Program-made: the position numbers and the translations under genes
Shown: piece by piece, positions 1 to 64,000 of the stretch
How positions within the stretch are numbered: the first letter of the stretch is position 1
Layout of the letters: every line of letters begins with the position of its first letter
From: Candidatus Latescibacterota bacterium
GTDB taxonomy: Bacteria > Krumholzibacteriota > Krumholzibacteriia > WVZY01 > JAKEHA01
Assembly (NCBI GenBank): GCA_963707635.1
Contig: OY970173.1
Location: forward strand, 2,816,001 to 2,880,000
DNA length: 64,000 nucleotides
Direction: 5' to 3'
Notes under the pieces: model-generated
The model's input: only the letters and a program-made list of their open reading frames with translations
Told to the model about the DNA's origin: nothing
Databases searched by the model: none

Positions 1-581
1 CAGGGGCGGTCGAGTACGGCGTCGGCCACGCAGCGCACCGGACCCGCAAAGCACCTTGGGGTCAGTGCATACGTCGACGGATCCAAGCCCGCCACGGGGT
101 CGAATGACGAAAGCGGCGGTCGCCACGCCTCCCAGCTCACGACGATGTCGTCGAGGACGGAATCGTTGGTGAAGGGCTGCCCGTCCGCTCCCAGCACGAT
201 CGGACGACGGTCCTCTCGGAAGGTGAAGCGTAGCATCCCGTGCCCCCCGGGCGATTCTCGGCCGGCAACCTTCGATATCACCATGACGAACTCGACGGAC
301 TCGACGGATTCCGCCCAGACCTTGACCGTACTGAGAAGGGTGATCCCTTCCACCGGATTGTTGAGAACGTTGACGTTTCGAACCAGATAGTAATGTTCGG
401 AACCAAAACCGGCCGACGAGGAGAGCCAACTGACGAACAGGGGCGCCATCGCCGCGGAAAGCCCGCTTGGGAGCTCGTCCTGCTGGGTTCTCACGCGAAG
501 GACCGGACTGTAGGTGCGCTGCCACTTGAGAATATCGGCAGCAGTAACCACGCGACGTTTACTCGACGGCATTGTCATCAT
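1..581 (-). CDS. Hypothetical protein, possibly DUF4105/Lnb-N-like (partial, runs off the window start)
   Basis: Not in the ORF track. Own translation from ATG 581, directly after the ftsH stop: MMTMPSSKRRVVTAADILKWQRTYSP...GHGMLRFTF...DIVVSWEAWRPP..FDPVAGLD. Possible 1-nt indel near position 60. Confidence 0.55.
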   Translation of the reverse strand, partial: MMTMPSSKRRVVTAADILKWQRTYSPVLRVRTQQDELPSGLSAAMAPLFVSWLSSSAGFGSEHYYLVRNVNVLNNPVEGITLLSTVKVWAESVESVEFVMVISKVAGRESPGGHGMLRFTFREDRRPIVLGADGQPFTNDSVLDDIVVSWEAWRPPLSSFDPVAGLDPSTYALTPRCFAGPVRCVADAVLDRP

Positions 582-582
582 C

Positions 583-2580
583 CTAGCTCGCGCGCCGTGT
601 TTCGGTTCCCGCTTGCGGCGCGAATCCGGTCACCTTCAGAATCTCCGGTTCATCCAGCGTCTCCTGCGCGAGCAGAGCCGTTACCAGCCTGTCGAGCTGC
701 TGGCGATGCTGGACGAGCAGGCGCGTTGCTTCTTCGTGGCATTCGGAGATGATGCGCTGCACCTCCGCATCGATGAGCCGCGCGGTGGCGTCGCTGATGG
801 GCTTCTCGCCCATGTACGCCGGAGACCCGCCAAGGTACGGATTGCCGGCGGGCGCCAGCTGTACCAAGCCCAGCTGATCGCTCATTCCCCAGCGCGTCAC
901 CATCATGCGCGTGATGTTGGTTGCCTGCTCGATGTCGTTCTCGGCGCCGGTGGTCCGGCTGCCGTACACGACTTCCTCGGCGGCGCGTCCGCCCAGCGTC
1001 CCGACGATACGCCCGCGCAGATACGACTCCGGATAGTTGTAGCGGTCGCTGATCGGCTGCTGGTACGTAACACCGAGCGCCTGGCCGCGCGGCACGATCG
1101 AGACGCGTTTCACCGGATCGGCCCCGGGAGTCACCAGCCCGAGGATGGTGTGCCCTCCTTCGTGGTAGGCGATGCGCTTGCGGTCTTCGCTGCTCAGCAC
1201 GAGTGGACGCGTGGGGCCCAGGATGATCTTTTCCAGCGCGTCGAAGAAGTCTTTCATGTGCACGTTGTCCTGGCCGCGGCGCGCGGCCTGCAGCGCCGCC
1301 TCGTTCACGAGATTCTTGATGTCTGCTCCGGAGAGCCCGGTCGTTGCTCCGGCGATCTCGGCCAGATCGACGTCAGTCGCCAGCGGCACCTTGCGCGTGT
1401 GTACTTTGAAGATTGCCTCGCGCCCTGTCTTGTCGGGAAGGTTGACGACCACGCGCCGGTCGAACCGGCCCGCGCGCAGCAGCGCCTTGTCCAGCGTATC
1501 CGGCTGGTTGGTCGCGGCGAGGACGATCACGCCTTCTCTGCTCGAAAAGCCGTCCATCTCGGAGAGGATTTGCTGCAGCGTTTGCTCCTGCTCGCCGACG
1601 CCGCCCATCACAACGGGACCACGCGCGCGACCAACCGCGTCGATCTCGTCGATGAAGATGATGGCGGGCGCGTGCTCGCGCGCCTGCCTGAACAGATCGC
1701 GCACGCGCGCAGCACCCACCCCGACGATCATCTCCACGAACTCGGAGGCACTCATGGAGAAGAATGGAACACCTGCCTCTCCCGCCACCGCCTTCGCAAG
1801 CAGGGTCTTCCCCGTGCCGGGCGCGCCGACGAGGAGTACCCCTTTCGGAGCGGTTCCGCCCAGGCGCGTGTATTTCTCCGGCGCCTTGAGGAAATCGACG
1901 ATCTCGACCAATTCGTTCTCGGCTTCGTCGATTCCCGCAACGTCGTCGAATGTCACTTTCGTGTCCGTGCTGGTGTCATATCGGCGAGCCTTGCTCGCGC
2001 CCAGACCCATGACGCCGCCCGCGCCGCCCTGGCGGCGGAGCATCCACGCGTAGAACGCGACTATCAGAATGGCCGGTCCGAACCCCAGGAGCATTGACAG
2101 CAACGGGTTGCCCTTTTGTATGGGCTCTGCGCTGATCTCCACGTCGTGGTCGATCAACAACGCCTCGAACCCAGGGTCCACGAAAGAAGGAAGCGTGGTC
2201 TTGAAATTGCGGCTCGCTCGTGCGCCACCGCCCCATGGCCGGTCCGGAGCAGCGCGGCTCGAATCCGCAGGAGGATAGGTCACCGGTTCTCGGAACCGGC
2301 CCTGGATGATCTCGCCTTTGCTGAAGACCTCTTCGACGTTGTCGCGCGCTACCTGCGTTTTGAAGAATGTGTAGGGAACCGTGGTGGCCGGTTCGGCACC
2401 AAGGAACACGCGCATCACGACGTAGTTGATGATCAGAAGGACCAGGAACGTGAGCCAGACTCGGCGCGGCGGCAGGCGTGGGCCGTCGCCCGACGAACCA
2501 CGCGGCCCGGTCCCCGGGGCTCCACCGCGGCGCGTGATGGCAGGGCGCTGGCGTTGTTGGTCCTGATTAACGGTTTCCAT
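583..2580 (-). CDS. ftsH: ATP-dependent zinc metalloprotease FtsH
   Basis: Two TM segments, Walker A GAPGTGKT, Walker [27 protein letters not shown] zinc motif. Start set at ATG 2580 behind AGGAG. Confidence 0.95.
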
Positions 2581-2678
2581 AATCACTCCTGTGCACCCGG
2601 CACTGTGAATCCCACCGCGTTCCTGCAATTCACCAGGCATGGCGACATCTTGGAGACGACCGCGACATCCAATCCATC

Positions 2679-3440
2679 TCAGCCCGCGTTGCGCGGTTTG
2701 GCCGCCCACTCGGATTTCTTGCCTTGCATGCCGGGAGGCAGCGCGAGCCCGACGCGGTGGCGTGCGAAAGTGTCATCGCGATCGAGGTGGGCGAGCATGA
2801 GCGCGGCCGCATCGGAGTACGGAACGATCATCTGTGGGATCCAGCTCGCAAAGATCGGTAGCAGCAACGGGTCGGGGAGCGCGTGAGCATCGACGGGAAC
2901 CTCGACCGGCAGTGTATCCACCGCAATCCGCAGCCGGTTCAGGCCCAGAGCCGGCTCCTCTACCATTGGCCCCGGACACAGCAGGCGCCAGTCCAGGCCC
3001 GACCGACTGAGACGTTCGAAATTGACTCGGTGCGGCCAGTACGTGGACTCGACTTTGGGCAGGTCCACTCCTTTGCGACCGGAAGGGCCGATGTCCAGGA
3101 TCGCCGCCCCCGCGAGGAACCAGCATACCGGTTGCGCGGGAGCCGGAAGTGACTCGACGGCGGTTACGAGACGGTCGACGAGGTCAACGAAGGTTTGACC
3201 CTCCGTGACCATGCCGGCGCAATTTATGAGCGCATCGTGTCCGCTGATGAGCGCTGCGATGTCAACGGGCGCGACTGTGGAGAGATCGCCCTGGTGCACT
3301 GCGACTTGAGCCTGAGCCTCGAGCGGCAGCCTGGAAGGGGTGCGGACGGAAACGGTGACCTCGTGCCCGGCGGCCAACGCCAGGCGAAGCACGTGGCTAC
3401 CCAGGGATCCCGTTGCACCAAAGATAACGAGACGAGACAC
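2679..3440 (-). CDS. NAD(P)-binding Rossmann-fold protein (flavin reductase/atypical SDR-like)
   Basis: VIFGATGSLG dinucleotide-binding motif, SGLDWRLLCP. GTG start behind GGAGG. Confidence 0.8.
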   Translation of the reverse strand: MSRLVIFGATGSLGSHVLRLALAAGHEVTVSVRTPSRLPLEAQAQVAVHQGDLSTVAPVDIAALISGHDALINCAGMVTEGQTFVDLVDRLVTAVESLPAPAQPVCWFLAGAAILDIGPSGRKGVDLPKVESTYWPHRVNFERLSRSGLDWRLLCPGPMVEEPALGLNRLRIAVDTLPVEVPVDAHALPDPLLLPIFASWIPQMIVPYSDAAALMLAHLDRDDTFARHRVGLALPPGMQGKKSEWAAKPRNAG

Positions 3441-3463
3441 TTTCGATCCTCCCGGCACCGCGC

Positions 3464-5164
3464 CTACGGGTTGATCTCGAACCGCACAGACCGGAACGAG
3501 CCGATACCGTGATCGCTCTTGTAGACCGCCACACCGAAGATGAGCCCGGCGTCGAGGCGGTACGTATTCTGAGTCCACCCCTGGTACCCGGTCAGACGCC
3601 GTTCGCCATCGATCCACAGGTCGGCAGTCTTCAGCGCCGGGTCATAGATGATCTCGTATCGGTGATAGCCGCCAACGGGACTCTGCATGAAGTCCATACC
3701 CCGAAACTCGGGAACGACCTGCGTGGGCAGGCGTACGATCTCCCGGTCGCCGTCCACAAATACCTGGACGGGAAATCCGAGGCCGCCACCACCGAATTCG
3801 GCCGCCGCATAGGCCGCACCCGCTTCTGCCCTCAGCACGGCAGTCAGCTTCCAACCCCGATCCATCGCGCGCCGCGTCTCCGAGCTGGTGAAGGGATGGA
3901 AGTACAGCCCCCGACTGGGCGTCTCAAGGCGCCAGCCATCGTAGCCCGTGTGTGTCGGATTCTCGGTGACGCCAGTTCGCACCACTTCTTCGCGCACCTC
4001 GAAGCCCTCGGTGAGTGGGTCGAAGGCACCCACCTTCTCCACGATTCGGACCGGCTCCGCCCGGTCGCGCAGGATCGTCCTCTCGATGGCCGCTGCGGCG
4101 GCAAGGGCGATCGCCAACAGCGCGACGCCCACGGCGGCGCGGCGCACGCGCCGGCGCCCCGGCCCGAGCGTACCGGCCAGCGACTCGCTCCAGGCCTGAA
4201 CGTCGGTGGGCCGCTCCTCCACCCGAAAAGCCAGCGCCGACTCCAGCGCCGCCCGGGTCTCGCGGCCCGTCGATGCGGGCAGCGCACGAACGTGCGGATA
4301 CCCGCCGAGCATCTCACAGGCCACCAGCGCCATTGCATAGACATCGGAAGCGATCGAGTGTTTGCCTTCGAACTGCTCCGGCGCCATGTAGCGTACCGTT
4401 CCGGCGATCAGCACCGCCGTCGTTTCGGGTTCCAAATCCGAGCGGTCGATCTTAGCGATCCCGAAATCGATGAGTCGCACGATGTCAGCGCCGTCGTTGC
4501 GTGGCTGCAACATGATGTTCCCCGGCTTCAGGTCCCGGTGCGCAACGCCGGCGGTGTGCGCCGCGCCAAGGGCGCTCCCCATCTGCCGCAGGATTTCGGC
4601 CGCACGCGCTGGCGGAATGGGCCCCTGTGACAACAGCTCGCTCAGGCTCACGCCTGGAACGTACTGGATTACCAGAAAAGGCGAGCCGTCCTCGAGCTCG
4701 CCGACGTCCAAGATGCCCACGACCCCCGAATGATCGATTCGCGCGAGCGCATGCATCTCCTGCTCGAAGCGCGCTTTCAGCCAGTGGGACCGGCGCCCTT
4801 CGACACGCATCACCTTGATCACGACCGGACGCATCGCCAGGTGCTGGTCATGCGCCAGGTAGACCAGCGCCTGCCCGCCCGTGGCGAGCTCCCGGTCGAT
4901 GCGGTAGCGATTCCCCAACACCTGACCGCTGGTCAGACGTGCGGCGCTCGTCAGACCCTCCACGACCGATTGCCCGAGAGGTGACCAGGGAGGATCCTCG
5001 AGAAATCCGTCATCCGGCGTGTCCCCCGAAAGCAGTGCCTCCACCTCCGCCCGCAGCGCGCCGTCGCCTTCGCAGGCCAGGGTCAGGAACGAATCTCGTT
5101 CGTCGCCGTCCAGCGCTCTCGCCGCCGTGAAGAGAGACGAGATCCGCTCCCACCGATCGTTCAC
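3464..5164 (-). CDS. Membrane Ser/Thr protein kinase with C-terminal extracytoplasmic domain
   Basis: HRDLKPGN, DFG and YMAPE motifs; TM helix AAVGVALLAIALAAAAAI; N-terminal 'RWERISSLF..A' typical of ECF-linked kinases. Confidence 0.92.
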   Translation of the reverse strand: MNDRWERISSLFTAARALDGDERDSFLTLACEGDGALRAEVEALLSGDTPDDGFLEDPPWSPLGQSVVEGLTSAARLTSGQVLGNRYRIDRELATGGQALVYLAHDQHLAMRPVVIKVMRVEGRRSHWLKARFEQEMHALARIDHSGVVGILDVGELEDGSPFLVIQYVPGVSLSELLSQGPIPPARAAEILRQMGSALGAAHTAGVAHRDLKPGNIMLQPRNDGADIVRLIDFGIAKIDRSDLEPETTAVLIAGTVRYMAPEQFEGKHSIASDVYAMALVACEMLGGYPHVRALPASTGRETRAALESALAFRVEERPTDVQAWSESLAGTLGPGRRRVRRAAVGVALLAIALAAAAAIERTILRDRAEPVRIVEKVGAFDPLTEGFEVREEVVRTGVTENPTHTGYDGWRLETPSRGLYFHPFTSSETRRAMDRGWKLTAVLRAEAGAAYAAAEFGGGGLGFPVQVFVDGDREIVRLPTQVVPEFRGMDFMQSPVGGYHRYEIIYDPALKTADLWIDGERRLTGYQGWTQNTYRLDAGLIFGVAVYKSDHGIGSFRSVRFEINP

Positions 5165-5172
5165 GCCTGCGC

Positions 5173-5739
5173 TCAAGCCTTCAGCCTCGCATGGAGCCAG
5201 GACCGCGCAATGGCCCAATCCCGGTCCACGGTTCTGGGGTTCACTCCAAGAGCGCTCGCCACTTCGGGCACACTGAGTCCCGCAAAATAGCGCAACTCCA
5301 CGACACGAGCCTGGCGGGGTGAGAGCTTCTCGAGATCCGAGAGCGCTTCGTCCAGGTCCAGCAGCTCCACCGACTGCTCCTGACTGAGGCTCAAAGCGTG
5401 ATCGAGCGAAAGCGCGGTTTGCTCACCCTCGCGCTTCTGTGCCTGCCGGTGGCGCGCGTGATCGATCAGGATCCTCCGCATGATGTTGGCGGCGGCGGCG
5501 TAGAAATGTGCCCGGTTCTCCCACGTGTGGTGTTCGTGGGCCACCAGCCGCATGTACGCCTCGTGCACCAGAGCGGTGGGCTGCAGATCGCGACCGGGAC
5601 GTTCGTGACGGAGCCGGGCTCGTGCCAGGTTTTTCAACTCGGGGTAGATCAGATCCATCAGTCGGGACGCGGCGGCGCCGTCACCCGGCCGAAACTCGCG
5701 CAGGAGAAGCGTCACCTGGGTGGCCCGTTCGCTGGTCAT
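5173..5739 (-). CDS. ECF sigma factor, STK-associated type (TIGR02999/ECF43-like)
   Basis: LQPTALVHEAY, NRAHFYAAAA, ELRYFAGLS..EVA..LGV..RTV.RDW motifs. Confidence 0.9.
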   Translation of the reverse strand: MTSERATQVTLLLREFRPGDGAAASRLMDLIYPELKNLARARLRHERPGRDLQPTALVHEAYMRLVAHEHHTWENRAHFYAAAANIMRRILIDHARHRQAQKREGEQTALSLDHALSLSQEQSVELLDLDEALSDLEKLSPRQARVVELRYFAGLSVPEVASALGVNPRTVDRDWAIARSWLHARLKA

Positions 5740-5890
5740 TGCCTGCCTCCCGTTTTCTTTTGACCCCAACAAGATAGCACGCGACCCCGCAGGATGTCGC
5801 GATTGCCTCCGCTGTCACGCCATGAAGGGTCGAGGGGTGAAGTGAAACAGGCCAAGTTGTCCGAAATGGACGGAGTGGAAGGAGACACAC

Positions 5891-6691
5891 ATGGATAAGT
5901 TCACAGTAGCGATTTTTCCGAACGAAGCCGCGGCCTATCAAGGGACACGCGTTTTCAAGGAACTGGACAAGGAACGCAGCCTGACGCTCTACGGCATGGC
6001 CGTGATCGCCAAGGACATGAATGGGAAAGTGACGATCAAGGAGGCCGCGGACCGGGGACCGCTGGGGACGGCGGTGGGCGGTCTGACGGGCGGACTGATC
6101 GGCCTGCTCGGCGGTCCAGTGGGAGCGGCGGTCGGGCTTGGAAGCGGTGCGCTGCTCGGGAGCCTGGTCGACCTTTCCAACCTCGGCGTGAGCACGAGCT
6201 TCGTGGACACCGTCCTGCAGGAAGTCACACCGGGCAAGGCCGCCGTCGTCGCCGAAATGGAGGAGGAATGGATCACGCCGCTCGACACGCGGATGGAGGC
6301 CATCGGCGGCGTCGTGGTACGTGAGCCGCGGGCTGATTTCGAGTACCTGCAGTACCAGGAGGAAGTCGTGGCGCTGAAGGATGAGCTCGCGGAACTCAAG
6401 GCCGAATTCGCCCAGTCCAAGGACAAAAACCGCGCGAAGTTGAAAGCGCGGATTGACCAGACAGAGAAGAAGCTCGAGGGCGCCTCTGCCAGAGCCGAAG
6501 CATGGATGGATCGCCGCCGGGAGGAGACGGAAGCGAAGGTCAAGGCGCTGCAGGCCCGTGCCGAAAAGGCAAGTGCCGAGACGAAGGCAAGAAACCAGAA
6601 GCGCGCCGCGGAGATTCGAGCCGAAAGCGAGCGCCGGTCGGCCCTGATGCAGCAAGCATCGACGCTGGTGAAAGAGGCGCTCAGACATTAG
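5891..6691 (+). CDS. DUF1269-like glycine-zipper membrane protein with C-terminal coiled coil
   Basis: GTAVGGLTGGLIGLLGGPVGAAVG zipper, charged helical tail, RBS GGAG. Confidence 0.7.
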   Translation: MDKFTVAIFPNEAAAYQGTRVFKELDKERSLTLYGMAVIAKDMNGKVTIKEAADRGPLGTAVGGLTGGLIGLLGGPVGAAVGLGSGALLGSLVDLSNLGVSTSFVDTVLQEVTPGKAAVVAEMEEEWITPLDTRMEAIGGVVVREPRADFEYLQYQEEVVALKDELAELKAEFAQSKDKNRAKLKARIDQTEKKLEGASARAEAWMDRRREETEAKVKALQARAEKASAETKARNQKRAAEIRAESERRSALMQQASTLVKEALRH

Positions 6692-6794
6692 CCGCGCGCT
6701 CGCGGTCCTGACCGGTGTCAGGTCGCTGGTCGCACAAAGGATCGGGGCCGTTCATGGGAACGGCCCCGCATCCGACGAGAAACGGGGGTCAGTC

Positions 6795-7502
6795 ATGTTT
6801 CCGCTGCGGGACGATATTCCATCGCGCCGCCGACCGGTGGTCGTCTGGGCGCTCGTCCTTCTGAACGCCATCGTCTTCCTGTACGAGATGCAGCTCTCCG
6901 AGGTCGAGCTAACGCAGTTCATCGAACGGTTCGCACTGACGCCGGCGGCGCTGACGGCTCCAAGCGGACTGCTCCACCACTGGACGACGCTCTTCACTCA
7001 CATGTTTCTGCATGGTGGCTGGCTTCACGTCATCGGCAACCTATGGTACCTGTGGATCTTCGGCGACAACGTCCTGGATCGCTTTGGCAGCGGGCGATTC
7101 CTGCTGCTCTATGTTGCGGGTGGGCTCGTGGCGGCTACGCTCCAGGTTTGTCTCAATCCCCAGATGCAGGCGCCGATGGTGGGCGCAAGCGGTGCGATTG
7201 CCGCCGTACTGGGTGCGTACCTCGTGCTCTATCCCAGGGCGCGCGTGATCACTTTCATTCCGATCTTTGTGTTCATCAAGCGGGTGAGTGTCCCGGCCGT
7301 CGTCTGGCTCGGGCTCTGGTTTGTAGAACAGTATCTCCTCGGAACGGGGTCTCGCTCCGATGCGACTGAAAGCGGAGGCGTCGCCTACTGGGCGCACGTC
7401 GGTGGTTTTCTCTTCGGGATCCTGGCCGGAATCTGGACGCGCGCGCGGGAAGCTGCGGGGAGAGGGCCGGCGCACGGTATCCGGCCCGCCTTGATGTCGT
7501 GA
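6795..7502 (+). CDS. Rhomboid family intramembrane serine protease
   Basis: HMFLHGGWLH..GN, GASG catalytic Ser, AHVGG catalytic His. Confidence 0.92.
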   Translation: MFPLRDDIPSRRRPVVVWALVLLNAIVFLYEMQLSEVELTQFIERFALTPAALTAPSGLLHHWTTLFTHMFLHGGWLHVIGNLWYLWIFGDNVLDRFGSGRFLLLYVAGGLVAATLQVCLNPQMQAPMVGASGAIAAVLGAYLVLYPRARVITFIPIFVFIKRVSVPAVVWLGLWFVEQYLLGTGSRSDATESGGVAYWAHVGGFLFGILAGIWTRAREAAGRGPAHGIRPALMS

Positions 7503-7596
7503 TCGTCGTCGGCGTTACGCCATAAATGTCGAAGGAAGAACAATCGTCGCCAGCCGGCGGAACCGTCGTCCGGCGACACAACCTGGGAGGTAGATC

Positions 7597-8313
7597 ATGG
7601 TGGAGATGCTGGCGCGCAACTGGGGATGGGTGCTGATGCGCGGGATCGCGGCGATACTGTTCGGCATGCTCACGCTCTGCAATCCGGGAATCGCACTGAC
7701 GACGCTCGTCATGCTCTTTGGCGCCTACGCGCTCCTCGACGGCGTCTTTATAGCGGTGTCGGCGGTCGCGAACCGGAAGGGCCAGTCGCGCTGGGTGGCA
7801 CTGCTGGTGGGCGGGATCCTGGGGATCGCGGTCGGCATCCAGACCTTCCTGATACCGAGCCTCACGGCGGCCGCTTTGGTAGCATTCATCGCGATCTGGT
7901 CAATCATCATCGGCATCACCGAGATCGTGGCGGCAATCACGCTGCGCAAGGTGCTCTCGGGCGAATGGATGCTTATGCTCGCCGGCCTGGCGTCGGCCGC
8001 CTTCGGCGTATTCCTCATCGCGCGTCCGTCGCTGGGGGCCCTGGCAGTGGTGCTTTGGATCGGCGCCTCGGCGATGGTATCGGGGATCCTGCTTATCGCG
8101 CTGGCCTTCCGACTGCGCAGCTGGGGCCGCAGTCCGGCCATCGCGGCACTCACCGCGCGCGCAGCAGCGTGGCGTGCCGGCGTAGTGTACAAACTCGCGA
8201 GCCCGCGGCCGCCACGGAGCGGCCGCGTCGCTTCCAGGCCGCGTGTGACGGCATTTCGCCGGCGGCCGCGAGGTTCATCGAGAGTCCCTCAGCACACGAA
8301 GGAGACTCATTGA
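7597..8313 (+). CDS. HdeD/DUF308 family membrane protein
   Basis: MLARNW..LMRGIAAILFG start and six hydrophobic segments. The tail after ~8150 looks non-homologous, so the true end is uncertain. Confidence 0.8.
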   Translation: MVEMLARNWGWVLMRGIAAILFGMLTLCNPGIALTTLVMLFGAYALLDGVFIAVSAVANRKGQSRWVALLVGGILGIAVGIQTFLIPSLTAAALVAFIAIWSIIIGITEIVAAITLRKVLSGEWMLMLAGLASAAFGVFLIARPSLGALAVVLWIGASAMVSGILLIALAFRLRSWGRSPAIAALTARAAAWRAGVVYKLASPRPPRSGRVASRPRVTAFRRRPRGSSRVPQHTKETH

Positions 8314-8335
8314 GTAGCTCAAAGGAGGAACAATC

Positions 8336-8833
8336 ATGTACGGATTCAAAGCGTTCGTGTTCAATGGCAAGAAGACGGCCAGCAAGGCTTACGATACTCT
8401 CGAAGAGCACATGCCGGTCTACCCGTGGATTGATGACGCCGCCGTGGTGTCGAAGAACAAGCTCGGCTTCACCCGGGTTTACAGCACCTGGGCGCAGGAC
8501 GACACCGCGGTCGGCGTCGGAACCGGTCTCGGCGTAGTGACCGGTGCCCTGCTCGGAGCCATTCTGGGGCCCGGCGTCGCTGCGGCGGGAGCCGCGGTGG
8601 GTGGTTCAGTGGGCGCCGTGTCCGGCGCGGTCGGCGAAAGCGTCCTCAGCGACCCGCGCTTGGACGACTTTGCGGCGTCGCTCGCGAAGGACACCTCGGC
8701 GTTGATTCTGGTCGGCGAGAGAGCCTCGATCCTCGACTTCACCTCGGCGGTCGCGCCCTACGGTGGAAAGATCATCGAGACCAACCTCGACGAGAAGGAC
8801 GTCAAGGCCCTGAGGAAGTCTCTCAAGAAGTAG
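8336..8833 (+). CDS. DUF1269-like glycine-zipper membrane protein
   Basis: DDAAVV, GTGLGVVTGALLGAILGPG zipper, GGKIIETNL; RBS AGGAGG. Confidence 0.7.
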   Translation: MYGFKAFVFNGKKTASKAYDTLEEHMPVYPWIDDAAVVSKNKLGFTRVYSTWAQDDTAVGVGTGLGVVTGALLGAILGPGVAAAGAAVGGSVGAVSGAVGESVLSDPRLDDFAASLAKDTSALILVGERASILDFTSAVAPYGGKIIETNLDEKDVKALRKSLKK

Positions 8834-8979
8834 GGAGCCGTCGATCCCGATGCCCGGCGGGAGCGATCTGGGGGCGACGCGCCAACACAAGGTTGGCCCG
8901 TCGCCCCTCTTTTTTCGCGTCGGCGCGGCCCATTTAGGACGCAGAGCGCTTCATCATGAGCAGCGATGCCACAAAGGGT

Positions 8980-9050
8980 TGGTGGAGGCGGCGGCGAGCG
9001 AAGCGAAGCTCAGAGCCGACCTCTGGCTTGTGTTCTACACAAACAGAGTT
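8980..9050 (-). repeat. tmRNA-3'-end-linked repeat unit (42-bp core plus hairpin spacer)
   Basis: 8980-9021 TGGTGGAGGCGGCGGCGAGCGAAGCGAAGCTCAGAGCCGACC is identical to 14464-14505. Confidence 0.9.
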
Positions 9051-9225
9051 TGGTGGAGGAGGCGGGAATCGAACTCTGTCGATGGAGAAACTCTAACACG
9101 TTGATGGCGTGTGGTTTCGGATGCTACGAGTTGAAACATCGCCAGTTAGGTGACCGCTGCTTCTCCACTCCAGTCCTCTGCAGTCTTCTGGAATCGACCC
9201 ACGTCATGGAGACATTTTGGAGACG
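9051..9225 (-). mobile_element. att-like module copy 1 (displaced tmRNA 3' end plus arm)
   Basis: First 24 nt match the ssrA 3' end (1 mismatch). Ungapped alignment with 11034-11208 gives about 142/175 identities by hand count. Confidence 0.8.
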
Positions 9226-9248
9226 CCACGCAGCGTTCGCTCGGGACG

Positions 9249-10733
9249 TTAGTGCTGCGTGGGCAGATCTGAGGAATGTAGCAGCTCCACAACCAGCCGC
9301 TGCTCCTCGTTGCCTCCCTCGTCGTGCCACCGAACGCGCGTGATCTGGATGGACCGGTTCGTGATCCACAGCGGATCGGACACGGCCCATTCGGAGCCAT
9401 CGAGTAGGCACCACGAATCACCCGTCGCGGCGTCCGCAATCCACAGGTCGGCCGCAATGGTGTCGCCCACGTGGTGCAGCCGTGTCGGACGCGAGAATGC
9501 AATCCACCGCCCATCCCGGCTCCAGGAGAATTCATGCGACGCGCCCACCTTCAGACTGTCGATAACCGTTACTCGGGCATCGGGAACGGTGACAGTGTAG
9601 AGAAGGGCTCCGCTCCACTTGCGGGAGATGCCGCTTACTGCGATGGTGCGTGAGTCCGGCGACCACTTCGATTCAGTCCCGTCGGTGAGGTCGCCTTCCA
9701 TGACGATCTTGGACGCCGTCACGTCGACCACCGTCAATTGATAGGGATTCAGATGCGATTTCCAGACCACGCAGCTAAGGCAGCGGCCGTCCGGCGACCA
9801 TTGAGGCAAGGACGCCGGCGTCTCTAGCAAACGGCGCGATTCTCCAGTCGCGACATCGACGATCTCCACGTAACCCCTGCGCGAAACAATCACGACGCGT
9901 GCAACCAGAGAGTCCGGCCCAGGCACGTAGTTTCGGTCCGACGACGACCGGAGATAATCCGTTTTTGTTTCGAAGGGGACGTCGTCAGCCCACGGCTCTC
10001 GCAAAGCCACGACTTTCCACGGATTCACGGACGCGTGATTGCGGACTGCGCTGCACTTGACGGCAGTCAGGAGCAGACTTTCGTCGCCCGGCGCAAACTC
10101 TCCAACGGCGACATCGTCCAATCCGAAGCTCGCCCCGTTCTTCCCCACGACGCGGAAGCCAAACTGAACCTTCTTGCCGGCCCACGCCGACAGATCGACA
10201 AAACGTTCGCGGTAGATGAATGGATCCGCCGGTGACTCATTGCCAGTGATCGACCAGAGAGACGTCCAGCCTGTCGTACCCGCTTCACGAATGTTGAGCG
10301 ATCCATCGAGCACACTCGACCACTGCGTATTCCCGGACCAGGAAAACTTGATTGCCTTGTCGGTCGCTCCGAGCGCCACCACCGGCGTGATCAGCCACTC
10401 GTCGATAGCTCTCGGTGACTCGCTTCCGACATACGCCGCCGCGCTCCCGGTTCCAATGTTGTCGGGATCGGTGGTTCGGTGCCAGGCGTGCGGCAGAGGC
10501 AGGCCTGCGCTCTTCGTGCTCCAGCCCGGCGGCGGAAAGGTTGCGCCCTCGAATCCCTCCGCCAGTGTGGCTGGCGGTACACGTCCCGCCGGTACCGCCG
10601 ACTGGGATCGTTGGGAAGCAGCCAACGGCGTGCATTCTGGTACTCCGTGGGCGTTGCCGACGATGAACGTGGGAACGCTGAGGAGAAGCCCGGCAATAAA
10701 CGCCTTCATAAGGAGTGTCATGGGTCGCTTCAT
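9249..10733 (-). CDS. Secreted protein: cleaved-adhesin/MAM-like domain plus TolB-like beta-propeller
   Basis: Signal peptide; EGFEGATFPPPGW..DEWLITP..LDDVAV; WSPDG/WSPDS/WSRDG repeats. Start uncertain (ORF open to 10784). Confidence 0.7.
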   Translation of the reverse strand: MKRPMTLLMKAFIAGLLLSVPTFIVGNAHGVPECTPLAASQRSQSAVPAGRVPPATLAEGFEGATFPPPGWSTKSAGLPLPHAWHRTTDPDNIGTGSAAAYVGSESPRAIDEWLITPVVALGATDKAIKFSWSGNTQWSSVLDGSLNIREAGTTGWTSLWSITGNESPADPFIYRERFVDLSAWAGKKVQFGFRVVGKNGASFGLDDVAVGEFAPGDESLLLTAVKCSAVRNHASVNPWKVVALREPWADDVPFETKTDYLRSSSDRNYVPGPDSLVARVVIVSRRGYVEIVDVATGESRRLLETPASLPQWSPDGRCLSCVVWKSHLNPYQLTVVDVTASKIVMEGDLTDGTESKWSPDSRTIAVSGISRKWSGALLYTVTVPDARVTVIDSLKVGASHEFSWSRDGRWIAFSRPTRLHHVGDTIAADLWIADAATGDSWCLLDGSEWAVSDPLWITNRSIQITRVRWHDEGGNEEQRLVVELLHSSDLPTQH

Positions 10734-11033
10734 TGGATCATCGTGCGAGTGCGACAGGTCGCTGCATAACCTTCGCCATTTCACGACCAGAAGGGACCGC
10801 TGAAAGGTGCTGCAGAGGTGCGTTCAATGCAGAGTGTCCGCGGAGTAGTTAGCTAACGCGGCGATGCCACCCAAGCGACGACTAGATACGAAGCGGCGGG
10901 AACTGCGGAAACGCGGATTTCGTCATGGAAACGGCGAGCGGCATAAGTTGTTCACGCTTCAGCGGTTGGTTACAATGGCACGCAAGTCGCGCTTCGCGCG
11001 AGCACTCATAACTCTATACGAATACACAAGAAA

Positions 11034-11208
11034 TGGTGGAGGCGGCGGGAATCGAACCCTGTTGCGAACGAAACATTAACCTGATGATGGCGTGCGATTT
11101 CGGTTGTTGTGAGTTGAGAGATCGCAGGTTAGTTGACCGCCGCTTGTCCACTTCAGTCCTCTTGAGTCTACCGGACTCAACCCACGTCATGGAGACATTT
11201 TGGAGACG
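11034..11208 (-). mobile_element. att-like module copy 2 (displaced tmRNA 3' end plus arm)
   Basis: 11034-11059 is a perfect 26-nt copy of the ssrA 3' end (14533-14558). Ends in a 29-bp block identical to 9197-9225. Confidence 0.8.
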
Positions 11209-11402
11209 GGTTTGACCTTCGCCCTTGTGCGGAGTTACTTTTATGGTGAATTGCCAGTCGGTTCTCGCCCGTCTCCGGGCAAAGATGTGGGCTTGAAAGT
11301 GTCCACCGTTCGGATTACGCTGCCTGCATTCCGGCCCGGTGATTTCATTCCGGAGACCTCCTTTCTTGCGGTTAACTCCAGGCGGCCATCGGCCCAAGGA
11401 GC

Positions 11403-14324
11403 GTGACGCGCTTGCCAACTCCGCGCGATTTCATCCTGCACCGCAGTTTCTTCGCCATGCTCGTACTGGCGGTCCCGCTCTTCCCGGCGCTGCTCTCCGC
11501 GGCAGAGAACGCGACCTCGACGGCCGTTCCTGCTCCGGCCGCGCCCGTGCGCCATGCGCCGTCGATTGATCGCAACGCCATCCAGGCCGCCGTTCAGGAA
11601 TTCCAGTCTTCCCAGTCACCCCGCTGGACGGTGTCGTGGGACCCGGTGAGCGGTCTCCCTCGAATGCTGACTGGCCAGACCACGCGCTCCTACGGGGCCA
11701 CATCGGAAGCCGCCGCGCTGGCATTCGCTGGCGAGCATCGGATGCTTCTGGGCTTGATCGATGAGAAACACTCGGTGCGCCTGGTTGGAACGAAACTCAT
11801 GCGCACCCAATGGCGCGTAACGCTGCAACAACAATTCGCCGGGATCGACGTCCTCGATGGGACGATTCAGGTGGTCGTGGACGGGAAAGGCCGCGTCCTA
11901 TATGTGACAAACTCGGCGTGGCCGGTTTCCGCCGTCGATTTCTCGATCGATGTCGGTGAGAGCGCCGTACGCTCCTCGATCGCCCGGCGGTTCAGTGGCG
12001 AAGACGTCACCTACAATGACGGACCCCGCCGCGTGATCTACCCATCCGGGAATGGGCGGCTCGCGTATGTGGCGTACGTGCTCGCCGGCCCGCAGGGGCC
12101 GTGGCGCGTCCTCGTCGATGCGCGGACGGGCGGCATCCTGGAAGCGCGGCGGTTGGTGGTCGAGGAGAAGCAGGCCCCATCGCAGGATGCCGCGACGCAG
12201 CAGAATCCGTCGCGCCCCGCGGACGTCGCCGACGTCAATGATCCGTGTGCCCGCGAGTGGAACGAGATGGGGGGAGCCGCGGTGATCGAGGTCCCGGATC
12301 CTGCAGACCCGTACTATGTCGACGTAAAGGTTGGCGTGCCCGGTCTCGGCGAGTTTCAACCGCAGGGGATCGGGACGTCCGCTGCGGGGATCAAACTCTT
12401 TCCGTGCATTTATTACACAATCCAGGTCGACTACAACGTGCACACCTGGGGTGGCTGGAATACTCCCAACGGCTTCCGTGATGTCTTCTTCGTCAACGTC
12501 AACAACATGAACTGGTACTGGAATCTCGGGCTCATTCCGCAGGCGCAGCTGTTCTGTACGACCGCCTACAACGACATGGGACTGATTCTCCCCGGCAAGG
12601 CCTGGGTCGCCGGCGGGAATCGATGCGGCGACGGCCTCTTGTGCGATCTGGTGGGATCGTTCCAGTTCGACATCATCGAACCGAACAACACCAAAGAGCT
12701 CTATCTCTCGGTTGGGATGCAGCGGGTCTCAGTTTCGTGTCCGTCATGGGGGACCATCCGGGTCAAGATCATCGCGAAGTCCCGTGTCTTCGACCCCAAC
12801 CCGGTGACCACGCTGAACCAGCCCTTCACGGACCAGGATGACGCCAACGAAGCCGTTCCCTGCGACGCGTACATCGGCGTCGACCTTCCGAATCTTACCC
12901 CGCCGCCGCCCGGGCAACCCTGGACTCTCACGGGCGACTATTGCGAGATCGTGGACATCACGGCCCCTGCCAAAACGTACACCTCGGCGCGCGACCCGAA
13001 TTTCCCCTATCTGCGCCGGTGCGACATGTTCGAAGCGGTGAATGCCTACTACCACATCACGACCAACCAGCTCTACATCCAGTCTCTCGGTTTTACCGGC
13101 CTTTCCGGCATCAACAACCGCGCGCATCGCGTGGACCCGCATGGGATGGATCACGTGGACAACTCGCAATACGTCGGTAATCCCCCGGGACTTGGCTACA
13201 TCGAGTTCGGCGAGGCCTTTGTCGACGACGCCGAAGACGCCGACGTGATCCTCCACGAGTACGGCCACTCGATTCAGGACAACCAGACATTCGGCTATTA
13301 CCTCGGGACTGGCGCAGGCAACGGCTTCGGCAACGAGACGTGGGCGATGGGCGAGGGGTTCGCCGACTACTGGGCGTGCAGCAACTTTGCCGACGAGAGT
13401 ACCGCGAGCGGCTTCGACCCCGCCGCGTACGGCGAGTGGAACAAACAGAACATGACCGGGACCCGCAGGGTCGACAAGAACAAGATCTATCCGACGAATA
13501 TGGAAAGCGAAGAACACGCCGACGGAGAGATCTGGTCGCGCACGCTGTGGGACCTCTTTCAGGCAGTCGGGAAGACGACCTCTGACGTGCTCATACTGGA
13601 GAGTCACTATCTCGTTCCTTCACGTCCATTGTTCAGCGACGGCGCCAAGGCGTTGATTGCAGCGGACGCAGTTGCCAACGCGGGCGCCAACAAGAATACG
13701 ATTGTCGCCATCTACGTCGATCGCGGCATCTTCCGTAGTCTCGCCGTTGCATCGTCGCCCATCAACGGCGTGCCGATCACCGTGTCGAGGCAGGACGTAC
13801 GTGGCGATCAAAGTGATGCCACCGACTTCAACCGGACGTATGCGTGGGGGGACTCGGTATCGCTCGACGCACCGCCCTCGTTTGGCGACCGTACTTTCAC
13901 GCGCTGGGATGTGGACGGCGTCGCGGGTGCGAACGGCGACTTGACCGCCGTCGTGCGCATGGACGAATCGCCACCATTTCACTCGGCCATCGCTTACTAC
14001 GATACTCTCCCTGGCGACCCCGGCACGCCCGTCCGTGACATCCCGAAAGCCCTGGCGCTGCTTCAGAATCACCCGAACCCGTTCAACCCGACGACGACGA
14101 TCACGTTCACGTTGCCGAGGGAGATGGAGATCGAGCTTTCGGTGTTCGACGTGGCGGGCCGGCGGGTGGCCACACTCCGGAGCGGACGCGAACGGGCAGG
14201 CGTCTATGCCGTGGTGTGGGATGGACGGAGCGCGGCCGGTGAGACGGTGAGCTCGGGCGTGTACATCTACCGGTTGCGAGCGGGCCAAACGGTTCTGACG
14301 AGGAAGATGACACTACTCAAGTAG
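11403..14324 (+). CDS. Secreted M36 (fungalysin)-like metallopeptidase with propeptide and C-terminal FlgD-Ig-like domain
   Basis: Signal peptide, FTP/PepSY-like prodomain (WRVLVDARTG), HEYGH, MGEGFADY, EHADGEIW, NHPNPFNP...RKMTLLK. Confidence 0.85.
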   Translation: MTRLPTPRDFILHRSFFAMLVLAVPLFPALLSAAENATSTAVPAPAAPVRHAPSIDRNAIQAAVQEFQSSQSPRWTVSWDPVSGLPRMLTGQTTRSYGATSEAAALAFAGEHRMLLGLIDEKHSVRLVGTKLMRTQWRVTLQQQFAGIDVLDGTIQVVVDGKGRVLYVTNSAWPVSAVDFSIDVGESAVRSSIARRFSGEDVTYNDGPRRVIYPSGNGRLAYVAYVLAGPQGPWRVLVDARTGGILEARRLVVEEKQAPSQDAATQQNPSRPADVADVNDPCAREWNEMGGAAVIEVPDPADPYYVDVKVGVPGLGEFQPQGIGTSAAGIKLFPCIYYTIQVDYNVHTWGGWNTPNGFRDVFFVNVNNMNWYWNLGLIPQAQLFCTTAYNDMGLILPGKAWVAGGNRCGDGLLCDLVGSFQFDIIEPNNTKELYLSVGMQRVSVSCPSWGTIRVKIIAKSRVFDPNPVTTLNQPFTDQDDANEAVPCDAYIGVDLPNLTPPPPGQPWTLTGDYCEIVDITAPAKTYTSARDPNFPYLRRCDMFEAVNAYYHITTNQLYIQSLGFTGLSGINNRAHRVDPHGMDHVDNSQYVGNPPGLGYIEFGEAFVDDAEDADVILHEYGHSIQDNQTFGYYLGTGAGNGFGNETWAMGEGFADYWACSNFADESTASGFDPAAYGEWNKQNMTGTRRVDKNKIYPTNMESEEHADGEIWSRTLWDLFQAVGKTTSDVLILESHYLVPSRPLFSDGAKALIAADAVANAGANKNTIVAIYVDRGIFRSLAVASSPINGVPITVSRQDVRGDQSDATDFNRTYAWGDSVSLDAPPSFGDRTFTRWDVDGVAGANGDLTAVVRMDESPPFHSAIAYYDTLPGDPGTPVRDIPKALALLQNHPNPFNPTTTITFTLPREMEIELSVFDVAGRRVATLRSGRERAGVYAVVWDGRSAAGETVSSGVYIYRLRAGQTVLTRKMTLLK

Positions 14325-14348
14325 TCCGCGTCTGATCGAAGCGGCGCA

Positions 14349-14532
14349 CAGAGCCAACGCATGGTCCTCGTTCGACGAGAACAGGGTTTGGCGGAGGCAG
14401 CGGCTGGCGCGGAACGCGCTGCTCAAAGCCCACCTCAGGTTTGTGTCTTACACAAACAGAGGTTGGTGGAGGCGGCGGCGAGCGAAGCGAAGCTCAGAGC
14501 CGACCGGAGGCTTACTGTTAGTAAGCATGGGT
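14349..14532 (-). repeat. Tandem tmRNA-3'-end-linked repeats (about 70-75 bp period)
   Basis: TGG(T/C)GGAGGC(G/A)GCGGC at 14389 and 14464 precede the true ssrA end at 14533; each pair is separated by a distinct hairpin. Confidence 0.85.
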
Positions 14533-14904
14533 TGGTGGAGGCGGCGGGAATCGAACCCGCGTCCGAAGAAGCAGCCGCAACGGTTACTACGTGTGTAGTC
14601 CGTGGTGATTTCTCATCTCCGTACCCACCGCGGACGAAAGTGTAACGGAGACCAGCCCGGTAGTTTCTCGCGCCTCAGCCCCAGACATAGCCTCGGCGCC
14701 AGCCCCCAGAGTATGACGCCCACTCACCGGCCCTGGAGACCCAGCCGGTGGGGACGGGAGCCTAAGCTAGCTTAGCTAGTTAGGCAGCCAGTGCGACGTT
14801 GTTGTCAGCACTTGAATTGGTGCCACCTGGTTTTACGAGGCTTGTGACCTGGCTCGACACGCAACCGGTACGCCCATCTTCCCCGTCGAGACCTGTTCGC
14901 CCCC
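14533..14904 (-). ncRNA. ssrA: tmRNA
   Basis: 5' GGGGGCG pairs with 3' CGCCTCC-A-CCA including G3:U70; T-arm GGTTCGATTCC; tag reading frame ADNNVALAA* at 14809-14780. Confidence 0.97.
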
Positions 14905-15001
14905 ATCGTGGAATAGACGCGGTTACCCCCAAATGATAGCAAGAAGTTCGCCGCGGGACAAACACCTTGAGCACCCGCCACGCCGTCGCGTCTCGGAACA
15001 T

Positions 15002-15829
15002 CTAGTCGCGATAGAGTGCCTTGACCCCTCCCCACGAACGCGGCTCGGTGGAAATAGGACCGAAGCCACACGCCGGCATCAGGCCCTGGGATGCGTACGG
15101 CCCCTGCTGCACCCACGGTGCGATAGAGTAAGATGGGGTAAGGCCAGGAAAGAAGTTCGTCGTGCACCCGGGAATATCGCAGAACTGGGGACCGGAATCG
15201 TACACCCAAGGGGCAGAGCCTGCGGGCACCAGTTGAATTGGTGGGAGCCCTTCTACGCCCGTGTCGAGAGTCTTCACCGTTGAGGGAGTGGTGACGTTGG
15301 TGAAGGTGAACCGCGGCTGGACGAAGAAAACGGAATCGAACGTGCCACCGTTCGCATGTGTCTTTCGGATGGTCATGTTTCCAGGCGGTGGCGCGATGCT
15401 CGAAAGATCGACCTCGAGCCACCATGGGTCCGGAAACTGCCCCCCGTTGTAGGTGACCGTAATCGGCTGCACGCTGACCAGGTGCAGCGCGACGATCTCG
15501 ATCGGAACCACGTCCTGGCTACCGATCAAGGGTAGTTGAGCGTTGTCGAGCCGCCGGACAATCGTGTCCGTGCTCCCGAGGTTCCCGGCTCCACAAACGG
15601 GATGGGTCACCAGCGGAACGCCCTTGAGCTGCACATGCCCGGTGAAGGGGTCTGATCCCGGGCCGAAGAAGCCCACGGGGATCGTGTACGGTCCAATGAA
15701 ATTCTGATACGTCGGGGGGGAATCGGTCGCCAGGAAATCATTCCCAGCAATGACGTCCTGGGCCAGAGTCGGCACGGGGACCGCGACGAGTCCGAGAGCG
15801 ACCAGCATTCGCAAGGTACGCATATCCAT
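15002..15829 (-). CDS. Secreted hypothetical protein with C-terminal SWGGVKALY tail
   Basis: Signal peptide MRTLRMLVALGLVAVPVPTLA; beta-rich body; ends STEPRSWGGVKALYRD. Start approximate. Confidence 0.75.
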   Translation of the reverse strand: MDMRTLRMLVALGLVAVPVPTLAQDVIAGNDFLATDSPPTYQNFIGPYTIPVGFFGPGSDPFTGHVQLKGVPLVTHPVCGAGNLGSTDTIVRRLDNAQLPLIGSQDVVPIEIVALHLVSVQPITVTYNGGQFPDPWWLEVDLSSIAPPPGNMTIRKTHANGGTFDSVFFVQPRFTFTNVTTPSTVKTLDTGVEGLPPIQLVPAGSAPWVYDSGPQFCDIPGCTTNFFPGLTPSYSIAPWVQQGPYASQGLMPACGFGPISTEPRSWGGVKALYRD

Positions 15830-15957
15830 CACCTTCGATTTGGAGAAGACACGTGAGCGTGCGACTGACACCCCGTGGACTCAGGGGTGTCGAGAGGGTA
15901 TTCCACAGTCTTGCAACCGTCAAGTCAATGGTGACGAGGGCCGCAAAGAGGCGCGGA

Positions 15958-18347
15958 CTACTTCAGCAATAGCATCTTACGTGCGAGCGTCGCTCCGCTC
16001 GCGTTGAGACGGTAAAAGTAGATCCCGCTTCCCACGCGCCGGCCTTCATTATCGACACCGTCCCATTCCGCGACATAGGTCCCGGCACGGCGATGCGTGT
16101 CGAGTAGCGAACGGACGAGGGCGCCTCGCGCGTCGTAAATACGCAGCGAGACCGGGCCGTCGCGTTCCACGCCGTAAGAAATCCTGGTGGTGGGATTGAA
16201 CGGATTGGGGACGTTCTGATCCAGGTGGGTGCGAGCCGGCGTTGTGCCGGCGCCCGTCACCGCGCCCGGCGTGAGCAGCCGCAAAGGCGCTCTCGTTGTC
16301 GTGCAAATCGAACGCGCTGACCTTGTAGTAGTAGCCGCTCGAGGGTGTCCACGCGGGATCGAGGAACGACTCCGACGCCGGCGTTGCGATGCGATTACCC
16401 GCATCCGGGACAAAGCCCGCCGTGCTTCCCCGATACACGCCGTAATTCGCGAGATCGTGCTCGTCGTTTGGCTGCCACGACATCGAGAGTCCGGCAGGAG
16501 AATGTGATTGTGCACCCGCGAGATTCTGAGGCGCGGCCGGGGCAAGGTTATCGACCGAGTATCCGCTGTCTGGCGCGCTGTCGTAATACACCGACGGCGT
16601 CGTGGTCTGCGCCATTACGAAGTACACGTTGTACGGAGTGACCGCAACCGTCTGGTCAGCCTGCGTAGGTGCGAGCACGATGTAGTCGCTCGACTGCTGC
16701 CGCGCGGGAGCGCTCGCGACCGATTCCCACAACGCTGCTGTGGACACCGCATCCAGCGAGGGCTCGCGCCAGATCCGGTGACCTTCCCATTCGATAGCGC
16801 TCGACTTCCCTACCACGCCCTCGCTTTGGATCTGCGCAACGAGAGCTGCATTATCGATGCGCCGAAACACGTAGTACGTGAGCACACCCGGCGAAGCACT
16901 CGCGATGTCCTCTCCCGATCCCTGGAAGTAGACACGCACCCAGCCACCCTGATCTCCGGGCACATCGACGATGTTGTGAATCTCCGGCTTCTGGCGGCTG
17001 AATCGGGCGATGAAGATATCCTGGCCCGATGCTGTGAGATTGCTTCCCCCAAAATTGGTCGTACCGTTGACGTAGCCGGTCATGACGACATTGTTCGCCG
17101 GGTCGGTGACGACCCGGTTGGCATGCTGATCAGACGCGTCACCGTACGTCGCGTTGAACAGAAGATTCCCGTCGTTGTCGAATCGAACGAGAAAAATGTC
17201 GGTGCCACCGGCACTGGTGAGGGCTCCGGTTCCAAAATCCACGCTGCCCGCGTAGTAACCCGACCACGCCACCGCACCGCCGGCATCCACCGCGGGCCCA
17301 TTGGCGTTTTGCGCGCCGGCATCCCCGAAGCGTCTTGCTCCAGACATGATTGCCCGCGGCATCCAGCCTGGCGATGCAGATGTCGTTGCCACCTGCCGAC
17401 GTCAGCCCGCCGCCGCCGAAATCCACCGTCCCCTGGAATGTTCCCGTGACGAAGACGTTACCCGCCGGATCGAATCCGATTCCATTTCCGATCTGGCTGC
17501 TGGCATCCCCGAAGCGCTTGCTCCACACGTGCACGCCCGCGCTCGTGAACCGCGCAACAAAGATGTCGTTGCTTCCTCCGCTGGTAATGGTGCCACCACC
17601 GAAGTCGGCGCTGCCCGCCATGTTCCCCGCAATTCCAACGTCTCCGTCCGCACTAACTGCCACCCCGATCCCATTCTGGCCCCCAGTCGCTCCGAAGCGT
17701 TTGCTCCACAGATGATTTCCGGCGGGATCGAACTTCACCAGGAATATGTCGGCGCCGCCCCCGCTCGTGAGCGGCCCCCCACCGAAGTCCACGGTTCCAT
17801 TCATCAATCCGGTCATGTAGATGTTGCCGCTGCCGTCGGTGGCGATGCCGTTTGGAATCTGGTCGGTCGCGTCGCCAAATTGCTTGCTCCACTGATGCGC
17901 GCCGGCGGAGTTGAATTTACCGACAAAAATGTCGGTCAAGCCGGCGGAACTGAGGGTCGAACCTCCCAGGTTCACGGATCCTGACACTTGCCCGGCCAGA
18001 ACGACGTTGCCGGAAGGGTCACAGGCCAGTGCGGTGCCGTATTCGGACATTGTCGTGCTTTGGAAAAAGCCCACGCTGTAGAGATGGGTCCCGCCAGCGT
18101 TGAATTTGGCGAGATACGGTGCATCGTCCGTGCTTCCGACCGTGAAGTCCCCCCCGCCAAAATTGACCGTCCCCCGAAACATGCCCGTGATCCATACGTT
18201 GCCGCTCGGATCCACGGCAATTCCGCGGCCGTCCTGTGTGTTGACATCGCCAAAGATCTTGCTCCAGCTATGCTGGAGAGCCGGGGCAGCCTCGAGACGG
18301 ACGGAATTGAGGAGAAGAAGCGAGAGGACGACGGGACGGATTCGCAT
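15958..18347 (-). CDS. SBBP-like beta-propeller repeat protein with FN3-like stalk and FlgD-Ig-like domain (two apparent frameshifts)
   Basis: Repeats GTVDFGGG.LTSAG..DIF..KF...G.H.WSKRFG. Continuous protein split over three ORFs at about 17335 and 16280; ends QNVPNPFNP..RKMLLLK. Confidence 0.8.
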
Positions 18348-18600
18348 GGGAGGCGCCCTTTCTGCACAGGTGGTCTTGTGCAATACGGGCGCCTCAAAGA
18401 GTCGCCAACGACGCCCGAGAGGGATTAACTATATCACAGATACGCGCAGGTTGGCACTGCAGCTGCGGGCACCGTCAAGTCAATGGTGAAGAAGAAAGGC
18501 CACCGCCGGGCAGCCAGCCGGGCCCGCCGGTGGTGTGATAGAATGCGCACGCCAGCGCATGCCGCATTCCCACGACAGGTGATCCCAAAGGCCGTGACCC

Positions 18601-19743
18601 ATGACACACTCCCCCGACGCGAGCCGTTCTCTTCCCGTTCTCCGAGCTTTGATCGACGCGGTGGACCACGAGGTCCTCGAACTTCTATCGCGGCGCAACG
18701 GACTGGTGGCCGAAATCGCCAGCTACAAGCGCCACCACCAGGTGGCCATCCGCGACCCGCGCCGCGAGAGCGAGATCATCGCCGACCGGCGCGCTCGATC
18801 TACGCCGCTGGGCCTCCAGCCCGACGTCGTCGAAAGCATCTACCGATTGATCCTGTGGGCGAGCCGCGACCGGCAGGCGTCGCTGCGCGCGCAGGTCCCG
18901 CTCGACGTGGAGACAAAGACCGTCGCGGTGATCGGCGGCCACGGGGCGATGGGGTCGTGCATGGCCGATCTCTTCGCCGACCTGGGCCACGCGGTCATGA
19001 TCGCCGACCTCGACACCGACCTCTCCCCCGAGGAAGCAGCCCGGGAAGCGGACGTGGTCGTGATCAGCGTCCCGATCGACGTCACGGCGGAGGTGATCCG
19101 GCGCCTCGGCCCGCTGGTCCGCAAGGACGCGCTCTTGATGGACGTCACGTCGGTGAAGACGACGCCGGTTCGCGCCATGCTCGAGGCGTCCAGGGCGGCG
19201 GTGGTCGGCACGCACCCCCTCTTCGGCCCGTCGGTGCATTCGCTCCAGGGGCAGCGCGTGGCACTCGTTCCCGGCCGCGGGGACGACTGGCTCGCATGGC
19301 TGCGGACGATGCTCGAGGCGAGGGGACTCAATGTGGTCGATACCACCGCGGAGGCGCACGACCGCGCCATGGCGGTGGTGCAGGTGCTGACCCATTTCAC
19401 GACCGAGGTCATGGGCAGTACGCTGGCCGGTCTCGGCGTGCCGCTCGAGGAGACGTTGCGTTTCACCTCGCCGGTGTACCTGATGGAGCTGCTCATGACG
19501 GCCCGGCACTTCGCGCAGTCGCCTGACCTCTACGCATCCATCCAGATGTCCAACCCGGAGTCGGGCCGCATTGCCGATGCGTTCCTCGAGACGGCGCAGC
19601 GGCTGCGCGAGAACGTAGCCCGCCGCGACCACGCCGCCTTCGAGACGGTGTTCCGCGAGGTGCACGACTATTTCGGAGACTTCACGGAACGGGCGCTCGC
19701 CCAGTCCTCGTTCCTGATCGACCGCCTGGTCGAACGGACGTGA
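18601..19743 (+). CDS. tyrA: Bifunctional chorismate mutase/prephenate dehydrogenase
   Basis: N-terminal CM domain (LRALIDAVD..LL..R, DPRRE), VIGGHGAMG, DVTSVK, GTHPLFGP, HDRAMAVVQVLTHF. Confidence 0.93.
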   Translation: MTHSPDASRSLPVLRALIDAVDHEVLELLSRRNGLVAEIASYKRHHQVAIRDPRRESEIIADRRARSTPLGLQPDVVESIYRLILWASRDRQASLRAQVPLDVETKTVAVIGGHGAMGSCMADLFADLGHAVMIADLDTDLSPEEAAREADVVVISVPIDVTAEVIRRLGPLVRKDALLMDVTSVKTTPVRAMLEASRAAVVGTHPLFGPSVHSLQGQRVALVPGRGDDWLAWLRTMLEARGLNVVDTTAEAHDRAMAVVQVLTHFTTEVMGSTLAGLGVPLEETLRFTSPVYLMELLMTARHFAQSPDLYASIQMSNPESGRIADAFLETAQRLRENVARRDHAAFETVFREVHDYFGDFTERALAQSSFLIDRLVERT

Positions 19744-19842
19744 GCACCTCCCAAAAAACTCGTGACGGATCCTGCCCCGGCACGTCTAACCGGGAAACGG
19801 GCTCCATGCCCGAAAGCCAGCCACCGAACCGGAGGGCCTCCC

Positions 19843-20847
19843 ATGTTTCGACGTCTCGTGCTCCTGACCGTGCTGACCCTGATTGCCGGCTTCCGCCCGG
19901 CACAGGCCGACATCACGACGGGCCTCATCGCCCGCTACCCGTTTGACGGCAACGCCAACGATATCAGTGGAAACAACAATCACGGCTCGTTGGTGGGTGC
20001 GGTGGCGTCCACCACCGATCGTTTCGGGTTGCCCGACCGGGCCTATGCGTTCAACGGCCTGAATACCTATGTGCTGGTCCCTGCCTCGGCCAGCCTGAAC
20101 TCGCCGACCACGGCTTGCACGCAGGCGGGATGGACGCTGCAATCCGGAGTGAGTAGTGTGGGATCGGGCTTCAATCCGCTCCTCATGAAGAGCAATAGCG
20201 GTGAGAATGCGTTCATGTACCGGATGATCACGAACCCCACCTACGTGGGCGCCGCATTCAACAACTGGAACACCGCCCAGAGCGCCGGGCAGGCGACACC
20301 GCTCAACGAGTGGCACCACTTCGCGACCGTGTTCAACGGCGCTACCGTCAGGTACTACTACGACGGCGCGTACATCGGGTCGCAGCCGATGGTGATGACG
20401 ATCACCCCGGACAACCGCCCGCTCACCATTGGCGCCGATGTGCCCGGTATTCTCGAGATCTTCAACGGCAAGATCGACGATGTGTCCATCTACAGTCGTG
20501 CACTCACCGACGAGGACATCGTCGAGCTCTACAATCAGGCGACGCCGACTGCCGTGTCCCAATCGACGCCGCCGTTTTCGCTGGGCTACAGCGTTCCCAA
20601 TCCCAGCGGCGGCGAAAGCAGCGTGGAGTTCACCCTCGACTCGGAGCAGTTCGTCCAGCTCGACGTGTTCGATGTGGCCGGGCGCCGCGTGCGCGTCATG
20701 GAATCCGGAGTTCGTTCGGCCGGAGTCCATCGCGCGACGTGGGATGGGCGCCGGGACAACGGGAGCCATACGCCGTCGGGCGTCTATTTCTTTCGTCTCC
20801 ACAGTGGAAACCACGTGCTGACGAGCCGAATCGTTCGGGTGCGGTAG
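19843..20847 (+). CDS. Secreted LamG-like jellyroll protein with FlgD-Ig-like domain
   Basis: GLIARYPFDGNAND.SGN, TTDRFG, FNGKIDDVSIYSRAL, C-terminal PNP..WDGR..SGVYF. Confidence 0.85.
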   Translation: MFRRLVLLTVLTLIAGFRPAQADITTGLIARYPFDGNANDISGNNNHGSLVGAVASTTDRFGLPDRAYAFNGLNTYVLVPASASLNSPTTACTQAGWTLQSGVSSVGSGFNPLLMKSNSGENAFMYRMITNPTYVGAAFNNWNTAQSAGQATPLNEWHHFATVFNGATVRYYYDGAYIGSQPMVMTITPDNRPLTIGADVPGILEIFNGKIDDVSIYSRALTDEDIVELYNQATPTAVSQSTPPFSLGYSVPNPSGGESSVEFTLDSEQFVQLDVFDVAGRRVRVMESGVRSAGVHRATWDGRRDNGSHTPSGVYFFRLHSGNHVLTSRIVRVR

Positions 20848-20859
20848 TTACGGCGGGGC

Positions 20860-20894
20860 AAAAAGAGAGGGCACCGGCTCGGCGGTGCCCTCTC
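20860..20894. terminator. Hairpin between convergent genes
   Basis: AAAAAGAGAGGGCACCG-GCTCGG-CGGTGCCCTCTC; U-tract on the minus strand. Confidence 0.7.
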
Positions 20895-20916
20895 GTGACA
20901 ACGATGTCGGCAATGC

Positions 20917-22008
20917 CTATTTGCCGCCACCCTTCTTCCCCTGGTCGTGGGGAACGACCACCTCGACCCTGGTATCGGTAGCGTTGCCAGCGCTGTCCTC
21001 ACAACGAACCAGAACCGTGTAGATGCGGGACGACCCGCCGCCAGAGCGCTCGGCGCGGAGCTCGAGGCCCGTGTCACCCGTGATCAGCCAGTCGGGTTCG
21101 GTGTTGCCGTCGCCCGTGCCATTGACCGGCTCGTTGCTGGTGACTCCGAGAATCTTGCACGTCGGCGTGGAATCGCACTCATCCTCGGCGTCCACCGCTA
21201 TCCGGATGTTCCTCCACTTGTGGTTGGGCGGCCACAGGATTCCCGGTGTGGCAGTCACGCCGGTGATGACCGGCGGCTCCGTGTCCGTCCCGACGGTCAC
21301 GGTGAACGCGCACGTCGAGGTATTCCCCAGCGAATCGACGGCCGTGCAGGTGACCGCCGTCTCTCCCACCGGGAACGTGCTGCCGGAGGGCGGGTCGCAG
21401 GTCACGACCGGCAGCGGATCGCAGTCATCGATCGCGGTCACGCTGAATTCGACGACCGCACCATCGGCGCCGGCACAGGCGATGGTGGTATCGGCCGCGC
21501 AAGTGATCTCGGGCGCGGTCACGTCGGGCTGAAACACCGGCGGGTCGGGCAGGAATGCCTGACTGCGCTGTGTTTCCAGCGCCGCCTTCCACGAAACCAG
21601 TAGCGACGAGAGCCCGGTCAGGTAGCCCTGCCGCGGTGTGGTGGCGGGATCGAAATCGGCCACCGTATCGAGCACCGCGGATCCAAGCGCGCCGTTGATG
21701 GCGCCTTCCCACTGTTGCAGAGCCGGCACGAGTTCGTCGAGGTATCCGGCGACCGTGGACTCGTCCGTCCATGCCGGCGTGTCATCCAGACCGGCTCCAA
21801 GCCAGGTCTCGATCGAATCCTCCCAGACCGGGAGGACGGGCGAAAGCTGAAAGAGGTAGATGTACTCTCCGCACCCGGCCTGCGCCCGGAATGCCCTGCT
21901 CTTGAATTGCTCTGGACCCGCGGGTGAACCTTCGTGGTTTCCGCATCCATAAATGACGAACGTGGCGACGAGCGCCGCCACGCCGAGGCGAATGTTGAGT
22001 TTGATCAT
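20917..22008 (-). CDS. HYR-domain lipoprotein
   Basis: Lipobox-like IYGC; HYR signature CDPPSGSTFPVGETAVTCTAVD..GN...CAFTVTV; LWPPNHK domain. Confidence 0.8.
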   Translation of the reverse strand: MIKLNIRLGVAALVATFVIYGCGNHEGSPAGPEQFKSRAFRAQAGCGEYIYLFQLSPVLPVWEDSIETWLGAGLDDTPAWTDESTVAGYLDELVPALQQWEGAINGALGSAVLDTVADFDPATTPRQGYLTGLSSLLVSWKAALETQRSQAFLPDPPVFQPDVTAPEITCAADTTIACAGADGAVVEFSVTAIDDCDPLPVVTCDPPSGSTFPVGETAVTCTAVDSLGNTSTCAFTVTVGTDTEPPVITGVTATPGILWPPNHKWRNIRIAVDAEDECDSTPTCKILGVTSNEPVNGTGDGNTEPDWLITGDTGLELRAERSGGGSSRIYTVLVRCEDSAGNATDTRVEVVVPHDQGKKGGGK

Positions 22009-22153
22009 GTGATGCCCCCGCGAGGATGCATGAAAGAGGCGGCCGTATGCCTCAAAATTAGAGCTCCATTATACCACTACAACCCCGGTCGCCGTCTACC
22101 TCCGTGCGCGGTGTGATAGAATCCCGGAGCGTGATCGATACCCACGCTCCAGC

Positions 22154-22774
22154 ATGCCTTCCCTCGCCGAGATTCTCGCCACGCCGGGTCCCAAGTGCCT
22201 CGACCGCGACTTCGAAGGCACCGTCGCCGACTTGTTTCCGGCCCGGCAACCGCTCGAGATCGAAATCGGAGCCGGCCGCGGCCGCTTCCTGCTCGAACGC
22301 GCCGCCGTCCATCGCGACCGCAACTTTCTCGGCCTGGACTACCGCTGGCGGTTCCTGCGCGAGGGGTTCGAGCGCGCGGAGGCGCGCGGGCTGGACAACC
22401 TTTGCTTCTTCAGGTCCGAGGCGAGCGAAATCATCGAGCACCTGGTCCCGGACGCAAGCGTTGCGATCTTCCACATCTACTTCCCCGACCCGTGGCACAA
22501 GCGCAAGCACCACAAGCGCCGGCTGCTCACGCCGGATTTCTTCAAGCTGCTCCACCGGAGGCTGGAGCCGGGCGGACTCCTCGAGCTGGCGACGGACAAC
22601 TTCGACTACATGGTGAGGTTCAAGCTGGCGCTGGTCGAGGCGGGAGACACGCTCTGGTCGGCGACGCGCGAGGCTCGAAACGAGAGACTGATCGACCCGC
22701 ACCTCAAGACCCACTACGAAGCGAAGTACATGCGCCAGGGCCGGGAGCTTTATTATATAGAGCTGCTCAAATGA
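22154..22774 (+). CDS. trmB: tRNA (guanine-N7)-methyltransferase
   Basis: EIGAGRG, FPDPWHKRKHHKRRL, ATD, THYEAKY motifs. Confidence 0.93.
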   Translation: MPSLAEILATPGPKCLDRDFEGTVADLFPARQPLEIEIGAGRGRFLLERAAVHRDRNFLGLDYRWRFLREGFERAEARGLDNLCFFRSEASEIIEHLVPDASVAIFHIYFPDPWHKRKHHKRRLLTPDFFKLLHRRLEPGGLLELATDNFDYMVRFKLALVEAGDTLWSATREARNERLIDPHLKTHYEAKYMRQGRELYYIELLK

Positions 22775-22811
22775 CGGAGGATGCCGGCAGAAGCACCCAT
22801 TGTATTCCTCT

Positions 22812-22841
22812 TTGAGCCTTCCGGAATGATCGCGCTATAAT
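22812..22841 (+). promoter_or_regulatory. Sigma70-type promoter of the C39-RimK operon (near-leaderless)
   Basis: TTGAGC-18 bp-TATAAT ending 9 nt before ATG 22851. Confidence 0.55.
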
Positions 22842-22850
22842 CCGCCCCGC

Positions 22851-23552
22851 ATGAAGAATCTCGACATCCACGCGCAGCCCGACGACATGAGCTGCGGGGC
22901 CACCTGCCTGCACGCGATCTACCGCCACCACGGCGACCGGATCGCCCTGGACGACGTCGTACGCGACGTCGAGCGGCTCGAGGAGGGCGGGACCCTCGGC
23001 GTGTATCTCGGCACCCACGCGCTGCGCCGCGGCTACAAGGTGAGCCTCTACTCGTACAACCTCCAGGTCTTCGACCCGACCTGGCGCGCGCTCGGCCGCG
23101 ACGAGCTGGTGGACCGGCTCGCGCGCCAGATGGCAGTCAAGCACCAGCGCAAACTCAAGATCGCGTCGCAGGCCTACATCGAGTTCATGCGCCTGGGGGG
23201 AGAGATTCGCTTCGCGGAGCTTTCGCCCAAGCTGATCCGCCGCCACCTCACCGGCAACGTGCCCATGCTGGCCGGTTTGAGCTCCACGTATCTCTATCAG
23301 ACCGCGCGCGAATACGGACCGCAGGGCGAGTACGACGACGTACGCGGTGTTCCCGGCGGGCATTTCGTGGTCCTGTTCGGCTACGACAACGAGTCGCGCG
23401 ACGTGCGCGTCGCCGACCCGTGGCAGCCCAATCCCGAGAAGGAGCGCTACTACGAGGTGGGAATCAACCGGCTCATCTGCGCGATCCTGCTCGGGGTACT
23501 CACCTACGACGCCAATCTGCTCGTCATATCGCCGAGCCGGAAGCGGGGCTGA
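22851..23552 (+). CDS. Peptidase C39-like protein
   Basis: QPDDMSCGATCL catalytic Cys, GHFVVL.GYD, ADP. Confidence 0.85.
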   Translation: MKNLDIHAQPDDMSCGATCLHAIYRHHGDRIALDDVVRDVERLEEGGTLGVYLGTHALRRGYKVSLYSYNLQVFDPTWRALGRDELVDRLARQMAVKHQRKLKIASQAYIEFMRLGGEIRFAELSPKLIRRHLTGNVPMLAGLSSTYLYQTAREYGPQGEYDDVRGVPGGHFVVLFGYDNESRDVRVADPWQPNPEKERYYEVGINRLICAILLGVLTYDANLLVISPSRKRG

Positions 23553-23554
23553 CC

Positions 23555-25012
23555 GTGTCGCGCCTGTTCGTCGTCAATAATCCGAAGAACTGGCCGCTCC
23601 ACGTCCCTGGCGTGGAGGTGGTATCGGCGCGGAGCTACCTCACCGACTCGGCGTACAGCGAAATCGAGAACGCCAAGGTATTCAACCTGTGCCGGTCGTA
23701 TCGATACATGAGCACCGGGTACTACGTCTCGCTCCTCGCCGAGGCCCGCGGCCATCGCGCCATCCCGAGCATCATGACGCTGCAGGACATGCGCCAGGAC
23801 GCGATTTTCCGGATCCGCTCCGAGGACCTGGACGAGCTGATCCAGCGCGCCATGTCGCACCTCAAGGCGGAGCGCTACCAGTTGAGCATCTACTTCGGCC
23901 GGCCGCTCGCGAAGCGCTATGAGCGCCTCGCGCAGCAGCTGTTCTCCTATTTTGAAGCGCCGCTACTGCGTGCGCACTTCGTCTATCGCAAGAAGTGGGA
24001 GCTGGACCAGATCGATCCGATCGCGGTCAAGGACATCCCCGACTGGCAGCGACCGTTCGTGGTCAACGCGGCCGGAGAGTACTTCCTCAAGCTCGAGCGC
24101 AGGCCGCGCCGGCACAAGACCTTCCGGTACGACCTCGCGATTCTCTACAACCCGGACGAGGCCGAGCCTCCCTCCGACCCGCGCTCGCTGCGGAAATTCT
24201 GCCGCGCCGCCGAACAGCTGGGCATGGATCCCGAGCTCATCACGCGCGACGACTACCGGCGTATCGCCGAGTTCGACGCGCTCTTCATCCGCGAGACGAC
24301 GGCGGTCAACCACCACACCTATCGGTTCGCGCGGCGCGCGGTCGCGGAGGGGCTGCCGGTCATCGACGACCCCGAATCGATTATTCGCTGCACCAACAAG
24401 GTCTACCTGGCGGAGATGTTCGACCGCTATCGCCTCGCCACGCCGAAGACGATGATCGTCCACCGCGAGAACGCGAGCCAGGTCGCGGAGACGCTGAATC
24501 TCCCCTGCATCGTGAAACAACCCGACAGCTCGTTCTCGCAGGGGGTGGTGAAGCTCAACACCCACAAGGAGCTCGACGACGAGATCGAGCGACGGCTGGA
24601 AAGCTCGGACCTCCTGATCGCGCAGGAGTTCATGCCGACCGACTTCGACTGGCGCATCGGCGTGCTGGAGGGCAAGGCGCTCTACGCCTGCCGGTATTTC
24701 ATGGCGCACAAGCACTGGCAGATCCTGAAGCGCACCTCGCGCGGCCGGCTGCGGAGCGGGCGCGTGGAATCGATCGCGGTGCCGCGCGCGCCGCGCGACG
24801 TGATCCGGCTGGGCGTGGCCGCAGCCGGCGCGGTCGGCGACGGGCTCTACGGCGTCGACATCAAGCAGCGCGGCGACGAGTTCTACCTGATCGAGGTCAA
24901 CGACAACCCGAGCATCGAGGCGGGCTACGAAGACAAGATCCTCGGCGACAAGCTCTATACCCGGATCATGAAGTCGCTCCTGCGACGGATCGTCGAGCTA
25001 AAGGGAGCGTAA
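23555..25012 (+). CDS. RimK-family ATP-grasp ligase with RimK-like N-terminal domain
   Basis: NLCRSYRY..GYYVSLLAEARG, CTNKVYL, KQPDSSFSQGV, QEFMPTDFDWRIG, YGVDIK, IEVNDNP. Confidence 0.9.
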   Translation: MSRLFVVNNPKNWPLHVPGVEVVSARSYLTDSAYSEIENAKVFNLCRSYRYMSTGYYVSLLAEARGHRAIPSIMTLQDMRQDAIFRIRSEDLDELIQRAMSHLKAERYQLSIYFGRPLAKRYERLAQQLFSYFEAPLLRAHFVYRKKWELDQIDPIAVKDIPDWQRPFVVNAAGEYFLKLERRPRRHKTFRYDLAILYNPDEAEPPSDPRSLRKFCRAAEQLGMDPELITRDDYRRIAEFDALFIRETTAVNHHTYRFARRAVAEGLPVIDDPESIIRCTNKVYLAEMFDRYRLATPKTMIVHRENASQVAETLNLPCIVKQPDSSFSQGVVKLNTHKELDDEIERRLESSDLLIAQEFMPTDFDWRIGVLEGKALYACRYFMAHKHWQILKRTSRGRLRSGRVESIAVPRAPRDVIRLGVAAAGAVGDGLYGVDIKQRGDEFYLIEVNDNPSIEAGYEDKILGDKLYTRIMKSLLRRIVELKGA

Positions 25013-25018
25013 CCGGGC

Positions 25019-26287
25019 GTGTCGCTGCGGCTTTTCGAGGGTTTTGGGGTCGAGCTGGAGTACATGCTCGTCCACGCGGACTCGCTCGACGTCCTCCCCG
25101 CCACCGATCAGGTCATCCTCGCCGTCGCGGGAGACTTTATCGCCGAGGTCGAGCGCGGCGCGCTCGCCTGGTCGAACGAGCTGGTCAACCACGTCATCGA
25201 GCTCAAGACCAACGGCCCCGCGCCGCAGCTTCGCGGGCTCGACGATGCCTTCGCGCGCGACGTGGTCGAAATCCTCGCGTTGCTTCGCCCGCTCGGCGGG
25301 CGCCTGATGCCGACCGCCACCCACCCGTGGATGGACCCCGCCCGCGAGACCACGCTCTGGTCGCACGAGGAATACAACGAGGTCTATGAGGCGTTCGATC
25401 GCATCTTCGGCGTGCGGGGGCACGGATGGGCGAACCTCCAGTGCGTGCATCTCAACATTCCCTTCTACGGGGACGCCGAGTTTGCGCGGCTCCACGCCGC
25501 CATGCGTCTGCTCCTTCCGATCATCCCGGCGATCGCGGCGAGCTCGCCCATCCTGGACGGACGCCTCACCGGCCTCATGGACAGCCGGATGCATTTCTAT
25601 CGCGAGAACACGAGGAAGATTCCCTCCATCACCGGCAAGGTGATTCCCGAGCCGGTGTACTCGAAGCGCGAATACGAGGAGACGATCCTGGGGCGCATGT
25701 ACGCCGATATCGCGCCGCACGACCCGGAGGAGACTCTGCGCGACGAGTGGCTGAATGCACGCGGCGCCATCGCGCGTTTCGACCGGAGTGCCATCGAGAT
25801 CCGCATCATCGACATCCAGGAGTGCCCCACCGCCGACTTCGCCGTCATGCACGCGATCACCTGCGTCCTGCGCGCGCTGGTCGAAGAGAAATGGCAGCCC
25901 GCCGAGCGCCAGCAACGGTTCGACACCGACGCGCTGAATGCCGTTCTACTCGACACCACCCGCCACGCGGAAGAGGCGGCGATTCGGGATTCCGATTACC
26001 TCGCCGCGTTCGGCTTGCACGCAACCCCGGTGAAAGCCGGCGAGCTGTGGCAGCACCTGGTCGAAACCGTGGTGGCGCCCGATGCGGACTTCGGCGATCC
26101 GTGGTCGTCGGCGATGCGTACCATTCTGGACGAAGGCACGCTCGCGCGGCGGATCGTGCGCGCGGTCGCCCGCGAGAAGCCGGGAGCGGCGGCCCGGGCC
26201 GGCCTCGAGCGTGACACGCTCCACCGAGTCTACGCCTCGCTGTGCGACTGCCTGAAGTGGAACCGGGGCTTCCATGCCACGCCGTGA
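25019..26287 (+). CDS. Glutamate-cysteine ligase family 2 (GCS2) protein
   Basis: FGVELEYM, SNELVNHVIELK, HPWMDP, HLN, RGAIARFDRSAIEIR. Confidence 0.88.
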   Translation: MSLRLFEGFGVELEYMLVHADSLDVLPATDQVILAVAGDFIAEVERGALAWSNELVNHVIELKTNGPAPQLRGLDDAFARDVVEILALLRPLGGRLMPTATHPWMDPARETTLWSHEEYNEVYEAFDRIFGVRGHGWANLQCVHLNIPFYGDAEFARLHAAMRLLLPIIPAIAASSPILDGRLTGLMDSRMHFYRENTRKIPSITGKVIPEPVYSKREYEETILGRMYADIAPHDPEETLRDEWLNARGAIARFDRSAIEIRIIDIQECPTADFAVMHAITCVLRALVEEKWQPAERQQRFDTDALNAVLLDTTRHAEEAAIRDSDYLAAFGLHATPVKAGELWQHLVETVVAPDADFGDPWSSAMRTILDEGTLARRIVRAVAREKPGAAARAGLERDTLHRVYASLCDCLKWNRGFHATP

Positions 26288-26999
26288 CCGCGGCCGGCGC
26301 GACCTTGCGATCGTCGTGAGCTGCGAGCACGGCGGACATCGCGTCCCCGCGCACTACCGTTCGCTTTTCAAGGGCCACGAGCGCGTTCTAGCTTCGCACC
26401 GGGGGTGGGACCCGGGAGCGCTGGTGCTGGCGCGCGCGATCGCGCGCGTGTGCGGCGCCCGGCTGGTCGCCACCACGACCTCGCGCTTGTTGGTCGAATG
26501 CAACCGCTCGATCGGGCACCCGCAGCTCTTCTCCGAGTTCACGCGCCGACTCCCGCCCAACGAGCGCACACGCCTCCTGGAGCGCTACTACCGCCCCCAT
26601 CGCCGCGCGGTCGAAGAAGCGATCACCCGCGCGCTCGAGTCGCACAAACGCGTGTTGCACGTCGGCGTGCATACGTTCACGCCGGTCTTGAACGGCGTGC
26701 GGCGACGCGCCGACGTCGGCCTGCTCTACGACCCGAAGCGCCCGTTCGAGCACGCGGTGGCCGACTCCCTCGTCGTCCACCTCGGCCTGCGCGCGCCCGC
26801 GCTGGTTGTCCGCAGGAACTATCCGTATCGCGGCTGGTCCGACGGCCTGACCACGGCGCTGCGTTCGTGGCTCCCCCGCGGCCGCTACGCCGGCATCGAG
26901 CTGGAAGTGAACCAGGCGCTCGCCGCCGGAAACGCCCACGCCTGGTCGGCGACGCGGCGCCGGATCGCGGCGTCGTTTCGGGACGCCTTTCTGGACTGA
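26274..26999 (+). CDS. N-formylglutamate amidohydrolase family protein
   Basis: SCEHGG, HRGWDPGA, SRLLVECNRS, HTFTP, NYPY, ELEV. Confidence 0.88.
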   Translation: MPRRDRGRRDLAIVVSCEHGGHRVPAHYRSLFKGHERVLASHRGWDPGALVLARAIARVCGARLVATTTSRLLVECNRSIGHPQLFSEFTRRLPPNERTRLLERYYRPHRRAVEEAITRALESHKRVLHVGVHTFTPVLNGVRRRADVGLLYDPKRPFEHAVADSLVVHLGLRAPALVVRRNYPYRGWSDGLTTALRSWLPRGRYAGIELEVNQALAAGNAHAWSATRRRIAASFRDAFLD

Positions 27000-27066
27000 G
27001 TCCGGAAAAGAGCGAAGCCCGCCGGCGCACCGACGGGCTTCGTCGCACAGAGTCTCACCGGCGAGC

Positions 27067-27714
27067 CTAGATACCGACCCCGACCCCTACGCTCACAAAT
27101 GGTTCACCGCTATCGTACGGTGAGTTGTCGTCCTGGAGGACGTCGAAGAGCACTTCGACCGTCAACGCGGTGCGAGGGCTGATCCGCTGGACCACCCCCC
27201 CGCCGACCAGGAGAAATGGCACCCATGTGCGATCTGTCTCCTGGCCGGAGATCTGGTACTCATAGCTCATGTAGTCGAATTCGGCGTGCCCGTAGAAGCG
27301 CGGCACCGGAAAGAAACGGGCGAAGACACCGCCGCCGTAATTGCTCGCCGTGACCTTCTTGCCGTAACTTTCGTCTTCGACGTATTCGTATGTCGCCTCG
27401 ACGCCGACCGCCACTCGCGGCGTAAGCATCATGCCAATCATCGGTGAGATGCTGATGCTCGTGTAGTCACCAAACGTCGCGCCGACCGTTCCGCCGTAGA
27501 AAATGTCTCGCTTCTTCTTCGGCTTCTCCGCGGGCGGAGGCGCCTGGGTCGCCGCGGCGGTAGACGCAGCGGCGGGCGCCGGTGCGATGGCCGCCGGAGC
27601 GGCGGTCGAATCAACGATCGTCGAATCGACCGTCGCCGATTCCGTCTGGGCGGACGCGTTCGCGGCGAGCAGAATCGTGAACATGACCGGGACGAGCGCG
27701 ATTGATGACTTCAT
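27067..27714 (-). CDS. Outer-membrane beta-barrel-like protein
   Basis: Signal peptide, Ala/Pro linker, alternating beta strands, ends VSVGVGVGI. Confidence 0.7.
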   Translation of the reverse strand: MKSSIALVPVMFTILLAANASAQTESATVDSTIVDSTAAPAAIAPAPAAASTAAATQAPPPAEKPKKKRDIFYGGTVGATFGDYTSISISPMIGMMLTPRVAVGVEATYEYVEDESYGKKVTASNYGGGVFARFFPVPRFYGHAEFDYMSYEYQISGQETDRTWVPFLLVGGGVVQRISPRTALTVEVLFDVLQDDNSPYDSGEPFVSVGVGVGI

Positions 27715-27918
27715 GGTTCCTCCACCTTCTCGCATGAACATGAAAGGCCGGACAATCGCCACAGTACGCCGATACAGGGACCGAGTCACGACTTTTTCCG
27801 CGGGCCGTGGCCACAAGACCGCGACCCCATGCGACCCGCGTTTTTTCGTATTCCCTTTCATTTTCCCCTGTGATAAGTTTTCAACCGATTCGTGACTGTA
27901 ACCCTTGGAGGTCAACGC

Positions 27919-28359
27919 GTGAAACGCTTTTGCATTCTTGTCACTGGACTGTTTCTCGTCGCCACCGAAGCCGCGCCTGCATTTGCCGGCGTCGGGTTTC
28001 ACATCGGGGGAACGATCGACCCGGATATGTTCCTGATCGGCGCACGCTTCAGGAGCCGCCCCCTCGCAGAGGCGATTTACGTGGTCCCCAACGCCGAGGC
28101 GGGCTTCGGCAGCGACATCCTCATGATCGGCGGCAACCTGGACGGCTACTATTCCTTCAAGACCAGCTCTGAGCTCCGGCCGTATATCGGCGGCGGCATC
28201 ACGCTCAACTGGTTCGACTTCGACAACGGCGGGAGCGACACCGAGTTTGGCGGGAGCATTCTCGGCGGAATCTATGTCAAACCAACGCTCTTCTTCGAGA
28301 CCAAGTGGGGACTGGGAGACGTTCCCGACTGGAAGTTCTACGTCGGCTGGAACAAGTAG
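27919..28359 (+). CDS. Small outer-membrane beta-barrel protein
   Basis: GTG start after GGAGG, signal peptide, LRPYIGGG, ends KFYVGWNK. Confidence 0.75.
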   Translation: MKRFCILVTGLFLVATEAAPAFAGVGFHIGGTIDPDMFLIGARFRSRPLAEAIYVVPNAEAGFGSDILMIGGNLDGYYSFKTSSELRPYIGGGITLNWFDFDNGGSDTEFGGSILGGIYVKPTLFFETKWGLGDVPDWKFYVGWNK

Positions 28360-28401
28360 GCTGGCGTCCACCTGCTCCAGGGGTCCGATAAGCCCCGAGA
28401 C

Positions 28402-28444
28402 AAACGGCCCACGTCGAAGGACGCGGGCCGTTTCAGTTGGTGCG
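28402..28444 (-). repeat. tRNA-Lys 3' remnant plus terminator, copy D
   Basis: AAACGGCCCACGTC-GAAG-GACGCGGGCCGTTT-CAGT-TGGTGCG; same layout as at the intact tRNA-Lys. Confidence 0.75.
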
Positions 28445-28454
28445 TCCCCCAGCG

Positions 28455-29447
28455 TCAGCGATTGACGAGCCCCAGCATCTTCGGATCGTAGCGACCGCCC
28501 ACGACGGCGCCCTTCGGCGAGGCCTCTTCGATGCGCGCGATATCCGCGTCGCCGAGCTCGACATCGACCGCCGCTATGTTCTCTTCCAACCGCGCGATGC
28601 TGCTCGTACCCGGAATCGGGATGATGTCGTCGCGCCGGTGCAGCAGCCAGGCCAGGGCGAGTTGGGCCGGCGTGCAGCCTTTCTTCGCCGCCACTTCCCT
28701 TACCCTTTCGGCAATCGCCAGGTTCTTCGCAAAATTTTCGCCCTGGAACCGCGGGTTGTTGCGACGCCAGTCGTCGGGACTCAAGTCCTCGACCCCTCGA
28801 AAGCGTCCACCCAGGAATCCGCGGCCGAGGGGGCTGTACGCGATCAGCGCAATGCCTAGCTCCTCCAGGGTCGATAGCATCTCGAGTTCCGGGTCCCGGG
28901 TGAACAGAGAGTATTCATTCTGCACCGACGCCAGCGGATGAACCGCGTGCGCGCGGCGAGCCGTGGCTACCGACGGCTCCGACAATCCGATGTGCCTCAC
29001 CTTTCCCTCGCGCACGAGCTCTGCCATCGCACCGACGGTCTCCTCGATCGGCACGGACGTGTCGACGCGGTGCAACTGATAGAGATCGATGTATTCGACG
29101 CCCAGGCGTTTGAGCGAAGACTCGCACGCCTGGCGCACGTACTTCGCGCTGCCGTCGACGGGGCGCCCGGCGGCTGCCCCTCCGCGCGCGAAACCGAACT
29201 TCGTGGCGAGGATCACACGCTCACGCCGGCCCCTGATGGCCTTGCCCACCTTGAGCTCCGAGTCGCCGTAGATGTCGGCGGTGTCGAGGAACGTGAGACC
29301 CAGATCGAGGGCACGGTGAATGAGCGCCATGGCCTCATCGTCGTTCTTCACGCTGCTGGTATACGTATCCGCGATGCCAATGCTCATGCAGCCGAGACCC
29401 AGAGCCGACACCTCGGGGCCGCTGCGGCCGAGTTTTCGATGCTTCAT
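28455..29447 (-). CDS. Aldo/keto reductase
   Basis: [40 protein letters not shown]. Confidence 0.93.
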
Positions 29448-29497
29448 ATTGCTGCCTCCTGGTCACACGTATGATATCGGCACAGAATCGAAAATGC

Positions 29498-29594
29498 AAA
29501 CGGCCACGTCCGCGCCGACGTGGGCCGTTTTAGTTGGTGCGCCGCGAAAGACTCGAACCTTCAACCACCTGATCAAGAGTCAGATGCTCTACCA
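29498..29594 (-). repeat. tRNA-Lys 3' 60-nt fragment plus terminator, copy C
   Basis: 29535-29594 matches the tRNA-Lys 3' 60 nt at 58/60; the 5' acceptor strand is missing; hairpin at 29498-29530. Confidence 0.9.
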
Positions 29595-29758
29595 CGCACG
29601 CTGGCCCTCGGGCCTGCGTGCGTGATAGACTTATATCCAACGCGAGAGCCTCCTACCGACGCTCCCGCCTGATCGTCGACATCCGAACGTCGGCCGGGTG
29701 TAGTTATGTGTTCTTCGGCGGCCACCGACTCCGCCCCCGAATACGCAGGAGGCCGTCC

Positions 29759-32170
29759 ATGCGCTCGTTTCTCCTCTCCCTGTCGATCACTGTCAGCCTG
29801 TTTCCCGTCGCCGCGAGCGCCCAGTGGGGGCTCGACGGGGCTCCGATCTGCACCGCGTGGAACAGCCAGTACTCCCCGGACATTGTCTCCGACGGCGCGG
29901 GCGGAGCGATCATTGCCTGGTACGACTACCGTTTGAGCAGCCTGGATATCTACGTGCAGCGGGTAAACGCTCTAGGGATTCCGCAGTGGACAGCCAACGG
30001 TGTCGCACTGTGTTCGGCCGCCAACGAACAGTACTACCCGGTCGTCGTCTCCGACGGCGCGGGCGGAGCGATCGTCGCGTGGTACGACGGCCGCGGAAGT
30101 AGCTACGATATCTACGCGCGGCGAATCAACTCGTCGGGGGTTCCCCAGTGGGCAGCCGACGGCGTCGCCCTCACAACCGCGGCGAACGGCCAGTTCAGCC
30201 CCACCATAGTTTCCGATGGTGCCGGAGGAGCGATCGTCGCATGGTACGATTTCAGCAGCGGATCCGATTACGACATCTACGCGCGGCGGATCAACGCGTC
30301 GGGAACTCCCCAGTGGACCGCCAACGGTGTCGCCCTCTGCACCGCTCTTAACGACCAGGCCTATCCCAACCTCGTCTCCGACGGCGCGGGCGGAGCGATC
30401 GTCGTGTGGAGTGACTATCGATCCGGCGCAGGCGACATCTACGCGCGACGGATCAATGCATCGGGGACGCCGCAATGGACCGCCAACGGCGTCGCCCTTT
30501 GCAGCACGGTCGGAGATCAGGCGCACCCCGCCATCGCCGTGGATGGCGCGGGCGGAGCTATCGTGGCATGGGACGACCGTCGCGGCGGACCGAACTCGGA
30601 TCTCTATATCCAGCGCGTGAACGCGTCGGGAACGCCGCAGTGGGCCCCCAACGGCGTCGCCATGTGCACCGCCATGAACGATCAGGAGTACCCCGCCATC
30701 ACCCTCGACGGAGCGGGCGGTGCGATCGTGGCCTGGGAGGACTTCCGCAGCGGATTCGACCACGACATTTTCGCCCAGCGGATGGTCGCCTCGGGATCTC
30801 CCCAGTGGGCCGATAACGGCGTTGCCGTTGCCATCGCACCGAACTCGACATATCTGCCTACCATGGTTTCCGATGGCACCGGTGGTGCAATTCTAGCGTG
30901 GCAGGACGACCGCAACGGGTTCGACTTCTCCGACGTCTACATGCAACGGCTCGATGCGCTCGGGAACGCCCAGTGGACCCCCAACGGAGCCGTGATCTCG
31001 AGCGCGGTCGGTCACCAATACGACCTGGCGTTGATCACCGACGGTGCCGGAGGAGCGACGGTCGCCTGGACGGATGACCGCAGCAGTTTCTACAGCACCC
31101 ACATCTACGCCCAGCGAGTCGAAGATCACTATGGGTACTGGGGGCACCCGGAGCCCGTCGTCAAGTCGGTCGCCGACATTCCGAAAGACAACGGCGGAAG
31201 GGTCGCACTCAACTGGACGCCGAGTGGGCGCGACCTCTCGAACCCGCGCACGGTCGATCATTACACGATCTGGCGCGCGGTCGACGTCATCCCGGCCCCG
31301 GTCTCGAACGCGACCGCGGTCTTGACCGACATTGCGAATGTGGGCGAGACCGCGGACGGACCGGTGTACGCGGTACTTCCTTCTTTGTCCGGCTACTACT
31401 GGGAGCTGGTGGGAACGCAGTCCGCGAACGCCTGGTCCGGGTACTCGTTCTCCACCTCGACGCGTGCCGATTCGGTCGCCGGGAATTCGGGAACCGAGAC
31501 CTTCATGGTGGCGGCGCACCTCCAGTACGACTCCTATGTCGCGTTCCCGTCGAACGTGATGAGCGGCCACTCCGTCGATAACCTGGCTCCCGCCGCCCCG
31601 CTGATGCTCACAGCGCTGCGTGCCGGCGCCGACGTGCACTTGCAATGGAATCGCGTGCGCGTCCCTGACCTGCGCGACTACTCGCTGTATCGCGCCACGT
31701 CCACCGGTGTGACCCCCGTGCCGATCAACTTCCTCGCGTCGGCCGAGGAGACGTTGCTGGTCGACGCAGGCGCGCCGTCCTCCGCGCTTTACTACATCGT
31801 GACCGCTATCGACGTGCACCACAACCAGGGTCCACCGTCGAATGAGGCCAGTGTCGGTGCGCTGACTGGCATCGGAAACACACCACCGATCGCCGCCCTG
31901 ACCGTGCTCGAGAACGTGCCAAATCCGTTCAATTCCCGAACGACATTGCGCGTCGGCCTGCCGCGGGCGAGCGAACTGGAGGTCGAGGTGTACGACGTCT
32001 CCGGCAGGCGGATCCGGGACGAACGGACCGCGGCGCTCGGGGCGGGTTGGCGAGAGGTTCCCTTCGAGGCGCGGAGCACAAACGGGAGTGTGCTCCCGAG
32101 CGGAGTCTATTTCTATCGCGTGACGGCAGCGGGACAGTCCGTCAGGGGCAAGATGGTGATCGCCAGGTAG
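29759..32170 (+). CDS. Secreted repeat (propeller-like) protein with FN3-like stalk and FlgD-Ig-like domain
   Basis: About 7 repeats of SDGAGGAIVAW.D.R....DIYA.R.NASG.PQW..NG; VDNLAPAAP; PNPFN..GKMVIAR. Confidence 0.85.
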   Translation: MRSFLLSLSITVSLFPVAASAQWGLDGAPICTAWNSQYSPDIVSDGAGGAIIAWYDYRLSSLDIYVQRVNALGIPQWTANGVALCSAANEQYYPVVVSDGAGGAIVAWYDGRGSSYDIYARRINSSGVPQWAADGVALTTAANGQFSPTIVSDGAGGAIVAWYDFSSGSDYDIYARRINASGTPQWTANGVALCTALNDQAYPNLVSDGAGGAIVVWSDYRSGAGDIYARRINASGTPQWTANGVALCSTVGDQAHPAIAVDGAGGAIVAWDDRRGGPNSDLYIQRVNASGTPQWAPNGVAMCTAMNDQEYPAITLDGAGGAIVAWEDFRSGFDHDIFAQRMVASGSPQWADNGVAVAIAPNSTYLPTMVSDGTGGAILAWQDDRNGFDFSDVYMQRLDALGNAQWTPNGAVISSAVGHQYDLALITDGAGGATVAWTDDRSSFYSTHIYAQRVEDHYGYWGHPEPVVKSVADIPKDNGGRVALNWTPSGRDLSNPRTVDHYTIWRAVDVIPAPVSNATAVLTDIANVGETADGPVYAVLPSLSGYYWELVGTQSANAWSGYSFSTSTRADSVAGNSGTETFMVAAHLQYDSYVAFPSNVMSGHSVDNLAPAAPLMLTALRAGADVHLQWNRVRVPDLRDYSLYRATSTGVTPVPINFLASAEETLLVDAGAPSSALYYIVTAIDVHHNQGPPSNEASVGALTGIGNTPPIAALTVLENVPNPFNSRTTLRVGLPRASELEVEVYDVSGRRIRDERTAALGAGWREVPFEARSTNGSVLPSGVYFYRVTAAGQSVRGKMVIAR

Positions 32171-32218
32171 CGCCGCGCCGCCTCAAATGCTGCCGGGTCG
32201 AAAAGTGCCACAAGAGTG

Positions 32219-32295
32219 ACGGGCCACGCCTGTGTCGACGTGGCCCGTTTCAGTTGGTGCGCCGCGAAGGACTCGAACCTTTAGCCACCTGATTA
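32219..32295 (-). repeat. tRNA-Lys 3' 41-nt fragment plus terminator, copy B
   Basis: 32255-32295 matches the tRNA-Lys 3' end at 39/41, stopping in the anticodon loop; hairpin at 32219-32248. Confidence 0.9.
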
Positions 32296-32426
32296 TGCGT
32301 GTGTCCGGCTGACACCCCTCAACTTGATAAATCGTGCGGGGCACGCTATGCTGAACTCCGGATGCCAGACGGCCCCGGGCACGTTGGCGCATAATCCATC
32401 ACGCAGGTCACCGGAGGAATCCCGTT

Positions 32427-32879
32427 ATGAAGACAATGCTTCGCCTGTTTCTCATGCTTGCAAGCGTCGTGACGCTTGTCGTCCATCTCGGTTGTTCCAA
32501 CTCCGGTGGCACTAGCGCCGTCGGCAAGACCCTCTATGAGCAGTTGGGGGGCGAAGACGGCGTAACCCGACTCGCCAACCAGTTCGGCACCAGCCTCCAG
32601 GCCGACCCCGATCTGTCCCAGCTCTTGAGCGCAGAGGTGATTGAAAACGCCAAGGCCGGCCTGACCAACGACATCAAGAAGGCGAGCAACATGAGCGCTG
32701 GCGACATGTCACTCGACAGCGCACTCAAAGACCAGAAGCTCGATGCCAACACCCTCGCCGGCGTCAACAATGCAATCGTCCAGGCCGCGAAGGGCATGAA
32801 CCTCAGCCAGGCGACGACCGATGGCCTCACGAACCTGATCAAGCCGCTCGCCCACAGTGTGCTGGAGCCGAAATTGTAG
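32427..32879 (+). CDS. Lipoprotein resembling a group I truncated globin
   Basis: Lipobox-like HLGC; TLYEQLGGEDGV..L..ADP.L pattern. Confidence 0.6.
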   Translation: MKTMLRLFLMLASVVTLVVHLGCSNSGGTSAVGKTLYEQLGGEDGVTRLANQFGTSLQADPDLSQLLSAEVIENAKAGLTNDIKKASNMSAGDMSLDSALKDQKLDANTLAGVNNAIVQAAKGMNLSQATTDGLTNLIKPLAHSVLEPKL

Positions 32880-32903
32880 GAGGCTCGCCAGGACAGGAGA
32901 AGA

Positions 32904-32933
32904 AACGGCCCGCATCTTTCGATGCGGGCCGTT
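32904..32933. terminator. Terminator hairpin downstream of tRNA-Lys (copy A)
   Basis: AACGGCCCGCATC-TTTC-GATGCGGGCCGTT perfect 13-bp stem. Confidence 0.85.
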
Positions 32934-32942
32934 CTTGTTAGT

Positions 32943-33017
32943 TGGTGCGCCGCGAAGGACTCGAACCTTCAACCACCTGATTAAGAGTCAGATGCTCTAC
33001 CATTGAGCTAGCAGCGC
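32943..33017 (-). tRNA. tRNA-Lys (CTT)
   Basis: Cloverleaf; anticodon arm CTGA-CT-CTT-AA-TCAG; encoded CCA. Confidence 0.96.
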
Positions 33018-33033
33018 ATTATTTTCGAACCGA

Positions 33034-33468
33034 CTAGAAAGGAAGGTCGTCGTCGGTGCTCGCCGCCGCCTGCGGAGCCGGTTCCGCCGCGAAGTCCTGC
33101 GGCACAAAGTCACTGCTGCCGCCGCCACCTTCGCCCGCCCGGCCCAGCATGGTCATGTTGTTGGCGACCACTTCGGTCGTGGATCGCTTTTGACCCTGCT
33201 GGTCCTCCCACTGGCGTGTCTGCAACCGGCCCTCGATGTAGACCTGCTTCCCCTTCTTCAAGTACTGCTGGCAGATCTCCGCGAGCTTGCCCCACGCGAC
33301 GATGCGATGCCATTCGGTCCGCTCCTCTTTCTCGCCGCTCTTGTTGGTGAAGCGTTCCGACGTCGCAATGTTGAAGTTCGCAACCGCCGTCCCCTGCGGT
33401 GTATACCGCACGGTCGGGTCGCTGCCGAGATTGCCGATCAGAATAACCTTGTTCACCCCACTCATCAC
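33034..33468 (-). CDS. ssb: Single-stranded DNA-binding protein
   Basis: [22 protein letters not shown], acidic DDDLPF tail. Confidence 0.97.
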
Positions 33469-33526
33469 AAACCTCCCATTCTTTCAGTAGCTTGTCCGGG
33501 CGGGCCAATCCCCGCCCCGGACTTCA

Positions 33527-33555
33527 TTTATACCGGATGGGGGCCGCGGGGTCAA
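33527..33555 (-). promoter_or_regulatory. Sigma70 promoter of ssb
   Basis: TTGACC-17 bp-TATAAA. Confidence 0.65.
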
Positions 33556-33599
33556 GGGCCGCCCCGGCGCGCCGTGCCTCTGGACTGAAGGGGGAGGAA

Positions 33600-33677
33600 T
33601 GGGGTGGATGATGGGACTCGAACCCACGACAACCGGATCCACAATCCGGGGCTCTAACCAGCTGAGCTACACCCACC
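33600..33677 (-). tRNA. tRNA-His (GTG)
   Basis: Anticodon arm CCGGA-TT-GTG-GA-TCCGG, G-1 and C73, CCA. Confidence 0.96.
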
Positions 33678-33692
33678 ACCGTGTGACGCCGA

Positions 33693-33721
33693 ATCCTAAG
33701 GCCCGCGACCGCGTGTGTCAA
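33693..33721 (-). promoter_or_regulatory. Sigma70 promoter of tRNA-His
   Basis: TTGACA-17 bp-TAGGAT. Confidence 0.7.
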
Positions 33722-33802
33722 GGCAGCCCCGGCACCGGGAATAAGCAGCGGGTCGTGTGGTACAATCCGACCTCGAAATTCTACTAATCAGGAGGCGTCA
33801 TC

Positions 33803-34753
33803 ATGGCAGCGAAAAAGATTCTGGCGGTGGTGGGTGCGACCGGGGCCCAGGGCGGTTCTCTAGCGCGCGCGATCCTGGGCGACAAGGCGGGTGATTTCAG
33901 CCTGCGCGCGATCACGCGCAAGGTCGATTCCGACAAGGCGAAGGAGCTCAAGAAGTCGGGAGCGGAGGTAGTCGCCGCCGACCTCGACGACGTCGAGAGC
34001 CTCAAGCGCGCGTTCGACGGCGCCTACGGTGCGTTCTGCATCACGAATTTCTGGGAGCACTTTTCCGCCGAGAAGGAATTCACGCAGGCAAACCACATGG
34101 CGAAAGCCGCGAAGCACGCGAACGTGAAGCACGTCATCTGGTCGACGCTCGAAGACACGCGCCGGTGGGTGCCCTTAAGCGACGACCGCATGCCGACGCT
34201 GGGGGGCAAGTACAAGGTGCCGCACTTCGACGGCAAGGGCGAGGCGGATCACCTGTTCACCGAGGTCGGCGTCCCGACGACGTTTCTGCTGACATCCTTC
34301 TACTGGGAGAACCTCATCTATTTCGGCGCGGGCCCGAAACCCGGGCCGGACGGCAAGCTCGCCCTTACCTATCCGATGGGCGACAAGAAGCTCCCCGGCA
34401 TCGCGGTCGAAGACATCGGCAAGTGCGCGTACGCGGTGTTCAAGAAGGGGAACCAGTTCGTGAACAAGACGATCGGGATCGCCGGCGAGCACCTGACCGG
34501 CGCGCAGATGGCGGCAGCGTTGACGAAGGCGCTGGGCCAGGAAGTCCGCTACAACTCCGTGACGCCGGAAGTGTACCGGAGCTTCGGCTTCCCGGGCGCG
34601 GACGACATGGGCAACATGTTCCAGTTCAAGCGCGACTTCGAGTCGGTGTTCTGCGGGGCGCGGAGTCTGGAGTTTTCGCGGTCGCTCAATCCCGCGATGC
34701 TGACCTTCGACGCGTGGCTCGCGCGCAACAAGGACCGCATCCCGCTCACGTAA
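33803..34753 (+). CDS. NmrA/HSCARG family protein
   Basis: VVGATGAQGGS, AFDGAYGAF..TNFWE, VPHFDGK. Confidence 0.92.
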   Translation: MAAKKILAVVGATGAQGGSLARAILGDKAGDFSLRAITRKVDSDKAKELKKSGAEVVAADLDDVESLKRAFDGAYGAFCITNFWEHFSAEKEFTQANHMAKAAKHANVKHVIWSTLEDTRRWVPLSDDRMPTLGGKYKVPHFDGKGEADHLFTEVGVPTTFLLTSFYWENLIYFGAGPKPGPDGKLALTYPMGDKKLPGIAVEDIGKCAYAVFKKGNQFVNKTIGIAGEHLTGAQMAAALTKALGQEVRYNSVTPEVYRSFGFPGADDMGNMFQFKRDFESVFCGARSLEFSRSLNPAMLTFDAWLARNKDRIPLT

Positions 34754-34801
34754 GCCCGAACGAACGATTGGCGCGGGTGGCGAGGCGACAGGACCCGCGC
34801 G

Positions 34802-35947
34802 CTACAAGCCAAGTAGCGGGCCGATGATGGTGCGCTGGATTTCCGACGTGCCCGAGTACAGGGTGCTGGCGAGGGCGTCGCGCAGCTCGCGCTCGATGCC
34901 GTATTCCACCATGTAGCCGTAGCCGCCGTGGATCTGGAGCGCGTGGCGGGCGCACTCGACCCACGACTCGCTGATGTAGAGCTTGGCCAGCGCGGCCTCG
35001 AGGTACACGCTCCGGCCCCGGGACTTTTGCCAGGCCGACTGGTACAGGAGGCCGCGGGCAGTCTCGAGGCGGATCTTCATGTCGACGATCTTTGACGAGA
35101 TCAGCTGGAACTTGCCGATCGGCTGCCCGAACTGCTCGCGCTCGTTGGCGTAGCGGATCGACGTTTCCAGCAGCCGCCGCATCGCTCCCACCGCGCCGGC
35201 CAGGATGCAGCCGCGCTCCCACGACATCGAGTCGGCGAAGAGCATCTTGCCGGCGCCCTCGCGGCCGAGCCGGTTCGCCTCCGGCACCACGCAGTCTTCG
35301 AAAAACACCTCGCACATGGGCGAGGTCCGGATGCCCATCTTGTGCGTGTGCTTGCCCAGCGAAAGGCCCGGCGAGTTCCGTTCCACCAGGAAGCCGGTGA
35401 CACCGTTGGGGCCGAGCGACGGGTCAATAGTAGCAAACGCGAGGTAGATATCCGCCACCGGGCCGTTGGACACGAACACCTTGCCGCCATTGAGCACATA
35501 GGCGTCGCCCTTCTTCTTCGCCGTGGTGGCGATCGAATAGGCGTCGGAGCCCGAATTCGGCTCCGACATCGCGTTGGCGCCGATCAGCTCCCCGCTGCAC
35601 AGCCTCGGCAGGAATTTCTTCTTCTGCTCCTCGGTTCCGAATCCCATCAGCGGCGTCTCGAGCGTCCACATGTGCGCGTTGATGGAGAACACGAGTCCGT
35701 TGTCCTGGCACCCGTAGCCGAGACTCTCGAGCACGCCGACGGTGGTGAGCGCGTCCATGCCCATGCCGCCGTATTCGACCGGAACCGGGAGCCCGTGCAC
35801 ACCCATGGCCGCGCACTTCTTCCAGCCCTCGCGGTTGAACTCGCCCTTCTGATCGCGCTCGATGATGCCGTCGTTGAGTTCCTCGCGCGCGAATTTCGCG
35901 ATGCTCTCGCGCAGCTGGGTTTGCTCTTCGGACCAGGAGAAATCCAT
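34802..35947 (-). CDS. Acyl-CoA dehydrogenase family, likely prolyl-S-PCP dehydrogenase (PltE/RedW-like)
   Basis: MSEPNSGSDA, REQFGQPIGKFQ, QIHGGYGY, SGTSEIQR; in operon with an A domain and a carrier protein. Confidence 0.85.
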   Translation of the reverse strand: MDFSWSEEQTQLRESIAKFAREELNDGIIERDQKGEFNREGWKKCAAMGVHGLPVPVEYGGMGMDALTTVGVLESLGYGCQDNGLVFSINAHMWTLETPLMGFGTEEQKKKFLPRLCSGELIGANAMSEPNSGSDAYSIATTAKKKGDAYVLNGGKVFVSNGPVADIYLAFATIDPSLGPNGVTGFLVERNSPGLSLGKHTHKMGIRTSPMCEVFFEDCVVPEANRLGREGAGKMLFADSMSWERGCILAGAVGAMRRLLETSIRYANEREQFGQPIGKFQLISSKIVDMKIRLETARGLLYQSAWQKSRGRSVYLEAALAKLYISESWVECARHALQIHGGYGYMVEYGIERELRDALASTLYSGTSEIQRTIIGPLLGL

Positions 35948-35952
35948 GTTCG

Positions 35953-37518
35953 CTACTCCATCTTCATGAGGGTCTGATAGTCGGTCTTCTCGGTGGATGT
36001 CTTGGGCAGCTCGGCGTGAAAGCTGAACACGTCCGGGATCATGTACACCGGCAGGTGCTCGGCGCAAAACGCCTTGAGCTTGATCAGCGAGAGCCGGGCA
36101 CCGTCGCGGGTGGCGAGGTGGGCGCGCACCTTCATCCCGAGCTCCTCGTCGGGCAGCGCCACCACCGCAGCCTCGCGAATGTCCGGGTGCCGGTACAGAC
36201 ACGACTCGATCTCGCCCAGCTCGACCCGGTAGCCGCGTTTCTTGACCATGCGATCCTTGCGGCCGGCGTAGGTGTAGTTGCCGCCACCGGCTTCGGTCAC
36301 GATGTCGCCCGTCTTGTACCAGCGTACCGCCGCCGCGCGCGGGCCGGTGTCGAGGTAGGCCTTGGCGGTCTGCTCGGGCAAACTCCAGTAGCCCGAGGTC
36401 ACCGACGGACCGCTGATGCACAGCTCGCCGCGCTCGCCCCGGGGCACATCGTTTCCCCCCTCGTCGACGACCACGGCTTCCAAATGCGAGCACACGACAC
36501 CGATGGGAAACGGGTCGACCCGATCGGCGGGAATCTCCGGGGGCAGCTCGTAGAATGTGCACACGTTCGTCTCGGTGGGCCCGTACAGGTTGAAGTACCG
36601 CGGCTTCGGCATGATCTTGTGCAGCGCCTTCAGGTGGACGATCGGAAACACCTCGCCGGCGAAGAGCACGGTGCGAATGTGGGAGAGATCGTAGGTCTCG
36701 AGCTTCCCATACTGCACGAGCAGGCTCAAGATGGACGGAGTCGAGTACCACACCGTGATCCGGGCATCGTGGATCAACTGCGCGAGCTTCTGCGGCTCCT
36801 TGCCCACGTCCTCGGGGATCAGGGCGAGCGTGGCGCCGTGCTTGAGCGGGGTGTAGATGTCGAGGATCGACAGGTCGAAATGAAACGGCGCGTGCGACGA
36901 AAACACGTCCGCCGGCACGGGCGAAAACGTCTCGCTGCACCAGTCCACGAAGCTGGTTGCGTTGCGGTGGGACAGCATTACGCCCTTGGGTCTCCCGGTG
37001 GACCCCGACGTGTAGAGGATGTACGCCAGCGCGTCGGCGTCGGGATACACGCTCGACGTCGCCGGGGCCGGCGTCTTCGCATCGCCGGCGTCCAATGCGT
37101 CGCGCAGCCCGCCTCCCCCACCGACATGGCCCAGCACGATCAGCGCGGGGCTCGAACCCTCGCGCGCGAGCTCGCTGCGCAGGGTCGCTTCGAAGCGCTT
37201 CTCGGTGACCGCCACCTTCACCGAACAGTTGTTCAGGATGTACGCGTTGCGTGTCGCCGGCGCGGTCGGGTCGACGGGCACGTAGGCCGCGCCGGCCTTG
37301 AGCGTCCCGAAGATCGCGGCCACCGTGTCGATCGACTTGCCGAGATAGATACCCACGCGATCGCCCGGCCGGACGCCGAGGTGGACGAGGCGGTCGCGCA
37401 GGCGGTCGGACAATCCGCCGAGCTCGCCGTACGTGATCGCCGCGTCGCCCGGCTCGCGGATCGCCGTCTTTGTGGCGAAGCGGGTCACCGAATGGTCCAG
37501 ATATTCGTGCAACGTCAT
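35953..37518 (-). CDS. Stand-alone amino-acid adenylation enzyme, likely L-proline-activating (PltF/RedM-like)
   Basis: YTSGSTGRPKG, FHFDLS, FAGE, NLYGPTETNVC, YKTGD. Pocket residues read by eye as DLLYLALVCK. Confidence 0.85.
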   Translation of the reverse strand: MTLHEYLDHSVTRFATKTAIREPGDAAITYGELGGLSDRLRDRLVHLGVRPGDRVGIYLGKSIDTVAAIFGTLKAGAAYVPVDPTAPATRNAYILNNCSVKVAVTEKRFEATLRSELAREGSSPALIVLGHVGGGGGLRDALDAGDAKTPAPATSSVYPDADALAYILYTSGSTGRPKGVMLSHRNATSFVDWCSETFSPVPADVFSSHAPFHFDLSILDIYTPLKHGATLALIPEDVGKEPQKLAQLIHDARITVWYSTPSILSLLVQYGKLETYDLSHIRTVLFAGEVFPIVHLKALHKIMPKPRYFNLYGPTETNVCTFYELPPEIPADRVDPFPIGVVCSHLEAVVVDEGGNDVPRGERGELCISGPSVTSGYWSLPEQTAKAYLDTGPRAAAVRWYKTGDIVTEAGGGNYTYAGRKDRMVKKRGYRVELGEIESCLYRHPDIREAAVVALPDEELGMKVRAHLATRDGARLSLIKLKAFCAEHLPVYMIPDVFSFHAELPKTSTEKTDYQTLMKME

Positions 37519-37534
37519 GGGCGCGACTTTAGGA

Positions 37535-37786
37535 TCAAAGCTTGCCGTGAACGAGTTTGGAAATGAGCGCCAGCGTGTTCAGGTTCTCGATATCGGCCTC
37601 GTGAGCCTCCACCGTGATGTTGAACTTCTGCTCGAGGAACGTCACCAGCTTGAGTGTCGCCAGCGAATCCAGGATCCCCGTGGTCACCAGCGGGGTGTCG
37701 TCGGTGAGCTCGTCCGGGTCCTCGCCCGGAAGGAACTCCGTCAGTATGTACTTCTTCACTACATCGTGAATTGCCTGTTGCTCCAC
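37535..37786 (-). CDS. Acyl/peptidyl carrier protein
   Basis: 83 aa, acidic, GILDSL phosphopantetheine site. Confidence 0.9.
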   Translation of the reverse strand: MEQQAIHDVVKKYILTEFLPGEDPDELTDDTPLVTTGILDSLATLKLVTFLEQKFNITVEAHEADIENLNTLALISKLVHGKL

Positions 37787-37903
37787 GCCACTTCCTTTCG
37801 TTGGCAGTCCGTTCATCCGGCGGGCTGCTGCCCGAGCGAGGCCAGCATCCGTCCCCGCAAGTTTGTCGTGCAGCTGGTCGGCCAGCAACCGGCCGGGGCA
37901 GGG

Positions 37904-38395
37904 CTAATCCTGGTATCCCTCGCAGAAGTCGACTTCCAGGATTTCGAACGTCTTCACGCCGACCGGAAGCCGCACGTCGACCACCTCGCCCCTGGCGTGG
38001 CCGATCAGCGCGCTCGCCAGCGGTGAGTTGTAGGCGATGACGCCGTTTTCGGGGTCGGTCTCGCCGTCGCCGAGAATCGTGCACTCGCGCTGGGCGCCGG
38101 TCTTGACGTCGCGAATCTTGATCTTCTTTCCGAACGTGACCGACTCCGCGGGAAGCAGCTCTTCCCTGCGCACGACGTTCGCGCCCGTGAATCGTTCCTG
38201 GAGTTGGCGCAATTTGGCGGCCGTGAGCACCTGCTTCTCCTTCGCCGCGTGGTACTCGCCGTTCTCCTTCAGGTCCCCGTGGGCGGCCGCCGTCGCGATC
38301 TCCTTCGCGATGTCGTTTTTCAGAAGCTTCTCGAGGCGGGCAATCTCGTCCCCGAGCTTGCGATACCCGTTTTCCGTAAAGAAATACTGAGCCAT
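37904..38395 (-). CDS. greA: Transcription elongation factor GreA
   Basis: HGDLKENGEYHAAKE, SPLASALIG. Confidence 0.93.
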   Translation of the reverse strand: MAQYFFTENGYRKLGDEIARLEKLLKNDIAKEIATAAAHGDLKENGEYHAAKEKQVLTAAKLRQLQERFTGANVVRREELLPAESVTFGKKIKIRDVKTGAQRECTILGDGETDPENGVIAYNSPLASALIGHARGEVVDVRLPVGVKTFEILEVDFCEGYQD

Positions 38396-38612
38396 ATCAC
38401 CTTTCGTATTCCCGCGCTGACGTACCTCGACCGGGGGGATCACGACAAGCCCGTCGTTGGCAGGACCTCTATTGTAAACGGTCCCCATGGCCCCCGTCCA
38501 CATGCAGCCAACGCGCCACCCCGGGCCGGAGCTGGTGCGCCTCTTGCACAAGTGGAGCGCACACGGCAACTGAGACCCGGCACGAATCCGCTCCCGACAT
38601 GGAGGCTTTGAA

Positions 38613-39189
38613 ATGAAACGAGTTAGTGTGGCCCTGGTGGCGATGGCAATTTGCACGTTGCTCGCCAGTCAGGCATCGGCCGCGGCAAATCTTGCCCTGC
38701 GCGGCATCGGACTCAAGGCAGGCGTCGTCAATCCAGAGGAAGTGGACATGACGCTCGGCCTGGGGCTCATTGTCGACCTCGGCACCGTGCATCCCAATAT
38801 CGCCCTGGAAAGCTACGCGGGGTTCTGGTCGCAGACCGAAGACTTCTACGGATCGGAATTCCGGGTGCGCGACATCGCCATCGGCGCGAAGGGCAAGTAC
38901 TTGTTCAAGATCTCCAATCCCTCCGTGCAGCCCTTTGCCGGAGCCGGGCTCGGGACTTCACTTCCTCAACGCGAATGCGGAAACCCCACCGTTCTCATTC
39001 GGCGGGGTTACCATTCCGGGAACATCCGTGGGCGACACCGACACCGAGCTCGGGCTGGATCTCGGCGGCGGGCTTCGCATCGACACCGGCAGCCAGTTCT
39101 CGTTCGTCGCGGAGAGCTGGTTCACACTCGTGAGCGACGTGAATCATTTCTCGCTGATGGCCGGCGCCGTCTACATGTTCGGCCGCTAG
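38613..39189 (+). CDS. Outer-membrane beta-barrel protein (apparent frameshift near 38955)
   Basis: Signal peptide; VQPFAGAGLG continues as LHFLNA... in the other frame; ends AGAVYMFGR. Confidence 0.75.
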
Positions 39190-39210
39190 CATCCGGGAGC
39201 GAGCACGCGC

Positions 39211-39250
39211 AAGAAGGCGCCCCGCGATGATTCGCGGGGCGCTTTTTCTT
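39211..39250. terminator. Bidirectional terminator
   Basis: AAGAAGGCGCCCCGCGA-TGAT-TCGCGGGGCGCTTTTTCTT between convergent genes. Confidence 0.8.
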
Positions 39251-40416
39251 CAGCGTTCCGTCAGTTTCCGGAGATCCTTGATGCTCGTCTGCCCCTCCGG
39301 AACCGCCCGGGCCGGGACGTTGGACGCCGAGCTTCGGTAGCCCTCGAGAAATGTGAGCGCCTGTCTGGCGACCTCCGACTTCGGGGCCTGGCGGATCGAT
39401 TTCTCGAGCAGGTAGTCGGTCTCCGAGATCCAGAACGAGTGGGAAACATACGACTCTGCCACCCCGAGAAGATAGTAGGCCTCCGCGAGGATCACATCGT
39501 CCTGCGGATTGGACCGCAGATACCGGTGCACGATCGTGATTGCGCCGATGAACTCGACCATGCGCGAGTGGTCCGACGCCGAGGCTGTCTTCTCCCTCGC
39601 GTCCGCCACCATGCGCCGCGCCGCACTCATCTCCTCACCCTTGGGGGGTTCGAGGTTCAGCGTCTCCAGCGACTTGATCCAGATTCGCGCTTGCGCCTTG
39701 ACGTCTTCCGGCATGTCCGGACGGTTGACAAACTGCGTGAGCGTCGACACCGGACGCTTGGTATCGTACATGGCCCCGATGGAGACCCTGAGGTAGTTTT
39801 CGAACGTGTTGAACGTCGCCAGGTCCTCCGCGCTCACATTGGGAGAGAGAAAGGTCTCCTCGTATGTCTTCATGGCGTCGGAAAACTGGCGGCTGGCAAC
39901 CTGGAGTTTGGCGCGAACGGCCGGGGGGAAGCTCTTCGCGTTGATGGCGTCGAGAAACTCCTTGCCGGGATCGAACGGTCTCTCGGCCGGCCGCTTGGTG
40001 TGGCACGTCACGCAGTTCTCGGTGATCTGGCCCACGATGAACCTCGACCCCATGTAGTTGGCGTCCCGAAAGCTATCGAGCGCTTCTTGCGAGTCTCTCG
40101 CAATGGACCGGCGCACAAAGTCGAAGCTCGGGTCGAGCCCACCGCCGTGCTCTTTCAGTTGGCCGGCACCCTCGCCGAGCGCTACCAGCAGGCGCCCGAT
40201 TTCCTCGTGATTCTGTGGGTCTTCAAAGGCATCGGCATTGAGGGCGTACCGGTAGAGGTTGGAAACGACCACGAACAGGCCGCGCATCGCCGCCCAGGTG
40301 GCCGTCTGCCCGGATTCCTGTGACGATCCGACTCCTGCGCCAAGTGCGATCGTCACCGCCACGACACCGAACAACAGCACACCCCCTAGACGCCGCCTGG
40401 TTTTCATTTTACTCAC
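39250..40416 (-). CDS. Exported helical protein with one c-type heme motif
   Basis: N-terminal signal/TM, CVTCH, TPR-like AEAYYLLGVAE near the C-terminus. Confidence 0.7.
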   Translation of the reverse strand: MSKMKTRRRLGGVLLFGVVAVTIALGAGVGSSQESGQTATWAAMRGLFVVVSNLYRYALNADAFEDPQNHEEIGRLLVALGEGAGQLKEHGGGLDPSFDFVRRSIARDSQEALDSFRDANYMGSRFIVGQITENCVTCHTKRPAERPFDPGKEFLDAINAKSFPPAVRAKLQVASRQFSDAMKTYEETFLSPNVSAEDLATFNTFENYLRVSIGAMYDTKRPVSTLTQFVNRPDMPEDVKAQARIWIKSLETLNLEPPKGEEMSAARRMVADAREKTASASDHSRMVEFIGAITIVHRYLRSNPQDDVILAEAYYLLGVAESYVSHSFWISETDYLLEKSIRQAPKSEVARQALTFLEGYRSSASNVPARAVPEGQTSIKDLRKLTER

Positions 40417-40475
40417 CTCGCTGAGTTCAAGTAGTTCCGTCCATGCGACCAGGATTTCGCGGCCGTTGCAAGCTA

Positions 40476-40552
40476 TGGCGACCCCGCCAGGGATTGAACC
40501 TGGAACATCCAGCTTAGAAGGCTGGTGCTCTATCCAATTGAGCTACGGGGTC
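40476..40552 (-). tRNA. tRNA-Arg (TCT)
   Basis: Anticodon arm CCAGC-CT-TCT-AA-GCTGG; CCA. Confidence 0.95.
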
Positions 40553-40658
40553 GCTTCTCGAATAATAGCACGCGGAATACCGCGAGTGCGTCCCCGGAAA
40601 CGAGAAGCGGCCGGTCGTCGTTCGGCCGGCCGCTCCGTCGCAACTGTACGAAGGCCGT

Positions 40659-42596
40659 CTAGGCCTGCTTCCCGCCCATCGCCTTGCGGTAGAGCGTCCA
40701 CGCCATGAACCCGAGGCCGGCCAGCGATACCAGCAGCATCACGCCATTCGACGCCCACGGCGCCACCAGCGGCATGTTCAACTTTGCCACCACCAGCCCG
40801 GCGATGACGATTCCCATGATCGCCTCCCCGGCCACCAGGCCCGACGAGAACAGGAACCCGCGGTGAATTACCGCCATGTGGGCGTCGCCGGTGAGCCCCT
40901 TGCGGCGCGCGCGCGTGTCGATTATTCGGTACACGACGCCGCCCACCAAAAGCGGTGTCGTCACCGTGAGCGGCAGATACATGCCGACCGCGAGCGGCAT
41001 CACGTGCAGGCGAAACGCGGTGTTCCGCGGCGCCAGAAACATCCGGTCGATCACGATGGCCGCGATCCCGACCGACGCCCCCGCAAACAGGAGTCCCCAC
41101 GGCATCGGCTGGTGGGTGAAGATGGTGCCGACGAGCTGACGGAACATCATCGCCTGCGGCGCCGCGAGTTCGTTCGCGCCCTCGAACGCCGGCCTGCCGA
41201 TTCCGTATGCCCGGTGCAGCAAGGTCAGCACCGGCGCGATCATGAACGACGCCAGCACGGTCCCCCAGATTGCCGACCACTGCTGCCGGCGGGGCGTCCC
41301 GCCGACGATGTAGCTGATCTTCAAGTCCTGGCATATATCGCCGGATAACGACGCCGCGCAACACACCACCCCGGCCACGCCGAGGGTGGCCAGCATCCCT
41401 CGCTCCCCGGTGAAGCCGAAGAGCAGGATGACTCCCGCCGCGATCAGCACGGTGCAGATGGTCATGCCCGAGGTCGGGCTGTTGGAGGACCCCACCAGCC
41501 CGACGATGTACGCCGCCACCGCGACAAAGAAAAACGCGAGAAAGAACATCAGGACCGTGGTGACGATCGTCACCGGCGTGCTGCCGGTCATCCGGATGTA
41601 CACGGCCGCCATCAGCACCATGCACAGGGCGGTCAGCCCGATGAGCCACTTGCCCCGTATGTCCTGCTCGGTGCGAAGCATCGAGCCGGTGTCGCCGTGG
41701 CGAAAACTGTGCAGCGCGCTCGCGATTCCGGCGCGAATGCTCCCGGCCACTTTGATGATCGAATACACGCCTCCGACCACCATGGCGCCGATCCCGAAGA
41801 AACGAATCTTCTGGTCCCAGATGTTGTTCACGAAGGCGGTCACGTCGCCGCCGAAATCGCCGCCCATCGCCAGAATCGGGACGGCGACCCAGAAGCTGAT
41901 CAGGCCCCCCAGGACGATGAGCATGCTCACTTCGAACCCGCAGATGAAGCCCACCGCCATCAGCATCGGCGAATTGTCGATGCCCCCGTAGATCGCGGTC
42001 TTTCCGACCCGGAACGCCTTCTCGAGGTGCGGGATCATCAGGCCGGCGACGTCGACGACGATCTTGTAGATCGCACCCACGCCCAGGGCGCCGAAGATGC
42101 CCTTCATCTCCTCGCCGCCGCGGTCGCCCGCCTTGAGCACCTCCGCGCACGCCACCCCCTCCGGGAAACGCAGCTCCTTCTGCTCGATCACCATCGCCTT
42201 CCGCAGCGGCACCATCATGGTGACGCCGATCACCCCGCCGGCGAGCGCGATCATCGTCGTCTCCAGATAGTTGAAATGGGTCCACAGCCCGAGCAGGACG
42301 ATGGCCGGAACGGTGAAGATTACCCCCGCCGCGAGCGACTCGCCGGCGCTGGCGATCGCGTGCACGATGTTGTTTTCCAGGATGGTGCCGCGGCGGAACA
42401 TGCCGCGCAGCACCCCCATCGAGATCACCGACGCCGGGATGGCGGCGCTCACCGTCATGCCGGCGTAGAGTCCGACGTAGACGTTCGCGCCGCACATGAG
42501 CAGGCACAGGATGCTCCCGAGCACGAGCGCGCGCAGACTCGTCTCCGCCATCGTCGTCGTTTCGGCGGGCACATAGGGTCGGAATTCGTTGGCCAT
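40659..42596 (-). CDS. OPT family oligopeptide transporter
   Basis: ANVYVGLYAGMTVSAAIPASVIS, ENNIV, FPEGVACAEVL, SSNSPTSG, APQA. Confidence 0.93.
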   Translation of the reverse strand: MANEFRPYVPAETTTMAETSLRALVLGSILCLLMCGANVYVGLYAGMTVSAAIPASVISMGVLRGMFRRGTILENNIVHAIASAGESLAAGVIFTVPAIVLLGLWTHFNYLETTMIALAGGVIGVTMMVPLRKAMVIEQKELRFPEGVACAEVLKAGDRGGEEMKGIFGALGVGAIYKIVVDVAGLMIPHLEKAFRVGKTAIYGGIDNSPMLMAVGFICGFEVSMLIVLGGLISFWVAVPILAMGGDFGGDVTAFVNNIWDQKIRFFGIGAMVVGGVYSIIKVAGSIRAGIASALHSFRHGDTGSMLRTEQDIRGKWLIGLTALCMVLMAAVYIRMTGSTPVTIVTTVLMFFLAFFFVAVAAYIVGLVGSSNSPTSGMTICTVLIAAGVILLFGFTGERGMLATLGVAGVVCCAASLSGDICQDLKISYIVGGTPRRQQWSAIWGTVLASFMIAPVLTLLHRAYGIGRPAFEGANELAAPQAMMFRQLVGTIFTHQPMPWGLLFAGASVGIAAIVIDRMFLAPRNTAFRLHVMPLAVGMYLPLTVTTPLLVGGVVYRIIDTRARRKGLTGDAHMAVIHRGFLFSSGLVAGEAIMGIVIAGLVVAKLNMPLVAPWASNGVMLLVSLAGLGFMAWTLYRKAMGGKQA

Positions 42597-42707
42597 CGCT
42601 TCCTCCCAGGGTTCCGGGCATTATCTCCGGGACGGCACCCGGCCACAAACAAAAACGGCTCCCGAATTCGAGAGCCGTTCCTGTCAGCAATTGCCGGGAA
42701 ACGTCCG

Positions 42708-43142
42708 TTATTCGGTCGCCGCGTACAGCGCCTTGATGGCACCCCACGTTGACGACTGGACCGCCACCGGGTTGGCATTCACCCTGATGCTGCCGGTCAT
42801 GCCGCTGAAGCAGTGAATAACGCAATAGTACGGATAGAGTCCGGCGACGTTGAACGTGACGAACGACGAAAAGGCCGCGGCGTTCAAGTACCCCGTGTCC
42901 CACAGACCGTCCGGCGTGTCGCAGTCGGGACCGCTGGTCGAGGTGTGCTGCAACGTGGTTTGATTCCGCCAGCGCACGCGGTCTCCCGCAACAATGACGA
43001 GATCCTTCGGCGAGAAACTGCCTCCGGCCGTATTCGTCATGTTCACGGTGTAGTCGGTCGACGACGACGGAACCGCGGCGAGGGTCACGGCCAAGGCTGC
43101 CATAATACCGAACAGGACAACTGCCCGATCACTGAGGCGCAT
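42708..43142 (-). CDS. Secreted cupredoxin (plastocyanin-like) with TWGAIKALY tail
   Basis: FSPKDLVI..GD.V.W.N...H, YYCVIHCFSGM type-1 Cu ligands. Confidence 0.85.
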   Translation of the reverse strand: MRLSDRAVVLFGIMAALAVTLAAVPSSSTDYTVNMTNTAGGSFSPKDLVIVAGDRVRWRNQTTLQHTSTSGPDCDTPDGLWDTGYLNAAAFSSFVTFNVAGLYPYYCVIHCFSGMTGSIRVNANPVAVQSSTWGAIKALYAATE

Positions 43143-43278
43143 AAGAGCCCTCCGACGGTGAATAGCCAACTGCAACGTTGGGATTCTATCACGCCCGGAT
43201 CGGGAATCATAGCAAAGATATGCAAACGGCGAGGCAACCGGCTGCTGCGAATAGTGTTCGGTGGCTCGGCGGAAGGAG

Positions 43279-43355
<77 letters not shown>

Positions 43356-43402
43356 ACCCGAACCGGAGTCTATCACATGCCGGTGTTACCGGCGCATCGG
43401 CA

Positions 43403-44665
43403 TCAGCGCGCCTGCCGGTACCAGTGCACGAGTTCGCGCAAGGACGGCGGCTTTCCGTACATGAGCGCCCCCACTCGAAACACGCGCGCGGCGAAGTTGA
43501 TCGTGAAGTAGATCGAGACCGCCAGGAGGGCCATGCTCAACGCCACCTGCCAGGCGGGCGGCTGAATCAGGATGATCCGGGCGAGCATCACCATGGGGCT
43601 GAACAGCGGCAGGAGCGAGAGCGTGACGGCGAGCGGGCTGTTCGGGTTCTGAATCAGGAGCATCAGCGTGAGCAGCGGCACGATCAGGGGGAGCGTGATC
43701 AGCCCCTGGAGTTGCTGCGCGTCCTGATCGGTGCTGCACATCGCCCCGACCGTCATGAACAGGGCGGAAAACAGCAGGAACCCGAGGACGAAGAAGCCCA
43801 GGAAATAGACGAACACGATCGGCGCGATGTGGACGGACGACAGGATCGCCACCACGCCGGTGGCGGCGTAGCGTGCTGACCGCGGCGCCGATCAGCGCCC
43901 AGATGGTGAGCTGCGTCAACCCGGCCAGCCCCACCCCGATCAGCTTCCCGGCCATGAAATCGCGCGGGGTCACCGAGCTCAGGATCACTTCCATGATGCG
44001 CGTGCCCTTCTCCTCGATGATGCTCTTGGAGATGGTGACGCCCCAGGAGAGGAGCGCCATGTAGAGGATCAACGTGAACGCGAACACGACCCCATAATCG
44101 CCCATCACGTTCTTCTTCTCCACGCCGCCCGCGGCGGTCACCTGGCTCATCTCGAGACTGACGGCGGTCGTGAGCGACTTCACGCGCCCGTAGTCCAGCC
44201 CCTCCGCGGCGAGGCGCTGCTTGATCACGATGTCGTTGAGCGCGTCCTCGATGCGCGTGAGCACGTTGAAATTCCGCTCGTCGCGCGTGATGTACCCGGC
44301 CTTGCCGTCGTCCAGCACGGACGCCGGAATGGTGATGACGATATCGAACACTCCGTTCTGCACATCGCCGACCCGGGCCGTGCGTTCGGCCTCGAACCGG
44401 TCGCCCGGCGCCACCCCGACCGTCGACGCGTATTTCGGGCTCCCGTCGTCGAGCGTATCGGTGAGCGCCGCCGCCAGCTCCGCGCCCATGGCACCGGTCT
44501 GGTCCAGGATCGCCACCCGGTAGCTCTTGGCCGGCTCCAGCACCGAAAACAACACCGGCACGACGACGAAGACCAGCATCAGCACCGGCACCAGCAGCGT
44601 GCTGATGATGAAGCTCTTACGCCGGACGATCTCGGTGTACTCGCGGCGGATGATCCGGGTGGTTT

Positions 44666-44669
<4 letters not shown>
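43403..44669 (-). CDS. ABC-2/NatB-like permease (apparent frameshift near 43870)
   Basis: IIRREY...[27 protein letters not shown]-terminal half in ORF 43403-43855. Confidence 0.88.
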
Positions 44670-45571
<902 letters not shown>

Positions 45572-45573
45572 CG

Positions 45574-46251
45574 CTATCGCTCGCGCGCCAGCTCGAAGCG
45601 AAGCAGCATCTCGCGCATTTCGACCAGCGCGCGATAGCGATGGCTGGTCCGGTTCTTCTCCGCGGCGGTCATCTCGGCCAGGGTCTTGCGGGAGGCGGCA
45701 TCCACGAACACGGGGTCGTAGCCGAACCCGTGGGTGCCGCGGGGTGCGAGTGCGATCTCGCCCGGCAGGACGCCGTCGGCGAGCAGGCAATCGGCGCCGC
45801 CGGGCGGCACCTCGGAGCCGCGCGCCGCCACCGCGGCCATGCGCTCCGCATCCGCAGGGACGAGTGCCAGCGCCATCACGGTGCGAAAGCGTGCGCCGCG
45901 CCGGCCCTCGGCCACGCCGTTCATTTCGCGCAGCAGCCTGGTGCAGTTGTCCGCGTACGATGCCTTCTCCCCCGCGTAGCGGGCCGCGAGCACGCCCGGG
46001 GCACCCCCCAGCGCGTCGACCTCGAGCCCGGTGTCGTCGGCCAGCGCGGAGCAGCCGGTGTGCCCCCGCGCCTCGCGTGCCTTCTTGAGCGCGTTTGCTT
46101 CGAGCGTGGCGCCGTCTTCGACCGTCGCGGGGGCAGTTGGAAACGCATCCAGAGTCGTGACCTCGACGTCGATATCCGACAGCAGGTCGAGGATTTCGCG
46201 CGCCTTGTCCCGATTGTGCGTGGCCAGCACCAGCCTCACGTCCGCCCTCAT
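45574..46251 (-). CDS. rdgB: Non-canonical purine NTP pyrophosphatase (Ham1/RdgB)
   Basis: ATHN..K, ADDTGLEVDAL.GAPGV, GFGYDPVF, KNRTSHR. Confidence 0.93.
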   Translation of the reverse strand: MRADVRLVLATHNRDKAREILDLLSDIDVEVTTLDAFPTAPATVEDGATLEANALKKAREARGHTGCSALADDTGLEVDALGGAPGVLAARYAGEKASYADNCTRLLREMNGVAEGRRGARFRTVMALALVPADAERMAAVAARGSEVPPGGADCLLADGVLPGEIALAPRGTHGFGYDPVFVDAASRKTLAEMTAAEKNRTSHRYRALVEMREMLLRFELARER

Positions 46252-46952
46252 TTGATCCCGAGCGCCGTGCGCTGCGCTTGGAACAGCGCCGTGCACCCGT
46301 TGTGCGCGAGCCGCAGCATCTCGTCGAACTGCACCCGGGTGAACGGCATTCGCTCCGCGGTGCCCTGCACTTCGATGTAGGCACCGCTTTCCGCCATGAC
46401 CACGTTCAGATCGACGTCGGCGGTCGAGTCCTCATGGTAGGCGAGGTCGAGCGCCGGGCGTCCGTCCAGCATGCCCACGCTCACCGCCGAGACCAGGAAG
46501 TTGATGGGACTCTGCTTGAGCTCGAGCGTGCGAATCGCGTCGTAGAGCGCCACGCAGGCGCCGGTGACGGACGCGGTCCGCGTGCCGCCGTCGGCCTCGA
46601 TGACGTCGCAGTCGACGATGATCGTGTTCTCGCCCAGCATCTCCATCGCCACCGCCGCCCGGCAGCTGCGCCCGATGAGGCGCTGAATCTCGTGCGTGCG
46701 CCCGCTGCGCCCGCGCTCCGCCTCGCGCTTGATGCGGTCGCGCGAGCTGCGCGGGAGCATGCCGTATTCGGCCGTGATCCAGCCGCGCCTCTCGCCCATC
46801 ATCCAGCGCGGGACGCCCGGCTCCAGCGTGGCGCTGCAAATCACCCGCGTCTCGCCGATTTCGATCAGCGCCGAGCCTTCGGCGTGGCGCAGGTACCCGC
46901 GCTCGATGCGCACGGGGCGAAGTTGTTCGAGCGAGCGTCCGTCTTTTCGCAT
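46248..46952 (-). CDS. rph: Ribonuclease PH
   Basis: AEYGMLPRS, EIQRLIGRS, ADGGTRTAS, EVQGTAE. Confidence 0.97.
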   Translation of the reverse strand: MRKDGRSLEQLRPVRIERGYLRHAEGSALIEIGETRVICSATLEPGVPRWMMGERRGWITAEYGMLPRSSRDRIKREAERGRSGRTHEIQRLIGRSCRAAVAMEMLGENTIIVDCDVIEADGGTRTASVTGACVALYDAIRTLELKQSPINFLVSAVSVGMLDGRPALDLAYHEDSTADVDLNVVMAESGAYIEVQGTAERMPFTRVQFDEMLRLAHNGCTALFQAQRTALGIK

Positions 46953-46974
46953 TAGCACCTCTTCATGCCATTAC

Positions 46975-47075
46975 GCGGGTCCTGGCGCCGACAGCCCGGG
47001 GCGGCTCGTTTCGTCCGCGCCTGCGCACTAGACTCACTCGCCGCCCGGGCACCCGTCGGCGCCACCCGCTCGTGC
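46975..47075. repeat. Intergenic GC-rich stem-loop element, copy 1
   Basis: 46986-47017 is the exact reverse complement of 50112-50143. Confidence 0.8.
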
Positions 47076-47083
47076 AGGAGATC

Positions 47084-47881
47084 CTATAGCACGGAGACCA
47101 GTTCGATGTCCGCCACGCGGCGTCCCAGGAATCGCGTGGCGATGTCGCCGAAACTCGGGCTGGTATCGCTCAACACGATGTGGAATTCCCCCGTGCCGGA
47201 GGGCGCGGCGATCCCGCGCGCCGCGAGCACGCGCGCCACCTCGCGCGCCGTTTCCACCGCCGAGTCCACCAGCGTGACACCCGCGCCCAACACCCCGGTG
47301 ATCACCGGCTTGAGAAGCGGATAGTGCGTGCACCCCAGCACGAGCGCGTCGATGTTCGTGCCTTCGTACGGCCGCAGGTACTCCTGGGCGACCAGCCGCG
47401 TCACCGGCGTGTCGATCCAGCCTTCCTCGACCAGCGGGACGAACAGCGGGCAGGCCTGCGGAATTACCACCGCGTCGGGCAGCGCGGCGAGGATCTTCGC
47501 CTGGTACGCCCCCGACCGGATGGTGCCCGGGGTGCCGATGACGCCGATGCGGCGGCGCCGGGTGGCCGCGACGGCGGCGCGCACGCCGGGTTCGATCACG
47601 CCCACGATCGGGACCGGAAACTCGTGCTCGAGCTCGGGAAGCGCCTCCGACGACGCGGTGTTGCACGCGATCACGACCATCTTCACACCCCGGTCGAGGA
47701 GGAAGCTGACGTTCTCGCGCGAGAAGCGGCGCACGGTGTCGGCGCTCTTGGTGCCGTAGGGCACGCGCGCCGTGTCGCCAAAATAGACGTACGACTCCGA
47801 GGGCAGGTGCCCGAGCAGCTCCTTGAGCACGGTCAGCCCGCCGATCCCGGAATCGAACACGCCGATGGGTTGTTTCGACAT
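47084..47881 (-). CDS. murI: Glutamate racemase
   Basis: FDSGIGGLTV, PYG.K, ACNTAS, LGCTHYP. Confidence 0.97.
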   Translation of the reverse strand: MSKQPIGVFDSGIGGLTVLKELLGHLPSESYVYFGDTARVPYGTKSADTVRRFSRENVSFLLDRGVKMVVIACNTASSEALPELEHEFPVPIVGVIEPGVRAAVAATRRRRIGVIGTPGTIRSGAYQAKILAALPDAVVIPQACPLFVPLVEEGWIDTPVTRLVAQEYLRPYEGTNIDALVLGCTHYPLLKPVITGVLGAGVTLVDSAVETAREVARVLAARGIAAPSGTGEFHIVLSDTSPSFGDIATRFLGRRVADIELVSVL

Positions 47882-47887
47882 GGCTTC

Positions 47888-48496
47888 CTAACGCCAGTCG
47901 CGGACGTAGAACGGCTCGTCCGCGCGAATGTGTCCCGCGATGGTTTCGATCTGCGAGCCGTCGACCAGGATCTGCACCTTCTGCACCTCGGGGAAGTTCT
48001 CTCCCACGGTGCGGACGATCGAGGCAACGGTGCAGTACTCGGCCGCGCTGCCCCCGGGGTGCGACGCGACCAACTCGCTCGAGAAATCGAGATACACCGT
48101 TCCGCTGTCGGTGTCCACCATCACCGCCAGCAATCGCGTATCGGCAGGGATGGCGCTCAGCGCCTTCGGGTCTTCCGGTCCGGTCAAGAGCGCGTCGACG
48201 ACCTGGCGGAGCTGCTCGTCGATCCGGTGCCCCACCGCCACCTCCCGGGGCTCGCTCACCAGCACGGGCTCGTCCGCGCCGGCGAAGTACAGCGTCACCG
48301 TGCGGCTCCCTTCCGGGACCCGCTCCACCCGCGTCGGCGCCGGCGCCTCCGGCTCCTTCGGGCCCCGGGCCGTGAACCACAGCACCACCCCCAGCACCAC
48401 CGCCGCCACCACGGCGATCGCGATCAGATGACGGGCGCGCAGTCCGTCATGCCGATCCGGGTGTTCCTCCATCATCGGGTCGAAGGGATCCGACAC
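47888..48496 (-). CDS. GerMN-domain membrane protein
   Basis: One TM; VTLYF, ALLTGP, YLDFS, VQILVDG...IAGH. Confidence 0.85.
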   Translation of the reverse strand: MSDPFDPMMEEHPDRHDGLRARHLIAIAVVAAVVLGVVLWFTARGPKEPEAPAPTRVERVPEGSRTVTLYFAGADEPVLVSEPREVAVGHRIDEQLRQVVDALLTGPEDPKALSAIPADTRLLAVMVDTDSGTVYLDFSSELVASHPGGSAAEYCTVASIVRTVGENFPEVQKVQILVDGSQIETIAGHIRADEPFYVRDWR

Positions 48497-48497
48497 G

Positions 48498-49985
48498 CTA
48501 CCGGTACCTTTCCTGCATGCGGCGAATCGCCTCCACGATCCCCTCCGCCACCCGGCGGTGGAAATCCGGGTCCACCAGCATCCGTTCCTCGGCCGGGTTG
48601 GACAGGAAGGCGGTTTCGATCAGCACCGCCGGCATCTTCGCCCCCTGGAGCACGACGAAGTTGGCCTGCTTCACACCGCGGCTCGCCAGCTGCACGCGCG
48701 ACATCATCTCGCGCTGGATGTACTCCGCGAACGTGCTGCTCTGCGCGATGTACTCGTTTTGAACCAGGTCCCACAGGATGAACTCGACGTCGCCGCGCGG
48801 TCCGCCCTCGTCCCCGTTGCCGGCCGCGTTCTCGAACCGCGCCAGCGCGCGGTCGGACTCGCTGCGCGCCGGCGAGAGAAAGTAGGACTCGAACCCGCCG
48901 GTGTGGTCGTTGAACCAGCTGTTGCAATGGATGCTGACGAAGAGGTCGGCGCCCGAGGTGTTCGCGATCTCGGTGCGCTCGCGCAACTCCACCAGCCGGT
49001 CGTCGTCGCGGGTCATGACCACCTCGAGCTGCAGCTCCTCCTGGATGCGGTCCCGCACCGCGCGGGCGATGGCGAGCGTCACGTCCTTCTCGAACACCCC
49101 GCTCGCGCTTTCCTTGCCGACCTCGCGCCCGCCGTGACCGGCGTCGATGCAGATCTTGTCGATCACCAGGCCCGCGCGCTCGCCCGCGGCCTCGTCGACC
49201 ACTTCGACCCCGCCGGCTTCCGGCTGGCCGCTGCGCTCGAGCACGATGACGAGCTGGGGCGGGGTGTCCACGCGGTCGACCCGCATGCGCCGGACGTCGC
49301 GCGAGATGTCGATGGTCACGAACGCGTCGCGCTCGCTCTGCTCGGCGCGCACGCCGGATACCAGGCCGCGTTTTTCGCTCACGCTGAACGCGCGCAGGTC
49401 GACGCGGCCGCCGTAGAGCTTCAGGCGGATCAGCCCGGGCGTCCCGCTGTCGACGTGGTAGACCAGCGGCTCGGTGAGGTGGAGCGTGGCGGTGGTGCGG
49501 TCGCGCGCGGCGTCGAAGGTGATGCGCGTCACGTTGAACCCGATTCCGCGCACCGTGAGTCGCTTCTCGTCCTCGTTCCACTCGAAGCCGCGGGGGGTGT
49601 GCTGCGAGGCGATCTCGAGGATGAACTCGAGCGGGACGAGCACGAGCCCGGCGTCGTAGCGGGCCGCCGCGCGCATCATGACCGGCTCGCCGTCGACCAC
49701 CACCACCCGGGTGTCGACCGTCAGCACGAAGCGGGCGTGCCCGACGCCGAGCACGATCTTCCGGCTCGACGCGTTCCAGAACTGGGTGGCGCGCAACAGC
49801 CGGGCGACGTCGTTGGCGCGCAGGAAGAGGACGCCGTCGTCCCCGGAGAGCTCGGTCGCCGCCACCCGCTCCGAGGGGCGGCCGTCGTCGTATGCCACCT
49901 CGATCGTGGTGTCGGCCGCGATGGCGATCGGATGCAGGAGTGCCATGAAGGCTCCCAGCACAATGATGAGGATGGACCGTTTCAT
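48498..49985 (-). CDS. N-acetylmuramoyl-L-alanine amidase (Amidase_3)
   Basis: IDAGHGG, EKDVTL, FVSIHCN, PAVLIETAFLSN. Confidence 0.93.
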   Translation of the reverse strand: MKRSILIIVLGAFMALLHPIAIAADTTIEVAYDDGRPSERVAATELSGDDGVLFLRANDVARLLRATQFWNASSRKIVLGVGHARFVLTVDTRVVVVDGEPVMMRAAARYDAGLVLVPLEFILEIASQHTPRGFEWNEDEKRLTVRGIGFNVTRITFDAARDRTTATLHLTEPLVYHVDSGTPGLIRLKLYGGRVDLRAFSVSEKRGLVSGVRAEQSERDAFVTIDISRDVRRMRVDRVDTPPQLVIVLERSGQPEAGGVEVVDEAAGERAGLVIDKICIDAGHGGREVGKESASGVFEKDVTLAIARAVRDRIQEELQLEVVMTRDDDRLVELRERTEIANTSGADLFVSIHCNSWFNDHTGGFESYFLSPARSESDRALARFENAAGNGDEGGPRGDVEFILWDLVQNEYIAQSSTFAEYIQREMMSRVQLASRGVKQANFVVLQGAKMPAVLIETAFLSNPAEERMLVDPDFHRRVAEGIVEAIRRMQERYR

Positions 49986-50040
49986 GCGTCGAATTCGGAC
50001 GATAGCAGACGCTTTCCGGCCCCGGAACACTTTGTTTGCG

Positions 50041-50157
50041 GCACGCGAGCGGGTGTGCGACCGACGGGACGCCGCGGGCGTCGGCGCAGCCGAGGGCTAG
50101 TTCGTCCGGCACGGACGAAACGAGCCGCCCCGGGCTGTCGGCGACACCCGCTCGTGC
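50041..50157. repeat. Intergenic GC-rich stem-loop element, copy 2 (inverted relative to copy 1)
   Basis: Terminal inverted repeats CGAGCGGGTGT/ACACCCGCTCG; shares 32 exact bp with copy 1. Confidence 0.8.
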
Positions 50158-50159
50158 TC

Positions 50160-50609
50160 TCAGCGGGAGCGCTTCAGCGCGCGGTCGACGTCGCGTTTCG
50201 CCTCGCGCTCGGCGATGGTTGCCCGCTTGTCGTAGAGCTTCTTGCCTTTGGCGAGCCCGAGTTCCACCTTCGCGATCCCGCGCTCCGTGAAATAGAGCTT
50301 CAGCGCCACAAGTGTCATGCCCTTCTCGTTCACCTTGCCGATGAGCTTGCGGATCTCTGCGCGGTTCATGAGGAGCTTCCGGTCCCGATCGGGGTCGAGC
50401 GTGCGGTCGGAGGTATGCGAATAGGGGCTGATGTGGAGGCCCCGCAGGACCACCTCACCCTGAAGAATCAGCGCGAACGAATCCCGCAGGTTCGCCCTCC
50501 CCTCGCGCAGCGATTTCACCTCCGTGCCGCGGAGCGCGATCCCCGCTTCGACGGTTTCCTCGATCGCGAAATCGTGGCGCGCCTTCTTGTTCTGGACGAT
50601 GATTTTCAT
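50160..50609 (-). CDS. smpB: SsrA-binding protein
   Basis: NKKARHD, EAGIALRGTEVKSLR, RKLL, KGKKLYDKR. Confidence 0.97.
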   Translation of the reverse strand: MKIIVQNKKARHDFAIEETVEAGIALRGTEVKSLREGRANLRDSFALILQGEVVLRGLHISPYSHTSDRTLDPDRDRKLLMNRAEIRKLIGKVNEKGMTLVALKLYFTERGIAKVELGLAKGKKLYDKRATIAEREAKRDVDRALKRSR

Positions 50610-50802
50610 TGGGTCCGCAGAAGCCTACGTGCCGGCGGCGACGGATGCAACCATCATCTAAGTAACAAGTTATGATTTACCTAATCTTGTGCGACATACC
50701 AGTATCAGAGCGGGGCGCCAGGACGGGCATATCCATGTAACGTAAAGTAATACATTATGTTAACAGAGCGTTGTTCGCGCTGTACGAGGGACCGGTCTTT
50801 CG

Positions 50803-50831
50803 TTGACTTTTCCCCTGTCATCGACTAGTGT
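50803..50831 (+). promoter_or_regulatory. Sigma70 promoter of tRNA-Leu
   Basis: TTGACT-17 bp-TAGTGT. Confidence 0.55.
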
Positions 50832-50913
50832 GCCCTCCGAGGCGTCGATGAGGGAATGGCTATCCTTGGTCGCCGTCCTCTTACTGCCAAGCCTGCTGGA
50901 GTTTTTTCAACGG

Positions 50914-51000
50914 GCCGAAGTGGTGGAACTGGTAGACGCGCTGCGTTCAGGGCGCAGTGAGGGTAACCTCGTGGGGGTTCGACTCCCCCCTTCGGCACCA
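50914..51000 (+). tRNA. tRNA-Leu (CAG)
   Basis: 87 nt with long variable arm; anticodon arm CTGCG-TT-CAG-GG-CGCAG; CCA. Confidence 0.96.
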
Positions 51001-51020
51001 TGAAATCGCGATAGTAGGTC

Positions 51021-51065
51021 GACCCTTCGGTCCTGCACCAACCGGGACCGAAGGGTCTTTCTTTT
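51021..51065 (+). terminator. Intrinsic terminator after tRNA-Leu
   Basis: GACCCTTCGGTCC...GGACCGAAGGGTC followed by TTTCTTTT. Confidence 0.85.
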
Positions 51066-51086
51066 CCTCCGGCGATCGCACATGAC

Positions 51087-52229
51087 ATGACGCGCGTGTT
51101 GATGGCGGAAGCAACCGACTACCGCAGCACGGCCCGCGTGGGGTCGCACGCGATCGCGCGCGCGTTCCTCGCCGAGGGCGCCGAGGTGTGCTGGATCGGG
51201 ACGCCGCTCTATCCCACCACGCTCGCGCGCTCGCACCCGGATACCCAGACCCGGCGTCGCGTCGAGATCTGGAAGCGCGGCGGCGAAATCACCGACGAGC
51301 GTGTCACCGAGTACTATCCCCTCACCGTGCTGCCGGTGGTGAACCGGCCGTTTTTCCGATCCCGGTTCGCGGCCGTGAACACCCTGCGCGCGACGATTCC
51401 CCCGGTCGGACACGTGATCCGGCGGCACGGATTCGCCGCTCCCGACCTGCTCTGGCTTTCCGCGAGCCGATTCTCGTACCCGATGATGTCACTGGTGAGG
51501 GCGCGCCGGCGCGCATACCGGATGTCCGACGACTGGGCCTCCTTCCCGGACGTTCCGCGCGCGCTGATCGATCTCGAAGCACGCATCATCGATTCCGTCG
51601 ACGCCGTGTTCGTCACTGCCCACGTCCTCGCCGAACGGGTGCGGGCGCGGCGCCCGGACGTCGTGTACCTGCCCAACGGGGTCGACGAGGCTTTCTTCTC
51701 CACTCCCGCGGCAGAGGACGAGATCGTGCGGCGGTTTCCGAGGCCCCGGATCGTCTTTGTCGGGACCCTCGGGAACTGGGTCGACCTCGACGCGGTGGCG
51801 GCGACCGCGCGGCGCCTGCCGCACGCGTCGGTGGTGCTCGTCGGCCCCGGCGAGCGGGCCGGCGGCGATCGCCTCCCCGCGAACGTTCACCGCACCGGCC
51901 CGGTCGAATACGAACGCCTGCCCGCGGTCCTGCACGCCTGCGACGTCGGCATCATCCCGTTCCGGCGCGTGCCCCGCACCGAGGCCGCCAGCTCGAACAA
52001 GCTCTTCCAGTACCTGGCGGCCGGAATCCCGGTGGTCGCCTCGCGCACCCACGAGTTCGAGCGCACCGGCGCTCCCGCGACGCTGTGCGACACCGCCGAC
52101 GCCTTCGCGGAGGCGGTGGCGGATGCGCTCGAGCATCCCGACGCGGGGCGTTCGGAGCGCATCGCGTTCGCGCGAGCGCACACCTGGGAGACGCGCTTCG
52201 AGCTGGTGAAGCGCGCGCTGGGGCTTTGA
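51087..52229 (+). CDS. GT-B glycosyltransferase (GT4-like)
   Basis: LPNGVD, CDVGIIPF, NKLFQYLAAGIPVV. Confidence 0.88.
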   Translation: MTRVLMAEATDYRSTARVGSHAIARAFLAEGAEVCWIGTPLYPTTLARSHPDTQTRRRVEIWKRGGEITDERVTEYYPLTVLPVVNRPFFRSRFAAVNTLRATIPPVGHVIRRHGFAAPDLLWLSASRFSYPMMSLVRARRRAYRMSDDWASFPDVPRALIDLEARIIDSVDAVFVTAHVLAERVRARRPDVVYLPNGVDEAFFSTPAAEDEIVRRFPRPRIVFVGTLGNWVDLDAVAATARRLPHASVVLVGPGERAGGDRLPANVHRTGPVEYERLPAVLHACDVGIIPFRRVPRTEAASSNKLFQYLAAGIPVVASRTHEFERTGAPATLCDTADAFAEAVADALEHPDAGRSERIAFARAHTWETRFELVKRALGL

Positions 52230-52234
52230 AAGCG

Positions 52235-53389
52235 ATGCCGGCGGCCACGCGCGTGCTGATCGGCGACGCCGCCACCTACGGCGATCCCGCCCGCGTCGCC
52301 TCGCACGCGTTCGCGCGCGCGTTCCTCGACGACGGCGCCCGCCTGTGCTGGATCGGATCGCCGCTCGATGCCGCCACCCTGATGCGGCCGCGAGACGAGC
52401 AGACGCGCCATCGTATCCGCGTGTGGCAGCGCGGCGGTGACCACCCCGACGAGCGCGCGACGGAGTACTATCCGCTCACGCTGCTTCCGATCGCCGACCG
52501 TCCCGGGTTCCGCACACACTTTGTGGTCCGCCACACGCTCCGGGCCACGCTGCCGCGCATGGACACCGTGATCCGCCGGCTGGGTTTTGACGAGCCCGAG
52601 GTGCTGTGGCTCTCGACCAGCCGCTTCGCGCATGCGCTCTTTCCCATGCGGGCGCGGGTTCGCGCCTGCCGCGTCTCCGACGACTGGGCGCACCACGGCC
52701 AGGTGCCGCCCGCGCTCGTCGCCGCCCACGATGAGATGGTGGACGCCGCGGACCTCGTGTTCGTAACCTCGCGGGGCTTGAAAACGAAACTGCGAGCGCG
52801 ACGGCCCGATGCGATCTACCTGCCCAACGGGGTCGCCGAGCGCTTCTTTGCGAGCCCCGGCCCCGAGCCGGACCTGCTCTCGCGCTTTCCGCACCCGCGC
52901 GTCGTCGTCGTGGGCAGGCTCGACGCGTGGGTCGATTTCGACACCATCGCGCGCGTGGGCGAACGAATCCCGGGCGCGTCGGTGCTGGTCGTCGGCCCGG
53001 GGCGGCCGGCCGCGCGTTCGTACCCCGCCAATGTCTATTTTACCGGTCCGTTTCCGTACGATGATCTGCCCGCGCTGCTCGGCGCGTGCGATGTCGGCCT
53101 CGTTCCCTTCGTGCCGAGCGAGCTCACGCATGGGGTGAGTCCACTCAAGCTCTTCGAGTACCTGGCGAGCGGACTGCCGGTGGTGGCCACCCGCCTCGAC
53201 GAGATCGAAGCGTCGTCGCCGCCCGCGCTCCTGTGCGACGCGCCCGGCGCCTTCGCGGACGCGGTGGCGTCGGTGCTCGACGGTGACCCGGCGGGCCGGA
53301 CCGCCCGCGTCGCCTTCGCGCGCGAGCACACCTGGGCGAAACGGTTCGGCGTGGTCAAAGAAGCGCTCGCCGCGCGGGGGGTGGCATGA
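52235..53389 (+). CDS. GT-B glycosyltransferase, tandem paralog of the previous gene
   Basis: LPNGV, CDVGLVPF, PLKLFEYLASGLPVV; colinear with 51087-52229. Confidence 0.88.
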   Translation: MPAATRVLIGDAATYGDPARVASHAFARAFLDDGARLCWIGSPLDAATLMRPRDEQTRHRIRVWQRGGDHPDERATEYYPLTLLPIADRPGFRTHFVVRHTLRATLPRMDTVIRRLGFDEPEVLWLSTSRFAHALFPMRARVRACRVSDDWAHHGQVPPALVAAHDEMVDAADLVFVTSRGLKTKLRARRPDAIYLPNGVAERFFASPGPEPDLLSRFPHPRVVVVGRLDAWVDFDTIARVGERIPGASVLVVGPGRPAARSYPANVYFTGPFPYDDLPALLGACDVGLVPFVPSELTHGVSPLKLFEYLASGLPVVATRLDEIEASSPPALLCDAPGAFADAVASVLDGDPAGRTARVAFAREHTWAKRFGVVKEALAARGVA

Positions 53390-54495
53390 CGACGGCGCGC
53401 CGGTTCGAGGTCGCGTTTCCACTGGCGGGGTTCAACCCGTCGGGCGGCGTGCGCATGCTGATCCACGTGGCGAACGCGCTCGCCGCGCGCGGGGTGGCCG
53501 TCGCCGTGTCGGTTCCCCGGCGCGCTGCGTCCCCCCCCATTCCCCTGCACCGCGGCGTCACCCTGCTCGTGCGCCGCTCGGGCGGCGGCATCGGCGCCCG
53601 TCTCGCGTTCCTGACCGGGCTGCCACGCGCCGACGTGCAGGTGGCGAGCGGGTACCAGACGCCGGTACTGATCGGCCTCGGGACGCGCTTGCAACGCGAA
53701 AAGCCGCGCCTCGTCTATCTCATCCAGGGGGATGAACCGACGTCCCACATCCGCTATGGCGCGCGACCCGCGTGGGTCAAGGCGGTCCTGCGCGCGGTGG
53801 CGCGGGCGGGCTACCGCGTGCCGGCCACTCGGATCGCGGTCAGCCGATTCGTGGCGCAGCGCGTGGGGGAACGCCGGATTCACCGCGTGATCGTGCCGGG
53901 CATCGAGCCCGCGTTGCTTCGCCCGCTCGAACGCCGGCCGCCAGCGGACGCCCTCATCCGCGTCGGTGTGCTCTCGCACCCCGCGCCCGTCAAGGCAACG
54001 GACGTCGCGCTGGATGCGTTTGCGCGGCTGCGCGACGACGCCCGCCTGCGCTTCGTGGTGTTCGACGGCGCGCACGCGAGCGCGAGCCCGCCGTTCGTGG
54101 AGCGCTTCTCGGAACTCGTCGCCGTGCCGGAGCTGGCGCGCGACGTCGACGCGTTCTACTCACTCTGCGACATCTTCGTGTATCCATCCCGGGTCGAGGG
54201 GTTCGGCCTGCCGCCGCTCGAGGCCATGGCCCGCGGCGCGGCGGTCGTTGTGAGCGACTGCGGCGGGGTGCGCGAGTACGCGGACCCGGAACGAAACTGC
54301 CTCGTGGTTCCTCCCGGCGACGCGGCGGCGATCGCGGCGGCGATACGACGGCTGGCGGATCCGGAGCTGCGAGCGCGCCTGGCGCGCGCCGGGCGGGAGA
54401 CCGCCGAGCGCTTCCCGGTCGAGACCTTCGCCCGCGCGTGCGCGGACGAGATCCAGCGCGTCCTTGCGGACGCCACGGGCCGAAATCCTGATTGA
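53386..54495 (+). CDS. GT4 glycosyltransferase
   Basis: SGGVR, EGFGLPPLEAMARG. Confidence 0.9.
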   Translation: MTTARRFEVAFPLAGFNPSGGVRMLIHVANALAARGVAVAVSVPRRAASPPIPLHRGVTLLVRRSGGGIGARLAFLTGLPRADVQVASGYQTPVLIGLGTRLQREKPRLVYLIQGDEPTSHIRYGARPAWVKAVLRAVARAGYRVPATRIAVSRFVAQRVGERRIHRVIVPGIEPALLRPLERRPPADALIRVGVLSHPAPVKATDVALDAFARLRDDARLRFVVFDGAHASASPPFVERFSELVAVPELARDVDAFYSLCDIFVYPSRVEGFGLPPLEAMARGAAVVVSDCGGVREYADPERNCLVVPPGDAAAIAAAIRRLADPELRARLARAGRETAERFPVETFARACADEIQRVLADATGRNPD

Positions 54496-54528
54496 ACGCA
54501 ACGCGGGTTCTGGTCGATGATCCGCCCC

Positions 54529-55418
54529 ATGCAACGCCGACCATCACTCTATCGACGCACCCGCGTGTCGCTGTGCGCCCTCGGCGTGCTGGCGTGTGGC
54601 TGCTCGCCGGCGAAGTTCTCGGTCGGCCACGTGATGGTCCCGGTGCTGGACAACGCGCGCGACGCCGCCATGGCCTCGGACGACCTGCGCACGTTTCAGG
54701 ACGGCGCCGCCGCCAACCTCTTTCTGCTCGAAGGCCTGATCGAGACCGACCCCGGCAACGACGCGCTGCGGCTCAACGCCGCGATGCTCTACTTCAGTTA
54801 CGCGTTCTCGACCCAGGAGGCAACCGACCCGGGGTACGCGTCGATTCTCTACCTGAAGGGCGTGTCGCACGGACGCGCGGTACTCAAGAAGAACAAGAAG
54901 TTCGAGAGCGACTTCGGCGTGCCCTTCGAGGCGTTCGAGAAGACGCTGCCGGCGCTGCGCAAGCGGGACGTCCCCGCCGCGGTGTGGACGGCGGCCAACT
55001 GGGCGCAGTTCATCAGCCTGCACCTCGACTCCACCGCCGTGCTTGCGCGACATTCCGAAGGTCACCGCACTCCTGGAGCGTGCCGCGGAGCTCGACGGTT
55101 CCTTCTTCGAAGGACTCCCCTACGTGATGATCGGGAGCCTGCACGCGTTCCGGCCGCCGATGTTCGGGGGCAGCCCGGAGAAGTCGCTCGTCGAACTTCG
55201 AAGCGGCGTTCGCGGTCGGGGGCGATTCGTTCCTTTTGTCGAAGTATTTCTACGCCCGTTACTATCTCTATCGCATCCAGGACGGCGACGAGTTTCGGCG
55301 TGTGCTGCAGGGAATCCTCGACGCGCCGGACGCGTCGGATAATCCGTTCCGCCTGCTCAACCTGATCGCCCGCAAGCGATCCGCAACCCTGCTGGGAGAA
55401 GCCGATGACCTGTTTTAG
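54529..55418 (+). CDS. TRAP transporter TatT-like lipoprotein (two apparent frameshifts)
   Basis: Lipobox-like LACGC; PPMFGG motif; split at about 55045 and 55190; directly upstream of dctP. Confidence 0.72.
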
Positions 55419-56433
55419 AGCAATCGCGGTCACGCTCGCGTTGGCGGCGCTGATCCCGTCGACCGCAGTCGCGCAGAAGCAGCCGAAGGCGCTGGTCGAG
55501 ATCAAGTTCGCCACCCTCGCCCCCGACGGCAGCACCTGGATGAAGACCATGCGCGCGCTCGACCAGGACGTTCGCGCGCGCACCGACAACCGCGTCGGGT
55601 TCAAGTTCTTTCCGGGCGGCGTGCAGGGCGACGAGAAGGACGTCATCCGCAAGATGCGCAACGGCCAGATCCACGGCGCCGGGTTCACCGGCTTCGGGCT
55701 CGGCGCCATCGTCCCGGAGACCCGCGTGCTCGAGCTCCCCTTCATGTTCGAGACGCTCGACGAGCTCGACTACGTGCGCTCGCAGACCACCGACTACTAC
55801 CAGAAGTCGTTCGCGGAGAAGGGCTACGACCTCCTCGGGTGGACCGACGTGGGCTTCGTCTACCTGTTCACCCGGATGCCGGTACGCGCGCCGGCCGACA
55901 TGCCGCAGGCGAAGTGGTGGATCTGGTCCGGGGATCAGCTCGCCGAGATATTCTACCGCGCATTCCGGATCACCCCGATCCCCCTCGCCGCTCCCGACGT
56001 GCTGACGTCGCTCCAGACGGGCGTCGTGGACGCGGTGTACGCCTCGCCGCTGGCGTGCGTGGCGCTCCAGTGGGTGACGCGCGTCAAGTTCATGTCCGAC
56101 GCGCCGGTGACGCACGGAATCAGCGCGGTGGTGGTCACCGACAAGTCGCTGGCCGGCGTGAGCGCCGCCGACCTTGCCGTGCTCAATGAGCTCACCCGGA
56201 AGCACCTGGCCGACCTCACCTCCAAGACGAGGACCCAGAACGTCGAGGCGATGGCGGAAATCAAGAAGGAGGGGGTGCAGCTCGTCACTGTCGACGCGGC
56301 GGCGCGCAAGGAATTCACGGAACGCGGTCGCGCCGCGTGGAGCGACGGGGTGGGAACCCTGTACTCGAAGGAGCTTCTCGACCGCGTGACCACCCTCCTC
56401 GCCGACTACCGGGCGACCCACGGTTCCCACTGA
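55405..56433 (+). CDS. dctP: TRAP substrate-binding protein DctP (TatP-like)
   Basis: IKFATLAPDGSTW, GGVQGDE.DVIRKMR.GQ, SLQTGVVD. Confidence 0.9.
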   Translation: MTCFRAIAVTLALAALIPSTAVAQKQPKALVEIKFATLAPDGSTWMKTMRALDQDVRARTDNRVGFKFFPGGVQGDEKDVIRKMRNGQIHGAGFTGFGLGAIVPETRVLELPFMFETLDELDYVRSQTTDYYQKSFAEKGYDLLGWTDVGFVYLFTRMPVRAPADMPQAKWWIWSGDQLAEIFYRAFRITPIPLAAPDVLTSLQTGVVDAVYASPLACVALQWVTRVKFMSDAPVTHGISAVVVTDKSLAGVSAADLAVLNELTRKHLADLTSKTRTQNVEAMAEIKKEGVQLVTVDAAARKEFTERGRAAWSDGVGTLYSKELLDRVTTLLADYRATHGSH

Positions 56434-57024
56434 TGGTGCGTTCGTCTGTGAACGCCCCCCTTCTTTTCGCCGTCGCGGGATTCGTATTCATCGCCGTGGC
56501 CGCCGCTGCGCGCGCGGCCCTCGAGCGGCAGCGAACAGGCGCGAAAGCTGTTTCAACTCGCCGGCCGGCTGGAAGTCGGAACCGTGGCGCTCTTGCTCGG
56601 GACACTCGTCGTGCTCGGCGCCCTCCAGATTCTGCTCCGCAACGCGTTCCACTCGGGCCTCCTGTGGGCCGACCCCCTGATGCGTCACATCGTGCTGTGG
56701 CTGGGCGCGATGGGCGCCGCACTCGCGTCCGCGCACATGCGTCACATCACGGTCGACGCGCTCTCGCGCCTCCTGCCCGCGTGGTGGAGGCCCGCGCGCC
56801 GCGTGGTCGTATACGGCAGTACCGCCGTCGTCGCGTACCTGCTCGCCGTCGCGGCCGTGCGCCTGGTGGTCGACGAGCGCGGCTTCGGCGACGTGGCGTT
56901 TCTCGGCATCGAGACCTGGGTGATGCAGTTGATCCTGCCGGGGTGTTTCGCGCTGATCGCGTACCGTTCGTTGCTCGCGATCTTCCTCCGGTGGGAACCG
57001 GCCGAAGCCGGCGCGGAGGCCTGA
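56433..57024 (+). CDS. dctQ: TRAP small permease DctQ (apparent frameshift near 56545)
   Basis: QILLRN, WADPL.RH.VLW, RHITVD; ATG overlaps the dctP stop. Confidence 0.8.
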
Positions 57025-57025
57025 C

Positions 57026-58288
57026 GTGCTCGCCCTCTTCGGGCTCCTGCTGGCGGTGCTGGCGTTGTGCGGCCTACCGCTGTTCGCGGTGTTCGGCGCG
57101 CTGGCGCTGGCACTCTTCTACACCGCCCAGATCGACATCTCGTCGGTCGCGGTGTCCATGTACTCGATCGCCGGTTCGCCGCTCCTGGTCGCGATCCCGC
57201 TGTTCACATTCGCCGGCTACCTCTTCGCCCACAGCAAGACGCCGGACCGGCTCGTGCGCCTCTCGCGCGCGTTCTTTCCCGGGGGCCTCGCGGTGGTCGC
57301 GCTGGTCGCGTGCGCGGTATTCACCGCGTTCACCGGCGCGTCGGGGATCACCATCGTCGCCATGGGTGGACTGCTCCTGCCCGCGCTCCTCGCCGACGGC
57401 TACGACCGGCGCTTCAGCCTGGGGCTGGTGACGTCGTCCGGGAGCCTGGGGCTCCTGTTCCCGCCCAGCCTGCCGCTGATCATCTACGGCTACGTGGCCG
57501 AGGTGCAGATCGACAAGCTGTTCGTGGCCGGCATCCTCCCGGGAGTTCTGCTGGTCGCGCTGCTCGCGGGATACGGAATCTACCGCGGCCGTCGTGACGG
57601 GGTTCGCGGGCAGAAACTTTCCGCACGCGAGGCGCGCTCCGCGCTCAGGGCCGCCGCGTGGGAAGTCCCGCTTCCGTTCATCATTCTGGGCGGAATCTAC
57701 GGCGGTGTCATCACGGTCATGGAAGCGGCGGCGATCACCGCTCTCTATGCACTGGTAGTCGAGGTGTTTGTGTACCGGGATATTCCGGTGCGCCGGCTGC
57801 CCGCCATCGTCGCCGAGAGCACCATGCTCGTGGGAGGCATCCTGGCCATCATCATGTGCTCGTTCGGCTTCGTCAATTATCTGATCGACGCCGAAGTGCC
57901 AATGAAGATTCTGGAGTGGATGCAGCAATATATCACCAGCAAGTACACGTTTCTCCTTATTCTCAATGTGTTCCTGCTGATCGTGGGCTGTCTCATGGAC
58001 ATCTTCTCGGCGCTGATCGTCGTGGTGCCGCTCATCGCCCCGGTCGCGCACGGCTTCGGCGTCGACCCAGTGCATCTCGGCATCGTCTTTCTCACCAACC
58101 TCGAGATCGGCTACCTCACCCCGCCCGTGGGTTTGAATTTGTTCATATCGTCGTTTCGGTTCCGGGAGCCCGTGCTCACACTCTACGGGGCGAGCGTTCC
58201 GTTTCTGCTCCTGATGCTGCTGGCGCTCGTCGTCATCACCTACGCGCCGGCGTTGAGTCTCGCGCTGGTGAACCTCATCGCCACCTGA
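57026..58288 (+). CDS. dctM: TRAP large permease DctM
   Basis: AIPLFTFAGY, GSLGLLFPPSLP, GYLTPPVGLNLF. Confidence 0.93.
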   Translation: MLALFGLLLAVLALCGLPLFAVFGALALALFYTAQIDISSVAVSMYSIAGSPLLVAIPLFTFAGYLFAHSKTPDRLVRLSRAFFPGGLAVVALVACAVFTAFTGASGITIVAMGGLLLPALLADGYDRRFSLGLVTSSGSLGLLFPPSLPLIIYGYVAEVQIDKLFVAGILPGVLLVALLAGYGIYRGRRDGVRGQKLSAREARSALRAAAWEVPLPFIILGGIYGGVITVMEAAAITALYALVVEVFVYRDIPVRRLPAIVAESTMLVGGILAIIMCSFGFVNYLIDAEVPMKILEWMQQYITSKYTFLLILNVFLLIVGCLMDIFSALIVVVPLIAPVAHGFGVDPVHLGIVFLTNLEIGYLTPPVGLNLFISSFRFREPVLTLYGASVPFLLLMLLALVVITYAPALSLALVNLIAT

Positions 58289-58380
58289 CCGCGGCCCCGG
58301 GACGCGGACCCGGACGAAAAAAACGGGCGCGAAGCTCGCCGCCTCGCGCCCGTTCCCTGCACTATGACGAGATCAATTCC

Positions 58381-59043
58381 TTACGCCTTCGGTTCAAGCG
58401 CTCCCTTGTAGATCAGCGCCGCCAGCACCGAGCCGGCAATCGGCCCCACCCAGTACACCCACGCGTTGGCGAGTCCGCCGCCCATCAGAGCCGGACCGAG
58501 GTACCGGGCGGGATTGATCGCGCCGCCGGAGATCGGGCCACCCGCGAGAATACCCATGCAAATCGTGAGCCCGATGAACAGGCCGCCGACCTTCGGCGCG
58601 CGCGCGTCGATTGCAGTCCCGTAGACCACGAACATGAGGAAGAAGGTGAGCACGGCCTCCATCACCAGCGCCTGCATGACGGTGACGCCAGCCCCGGGAC
58701 CGGGCGTTCCCATGTTGACCGCGTCGAGCGTCACGGCGGGCACCGCCATCTTGATCAGCCCGGCGGCCACGATCGCGCCCAGGCACTGGGAGACGATATA
58801 GCCCAGTGCACTTGCCGGCTTGATCTTCCCCGCCGCCAGCGCGCCGCAGGTGACCGCGGGGTTGAGGTGGCCCCCGCTGGTCGCCGCGGTGGCGCTGACC
58901 ATCACCGCGATGGCCAGACCGTGCGCGAGCGCAATACCCGTCAACCCCAGCGCGCCGCCGGTCGCCTGGTTGGCGGCGATGGAGCCGACGCCAATGAAAA
59001 TCAGCGTGAACGTGCCGACGAACTCAGCCACATACTTGTTCAT
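58381..59043 (-). CDS. MIP family aquaporin
   Basis: AEFVGTF, SGGHLNPAVT, INPAR. Confidence 0.95.
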   Translation of the reverse strand: MNKYVAEFVGTFTLIFIGVGSIAANQATGGALGLTGIALAHGLAIAVMVSATAATSGGHLNPAVTCGALAAGKIKPASALGYIVSQCLGAIVAAGLIKMAVPAVTLDAVNMGTPGPGAGVTVMQALVMEAVLTFFLMFVVYGTAIDARAPKVGGLFIGLTICMGILAGGPISGGAINPARYLGPALMGGGLANAWVYWVGPIAGSVLAALIYKGALEPKA

Positions 59044-59124
59044 GGCAACCTCCTCGTGAACGTGGAGAATAGACGCGCACGCCCCGATTGCGTCAAGAAA
59101 ATCCGCACGACTGAAAATGGCATG

Positions 59125-60258
59125 CTAGGCCGGGAAGAAAACGCGCTCGACGTCGTCGAGCATGCGCACGAGGGCGAACTTCTCGCGGGCGACCCGCGCA
59201 CCTGCGTCTCCCATCGCGCGCGCCGCCTCCGGATTCGCCAGGACGAAGCGAATCGCGTTGGCGATCGCGCCGGAGTCGCCCACCGGGTGAAGGATTCCGG
59301 TGACGCCGTCTTCGACGATCTCGGGAATGCTGCTCACGTTGGAGGCGATGGTCGGAATTCCGACCGCCATCGCTTCGACCAGCACGTAGCCGAAGCCCTC
59401 CACCCGCGAGGGCAGGATCAACGCGTCGGCGCCCGCCAGGATCTCCGGCACGTCGGCGCGAAATCCGAGCATGAGGATGGACGAATCGAGTCCGCGCTCG
59501 TGGATCGCCTTCTCCAGCGCGGCGCGATCCTCGCCGTCACCGACGAAGAGAATGCGCGCGGCCGGAAACTCCTGGAGCACGTGCGGAGCCGCTTCGATGA
59601 CGACGCGCTGCTGCTTGCGCTCGTCGAGCTCGCCGACCAGGGCGATGATCGGCGCGTCGGCAGGGGCTCCGACCGCCGTGCGCAGCTTGCGCCGCAACTC
59701 GTCGCGGCGGGCAGCCAGCGCCGCATACGCGTCGGCGTCGATACCGTTGTAGACGACGACGGCCCGGTCGGGCGTAAACCAGGGGGCGTCGCGAAGCATG
59801 GAGCGCTTGGTCGCCTCCGAGTTCACGATCACCCGATCGACGTCGAACAGGTAGACCAGGCGGTAGCGGCGCTTGTCCTTCAGGGGAAAGCCGCTCCCCC
59901 GGCGCGGAATCAGGCGCGGGCGCGCCGGCCGGGGAGGCAGCGCGCGCGACGCGCGAATGGCCGCCGCTGCCAGGCGAATCTCACGGTCGCGGTTGGGGCA
60001 GACCACGTGGGGTTGAAAACGGCGCACGACCGTGGCAAGCTGGGCGATGGCGAGCGGGTCGACGTCGCCGCGCATCTCCACCGAGATGAGCGGGATGCGC
60101 CGCACCGGGGCCCTCGCAGCCAGGACACTCCCGGGTCGCGCCACCAGGCGCACGTCGTGACCGCGCTCGCGAAGGCCGGCGGCGGTGTCCAGCATCCAGC
60201 GCTCTCCCCCGCCGTAACGGCGGAGCGAGGAGACGAACAGGATCCGCTTCGGTTCCAT
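59125..60258 (-). CDS. GT4 glycosyltransferase
   Basis: YGGGER, YNGID, EGFGYVLVEAMA. Confidence 0.9.
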   Translation of the reverse strand: MEPKRILFVSSLRRYGGGERWMLDTAAGLRERGHDVRLVARPGSVLAARAPVRRIPLISVEMRGDVDPLAIAQLATVVRRFQPHVVCPNRDREIRLAAAAIRASRALPPRPARPRLIPRRGSGFPLKDKRRYRLVYLFDVDRVIVNSEATKRSMLRDAPWFTPDRAVVVYNGIDADAYAALAARRDELRRKLRTAVGAPADAPIIALVGELDERKQQRVVIEAAPHVLQEFPAARILFVGDGEDRAALEKAIHERGLDSSILMLGFRADVPEILAGADALILPSRVEGFGYVLVEAMAVGIPTIASNVSSIPEIVEDGVTGILHPVGDSGAIANAIRFVLANPEAARAMGDAGARVAREKFALVRMLDDVERVFFPA

Positions 60259-60479
60259 CGACAGGGTGTTTCCAGCGCGCGCGGCACCTTGCGATAGCAG
60301 AACGCAGGGTCGCCTCGCACAAGCCGGTAGTGTAGCCCCGCCCCGGCGCCGCGGCCAGCGATATTGTGCCCCCACCGCCCCCGACGGGGAAGCATGCGCC
60401 GCGTTGCGCCCCGACGCGCGCATGCCGCCGCGCCCGCCCCGGCGCGGCACATCGGTTGCACGAACCGTGGAGATTCACC

Positions 60480-62081
60480 ATGCGGATTCGTTCAACAACG
60501 GTGCTGTGGATGGCCCTCGTGGCCGCGCTGGGCGCGTGCTCGCAGTCGGCGGGCCCGGAGCCCGGTCCCTCGGGCGGTTGCGTGACCGACCTCTCGTGCG
60601 CGTTCAGCCAGGAGTGCGACGGCACGGGGTGCGGTCCGATGGAGCCGGGGCTGTATCCGCACATCCAGACCGCGTCGGCGCTGTTTCGCCCCTACGTCGA
60701 CAACAGTGAGCTCGCGTGGCGCGCGAGCCACTACGACCTGTTGATCGGCCAGGCGAGGGCGGACGAGATTCGCGCCTTCAACCCCCGCGCGCGAATATTC
60801 GACTACATTAACACGCGCTACCTGGTGATGGACGTCGCCGCCTACGTGTGGGCGCAGGCACACGGGTACGACAACGAGGACTTCTATCTCCATTACAAGG
60901 AAGACACCGCGGTGCCCACCTGGGAGAGTACGGTGCTCGTGCCGGGATTCCCGCCCGGCATCGTGCCCGGCTACAACCCCGGCGGCGGCGGCAACCCCGC
61001 GTCTGCGACCACGCGCCCCCAGTCCCGCGTTCCCGGGTTCGCATCCGCTTCCGGCACATCGACGCCGTGGTACCTCGCGAACGTCGACCACCCCGGCTAC
61101 CGGCGGTTCCTGCGCGACCACGTCGAAGGCCTGATCGACGGGACCTACTGGTTCACCGGATTCGCGACCGGGCCGATCGACGGAGTTCTCTGCGACAACG
61201 CGATTTTCTACTCGGCGTTCAACGAAGGCGTCATCGAGCACTCGACCGAGTACTACGGCACGCCGATGACCGACAACCACCCCTACCCGGTGGCCTACGA
61301 GACGCTGTACCCGGAGCTGGCCCAGGGTGTGCTCGACCAGACCGGGCGCACGGCCGACCTCATGCCCAACTACGGGCACGTGTTCTTCCTGAATTATCCC
61401 AACCGGTCCGCCATCGGCGTGCAGGCGACGACGCCGTGGATCTGGGGCGAGGTGTGGGTGACGTACACCGGCGTGTGGTCGCCGACGACCGGGGGCAACC
61501 GCTGCATCACCTACGAGTACGACTACGTGAACGCCGTGAGCAAGATCGTCGAGCAGACGCGGGCGGGCGGGCGCCGCATCCTGGGCGCGCGCGACCTCGC
61601 GAGCGGCACGGCGGGAACCGACCGCGGCAAGCTGTTCACGCTCGGGCTCTACTACCTGGTCCACAACTCGCACACGTACTACATGTACGAAACCGTCGGC
61701 GGCCACCAGTACGCCACCCCGATCGCGAACTGGGCGTGGAATTCCGCCGTGACCTACGACGTCGGTCAGCCCGACGTGATTCCCAACGGCGCGGTGGACT
61801 TCCAGGGACACGCGAACACGAAGGAGCACTACGTCTTCGCAACCGGAAGCGACCCGTACAACTCAGCGCTGACCTACCGCGTGCTCGCCCGGCGCTTCAC
61901 CAACGCGCTGGTGCTGGTCAAGATGCTGCCCAACGGTTCCGTCACCGACGACCGCAGCCTCACGACGCACGCGCTGGGCGGCTCTTACGCGGTGCTCAAC
62001 GCGGACGGATCCCTCGGCGCCGTCGTCACGCACGCGCAAATTCGCAACAACGAAGCGCTGATCCTGATTTCCCTCGACTGA
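60480..62081 (+). CDS. Lipoprotein, possible glycoside hydrolase-like TIM-barrel protein
   Basis: Lipobox LGAC; aromatic-rich; DGVLCDN; ..RRFTNALVLV C-terminal pattern. Function tentative. Confidence 0.55.
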   Translation: MRIRSTTVLWMALVAALGACSQSAGPEPGPSGGCVTDLSCAFSQECDGTGCGPMEPGLYPHIQTASALFRPYVDNSELAWRASHYDLLIGQARADEIRAFNPRARIFDYINTRYLVMDVAAYVWAQAHGYDNEDFYLHYKEDTAVPTWESTVLVPGFPPGIVPGYNPGGGGNPASATTRPQSRVPGFASASGTSTPWYLANVDHPGYRRFLRDHVEGLIDGTYWFTGFATGPIDGVLCDNAIFYSAFNEGVIEHSTEYYGTPMTDNHPYPVAYETLYPELAQGVLDQTGRTADLMPNYGHVFFLNYPNRSAIGVQATTPWIWGEVWVTYTGVWSPTTGGNRCITYEYDYVNAVSKIVEQTRAGGRRILGARDLASGTAGTDRGKLFTLGLYYLVHNSHTYYMYETVGGHQYATPIANWAWNSAVTYDVGQPDVIPNGAVDFQGHANTKEHYVFATGSDPYNSALTYRVLARRFTNALVLVKMLPNGSVTDDRSLTTHALGGSYAVLNADGSLGAVVTHAQIRNNEALILISLD

Positions 62082-62192
62082 TCCACGAGAGAGGCCCGAC
62101 GGTCATCGTTCGCCCCCTTTGACGTTGACCGCGGCGCCGGACCGCGCGTACACTTCGCGTGCCGCTCCGTCAGGTCGACCACTTATTTCCGT

Positions 62193-63761
62193 ATGGAAAA
62201 CCTCATCCGGTGGTCCCGGCTTCGCCTGCTCCGAACAACGCTTCTGGTCGCCTGTCTTTCGTGCGCCCACCTCGAAACGGTCGAGCGAAAGAACTACGAG
62301 CCCGGCGAATTCTACATGGTTCCGCAGCTGGATACGGCCAACCTGTCCCACTCGTCGCCGTTTCTGAAGGTCCACATGCGCAACGGGGACGTCTACATTC
62401 TCGAGCGCTGGTCGGTGGCCGAACTCATCGTGACCGGATACGGCTGCCGGCTCGACGCGGTGCGCGACACGGTGGCAATGGGCGATTTCGTGGTGGGCGT
62501 CGATTCCGTCGCCATCATTGAGACCAACGTCGTGTCGGGAGCGTCCGCCGTCGCCCCGCTTGCATTCATGACCGGTGTCACGGCCGGGGTGGGGGCGTTA
62601 TGCCTTACCAATCCCAAGGCCTGCTTCGGCTCGTGCCCGACATTCTATCTTCCCGACGAGGATCGGGACCGACCGCGTGCCGAAGGCTTCTCGTCCAGCA
62701 TCACTCCGTCGCTGGAGGCCGCCGACGTCGATGACCTGCGCCGCGTCGCCGGCTCGGGGGAGCGGGTCGACCTCGAGATGCGCAACGAAGCGCTCGAAAC
62801 CCACGTGGTCCGCCACGCCGACGTGATCGCGGTGCCCCGGGCGCCGGGCCACCGCACGCTGGCGGACGCGGCCGGGCGGTTTTGGAACGCGGCGGCCTTC
62901 GCAACCCCCACCGCCGCTCGCGGTCCGGAAGGCGATTGCCTCGAACTGGTCGCGCGTCTGGACGGACGCGAACGGCGAAGCGACACCGACTCGACCAACC
63001 TCGGCGCGCACGAACTCGTGGTGCTCGAGTTCGCCGGCCTCGAACCGGGCCGCTACGGAGCGGTGATCGGCTGCCGTCAGAGTCTCCTGACGACATTCCT
63101 GCTCTATCAGACCTACGCATACATGGGACGCGCCGCGGGGTACTGGATCGCCGAGATCGAACGAGGGCACATCCAGATGTCGGCAGAACTCATCGCGCGT
63201 CTCGCCGGGTGCATCGAGGTTCGCGTGGAGGACGGGCACGGTGTCTCGACCGACGCCGGCGAGGTCTGCGAGTTCGGCCCGATCGCCACCGACGTGCACG
63301 TGGTCCCCATCGCAGGGGAGATCGGCGAATCGGTGCGGGTCACACTCGACATGACGCGCGGCAACTGGCGCCTCGACTGGGTCGGCCTCGCTCGCCTGGA
63401 AGAGAGCGCAGCCCCCGTTCGCATCCGCCCCGAGGCGGTATGGAACGCGGGCGAAAAGGATTCCGACGCGCTGGACGCGCTCCTCGACCCCGCGCGCGCG
63501 TTCACGACGCTGCCGGGAGACCGCGTCTCGCTGACCTACCGGATGCCGGGCGGCAACGACGAGTTCGACCTGTTCCTGGAAACCCGGGGTTACTACCTCG
63601 AATGGATCCGCGAGGAATGGGTGGCCGATGAGAGTCCCACGCTCTTGATGGAGATGTTCATGATGCCCGACCAGGCGCTGGTGCGGCTTGCGCCCGCTTT
63701 CAAACGCGTCGAGGGGCGCATGGAGGAGCAGTTCTGGAGCAGTCGCTATGCGAAGCCGTAG
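62193..63761 (+). CDS. Hypothetical exported/lipoprotein with GSCP motif
   Basis: Signal-like LVACLSC; CFGSCPTFY; GYYLEW.R.EW; GC3-rich codon use. Confidence 0.65.
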   Translation: MENLIRWSRLRLLRTTLLVACLSCAHLETVERKNYEPGEFYMVPQLDTANLSHSSPFLKVHMRNGDVYILERWSVAELIVTGYGCRLDAVRDTVAMGDFVVGVDSVAIIETNVVSGASAVAPLAFMTGVTAGVGALCLTNPKACFGSCPTFYLPDEDRDRPRAEGFSSSITPSLEAADVDDLRRVAGSGERVDLEMRNEALETHVVRHADVIAVPRAPGHRTLADAAGRFWNAAAFATPTAARGPEGDCLELVARLDGRERRSDTDSTNLGAHELVVLEFAGLEPGRYGAVIGCRQSLLTTFLLYQTYAYMGRAAGYWIAEIERGHIQMSAELIARLAGCIEVRVEDGHGVSTDAGEVCEFGPIATDVHVVPIAGEIGESVRVTLDMTRGNWRLDWVGLARLEESAAPVRIRPEAVWNAGEKDSDALDALLDPARAFTTLPGDRVSLTYRMPGGNDEFDLFLETRGYYLEWIREEWVADESPTLLMEMFMMPDQALVRLAPAFKRVEGRMEEQFWSSRYAKP

Positions 63762-64000
63762 CGCGCGCGCGACGCGCGACGCCGTCCTCCTGGCACTCGC
63801 GGTCACACTCGGCGCATGCGCGAGCACGCCGGCGCCGCGGGGGTGGCTGCCGGATGCGCGCCAGTCTCAGCGGGACGCGCACGGCGCGTGGGTGAATGTC
63901 GAGTACAGCGACTGGACCCAAAACGTCCACGCGGTGTGGGGCGAGCTGATCGCGTCGCACGACGACTCGCTGTTTGTGGCCACGCTGCAGGGTCTTCGCG
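63748..64000 (+). CDS. Hypothetical lipoprotein (partial)
   Basis: ATG overlapping the previous gene; AVLLALAVTLGAC lipobox; open to the window end. Confidence 0.55.
   Translation, partial: MRSRSARATRDAVLLALAVTLGACASTPAPRGWLPDARQSQRDAHGAWVNVEYSDWTQNVHAVWGELIASHDDSLFVATLQGLR

Follow-up and report, generated by a model that had tools for sequence, protein, structure and literature searches.

In Dehalococcoides, islands are stacked in tandem behind the tmRNA gene ssrA, each ended by a further copy of ssrA's 3′ end plus extra conserved bases, and the integrase adjoins and overlaps attL. The serine recombinase there, DsiB, belongs to a module of six genes and the motif has 15 bp; 15 islands without the integration module were read as possible cis-mobilizable elements (McMurdie et al. 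2011, PMC3146451, available text). Streptococcal CIMEs, which accrete with ICEs and IMEs, have lost integration and transfer genes, are stacked site-specifically and move in cis with a neighboring element, and by definition keep attL and attR (PMC5704250, available text). The tycheposon islands of Prochlorococcus hold small integrase elements at tRNA and tmRNA genes, where newcomers displace older arrivals; the elements are rarer than the islands they leave, and partial tRNAs and broken integrases persist as remnants (bioRxiv 10.1101/2020.12.28.424599, available portion). Tyrosine-integrase islands at tDNAs have ends marked by the tDNA and a displaced 3′ fragment, and the program Islander discards candidates without an integrase (PMC4383910, available text); PMC5812530, likewise available in part, also served for comparison. 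Because of this rejection, arrays of the type described here are filtered out.

We compared these systems with an array behind ssrA in a 64,000-nt stretch (hereafter the window) of the genome under study, G000, whose host probably belongs to the Krumholzibacteriota lineage; all comparisons within the order refer to 35 other genomes of its order. Integrons are a further point of reference: they are defined by IntI, attI and attC, the newest unit lies nearest the platform, and the units are small and often contain a single gene. The primary papers on CIME accretion are said to be Pavlovic 2004 and Bellanger 2011.

The tmRNA gene lies at 14533..14904 on the minus strand (ARAGORN; Rfam RF00023, E 7e-73) and encodes the tag peptide ADNNVALAA (ARAGORN); its final 26 nt are the putative integration core. 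Behind it, 14318..14532 (−) holds a tandem of three roughly 70-nt units (one degenerate), each with a hairpin and a stem that ends in the 3′ 15 nt of ssrA. Two units folded out of this region gave z values of −3.6 and −3.1 (RNA folding), and one further copy at the head of unit 3 (8980..9050, −) gave −3.35. This repeat family, which is present in one to four copies behind the tmRNA in several relatives, carries 15 nt of the ssrA end and is separate from the 175-bp module that closes the units of the array.

The cargo of unit 1 is an M36 metallopeptidase gene (11403..14324, +; Pfam, NCBIfam) with an FTP propeptide and a FlgD/T9SS-type tail; its start is uncertain, the earliest ATG being at 11457. 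The unit is closed by a putative attR module at 11034..11208 (+; BLAST, alignment). Unit 2 carries a gene for a protein with a choice-of-anchor J domain and a weak PD40/TolB-like propeller (9249..10784, −; Pfam, NCBIfam; likely start ATG 10733) and is closed by a second putative attR module at 9051..9225 (+). Unit 3 occupies 1..8979 of the window and spans 10.6 kb overall with about ten genes, of which a second copy of ftsH, an epimerase, a Ser/Thr kinase, an ECF sigma factor, two DUF1269 genes, a rhomboid and a DUF308 gene lie in the window. Its full-length module was located by genome-wide BLAST at G000:C1:2814420-2814594, 1,581 nt ahead of the window start. Three ssrA 3′ fragments of 24-26 nt stand in direct orientation at the distal unit ends. 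A search of the genome for the arm motif that terminates the modules gave five matches, all within 26 kb of ssrA; they include two eroded copies, one with a single mismatch at 2640..2658 (+), which probably marks where an older unit ended, and one at G000:C1:2804604.

The observation made in an earlier note on this DNA holds. The ssrA 3′ end recurs at 9051 (23/24) and 11034 (26/26), and the two in-window modules are colinear and ungapped (142/175 identical, 81%; offset 1983) and finish in the identical 29-mer. The two intervals contain one long ORF each, in opposite orientations, and the window has no match to a tyrosine recombinase, a large serine recombinase or a resolvase. The repetition of the module is not due to chance (genome-wide BLAST, E about 1e-42). 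The BLAST across the genome and its relatives that the note had proposed returned the third full copy in G000 and showed that 14 of the order's 35 other genomes hold near-full-length copies; in relatives the module does flank variable genes at ssrA, a point that the note had proposed to check.

The module consists, in order, of the 26-nt ssrA core, 12 variable nt, an IHF-like site within a conserved block, the repeats and a TGGAGAC pair. In unit 1 these sub-sites, whose roles are putative, lie on the plus strand at 11034-11059 (core), about 11077-11089 (IHF-like site), 11150-11189 (four 10-bp repeats) and 11190-11208 (TGGAGAC pair), while in unit 2 the pair is at 9207-9225. The end motif after the four 10-bp direct repeats reads TGGAGA.AT..TGGAGACG. 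A 10-bp periodicity is evident from identities of 0.60 at lag 10 and 0.62 at lag 20 versus 0.17-0.36 at other lags. The length is 174-176 nt in 133 of 165 modules measured, and the shorter ones cluster near 165 and 155. The site in the conserved block, putatively of the IHF type, was found at two mismatches to the IHF consensus in 80 of 91 modules, a match rate without a control. The four repeats are candidate sites for an HTH_17 excisionase, for which the Xis repeats of mycobacteriophages are said to be a parallel, and the TGGAGAC pairs are candidate integrase arm sites. Because copies at secondary sites are hybrids that retain only the T-loop end of the core, the crossover is suggested to lie in the T-loop part.

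In 25 genomes from other orders of the class, the match to the module was limited to the tmRNA end (two reached 40 nt). Pattern scans that demanded the core plus the arm motif returned 46 rows from a genome collection and at least 121 stretches from metagenomes. The record titles of the former name several phyla (Ca. Krumholzibacteriia, Latescibacterota, Eisenbacteria, Acidobacteriota, Deltaproteobacteria, Planctomycetota and Gemmatimonadota, all of them MAG labels). After de-duplication the module set comprised at least 184 sequences, among which related ones are not independent. Integrase-bearing units are under-counted in it, because short contigs favor small complete units.

What enzyme could act on these sites? 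In the genome G012, the last codons of a tyrosine integrase lie beside the tmRNA and contain the TGGAGAC pair, and this remnant, used as a query, led to the intact element L102. Its order is module (9991-10165), cargo, an HTH_17 xis (PF12728), an int of 391 aa (PF00589) and the tmRNA end. As with integrases of the Mx8/SSV type, which extend across attP, the L102 reading frame passes through the core into the tmRNA, and the TGGAGAC pair sits in the 3′ end of the integrase gene. The heptamer pair was found about 42-44 nt from the core in all 12 integrase-bearing tmRNA ends used, and xis precedes int at 10 tmRNA loci. Both element ends are seen together in L102, L187, L195 and G216:C12, which makes it most likely that the module is the attR arm of an element family with a tyrosine integrase; the att-like nature that the earlier note had proposed is supported by L102, in which the module terminates an element whose integrase adjoins the tmRNA. 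In L187 and L195 int is 5′-truncated and xis is absent, while G216:C12 has an intact xis-int at the tmRNA and integrase-less units farther out. This is the one case of a helper in tandem with passengers, and 66 kb and a second integrase fragment intervene. L195 has a Replic_Relax gene on board; no transfer genes were found among the ORFs scanned in L102 and L187. Sister integrases with the same TGGAGAC pair occur at tRNA-Asp, tRNA-Met and tRNA-Glu.

The cognate integrase was found in two of 208 genomes of the phylum (62-63% identity), in 1 of 18 and 10 of 206 genomes of two other groups, and in three of ten module-bearing genomes of other lineages. It was found in none of the 36 genomes of the order, G000 included, and there is therefore no resident source that could act in trans. 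G000 has three PF00589 matches, all more than 0.8 Mb from the array: two are Xer-like and one is intI-like, the latter a C-terminal fragment about 2 Mb off. These tyrosine recombinases were rejected as helpers, since they fall far from the xis-int family in an integrase tree, a quick reconstruction with long branches that is indicative only. Nor do the two HTH_17 matches in G000 match the family xis, and profile searches of this genome with PF07508 and PF00239 gave no match. An integrase inside a module-bounded stretch of G026 was dismissed as the cognate enzyme (31% identity, outside the family clade of that tree). A phage origin was likewise discarded: the module pattern had no match in viral contigs, the integrase relatives there reach only 23-33%, and no phage record was found at E 1e-30.

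Among 50 complete units, one right end being counted twice, 46 have no integrase match; the median length of the complete units is 3.0 kb. At the tmRNA itself, 8 of 12 directly adjoining units show no integrase trace. The earlier note had taken one secreted-protein gene per unit as the rule. This does not generalize: unit 3 holds many genes, a single ORF of at least 120 aa is present in 25 of the 46 complete units outside G000, and a scan of 76 of their 112 ORFs revealed, besides secreted repeat proteins, AAA_14/DUF4143 ATPases (5), kinases, transporters, enzymes and IS transposases. No site-specific recombinase was seen among the 76 ORFs, and no transfer genes among the Pfam matches of the in-window ORFs scanned for the array.

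On the integrase side the units are ragged. The gene is intact in L102, 5′-truncated in L187 and L195, and reduced to short tails in L040, L191 and L233; L168 has the arm pair alone, L212 the last 33 nt, and others nothing. On the attL side of all three units of the array the core is kept and the arm pair is absent. A matrix for the left arm exceeded the 95th background percentile at 17 of 46 ends, nine of which exceed their own shuffles, and scored weakly for two of the array's ends. Insertion of cargo into a minimal unit of arm, 44 nt and core was considered and rejected, as left-arm signal is absent after the arm and a 220-bp unit was found in 0 of 50.

The joint between arm and cargo is exact. 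Within 2 nt of the arm end, column identity declines from 0.99 to background, in modules collected by scans that demanded the arm motif. Of 36 nearest module pairs (at least 90% identical), 29 share nothing beyond the joint, three share 8-100 nt and four more than 100 nt, and as many as 14 and 13 distinct cargo starts occur in two clusters of 14 modules each. In 335 pairs with unrelated cargo (at least 85% identical), the variable inner positions are 80% identical, and therefore relatedness extends up to the joint. The 16 pairs that share cargo, hand-picked one per cluster, have mismatches at 22 of 64 positions from +1 to +4 versus 81 of 416 from +5 to +30 (p 0.013); in L152/L192 the cargo is 99.5% identical over 644 nt and the modules 88%, and there are mismatches at +1 and +3. 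Gene conversion may have sharpened the joint, though this is less likely because module identity within genomes is not generally above that between genomes; no homogenization was seen within the seven genomes compared. A search for cargo donors without a module, from which a target motif might be read, yielded no informative case.

Units 2 and 3 bear signs of horizontal transfer. For unit 2, identity to the counterpart in G013 reaches 82% over 1.55 kb with the joint kept, compared to 73-77% for the backbone, and the unit is second in G000 and first at the tmRNA in G013. Stretches of unit 3 match G012 at 95.7% and 87% (backbone 71-76%); G012 holds both ends of the unit without the ftsH-to-rhomboid middle. 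Unit order varies among relatives. For the unit 1 cargo, no module-linked homologue was found in the 35 other genomes (eight candidates scored per genome), and one 69% homologue lies in a 5.4-kb locus without a module. One contig of a related strain joins the tmRNA end to 10733, where the unit 2 gene likely begins; with only 30 letters on one side of the joint, this is no more than suggestive of movement. Excision, circles and empty sites were not seen in the assembled contigs of other strains, and among the sequencing runs listed none contains half of the stretch and no RNA data set contains it.

How does the array compare with the described systems? The tandem order behind ssrA, the unit ends of ssrA repeat plus extra conserved bases, the integrase that adjoins and overlaps attL, and the occurrence of units without an integration module are shared with the Dehalococcoides islands, as far as the available text describes them. 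In contrast to these, the enzymes here are a two-gene set of xis and tyrosine integrase, the arm measures 149 bp, the units are about 3 kb long and the records bear labels of several phyla. The array is not of the DsiB family: the cognate enzyme is a PF00589 protein with an HTH_17 xis, and PF07508 has no match in G000. As in streptococcal accretion, genes for integration and transfer are missing within the recombinase searches and the in-window Pfam scan, but the attL arm pair is mostly gone, so that the array corresponds to the CIME definition, as given in the available text, only in part. The accumulation of small elements, displaced older units and broken integrases is similar to tycheposon islands. 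Neither replication nor packaging genes were seen here, a difference from tycheposons, and the long conserved arm on each remnant is not described for tycheposon islands in the available portion of the preprint. The features of tDNA islands are present insofar as directly oriented 3′ fragments mark the distal ends; a tyrosine integrase of its own is lacking in the array, but present in L102.

With integrons the array has in common that the newest unit is nearest the platform, that units are small and often contain a single gene, and that each has one conserved site. The earlier note had spoken of an integron-like array, which does not withstand comparison. No IntI or attI is found at the array, the sole intI-like match being the distant fragment mentioned above. 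The module is not an attC palindrome, since it has direct repeats and folds like shuffles (RNA parameters, no attC model). The genes have their own upstream regions and the target is a tDNA core. The cargo is not co-oriented either, with opposite orientations in the window and both directions among the 46 other units. The array is not an integron.

We consider it probable that the locus is a stack of three integrase-less units at ssrA with likely attR modules, likely cis-mobilized together with a visiting intact element. An intact element would integrate at ssrA ahead of the resident units and would at times excise via its own attL together with a module farther out, taking the intervening units along. 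In the new host the element would excise alone or lose xis-int, leaving an integrase-less unit at ssrA, and later arrivals would displace older units outward. Modules would stay intact while the integrase side erodes because a passenger would need only the distal arm. Cis-mobilization was likewise proposed for the Dehalococcoides ssrA islands. Module anatomy and its tie to xis-int are observed, and we infer binding of Int, Xis and IHF, excision and co-transfer. This cycle covers the movement of units, and the first joining of cargo to an arm end lies outside it. Against cis-mobilization speak that random decay does not predict the exact joint, that modules in the complete genomes G027 and G031 sit at three scattered loci each and none at ssrA, that an intact helper in tandem with passengers was seen once, in G216, and that excision, circles and empty sites were not observed in the assembled contigs.

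Could the units instead be gene cassettes, as the earlier note had proposed with its mobilization in trans? The module plus the bare ssrA core would then be a full substrate for Int and Xis acting in trans; units would be excised as circles and re-inserted at ssrA, with accessory sites all one-sided, and a programmed step would attach new cargo to the arm end. The exact joint, with 29 of 36 nearest pairs lacking a shared extension, the excess of mismatches at +1 to +4 and the L152/L192 pair, the modules that are not homogenized, and the small, whole-gene units would all fit such capture. However, the second arm pair, present at all intact ends, is missing from the units, the cognate integrase is found neither in G000 nor in its order, and tyrosine recombinases are not known to cleave at arm sites. 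Efficient integration of ICEMlSymR7A requires all five arm sites (PMC11963761, available text). Moreover, the test at +1 to +4 comprises 16 hand-chosen pairs, and 10 internally truncated versus 40 full modules indicate that random breaks occur too; we regard this explanation as unlikely. Integron-like, cross-phylum capture of genes on a tmRNA-targeting xis-int element, in which foreign DNA would replace the interior exactly from the distal arm's end onward and a transient integrase would excise the one-armed units and return them to ssrA, is in our view also rather doubtful. That the units are dead island remnants, spread only by homologous recombination via the tmRNA, the 70-nt repeats or the modules, seems quite improbable. 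The earlier note had named decayed islands with integrase remnants as the outcome that would speak against its reading, and this outcome is seen in part, as a remnant series in relatives. In favor of dead remnants, truncated modules and leftovers of integrases are frequent, the array has two eroded arm motifs farther out, the core at 9051 has a mismatch, and some tandem islands are possibly fixed (PMC3146451, available text). Dead remnants do not account for module length and motifs kept across many lineages, for unit 2 standing at different ranks with its joint intact, or for most modules sharing no cargo even with near-identical neighbors. A structured RNA repeat or an artefact of assembly is an extremely improbable reading of the module. 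The tRNA-like 3′ end on the tmRNA strand would suit an RNA, but the module copies fold like shuffles (z −0.3, −0.1 and +1.2, RNA parameters) and an Rfam search of the module gave no family apart from tmRNA; the copies are 81% identical, the joints recur in independent genomes, and the genome is one contig, which argues against misassembly.

New here are the identification of the xis-int family, its breadth and the exact arm/cargo joint; the literature consulted, mostly non-subscription and without supplements, described neither this family nor a fixed joint. Should the joint prove to be programmed, integrative elements would have a route of gene uptake that has not been described; otherwise, the array illustrates a known pile-up in good resolution. 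Island finders that require an integrase miss such arrays, yet 14 of the order's 35 other genomes have the module, as do records under several other phylum labels. The named xis-int family and both att arms make the CIME idea testable with two genes and a 175-bp site, and the array shows little-studied lineages gathering surface, signaling and defense genes at one site.

The module, a 175-bp sequence made up of the ssrA 3′ end copy (the core) and an arm, is also found away from ssrA. The complete genomes G027 and G031 each carry three module loci (L050, L051, L064, L065, L128 and L129 together), which are dispersed, with none of them at ssrA. Several of these modules have hybrid cores, and one is preceded by a tRNA-Arg at a distance of 0.7 kb. 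In the source genome, a C-terminal fragment of an integron-integrase-like gene, named by resemblance only, lies distant from ssrA (C1:806248-806385, locus L004).

A module subfamily (L181, L182, L184, L216, L098, L163, L167, L243 and L259) is longer by an extension of about 55 conserved nucleotides, which opens with a third TTGGAGA-like repeat. The arm pair, the two TGGAGAC repeats at the module end, is broken at the identical base by the same sequence in two genomes (L068:2061 and L061:7843). An IS110-family transposase lies downstream of the interrupted pair in L068, and none follows the interruption in L061; the inserted sequence is possibly an IS110 element that uses the arm as its target.

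Among the genes carried in module-closed units, an AAA_14 and DUF4143 ATPase recurs in six units (L223, L207, L052, L100, L168 and L187). In the element at L195:11230-19018, whose integrase is truncated, the defence-type cargo includes a Replic_Relax gene together with a Cap17-like nucleosidase. Unit 3, the 10.6-kb multi-gene unit that enters the window from its left edge, contains a second ftsH copy (583-2709; 46% to the other copy), whose likely start codon directly adjoins an eroded arm motif.

Upstream of the tmRNA gene, an SBBP beta-propeller gene shows 183-bp periodic repeats (17298-18273), which are ordinary coding repeats. Repeat units of a different kind, about 70 nt long, stand directly behind the tmRNA or a core, in tandem and in one to four copies (window 14318-14532 and 8980-9050; also L135, L137, L041 and L299). 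They consist of a hairpin and a stem, the end of which corresponds to the 3′ 15 nt of ssrA and CCA. Because in genome G012 one such unit is placed between the tmRNA and an integrase remnant, these units appear to have formed at the tmRNA end, later than integration.

Follow-up and report, generated by a model that had tools for sequence, protein, structure and literature searches.

In Alteromonas and in Candidatus Actinomarinales, tRNA genes have been described as sites of additive flexible genomic islands, as far as the consulted portions of those reports go (PMC5217437, PMC7771536). The accessible parts of two further accounts cover streptococcal CIMEs, with tandem accretion at tRNA-Lys(CTT), fda and rpsI, and Dehalococcoides islands at ssrA that have no integration module (PMC7563491, PMC3146451). 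The tRNA islands treated by Islander and TIGER, according to the sections of the papers that we consulted, have an identity block of up to about 250 bp that can extend into the terminator (PMC4383910, PMC10111431), and published blocks do run into terminators (PMC10111431).

The window analyzed here, a stretch of 64,000 nucleotides from a Candidatus Latescibacterota genome, contains an array in which single accessory genes are separated by three copies of a tRNA remnant plus hairpin at tRNA-Lys(CTT) (Table 1). All three remnants are 3' ends that lie downstream of the tRNA on its own strand. The original prediction had described an intact tRNA-Lys with remnants of 41, 60 and about 7 nt and, after every copy, both a related hairpin and the linker AGT-TGGTGCG; its coordinates and repeated motifs were borne out. 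In copy 3, the exact 7-nt tRNA end occupies 28438-28444, but an 11-nt acceptor strand is the better description of this copy, which then has 2 mismatches against the genome's own tRNA and 1 against an allele found in 5 of 13 relatives. The array intervals measure 688, 2720 and 1097 bp. We consider it probable that the array is an additive island, stacked by tyrosine-integrase elements at tRNA-Lys(CTT) and then eroded; mobile islands probably inserted here serially, a known bacterial route of gene gain, and left the copies behind as worn scars.

Table 1. Features of the tRNA-Lys(CTT) array and its flanks (window coordinates)
Feature	Position	Strand	Remarks
ssb	33034..33465	-	proximal flank, conserved
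Intact tRNA-Lys(CTT)	32943..33017	-	anchor
Hairpin T0	32904..32933		25 nt from globin-like gene stop
Globin-fold lipoprotein	32427..32879	+	150 aa
Copy 1, 41-nt tRNA 3' remnant	32255..32295	-	2 mismatches; begins inside anticodon loop
Hairpin T1	32219..32248		49 nt from FlgD-repeat gene stop
Weak match to attL arm of G016 (motif TGGCACT)	32195..32216	-	candidate arm relic
Secreted repeat protein with FlgD-type tail	29759..32170	+	803 aa; E 8e-6
20-bp inverted repeat	29588..29629		overlaps first 7 nt of copy 2
Copy 2, 60-nt tRNA 3' remnant	29535..29594	-	2 mismatches; begins in D loop
Hairpin T2	29498..29531		weakest of four; 51 nt upstream of aldo-keto reductase start
Aldo-keto reductase	28455..29447	-	330 aa; Pfam E 5e-85
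Copy 3, 7-nt exact (11-nt imperfect) tRNA 3' end plus linker	28434..28448	-	10 nt past reductase stop
Hairpin T3	28402..28433		between convergent reductase and beta-barrel genes
Outer-membrane beta-barrel gene	27919..28359	+	beyond copy 3
Amidohydrolase-like gene	26274..26999	+	distal flank, first conserved gene there

Each interval holds one cargo gene and contains no recombination or transfer genes, and the cargo genes stand in both orientations and at varied distances. Their predicted identities as a globin-like lipoprotein, a repeat/FlgD protein and an aldo-keto reductase agree with Pfam and fold matches, with the qualification that the globin falls below the Pfam cut-off (E 0.009); at the level of fold it resembles truncated haemoglobins (E about 1e-3). 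Of 36 genomes of the order, 5 have this gene, and the FlgD-repeat family has 24 matching stretches in the window's genome. Cargo GC3 (0.80-0.81) is near that of three neighboring genes (0.83-0.89), so the cargo genes look native to the lineage. The beta-barrel gene is additional variable content, and in relative G012 it lies about 250 kb from tRNA-Lys(CTT). That relative also has a 14-nt inverted T-arm piece upstream of its globin gene, and a 12-nt tRNA-end match 15 kb downstream, which has no hairpin, was taken as chance. The distance to a cargo stop codon is 22-49 nt for hairpins T0, T1 and T3; T2 ends no gene and folds weakest. A consensus scan for terminators called T0 and portions of T2 and left T1 and T3 uncalled, and an Rfam search of the hairpins gave nothing above the gathering score. 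The inverted repeat at copy 2 is unique in the genome and has no counterpart in the fetched loci.

The ladder exceeds what chance would give: around all 47 tRNA and tmRNA genes of the genome, 3'-anchored fragments within 40 kb numbered 15 downstream and 0 upstream, and 7-nt ends with a strong hairpin occurred at 4 of 153 downstream sites against 0 of 147 upstream. With a profile built from the terminators of 17 relatives, 6 of which had been retrieved by means of a pattern taken from the window, the window's four copies took ranks 1, 2, 3 and 6 across the loci of 3.2 Mb, which speaks against a generic genome-wide repeat. This ranking, and the position of every remnant as a downstream 3' end on the tRNA strand, make it improbable that the array arose by local duplication of the tRNA and terminator followed by decay and unrelated insertions, or from a generic hairpin after tRNA-like ends. 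Such an origin would accommodate the few related hairpins that sit away from tRNA genes (two of them in this genome, with E values of 0.036 and 0.078, and one at a locus common to G014, G010 and G006) and the related hairpin behind tRNA-Lys(TTT) in G011. T0 and the globin gene are, however, closer to other lineages than to T1-T3. That the array is an assembly artefact seems scarcely credible. It is true that no single record spans the whole array and that the exact contig matches omit copy 3, but the sequencing runs contain 6-10% of the sequence's words, and the uncovered parts are uninformative. The copies differ from one another and from the tRNA, and copy 2 and the 5' junction of copy 1 recur with 0 differences in small contigs from two studies (one of the runs could be the source sample itself). 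In addition, a diverged contig of a close relative carries copy 2 with its own 23-nt internal deletion.

The predicted absence of an integrase nearby was upheld by searches of the genome with PF00589 and for serine recombinases, which found no island integrase and no serine recombinase; PF00589 matched one fragment and a further two genes of XerC/D-like type, none of them close to the array. Querying the genome with the integrase fragment of relative G016 (see below) returned no integrase, and a full-length homologue of it returned only the XerC/D-like genes and one fragment. Integrons comprise IntI, attI and attC, and the ends of attC carry RYYYAAC and GTTRRRY. The array resembles an integron in having single-gene units separated by hairpin-forming repeats, and copies 1-3 open with a common 15-nt start that occurs three times in the genome, which also holds a broken integron-integrase tail. 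A dedicated recombinase acting on the hairpins as cassette ends is nonetheless very improbable: the attC end motifs are absent from all four hairpins on both strands, the integrase piece is 109 aa long, below the cut-off and 2 Mb away, and neither a linked integron integrase nor attI accompanies the array, which is anchored on a tRNA and has cargo in mixed orientation, and the relatives show no such ladders.

Among relatives, the hairpin is the native terminator-like stem of tRNA-Lys(CTT) in 11 of 13 same-genus loci; three further genomes of the genus (G004, G008 and G011, 68-88% complete) yielded no tRNA-Lys(CTT) locus. In all five fully assembled relatives the flanks, ssb and the amidohydrolase operon, are kept, and the tRNA-to-amidohydrolase interval ranges from 2.1 to 26.9 kb with differing contents and shared genes in shuffled order. 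This cargo turnover supports the proposal of repeated gene acquisition at a tRNA anchor. The further proposal of a lineage-wide cassette system found no support at tRNA-Lys(CTT), since a remnant matching beyond chance occurs in only one (G009) of the 12 other same-genus loci, 7 of whose contigs end early, and a remnant ladder in none of the five complete intervals. A metagenome pattern scan returned 13 loci, 10 of them with an intact tRNA-Lys. Two of the scan's loci (L185 and L186) were unrelated matches, and two others (L183 and L188), with 45-nt remnants and repeated flanks, were set aside as another lineage.

A candidate integrase was found in G016, where arm repeats come directly after the tRNA and an ORF begins 143 nt farther along, together an attL arm and a tyrosine integrase that uses this tRNA. 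All nine longer homologues of this ORF carry PF00589, the best at 82-85% identity. Among 13 tRNA-Lys(CTT) genes, that of G016 alone mixes acceptor-stem alleles, as expected of an attL hybrid, and the post-tRNA hairpin of G010 matches the G016 arm with a score of 38 (of 4000 random windows, 0.025% attained a score of 30). Within the family, this integrase was seen in 1 of 23 genomes, as a contig-end fragment. A search of genome and viral collections for complete elements with it otherwise gave integrase matches of 24-56% identity, and among the 32 top loci scanned for tRNAs (128 others lay outside the scan), that of G016 alone has tRNA-Lys; in many of the scanned loci the integrase lies upstream of another intact tRNA, which is a different layout. 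Remnants of 46, 46 and 47 nt in G009, G026 and G024 begin just before the anticodon loop, and the upstream arm in G009 matches those of G026 and G024 with scores of 35 and 34 (0 of 1500 random windows). A 49-nt remnant in G018 is accompanied by no arm match to these three. An island-side region of G026 contains a FlgD-repeat homologue (46% identical). In G009, where no integrase match was found, 46 nt of tRNA and 41 nt including the terminator form a perfect 87-bp repeat. At tRNA-Thr(CGT), the remnants measure 22, 30, 45, 45, 46, 47 and 76 nt, an integrase adjoins the tRNA in two genus members (G005 and G006), and G001 has a whole tRNA duplicate including its upstream flank. The ssrA and Thr arrays of the window's genome have arm-like flanks. 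The original prediction had argued that variable remnant length and a re-supplied terminator fit poorly with a fixed-crossover integrase; given the G009 repeat, the published identity blocks and the tRNA-Thr(CGT) remnants, neither feature counts against one.

Under serial insertion, integrase elements would have entered one after another at the anticodon loop, each restoring the tRNA and shifting the old 3' end, terminator and first gene downstream. The host-type terminator behind the tRNA may have come from the attP identity block or from later conversion by an empty allele. Integrase genes and arms would later have been deleted, leaving one useful gene per interval, and three hairpins may have been kept because they end cargo transcripts while the functionless tRNA remnants eroded. 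The arrival order would be beta-barrel, reductase, FlgD-repeat and globin-like gene. The array would now be immobile by any recombinase of its own, and RecA could lose or swap units through the 41- and 60-nt remnants. The attL arm and integrase, the 46-47-nt remnants with shared arms, and the terminator-including repeat in relatives favor this history. Copy 1 also appears consistent with it, being 5 nt short of the 46-nt class and having a weak arm match after T1 at a tRNA-end offset like that in G016 (37 vs 38 nt), although the score of 25 is reached by about 0.4-1% of random windows and this was one of several windows tested. Erosion seems visible in the 23-nt loss within copy 2 of the close relative, in a faint trace where L182 and L190, two metagenome loci, would have copy 1 (a score equalled by 0.1-5% of random windows), and in hairpins that lack any remnant in the corresponding interval of G014, G002, G012 and G010. 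The nearness of T0, T1 and T3 to cargo stops, with T2 weakest, would fit hairpin retention.

Several observations count against this history. No window remnant measures 45-47 nt, and copy 2 reaches 14 nt beyond. The sole attL seen with its integrase, in G016, has its own hairpin and not the host type, the whole tRNA-Thr duplicate of G001 is not given by a fixed crossover, and the weak T1 arm match, the uncalled T1 and T3, and the rarity of the integrase in the family also weigh against it. Within 200 nt before the window remnants, there was no arm match or motif (12 comparisons, the best reached by 6% of random windows). Moreover, the globin interval aligns with L182/L190 from tRNA to junction (86.6% over 747 nt), their post-tRNA hairpin being near-identical to T0, and copy 2 with the reductase aligns with G001, where the reductase lies directly 3' of the intact tRNA and terminator (78% over 1110 nt). 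These end-to-end alignments leave no room for arms in those units.

The lack of att arms at the window remnants keeps in contention a homology-anchored capture in which no integrase takes part, RecA pairing at the tRNA while the other end is joined illegitimately; we regard this as possible but doubtful. A relative's part-tRNA, terminator and next gene would enter as a circle or looped-out insert, giving an arbitrary remnant length and the donor's terminator. The units do match first-position alleles of relatives (globin in L182/L190, reductase in G001, and the beta-barrel gene in one run X4 contig, where it comes after 25 nt or more of tRNA end and a T0-like hairpin), the four hairpins are unlike one another and do not share a closest relative, and copy 3 fits another acceptor allele better. 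The native-looking cargo, a ComEC-family gene in the genome, and the duplicated tRNA and flank in G001 point the same way. Yet serial insertion also predicts first-position alleles in relatives, and the clearest remnants there (46, 46, 47 and 49 nt) are grouped around the anticodon loop, and three of them have arms in common. Erosion would be needed under capture as well, because the 7-11 nt of copy 3 are too short for RecA, and no complete relative has a ladder. Homology-facilitated illegitimate recombination normally deletes recipient DNA rather than duplicating it. That genus members swap such units with one another by no integrase, with the tRNA as homology anchor, the donor terminator carried along and the old unit pushed downstream, is a tentative idea that we think rather unlikely. 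Such exchange would make an essential gene the site of cassettes that need no recombinase.

If capture were true, it would mean gene capture at a tRNA by no site-specific recombinase; the literature we searched, mostly open and partial texts, yielded no description of such capture or of this locus. If serial insertion and erosion is correct, the array would be a clear small example, in an uncultured lineage, of tandem tRNA islands shrinking to gene plus terminator, and would give that lineage a candidate integrase together with an arm motif and an attB. Such relics would be missed by island finders, which, in the sections consulted, need an integrase and 2 kb (PMC4383910).

Set beside the described systems, as portrayed in the consulted portions of the cited papers, the locus shares with Islander and TIGER islands a tRNA with displaced, same-orientation 3' fragments downstream, and its relatives show the anticodon-loop (A) crossover (46-49 nt in four of them). 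It differs in having no integrase in any interval and in remnants of 41, 60 and 7-11 nt that appear to fall outside the A and J classes; two of its three intervals are also below the 2-200 kb length range, which is a program filter and implies no mechanism. CIMEs keep their att sites and are mobilised in cis by a neighboring element, whereas the array appears to retain tRNA cores and at most one weak arm motif, and its genome has no active element, in tandem or elsewhere. Like CIMEs and the Dehalococcoides islands, it has tandem integrase-free cargo at a gene 3' end, in units of 1.2-13 kb or smaller (PMC7563491, PMC3146451), and in those systems the most decayed unit lies farthest from the target; here the shortest remnant is distal, but the order is 41, 60 and 7 nt. 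The additive-island reports, in the portions consulted, mention no terminators and analyze no junctions (PMC5217437, PMC7771536), and the window's units differ in being single genes of 0.7-2.7 kb with a terminator kept per remnant. As in additive flexible genomic islands, the position is fixed between conserved flanks, small cassettes are gained and lost so that the contents vary, and partial tRNA direct repeats mark cassette ends, three here and one in G009.

The tRNA-Lys(CTT) ladder described in the original prediction is real: the intact tRNA is followed by three downstream 3' remnants, with a related hairpin after each (T1 to T3, as T0 follows the tRNA itself). The genome is a single contig of 3.2 Mb, of which the window is bases 2816001-2880000. 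Where contigs from two studies cover copy 2 and copy 1's 5' junction they show zero differences, at a depth of about 2, with none spanning the whole array and copy 3 outside their coverage. The array is almost certainly not an assembly artefact. Of the final 11 nt of copy 3, 9 match the genome's own tRNA and 10 the other acceptor allele, which 5 of 13 same-genus loci have.

Intact tRNA-Lys(CTT) and its 3' remnants, in window coordinates
Feature	Position	Strand and side	Distance from tRNA end
Intact tRNA-Lys(CTT)	32943-33017	minus strand	
Copy 1, 41-nt 3' remnant	32255-32295	same strand as tRNA, downstream	688 bases
Copy 2, 60-nt 3' remnant	29535-29594	same strand as tRNA, downstream	3408 bases
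Copy 3, 7-nt 3' remnant	28438-28444	same strand as tRNA, downstream	4505 bases

The hairpin is the native stem of tRNA-Lys(CTT) in the genus: a related one lies directly 3' of the intact gene in 11 of 13 same-genus loci, and att-arm sequence does so in the other two. A terminator profile of 17 relatives' tails, 6 of them found via a window-derived pattern that biases it in favour of T0, placed the window copies at ranks 1, 2, 3 and 6 among genome loci, with two unrelated places between them. The hairpin is therefore not the generic genome-wide repeat that would have spoken against the original prediction, though a few look-alikes occur outside this site; a generic hairpin, or local duplication, is quite improbable as the explanation. 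T0, T1 and T3 lie 22-49 nt from the stop codons of cargo genes. T2 ends no gene and has the weakest fold (-21.5 versus -28.1 to -28.7 kcal/mol for the others, in 50-nt tails); a consensus scan called terminators at T0 and parts of T2 only.

The tRNA-Lys(CTT) site is a hotspot. The stretch from the tRNA to the distal amidohydrolase-like gene measures 5.9 kb in the window and 2.1, 7.8, 15.9, 16.5 and 26.9 kb in the five relatives whose interval is assembled in full, and the genes common to these intervals differ in order, which is the cargo turnover that the original prediction proposed to look for. In the relative G001 the order is tRNA, terminator, reductase, to which copy 2 and the reductase align at 78% over 1110 nt. 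Two metagenome loci (L182, L190) have tRNA, T0, globin-like gene and reductase, the FlgD gene being absent. They align to the window at 86.6% over 747 nt as far as copy 1, in whose place they hold a faint remnant trace (random windows score as high in 0.1-5% of cases when copy 1 is the query and in 2-17% when the tRNA is). In one contig from sequencing run X4 the beta-barrel gene adjoins a T0-like hairpin plus 25 nt of tRNA end, and a contig from run X2 is 23 nt short within copy 2. In G012 the beta-barrel gene, which follows copy 3 in the window, is ~250 kb away from tRNA-Lys(CTT), so it too is variable content. The proposed lineage-wide cassette system found no support at this site, where ladders are rare: among 12 other same-genus loci, 7 of whose contigs stop before the distal flank, G009 alone has a remnant beyond chance. 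Interval hairpins with no remnant occur in G014, G002, G012 and G010.

The tRNA-end scan suggested at the outset, covering all 47 tRNA and tmRNA genes, counted 15 3'-anchored fragments up to 40 kb downstream and zero on the upstream side (ssrA 5, tRNA-Thr(CGT) 3, tRNA-Lys(CTT) 2, tRNA-Asp 1 and four weak singles). A 7-nt tRNA end with a strong hairpin occurred at 4/153 downstream and 0/147 upstream sites. Of the five ssrA 3' remnants, at 8977-14904 and 1.6 kb ahead of the window, two have in front of them a 175-nt repeat (81% identity) that carries arm-like direct repeats. The tRNA-Thr(CGT) array (L247, G000:C1:1612062-1623280, in the window genome) has 45-nt and 22-nt remnants, FlgD-tail cargo, no integrase, and a short motif common to both ends of its first 2.4-kb interval. 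At tRNA-Asp (G000:C1:2715916-2717213) a damaged T-arm remnant lies 1.2 kb downstream, with a hairpin differing from that after the intact gene.

In relatives, tRNA-Lys(CTT) serves as the target of an integrase. In G016 this tRNA, the only one among 13 with mixed acceptor alleles, precedes direct repeats of a short motif with a GGCACT core, and after these comes an ORF interrupted by the contig end; PF00589 is present in all nine longer homologues (best 82-85% identity), one of them labelled Candidatus Krumholzibacteriia. The post-tRNA hairpin of G010 scores 38 against the G016 arm (0.025% of 4000 random windows reach 30) and is a relic of the same arm. Remnants of 46, 46, 47 and 49 nt in G009, G026, G024 and G018 start just 5' of the anticodon loop; the arm upstream of the G009 remnant matches its counterparts in G026 and G024 (0/1500 random windows score equally), and the G018 arm matches none of the three. 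At L199 (G018:C249, 100-300) there is a tRNA-Glu 3' piece ~25 nt after the 49-nt remnant and hairpin. In the perfect 87-bp repeat of G009, 46 nt are tRNA and the other 41 nt include the terminator, so a repeated terminator accompanies an integrase-type boundary in this genus; the 2.3 kb between the copies gave no integrase match. Integrases adjoin tRNA-Thr(CGT) in G005 and G006, as does a broken one in G001, and its remnants measure 22, 30, 45, 45, 46, 47 and 76 nt, besides two internal pieces, so remnant length also varies at an integrase target. Thus neither feature once held to fit poorly with an integrase, the re-supplied terminator or the variable remnant length, does so.

Other arrangements were also seen. 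An island array in G001 has at its distal end (L255, G001:C11, ~11275-11347) a near-complete tRNA-Thr duplicate, which keeps ~20 nt of the upstream flank and has lost 3 nt from its anticodon loop. Fourteen loci (L024-L047) carry integrases with 33-47% identity to the G016-type enzyme. Their genes stop ~80-130 nt upstream of intact same-strand tRNAs of varied types, and short direct repeats lie in the gap. These integrases appear to displace the tRNA's 5' half, and L035 has a 41-nt 5' tRNA piece 10 kb upstream. In another lineage, L188 (3593-9201, tRNA orientation) carries two anticodon-loop tRNA-Lys(CTT) remnants; their upstream flanks are conserved, and a search of 9.5 kb gave no match to the G016-type integrase.

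The reported absence of an integrase at the array was borne out: the recombinase complement of the genome consists of two XerC/D-like genes plus a 109-aa integron-integrase tail, each distant from the array, and no serine recombinase was found in it. The tail, a C-terminal piece at G000:C1:806098-806427 (L264), matches TIGR02249 below cut-off. An integron-like system is very improbable, and the array fails both features tested against an integron. The cargo comprises a globin-like lipoprotein (150 aa; model mean pLDDT 84.8; truncated haemoglobins matched at E ~1e-3), an 803-aa repeat protein with a FlgD-type tail and an aldo-keto reductase, with GC3 of 0.80-0.81 versus 0.83-0.89 in three neighbouring genes. 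The lipoprotein (32427-32879) has no conserved histidine at what we take to be the haem-binding position of truncated haemoglobins, near which a Leu is invariant in 21 aligned homologues; the protein may be secreted and have a globin fold that holds no haem. The FlgD-tail family is strongly expanded: this genome holds 24 matching stretches and G012 holds 56, several of them close to tRNA genes, and 32 of the order's 36 genomes have matches.

We consider serial integrase-driven insertion, then erosion and recombinational remodelling, the probable origin of the array. An integrase would have brought the window's own units, the terminator would have been re-supplied by a presumed route, the arms later deleted and the hairpins selectively retained. 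Among the hairpins only T1 has a match to the G016 arm behind it, a weak one (score 25, reached by ~0.4-1% of random windows, and one of several comparisons) whose offset equals that in G016. The 200 nt preceding each window remnant held neither an arm match nor the motif, a point in favour of the originally proposed homology-anchored capture without an integrase. Capture also draws on the globin and reductase intervals, too tight for arms, on copy 2, with its start in the D loop and its overlap with a unique 20-bp inverted repeat, on the different hairpin of G016's own attL, on the whole tRNA-Thr duplicate with upstream flank in G001 and on a ComEC-family gene in the genome; it is a credible but lesser candidate, integrase insertion being favoured. 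That relatives exchange tRNA-terminator-gene units recombinase-free is rather unlikely.

Excerpts from the literature describe several comparable systems. Additive flexible islands grow by cassettes ending in a partial tRNA repeat (PMC7771536, PMC5217437), and CIMEs, integrase-free tandem relics common at tRNA-Lys(CTT) in Streptococcus agalactiae, have the most decayed unit farthest out (PMC7563491). In Dehalococcoides ssrA arrays, some islands are without integration modules (PMC3146451). Identity blocks can reach ~250 bp and may run into a terminator (PMC10111431), and Burkholderia repeats of 14-56 bp are lost in some cases (PMC2612704). Islander requires an integrase and a length of 2 kb, and names subsites in the anticodon loop and the T stem (PMC4383910); PMC12884075 and PMC9897764 serve as general background only. 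As far as these excerpts describe them, the array fails two tested features of an Islander island and has all those tested of an additive flexible island. Set beside CIMEs it gives a mixed picture: the intervals carry no recombination or transfer genes and tRNA cores persist, no arm precedes any remnant, and the shortest remnant is the most distal although the lengths run 41, 60 and 7 nt outwards. By analogy, the array would work like a worn tandem of tRNA islands, and, largely explained, it belongs with the known tandem tRNA islands.
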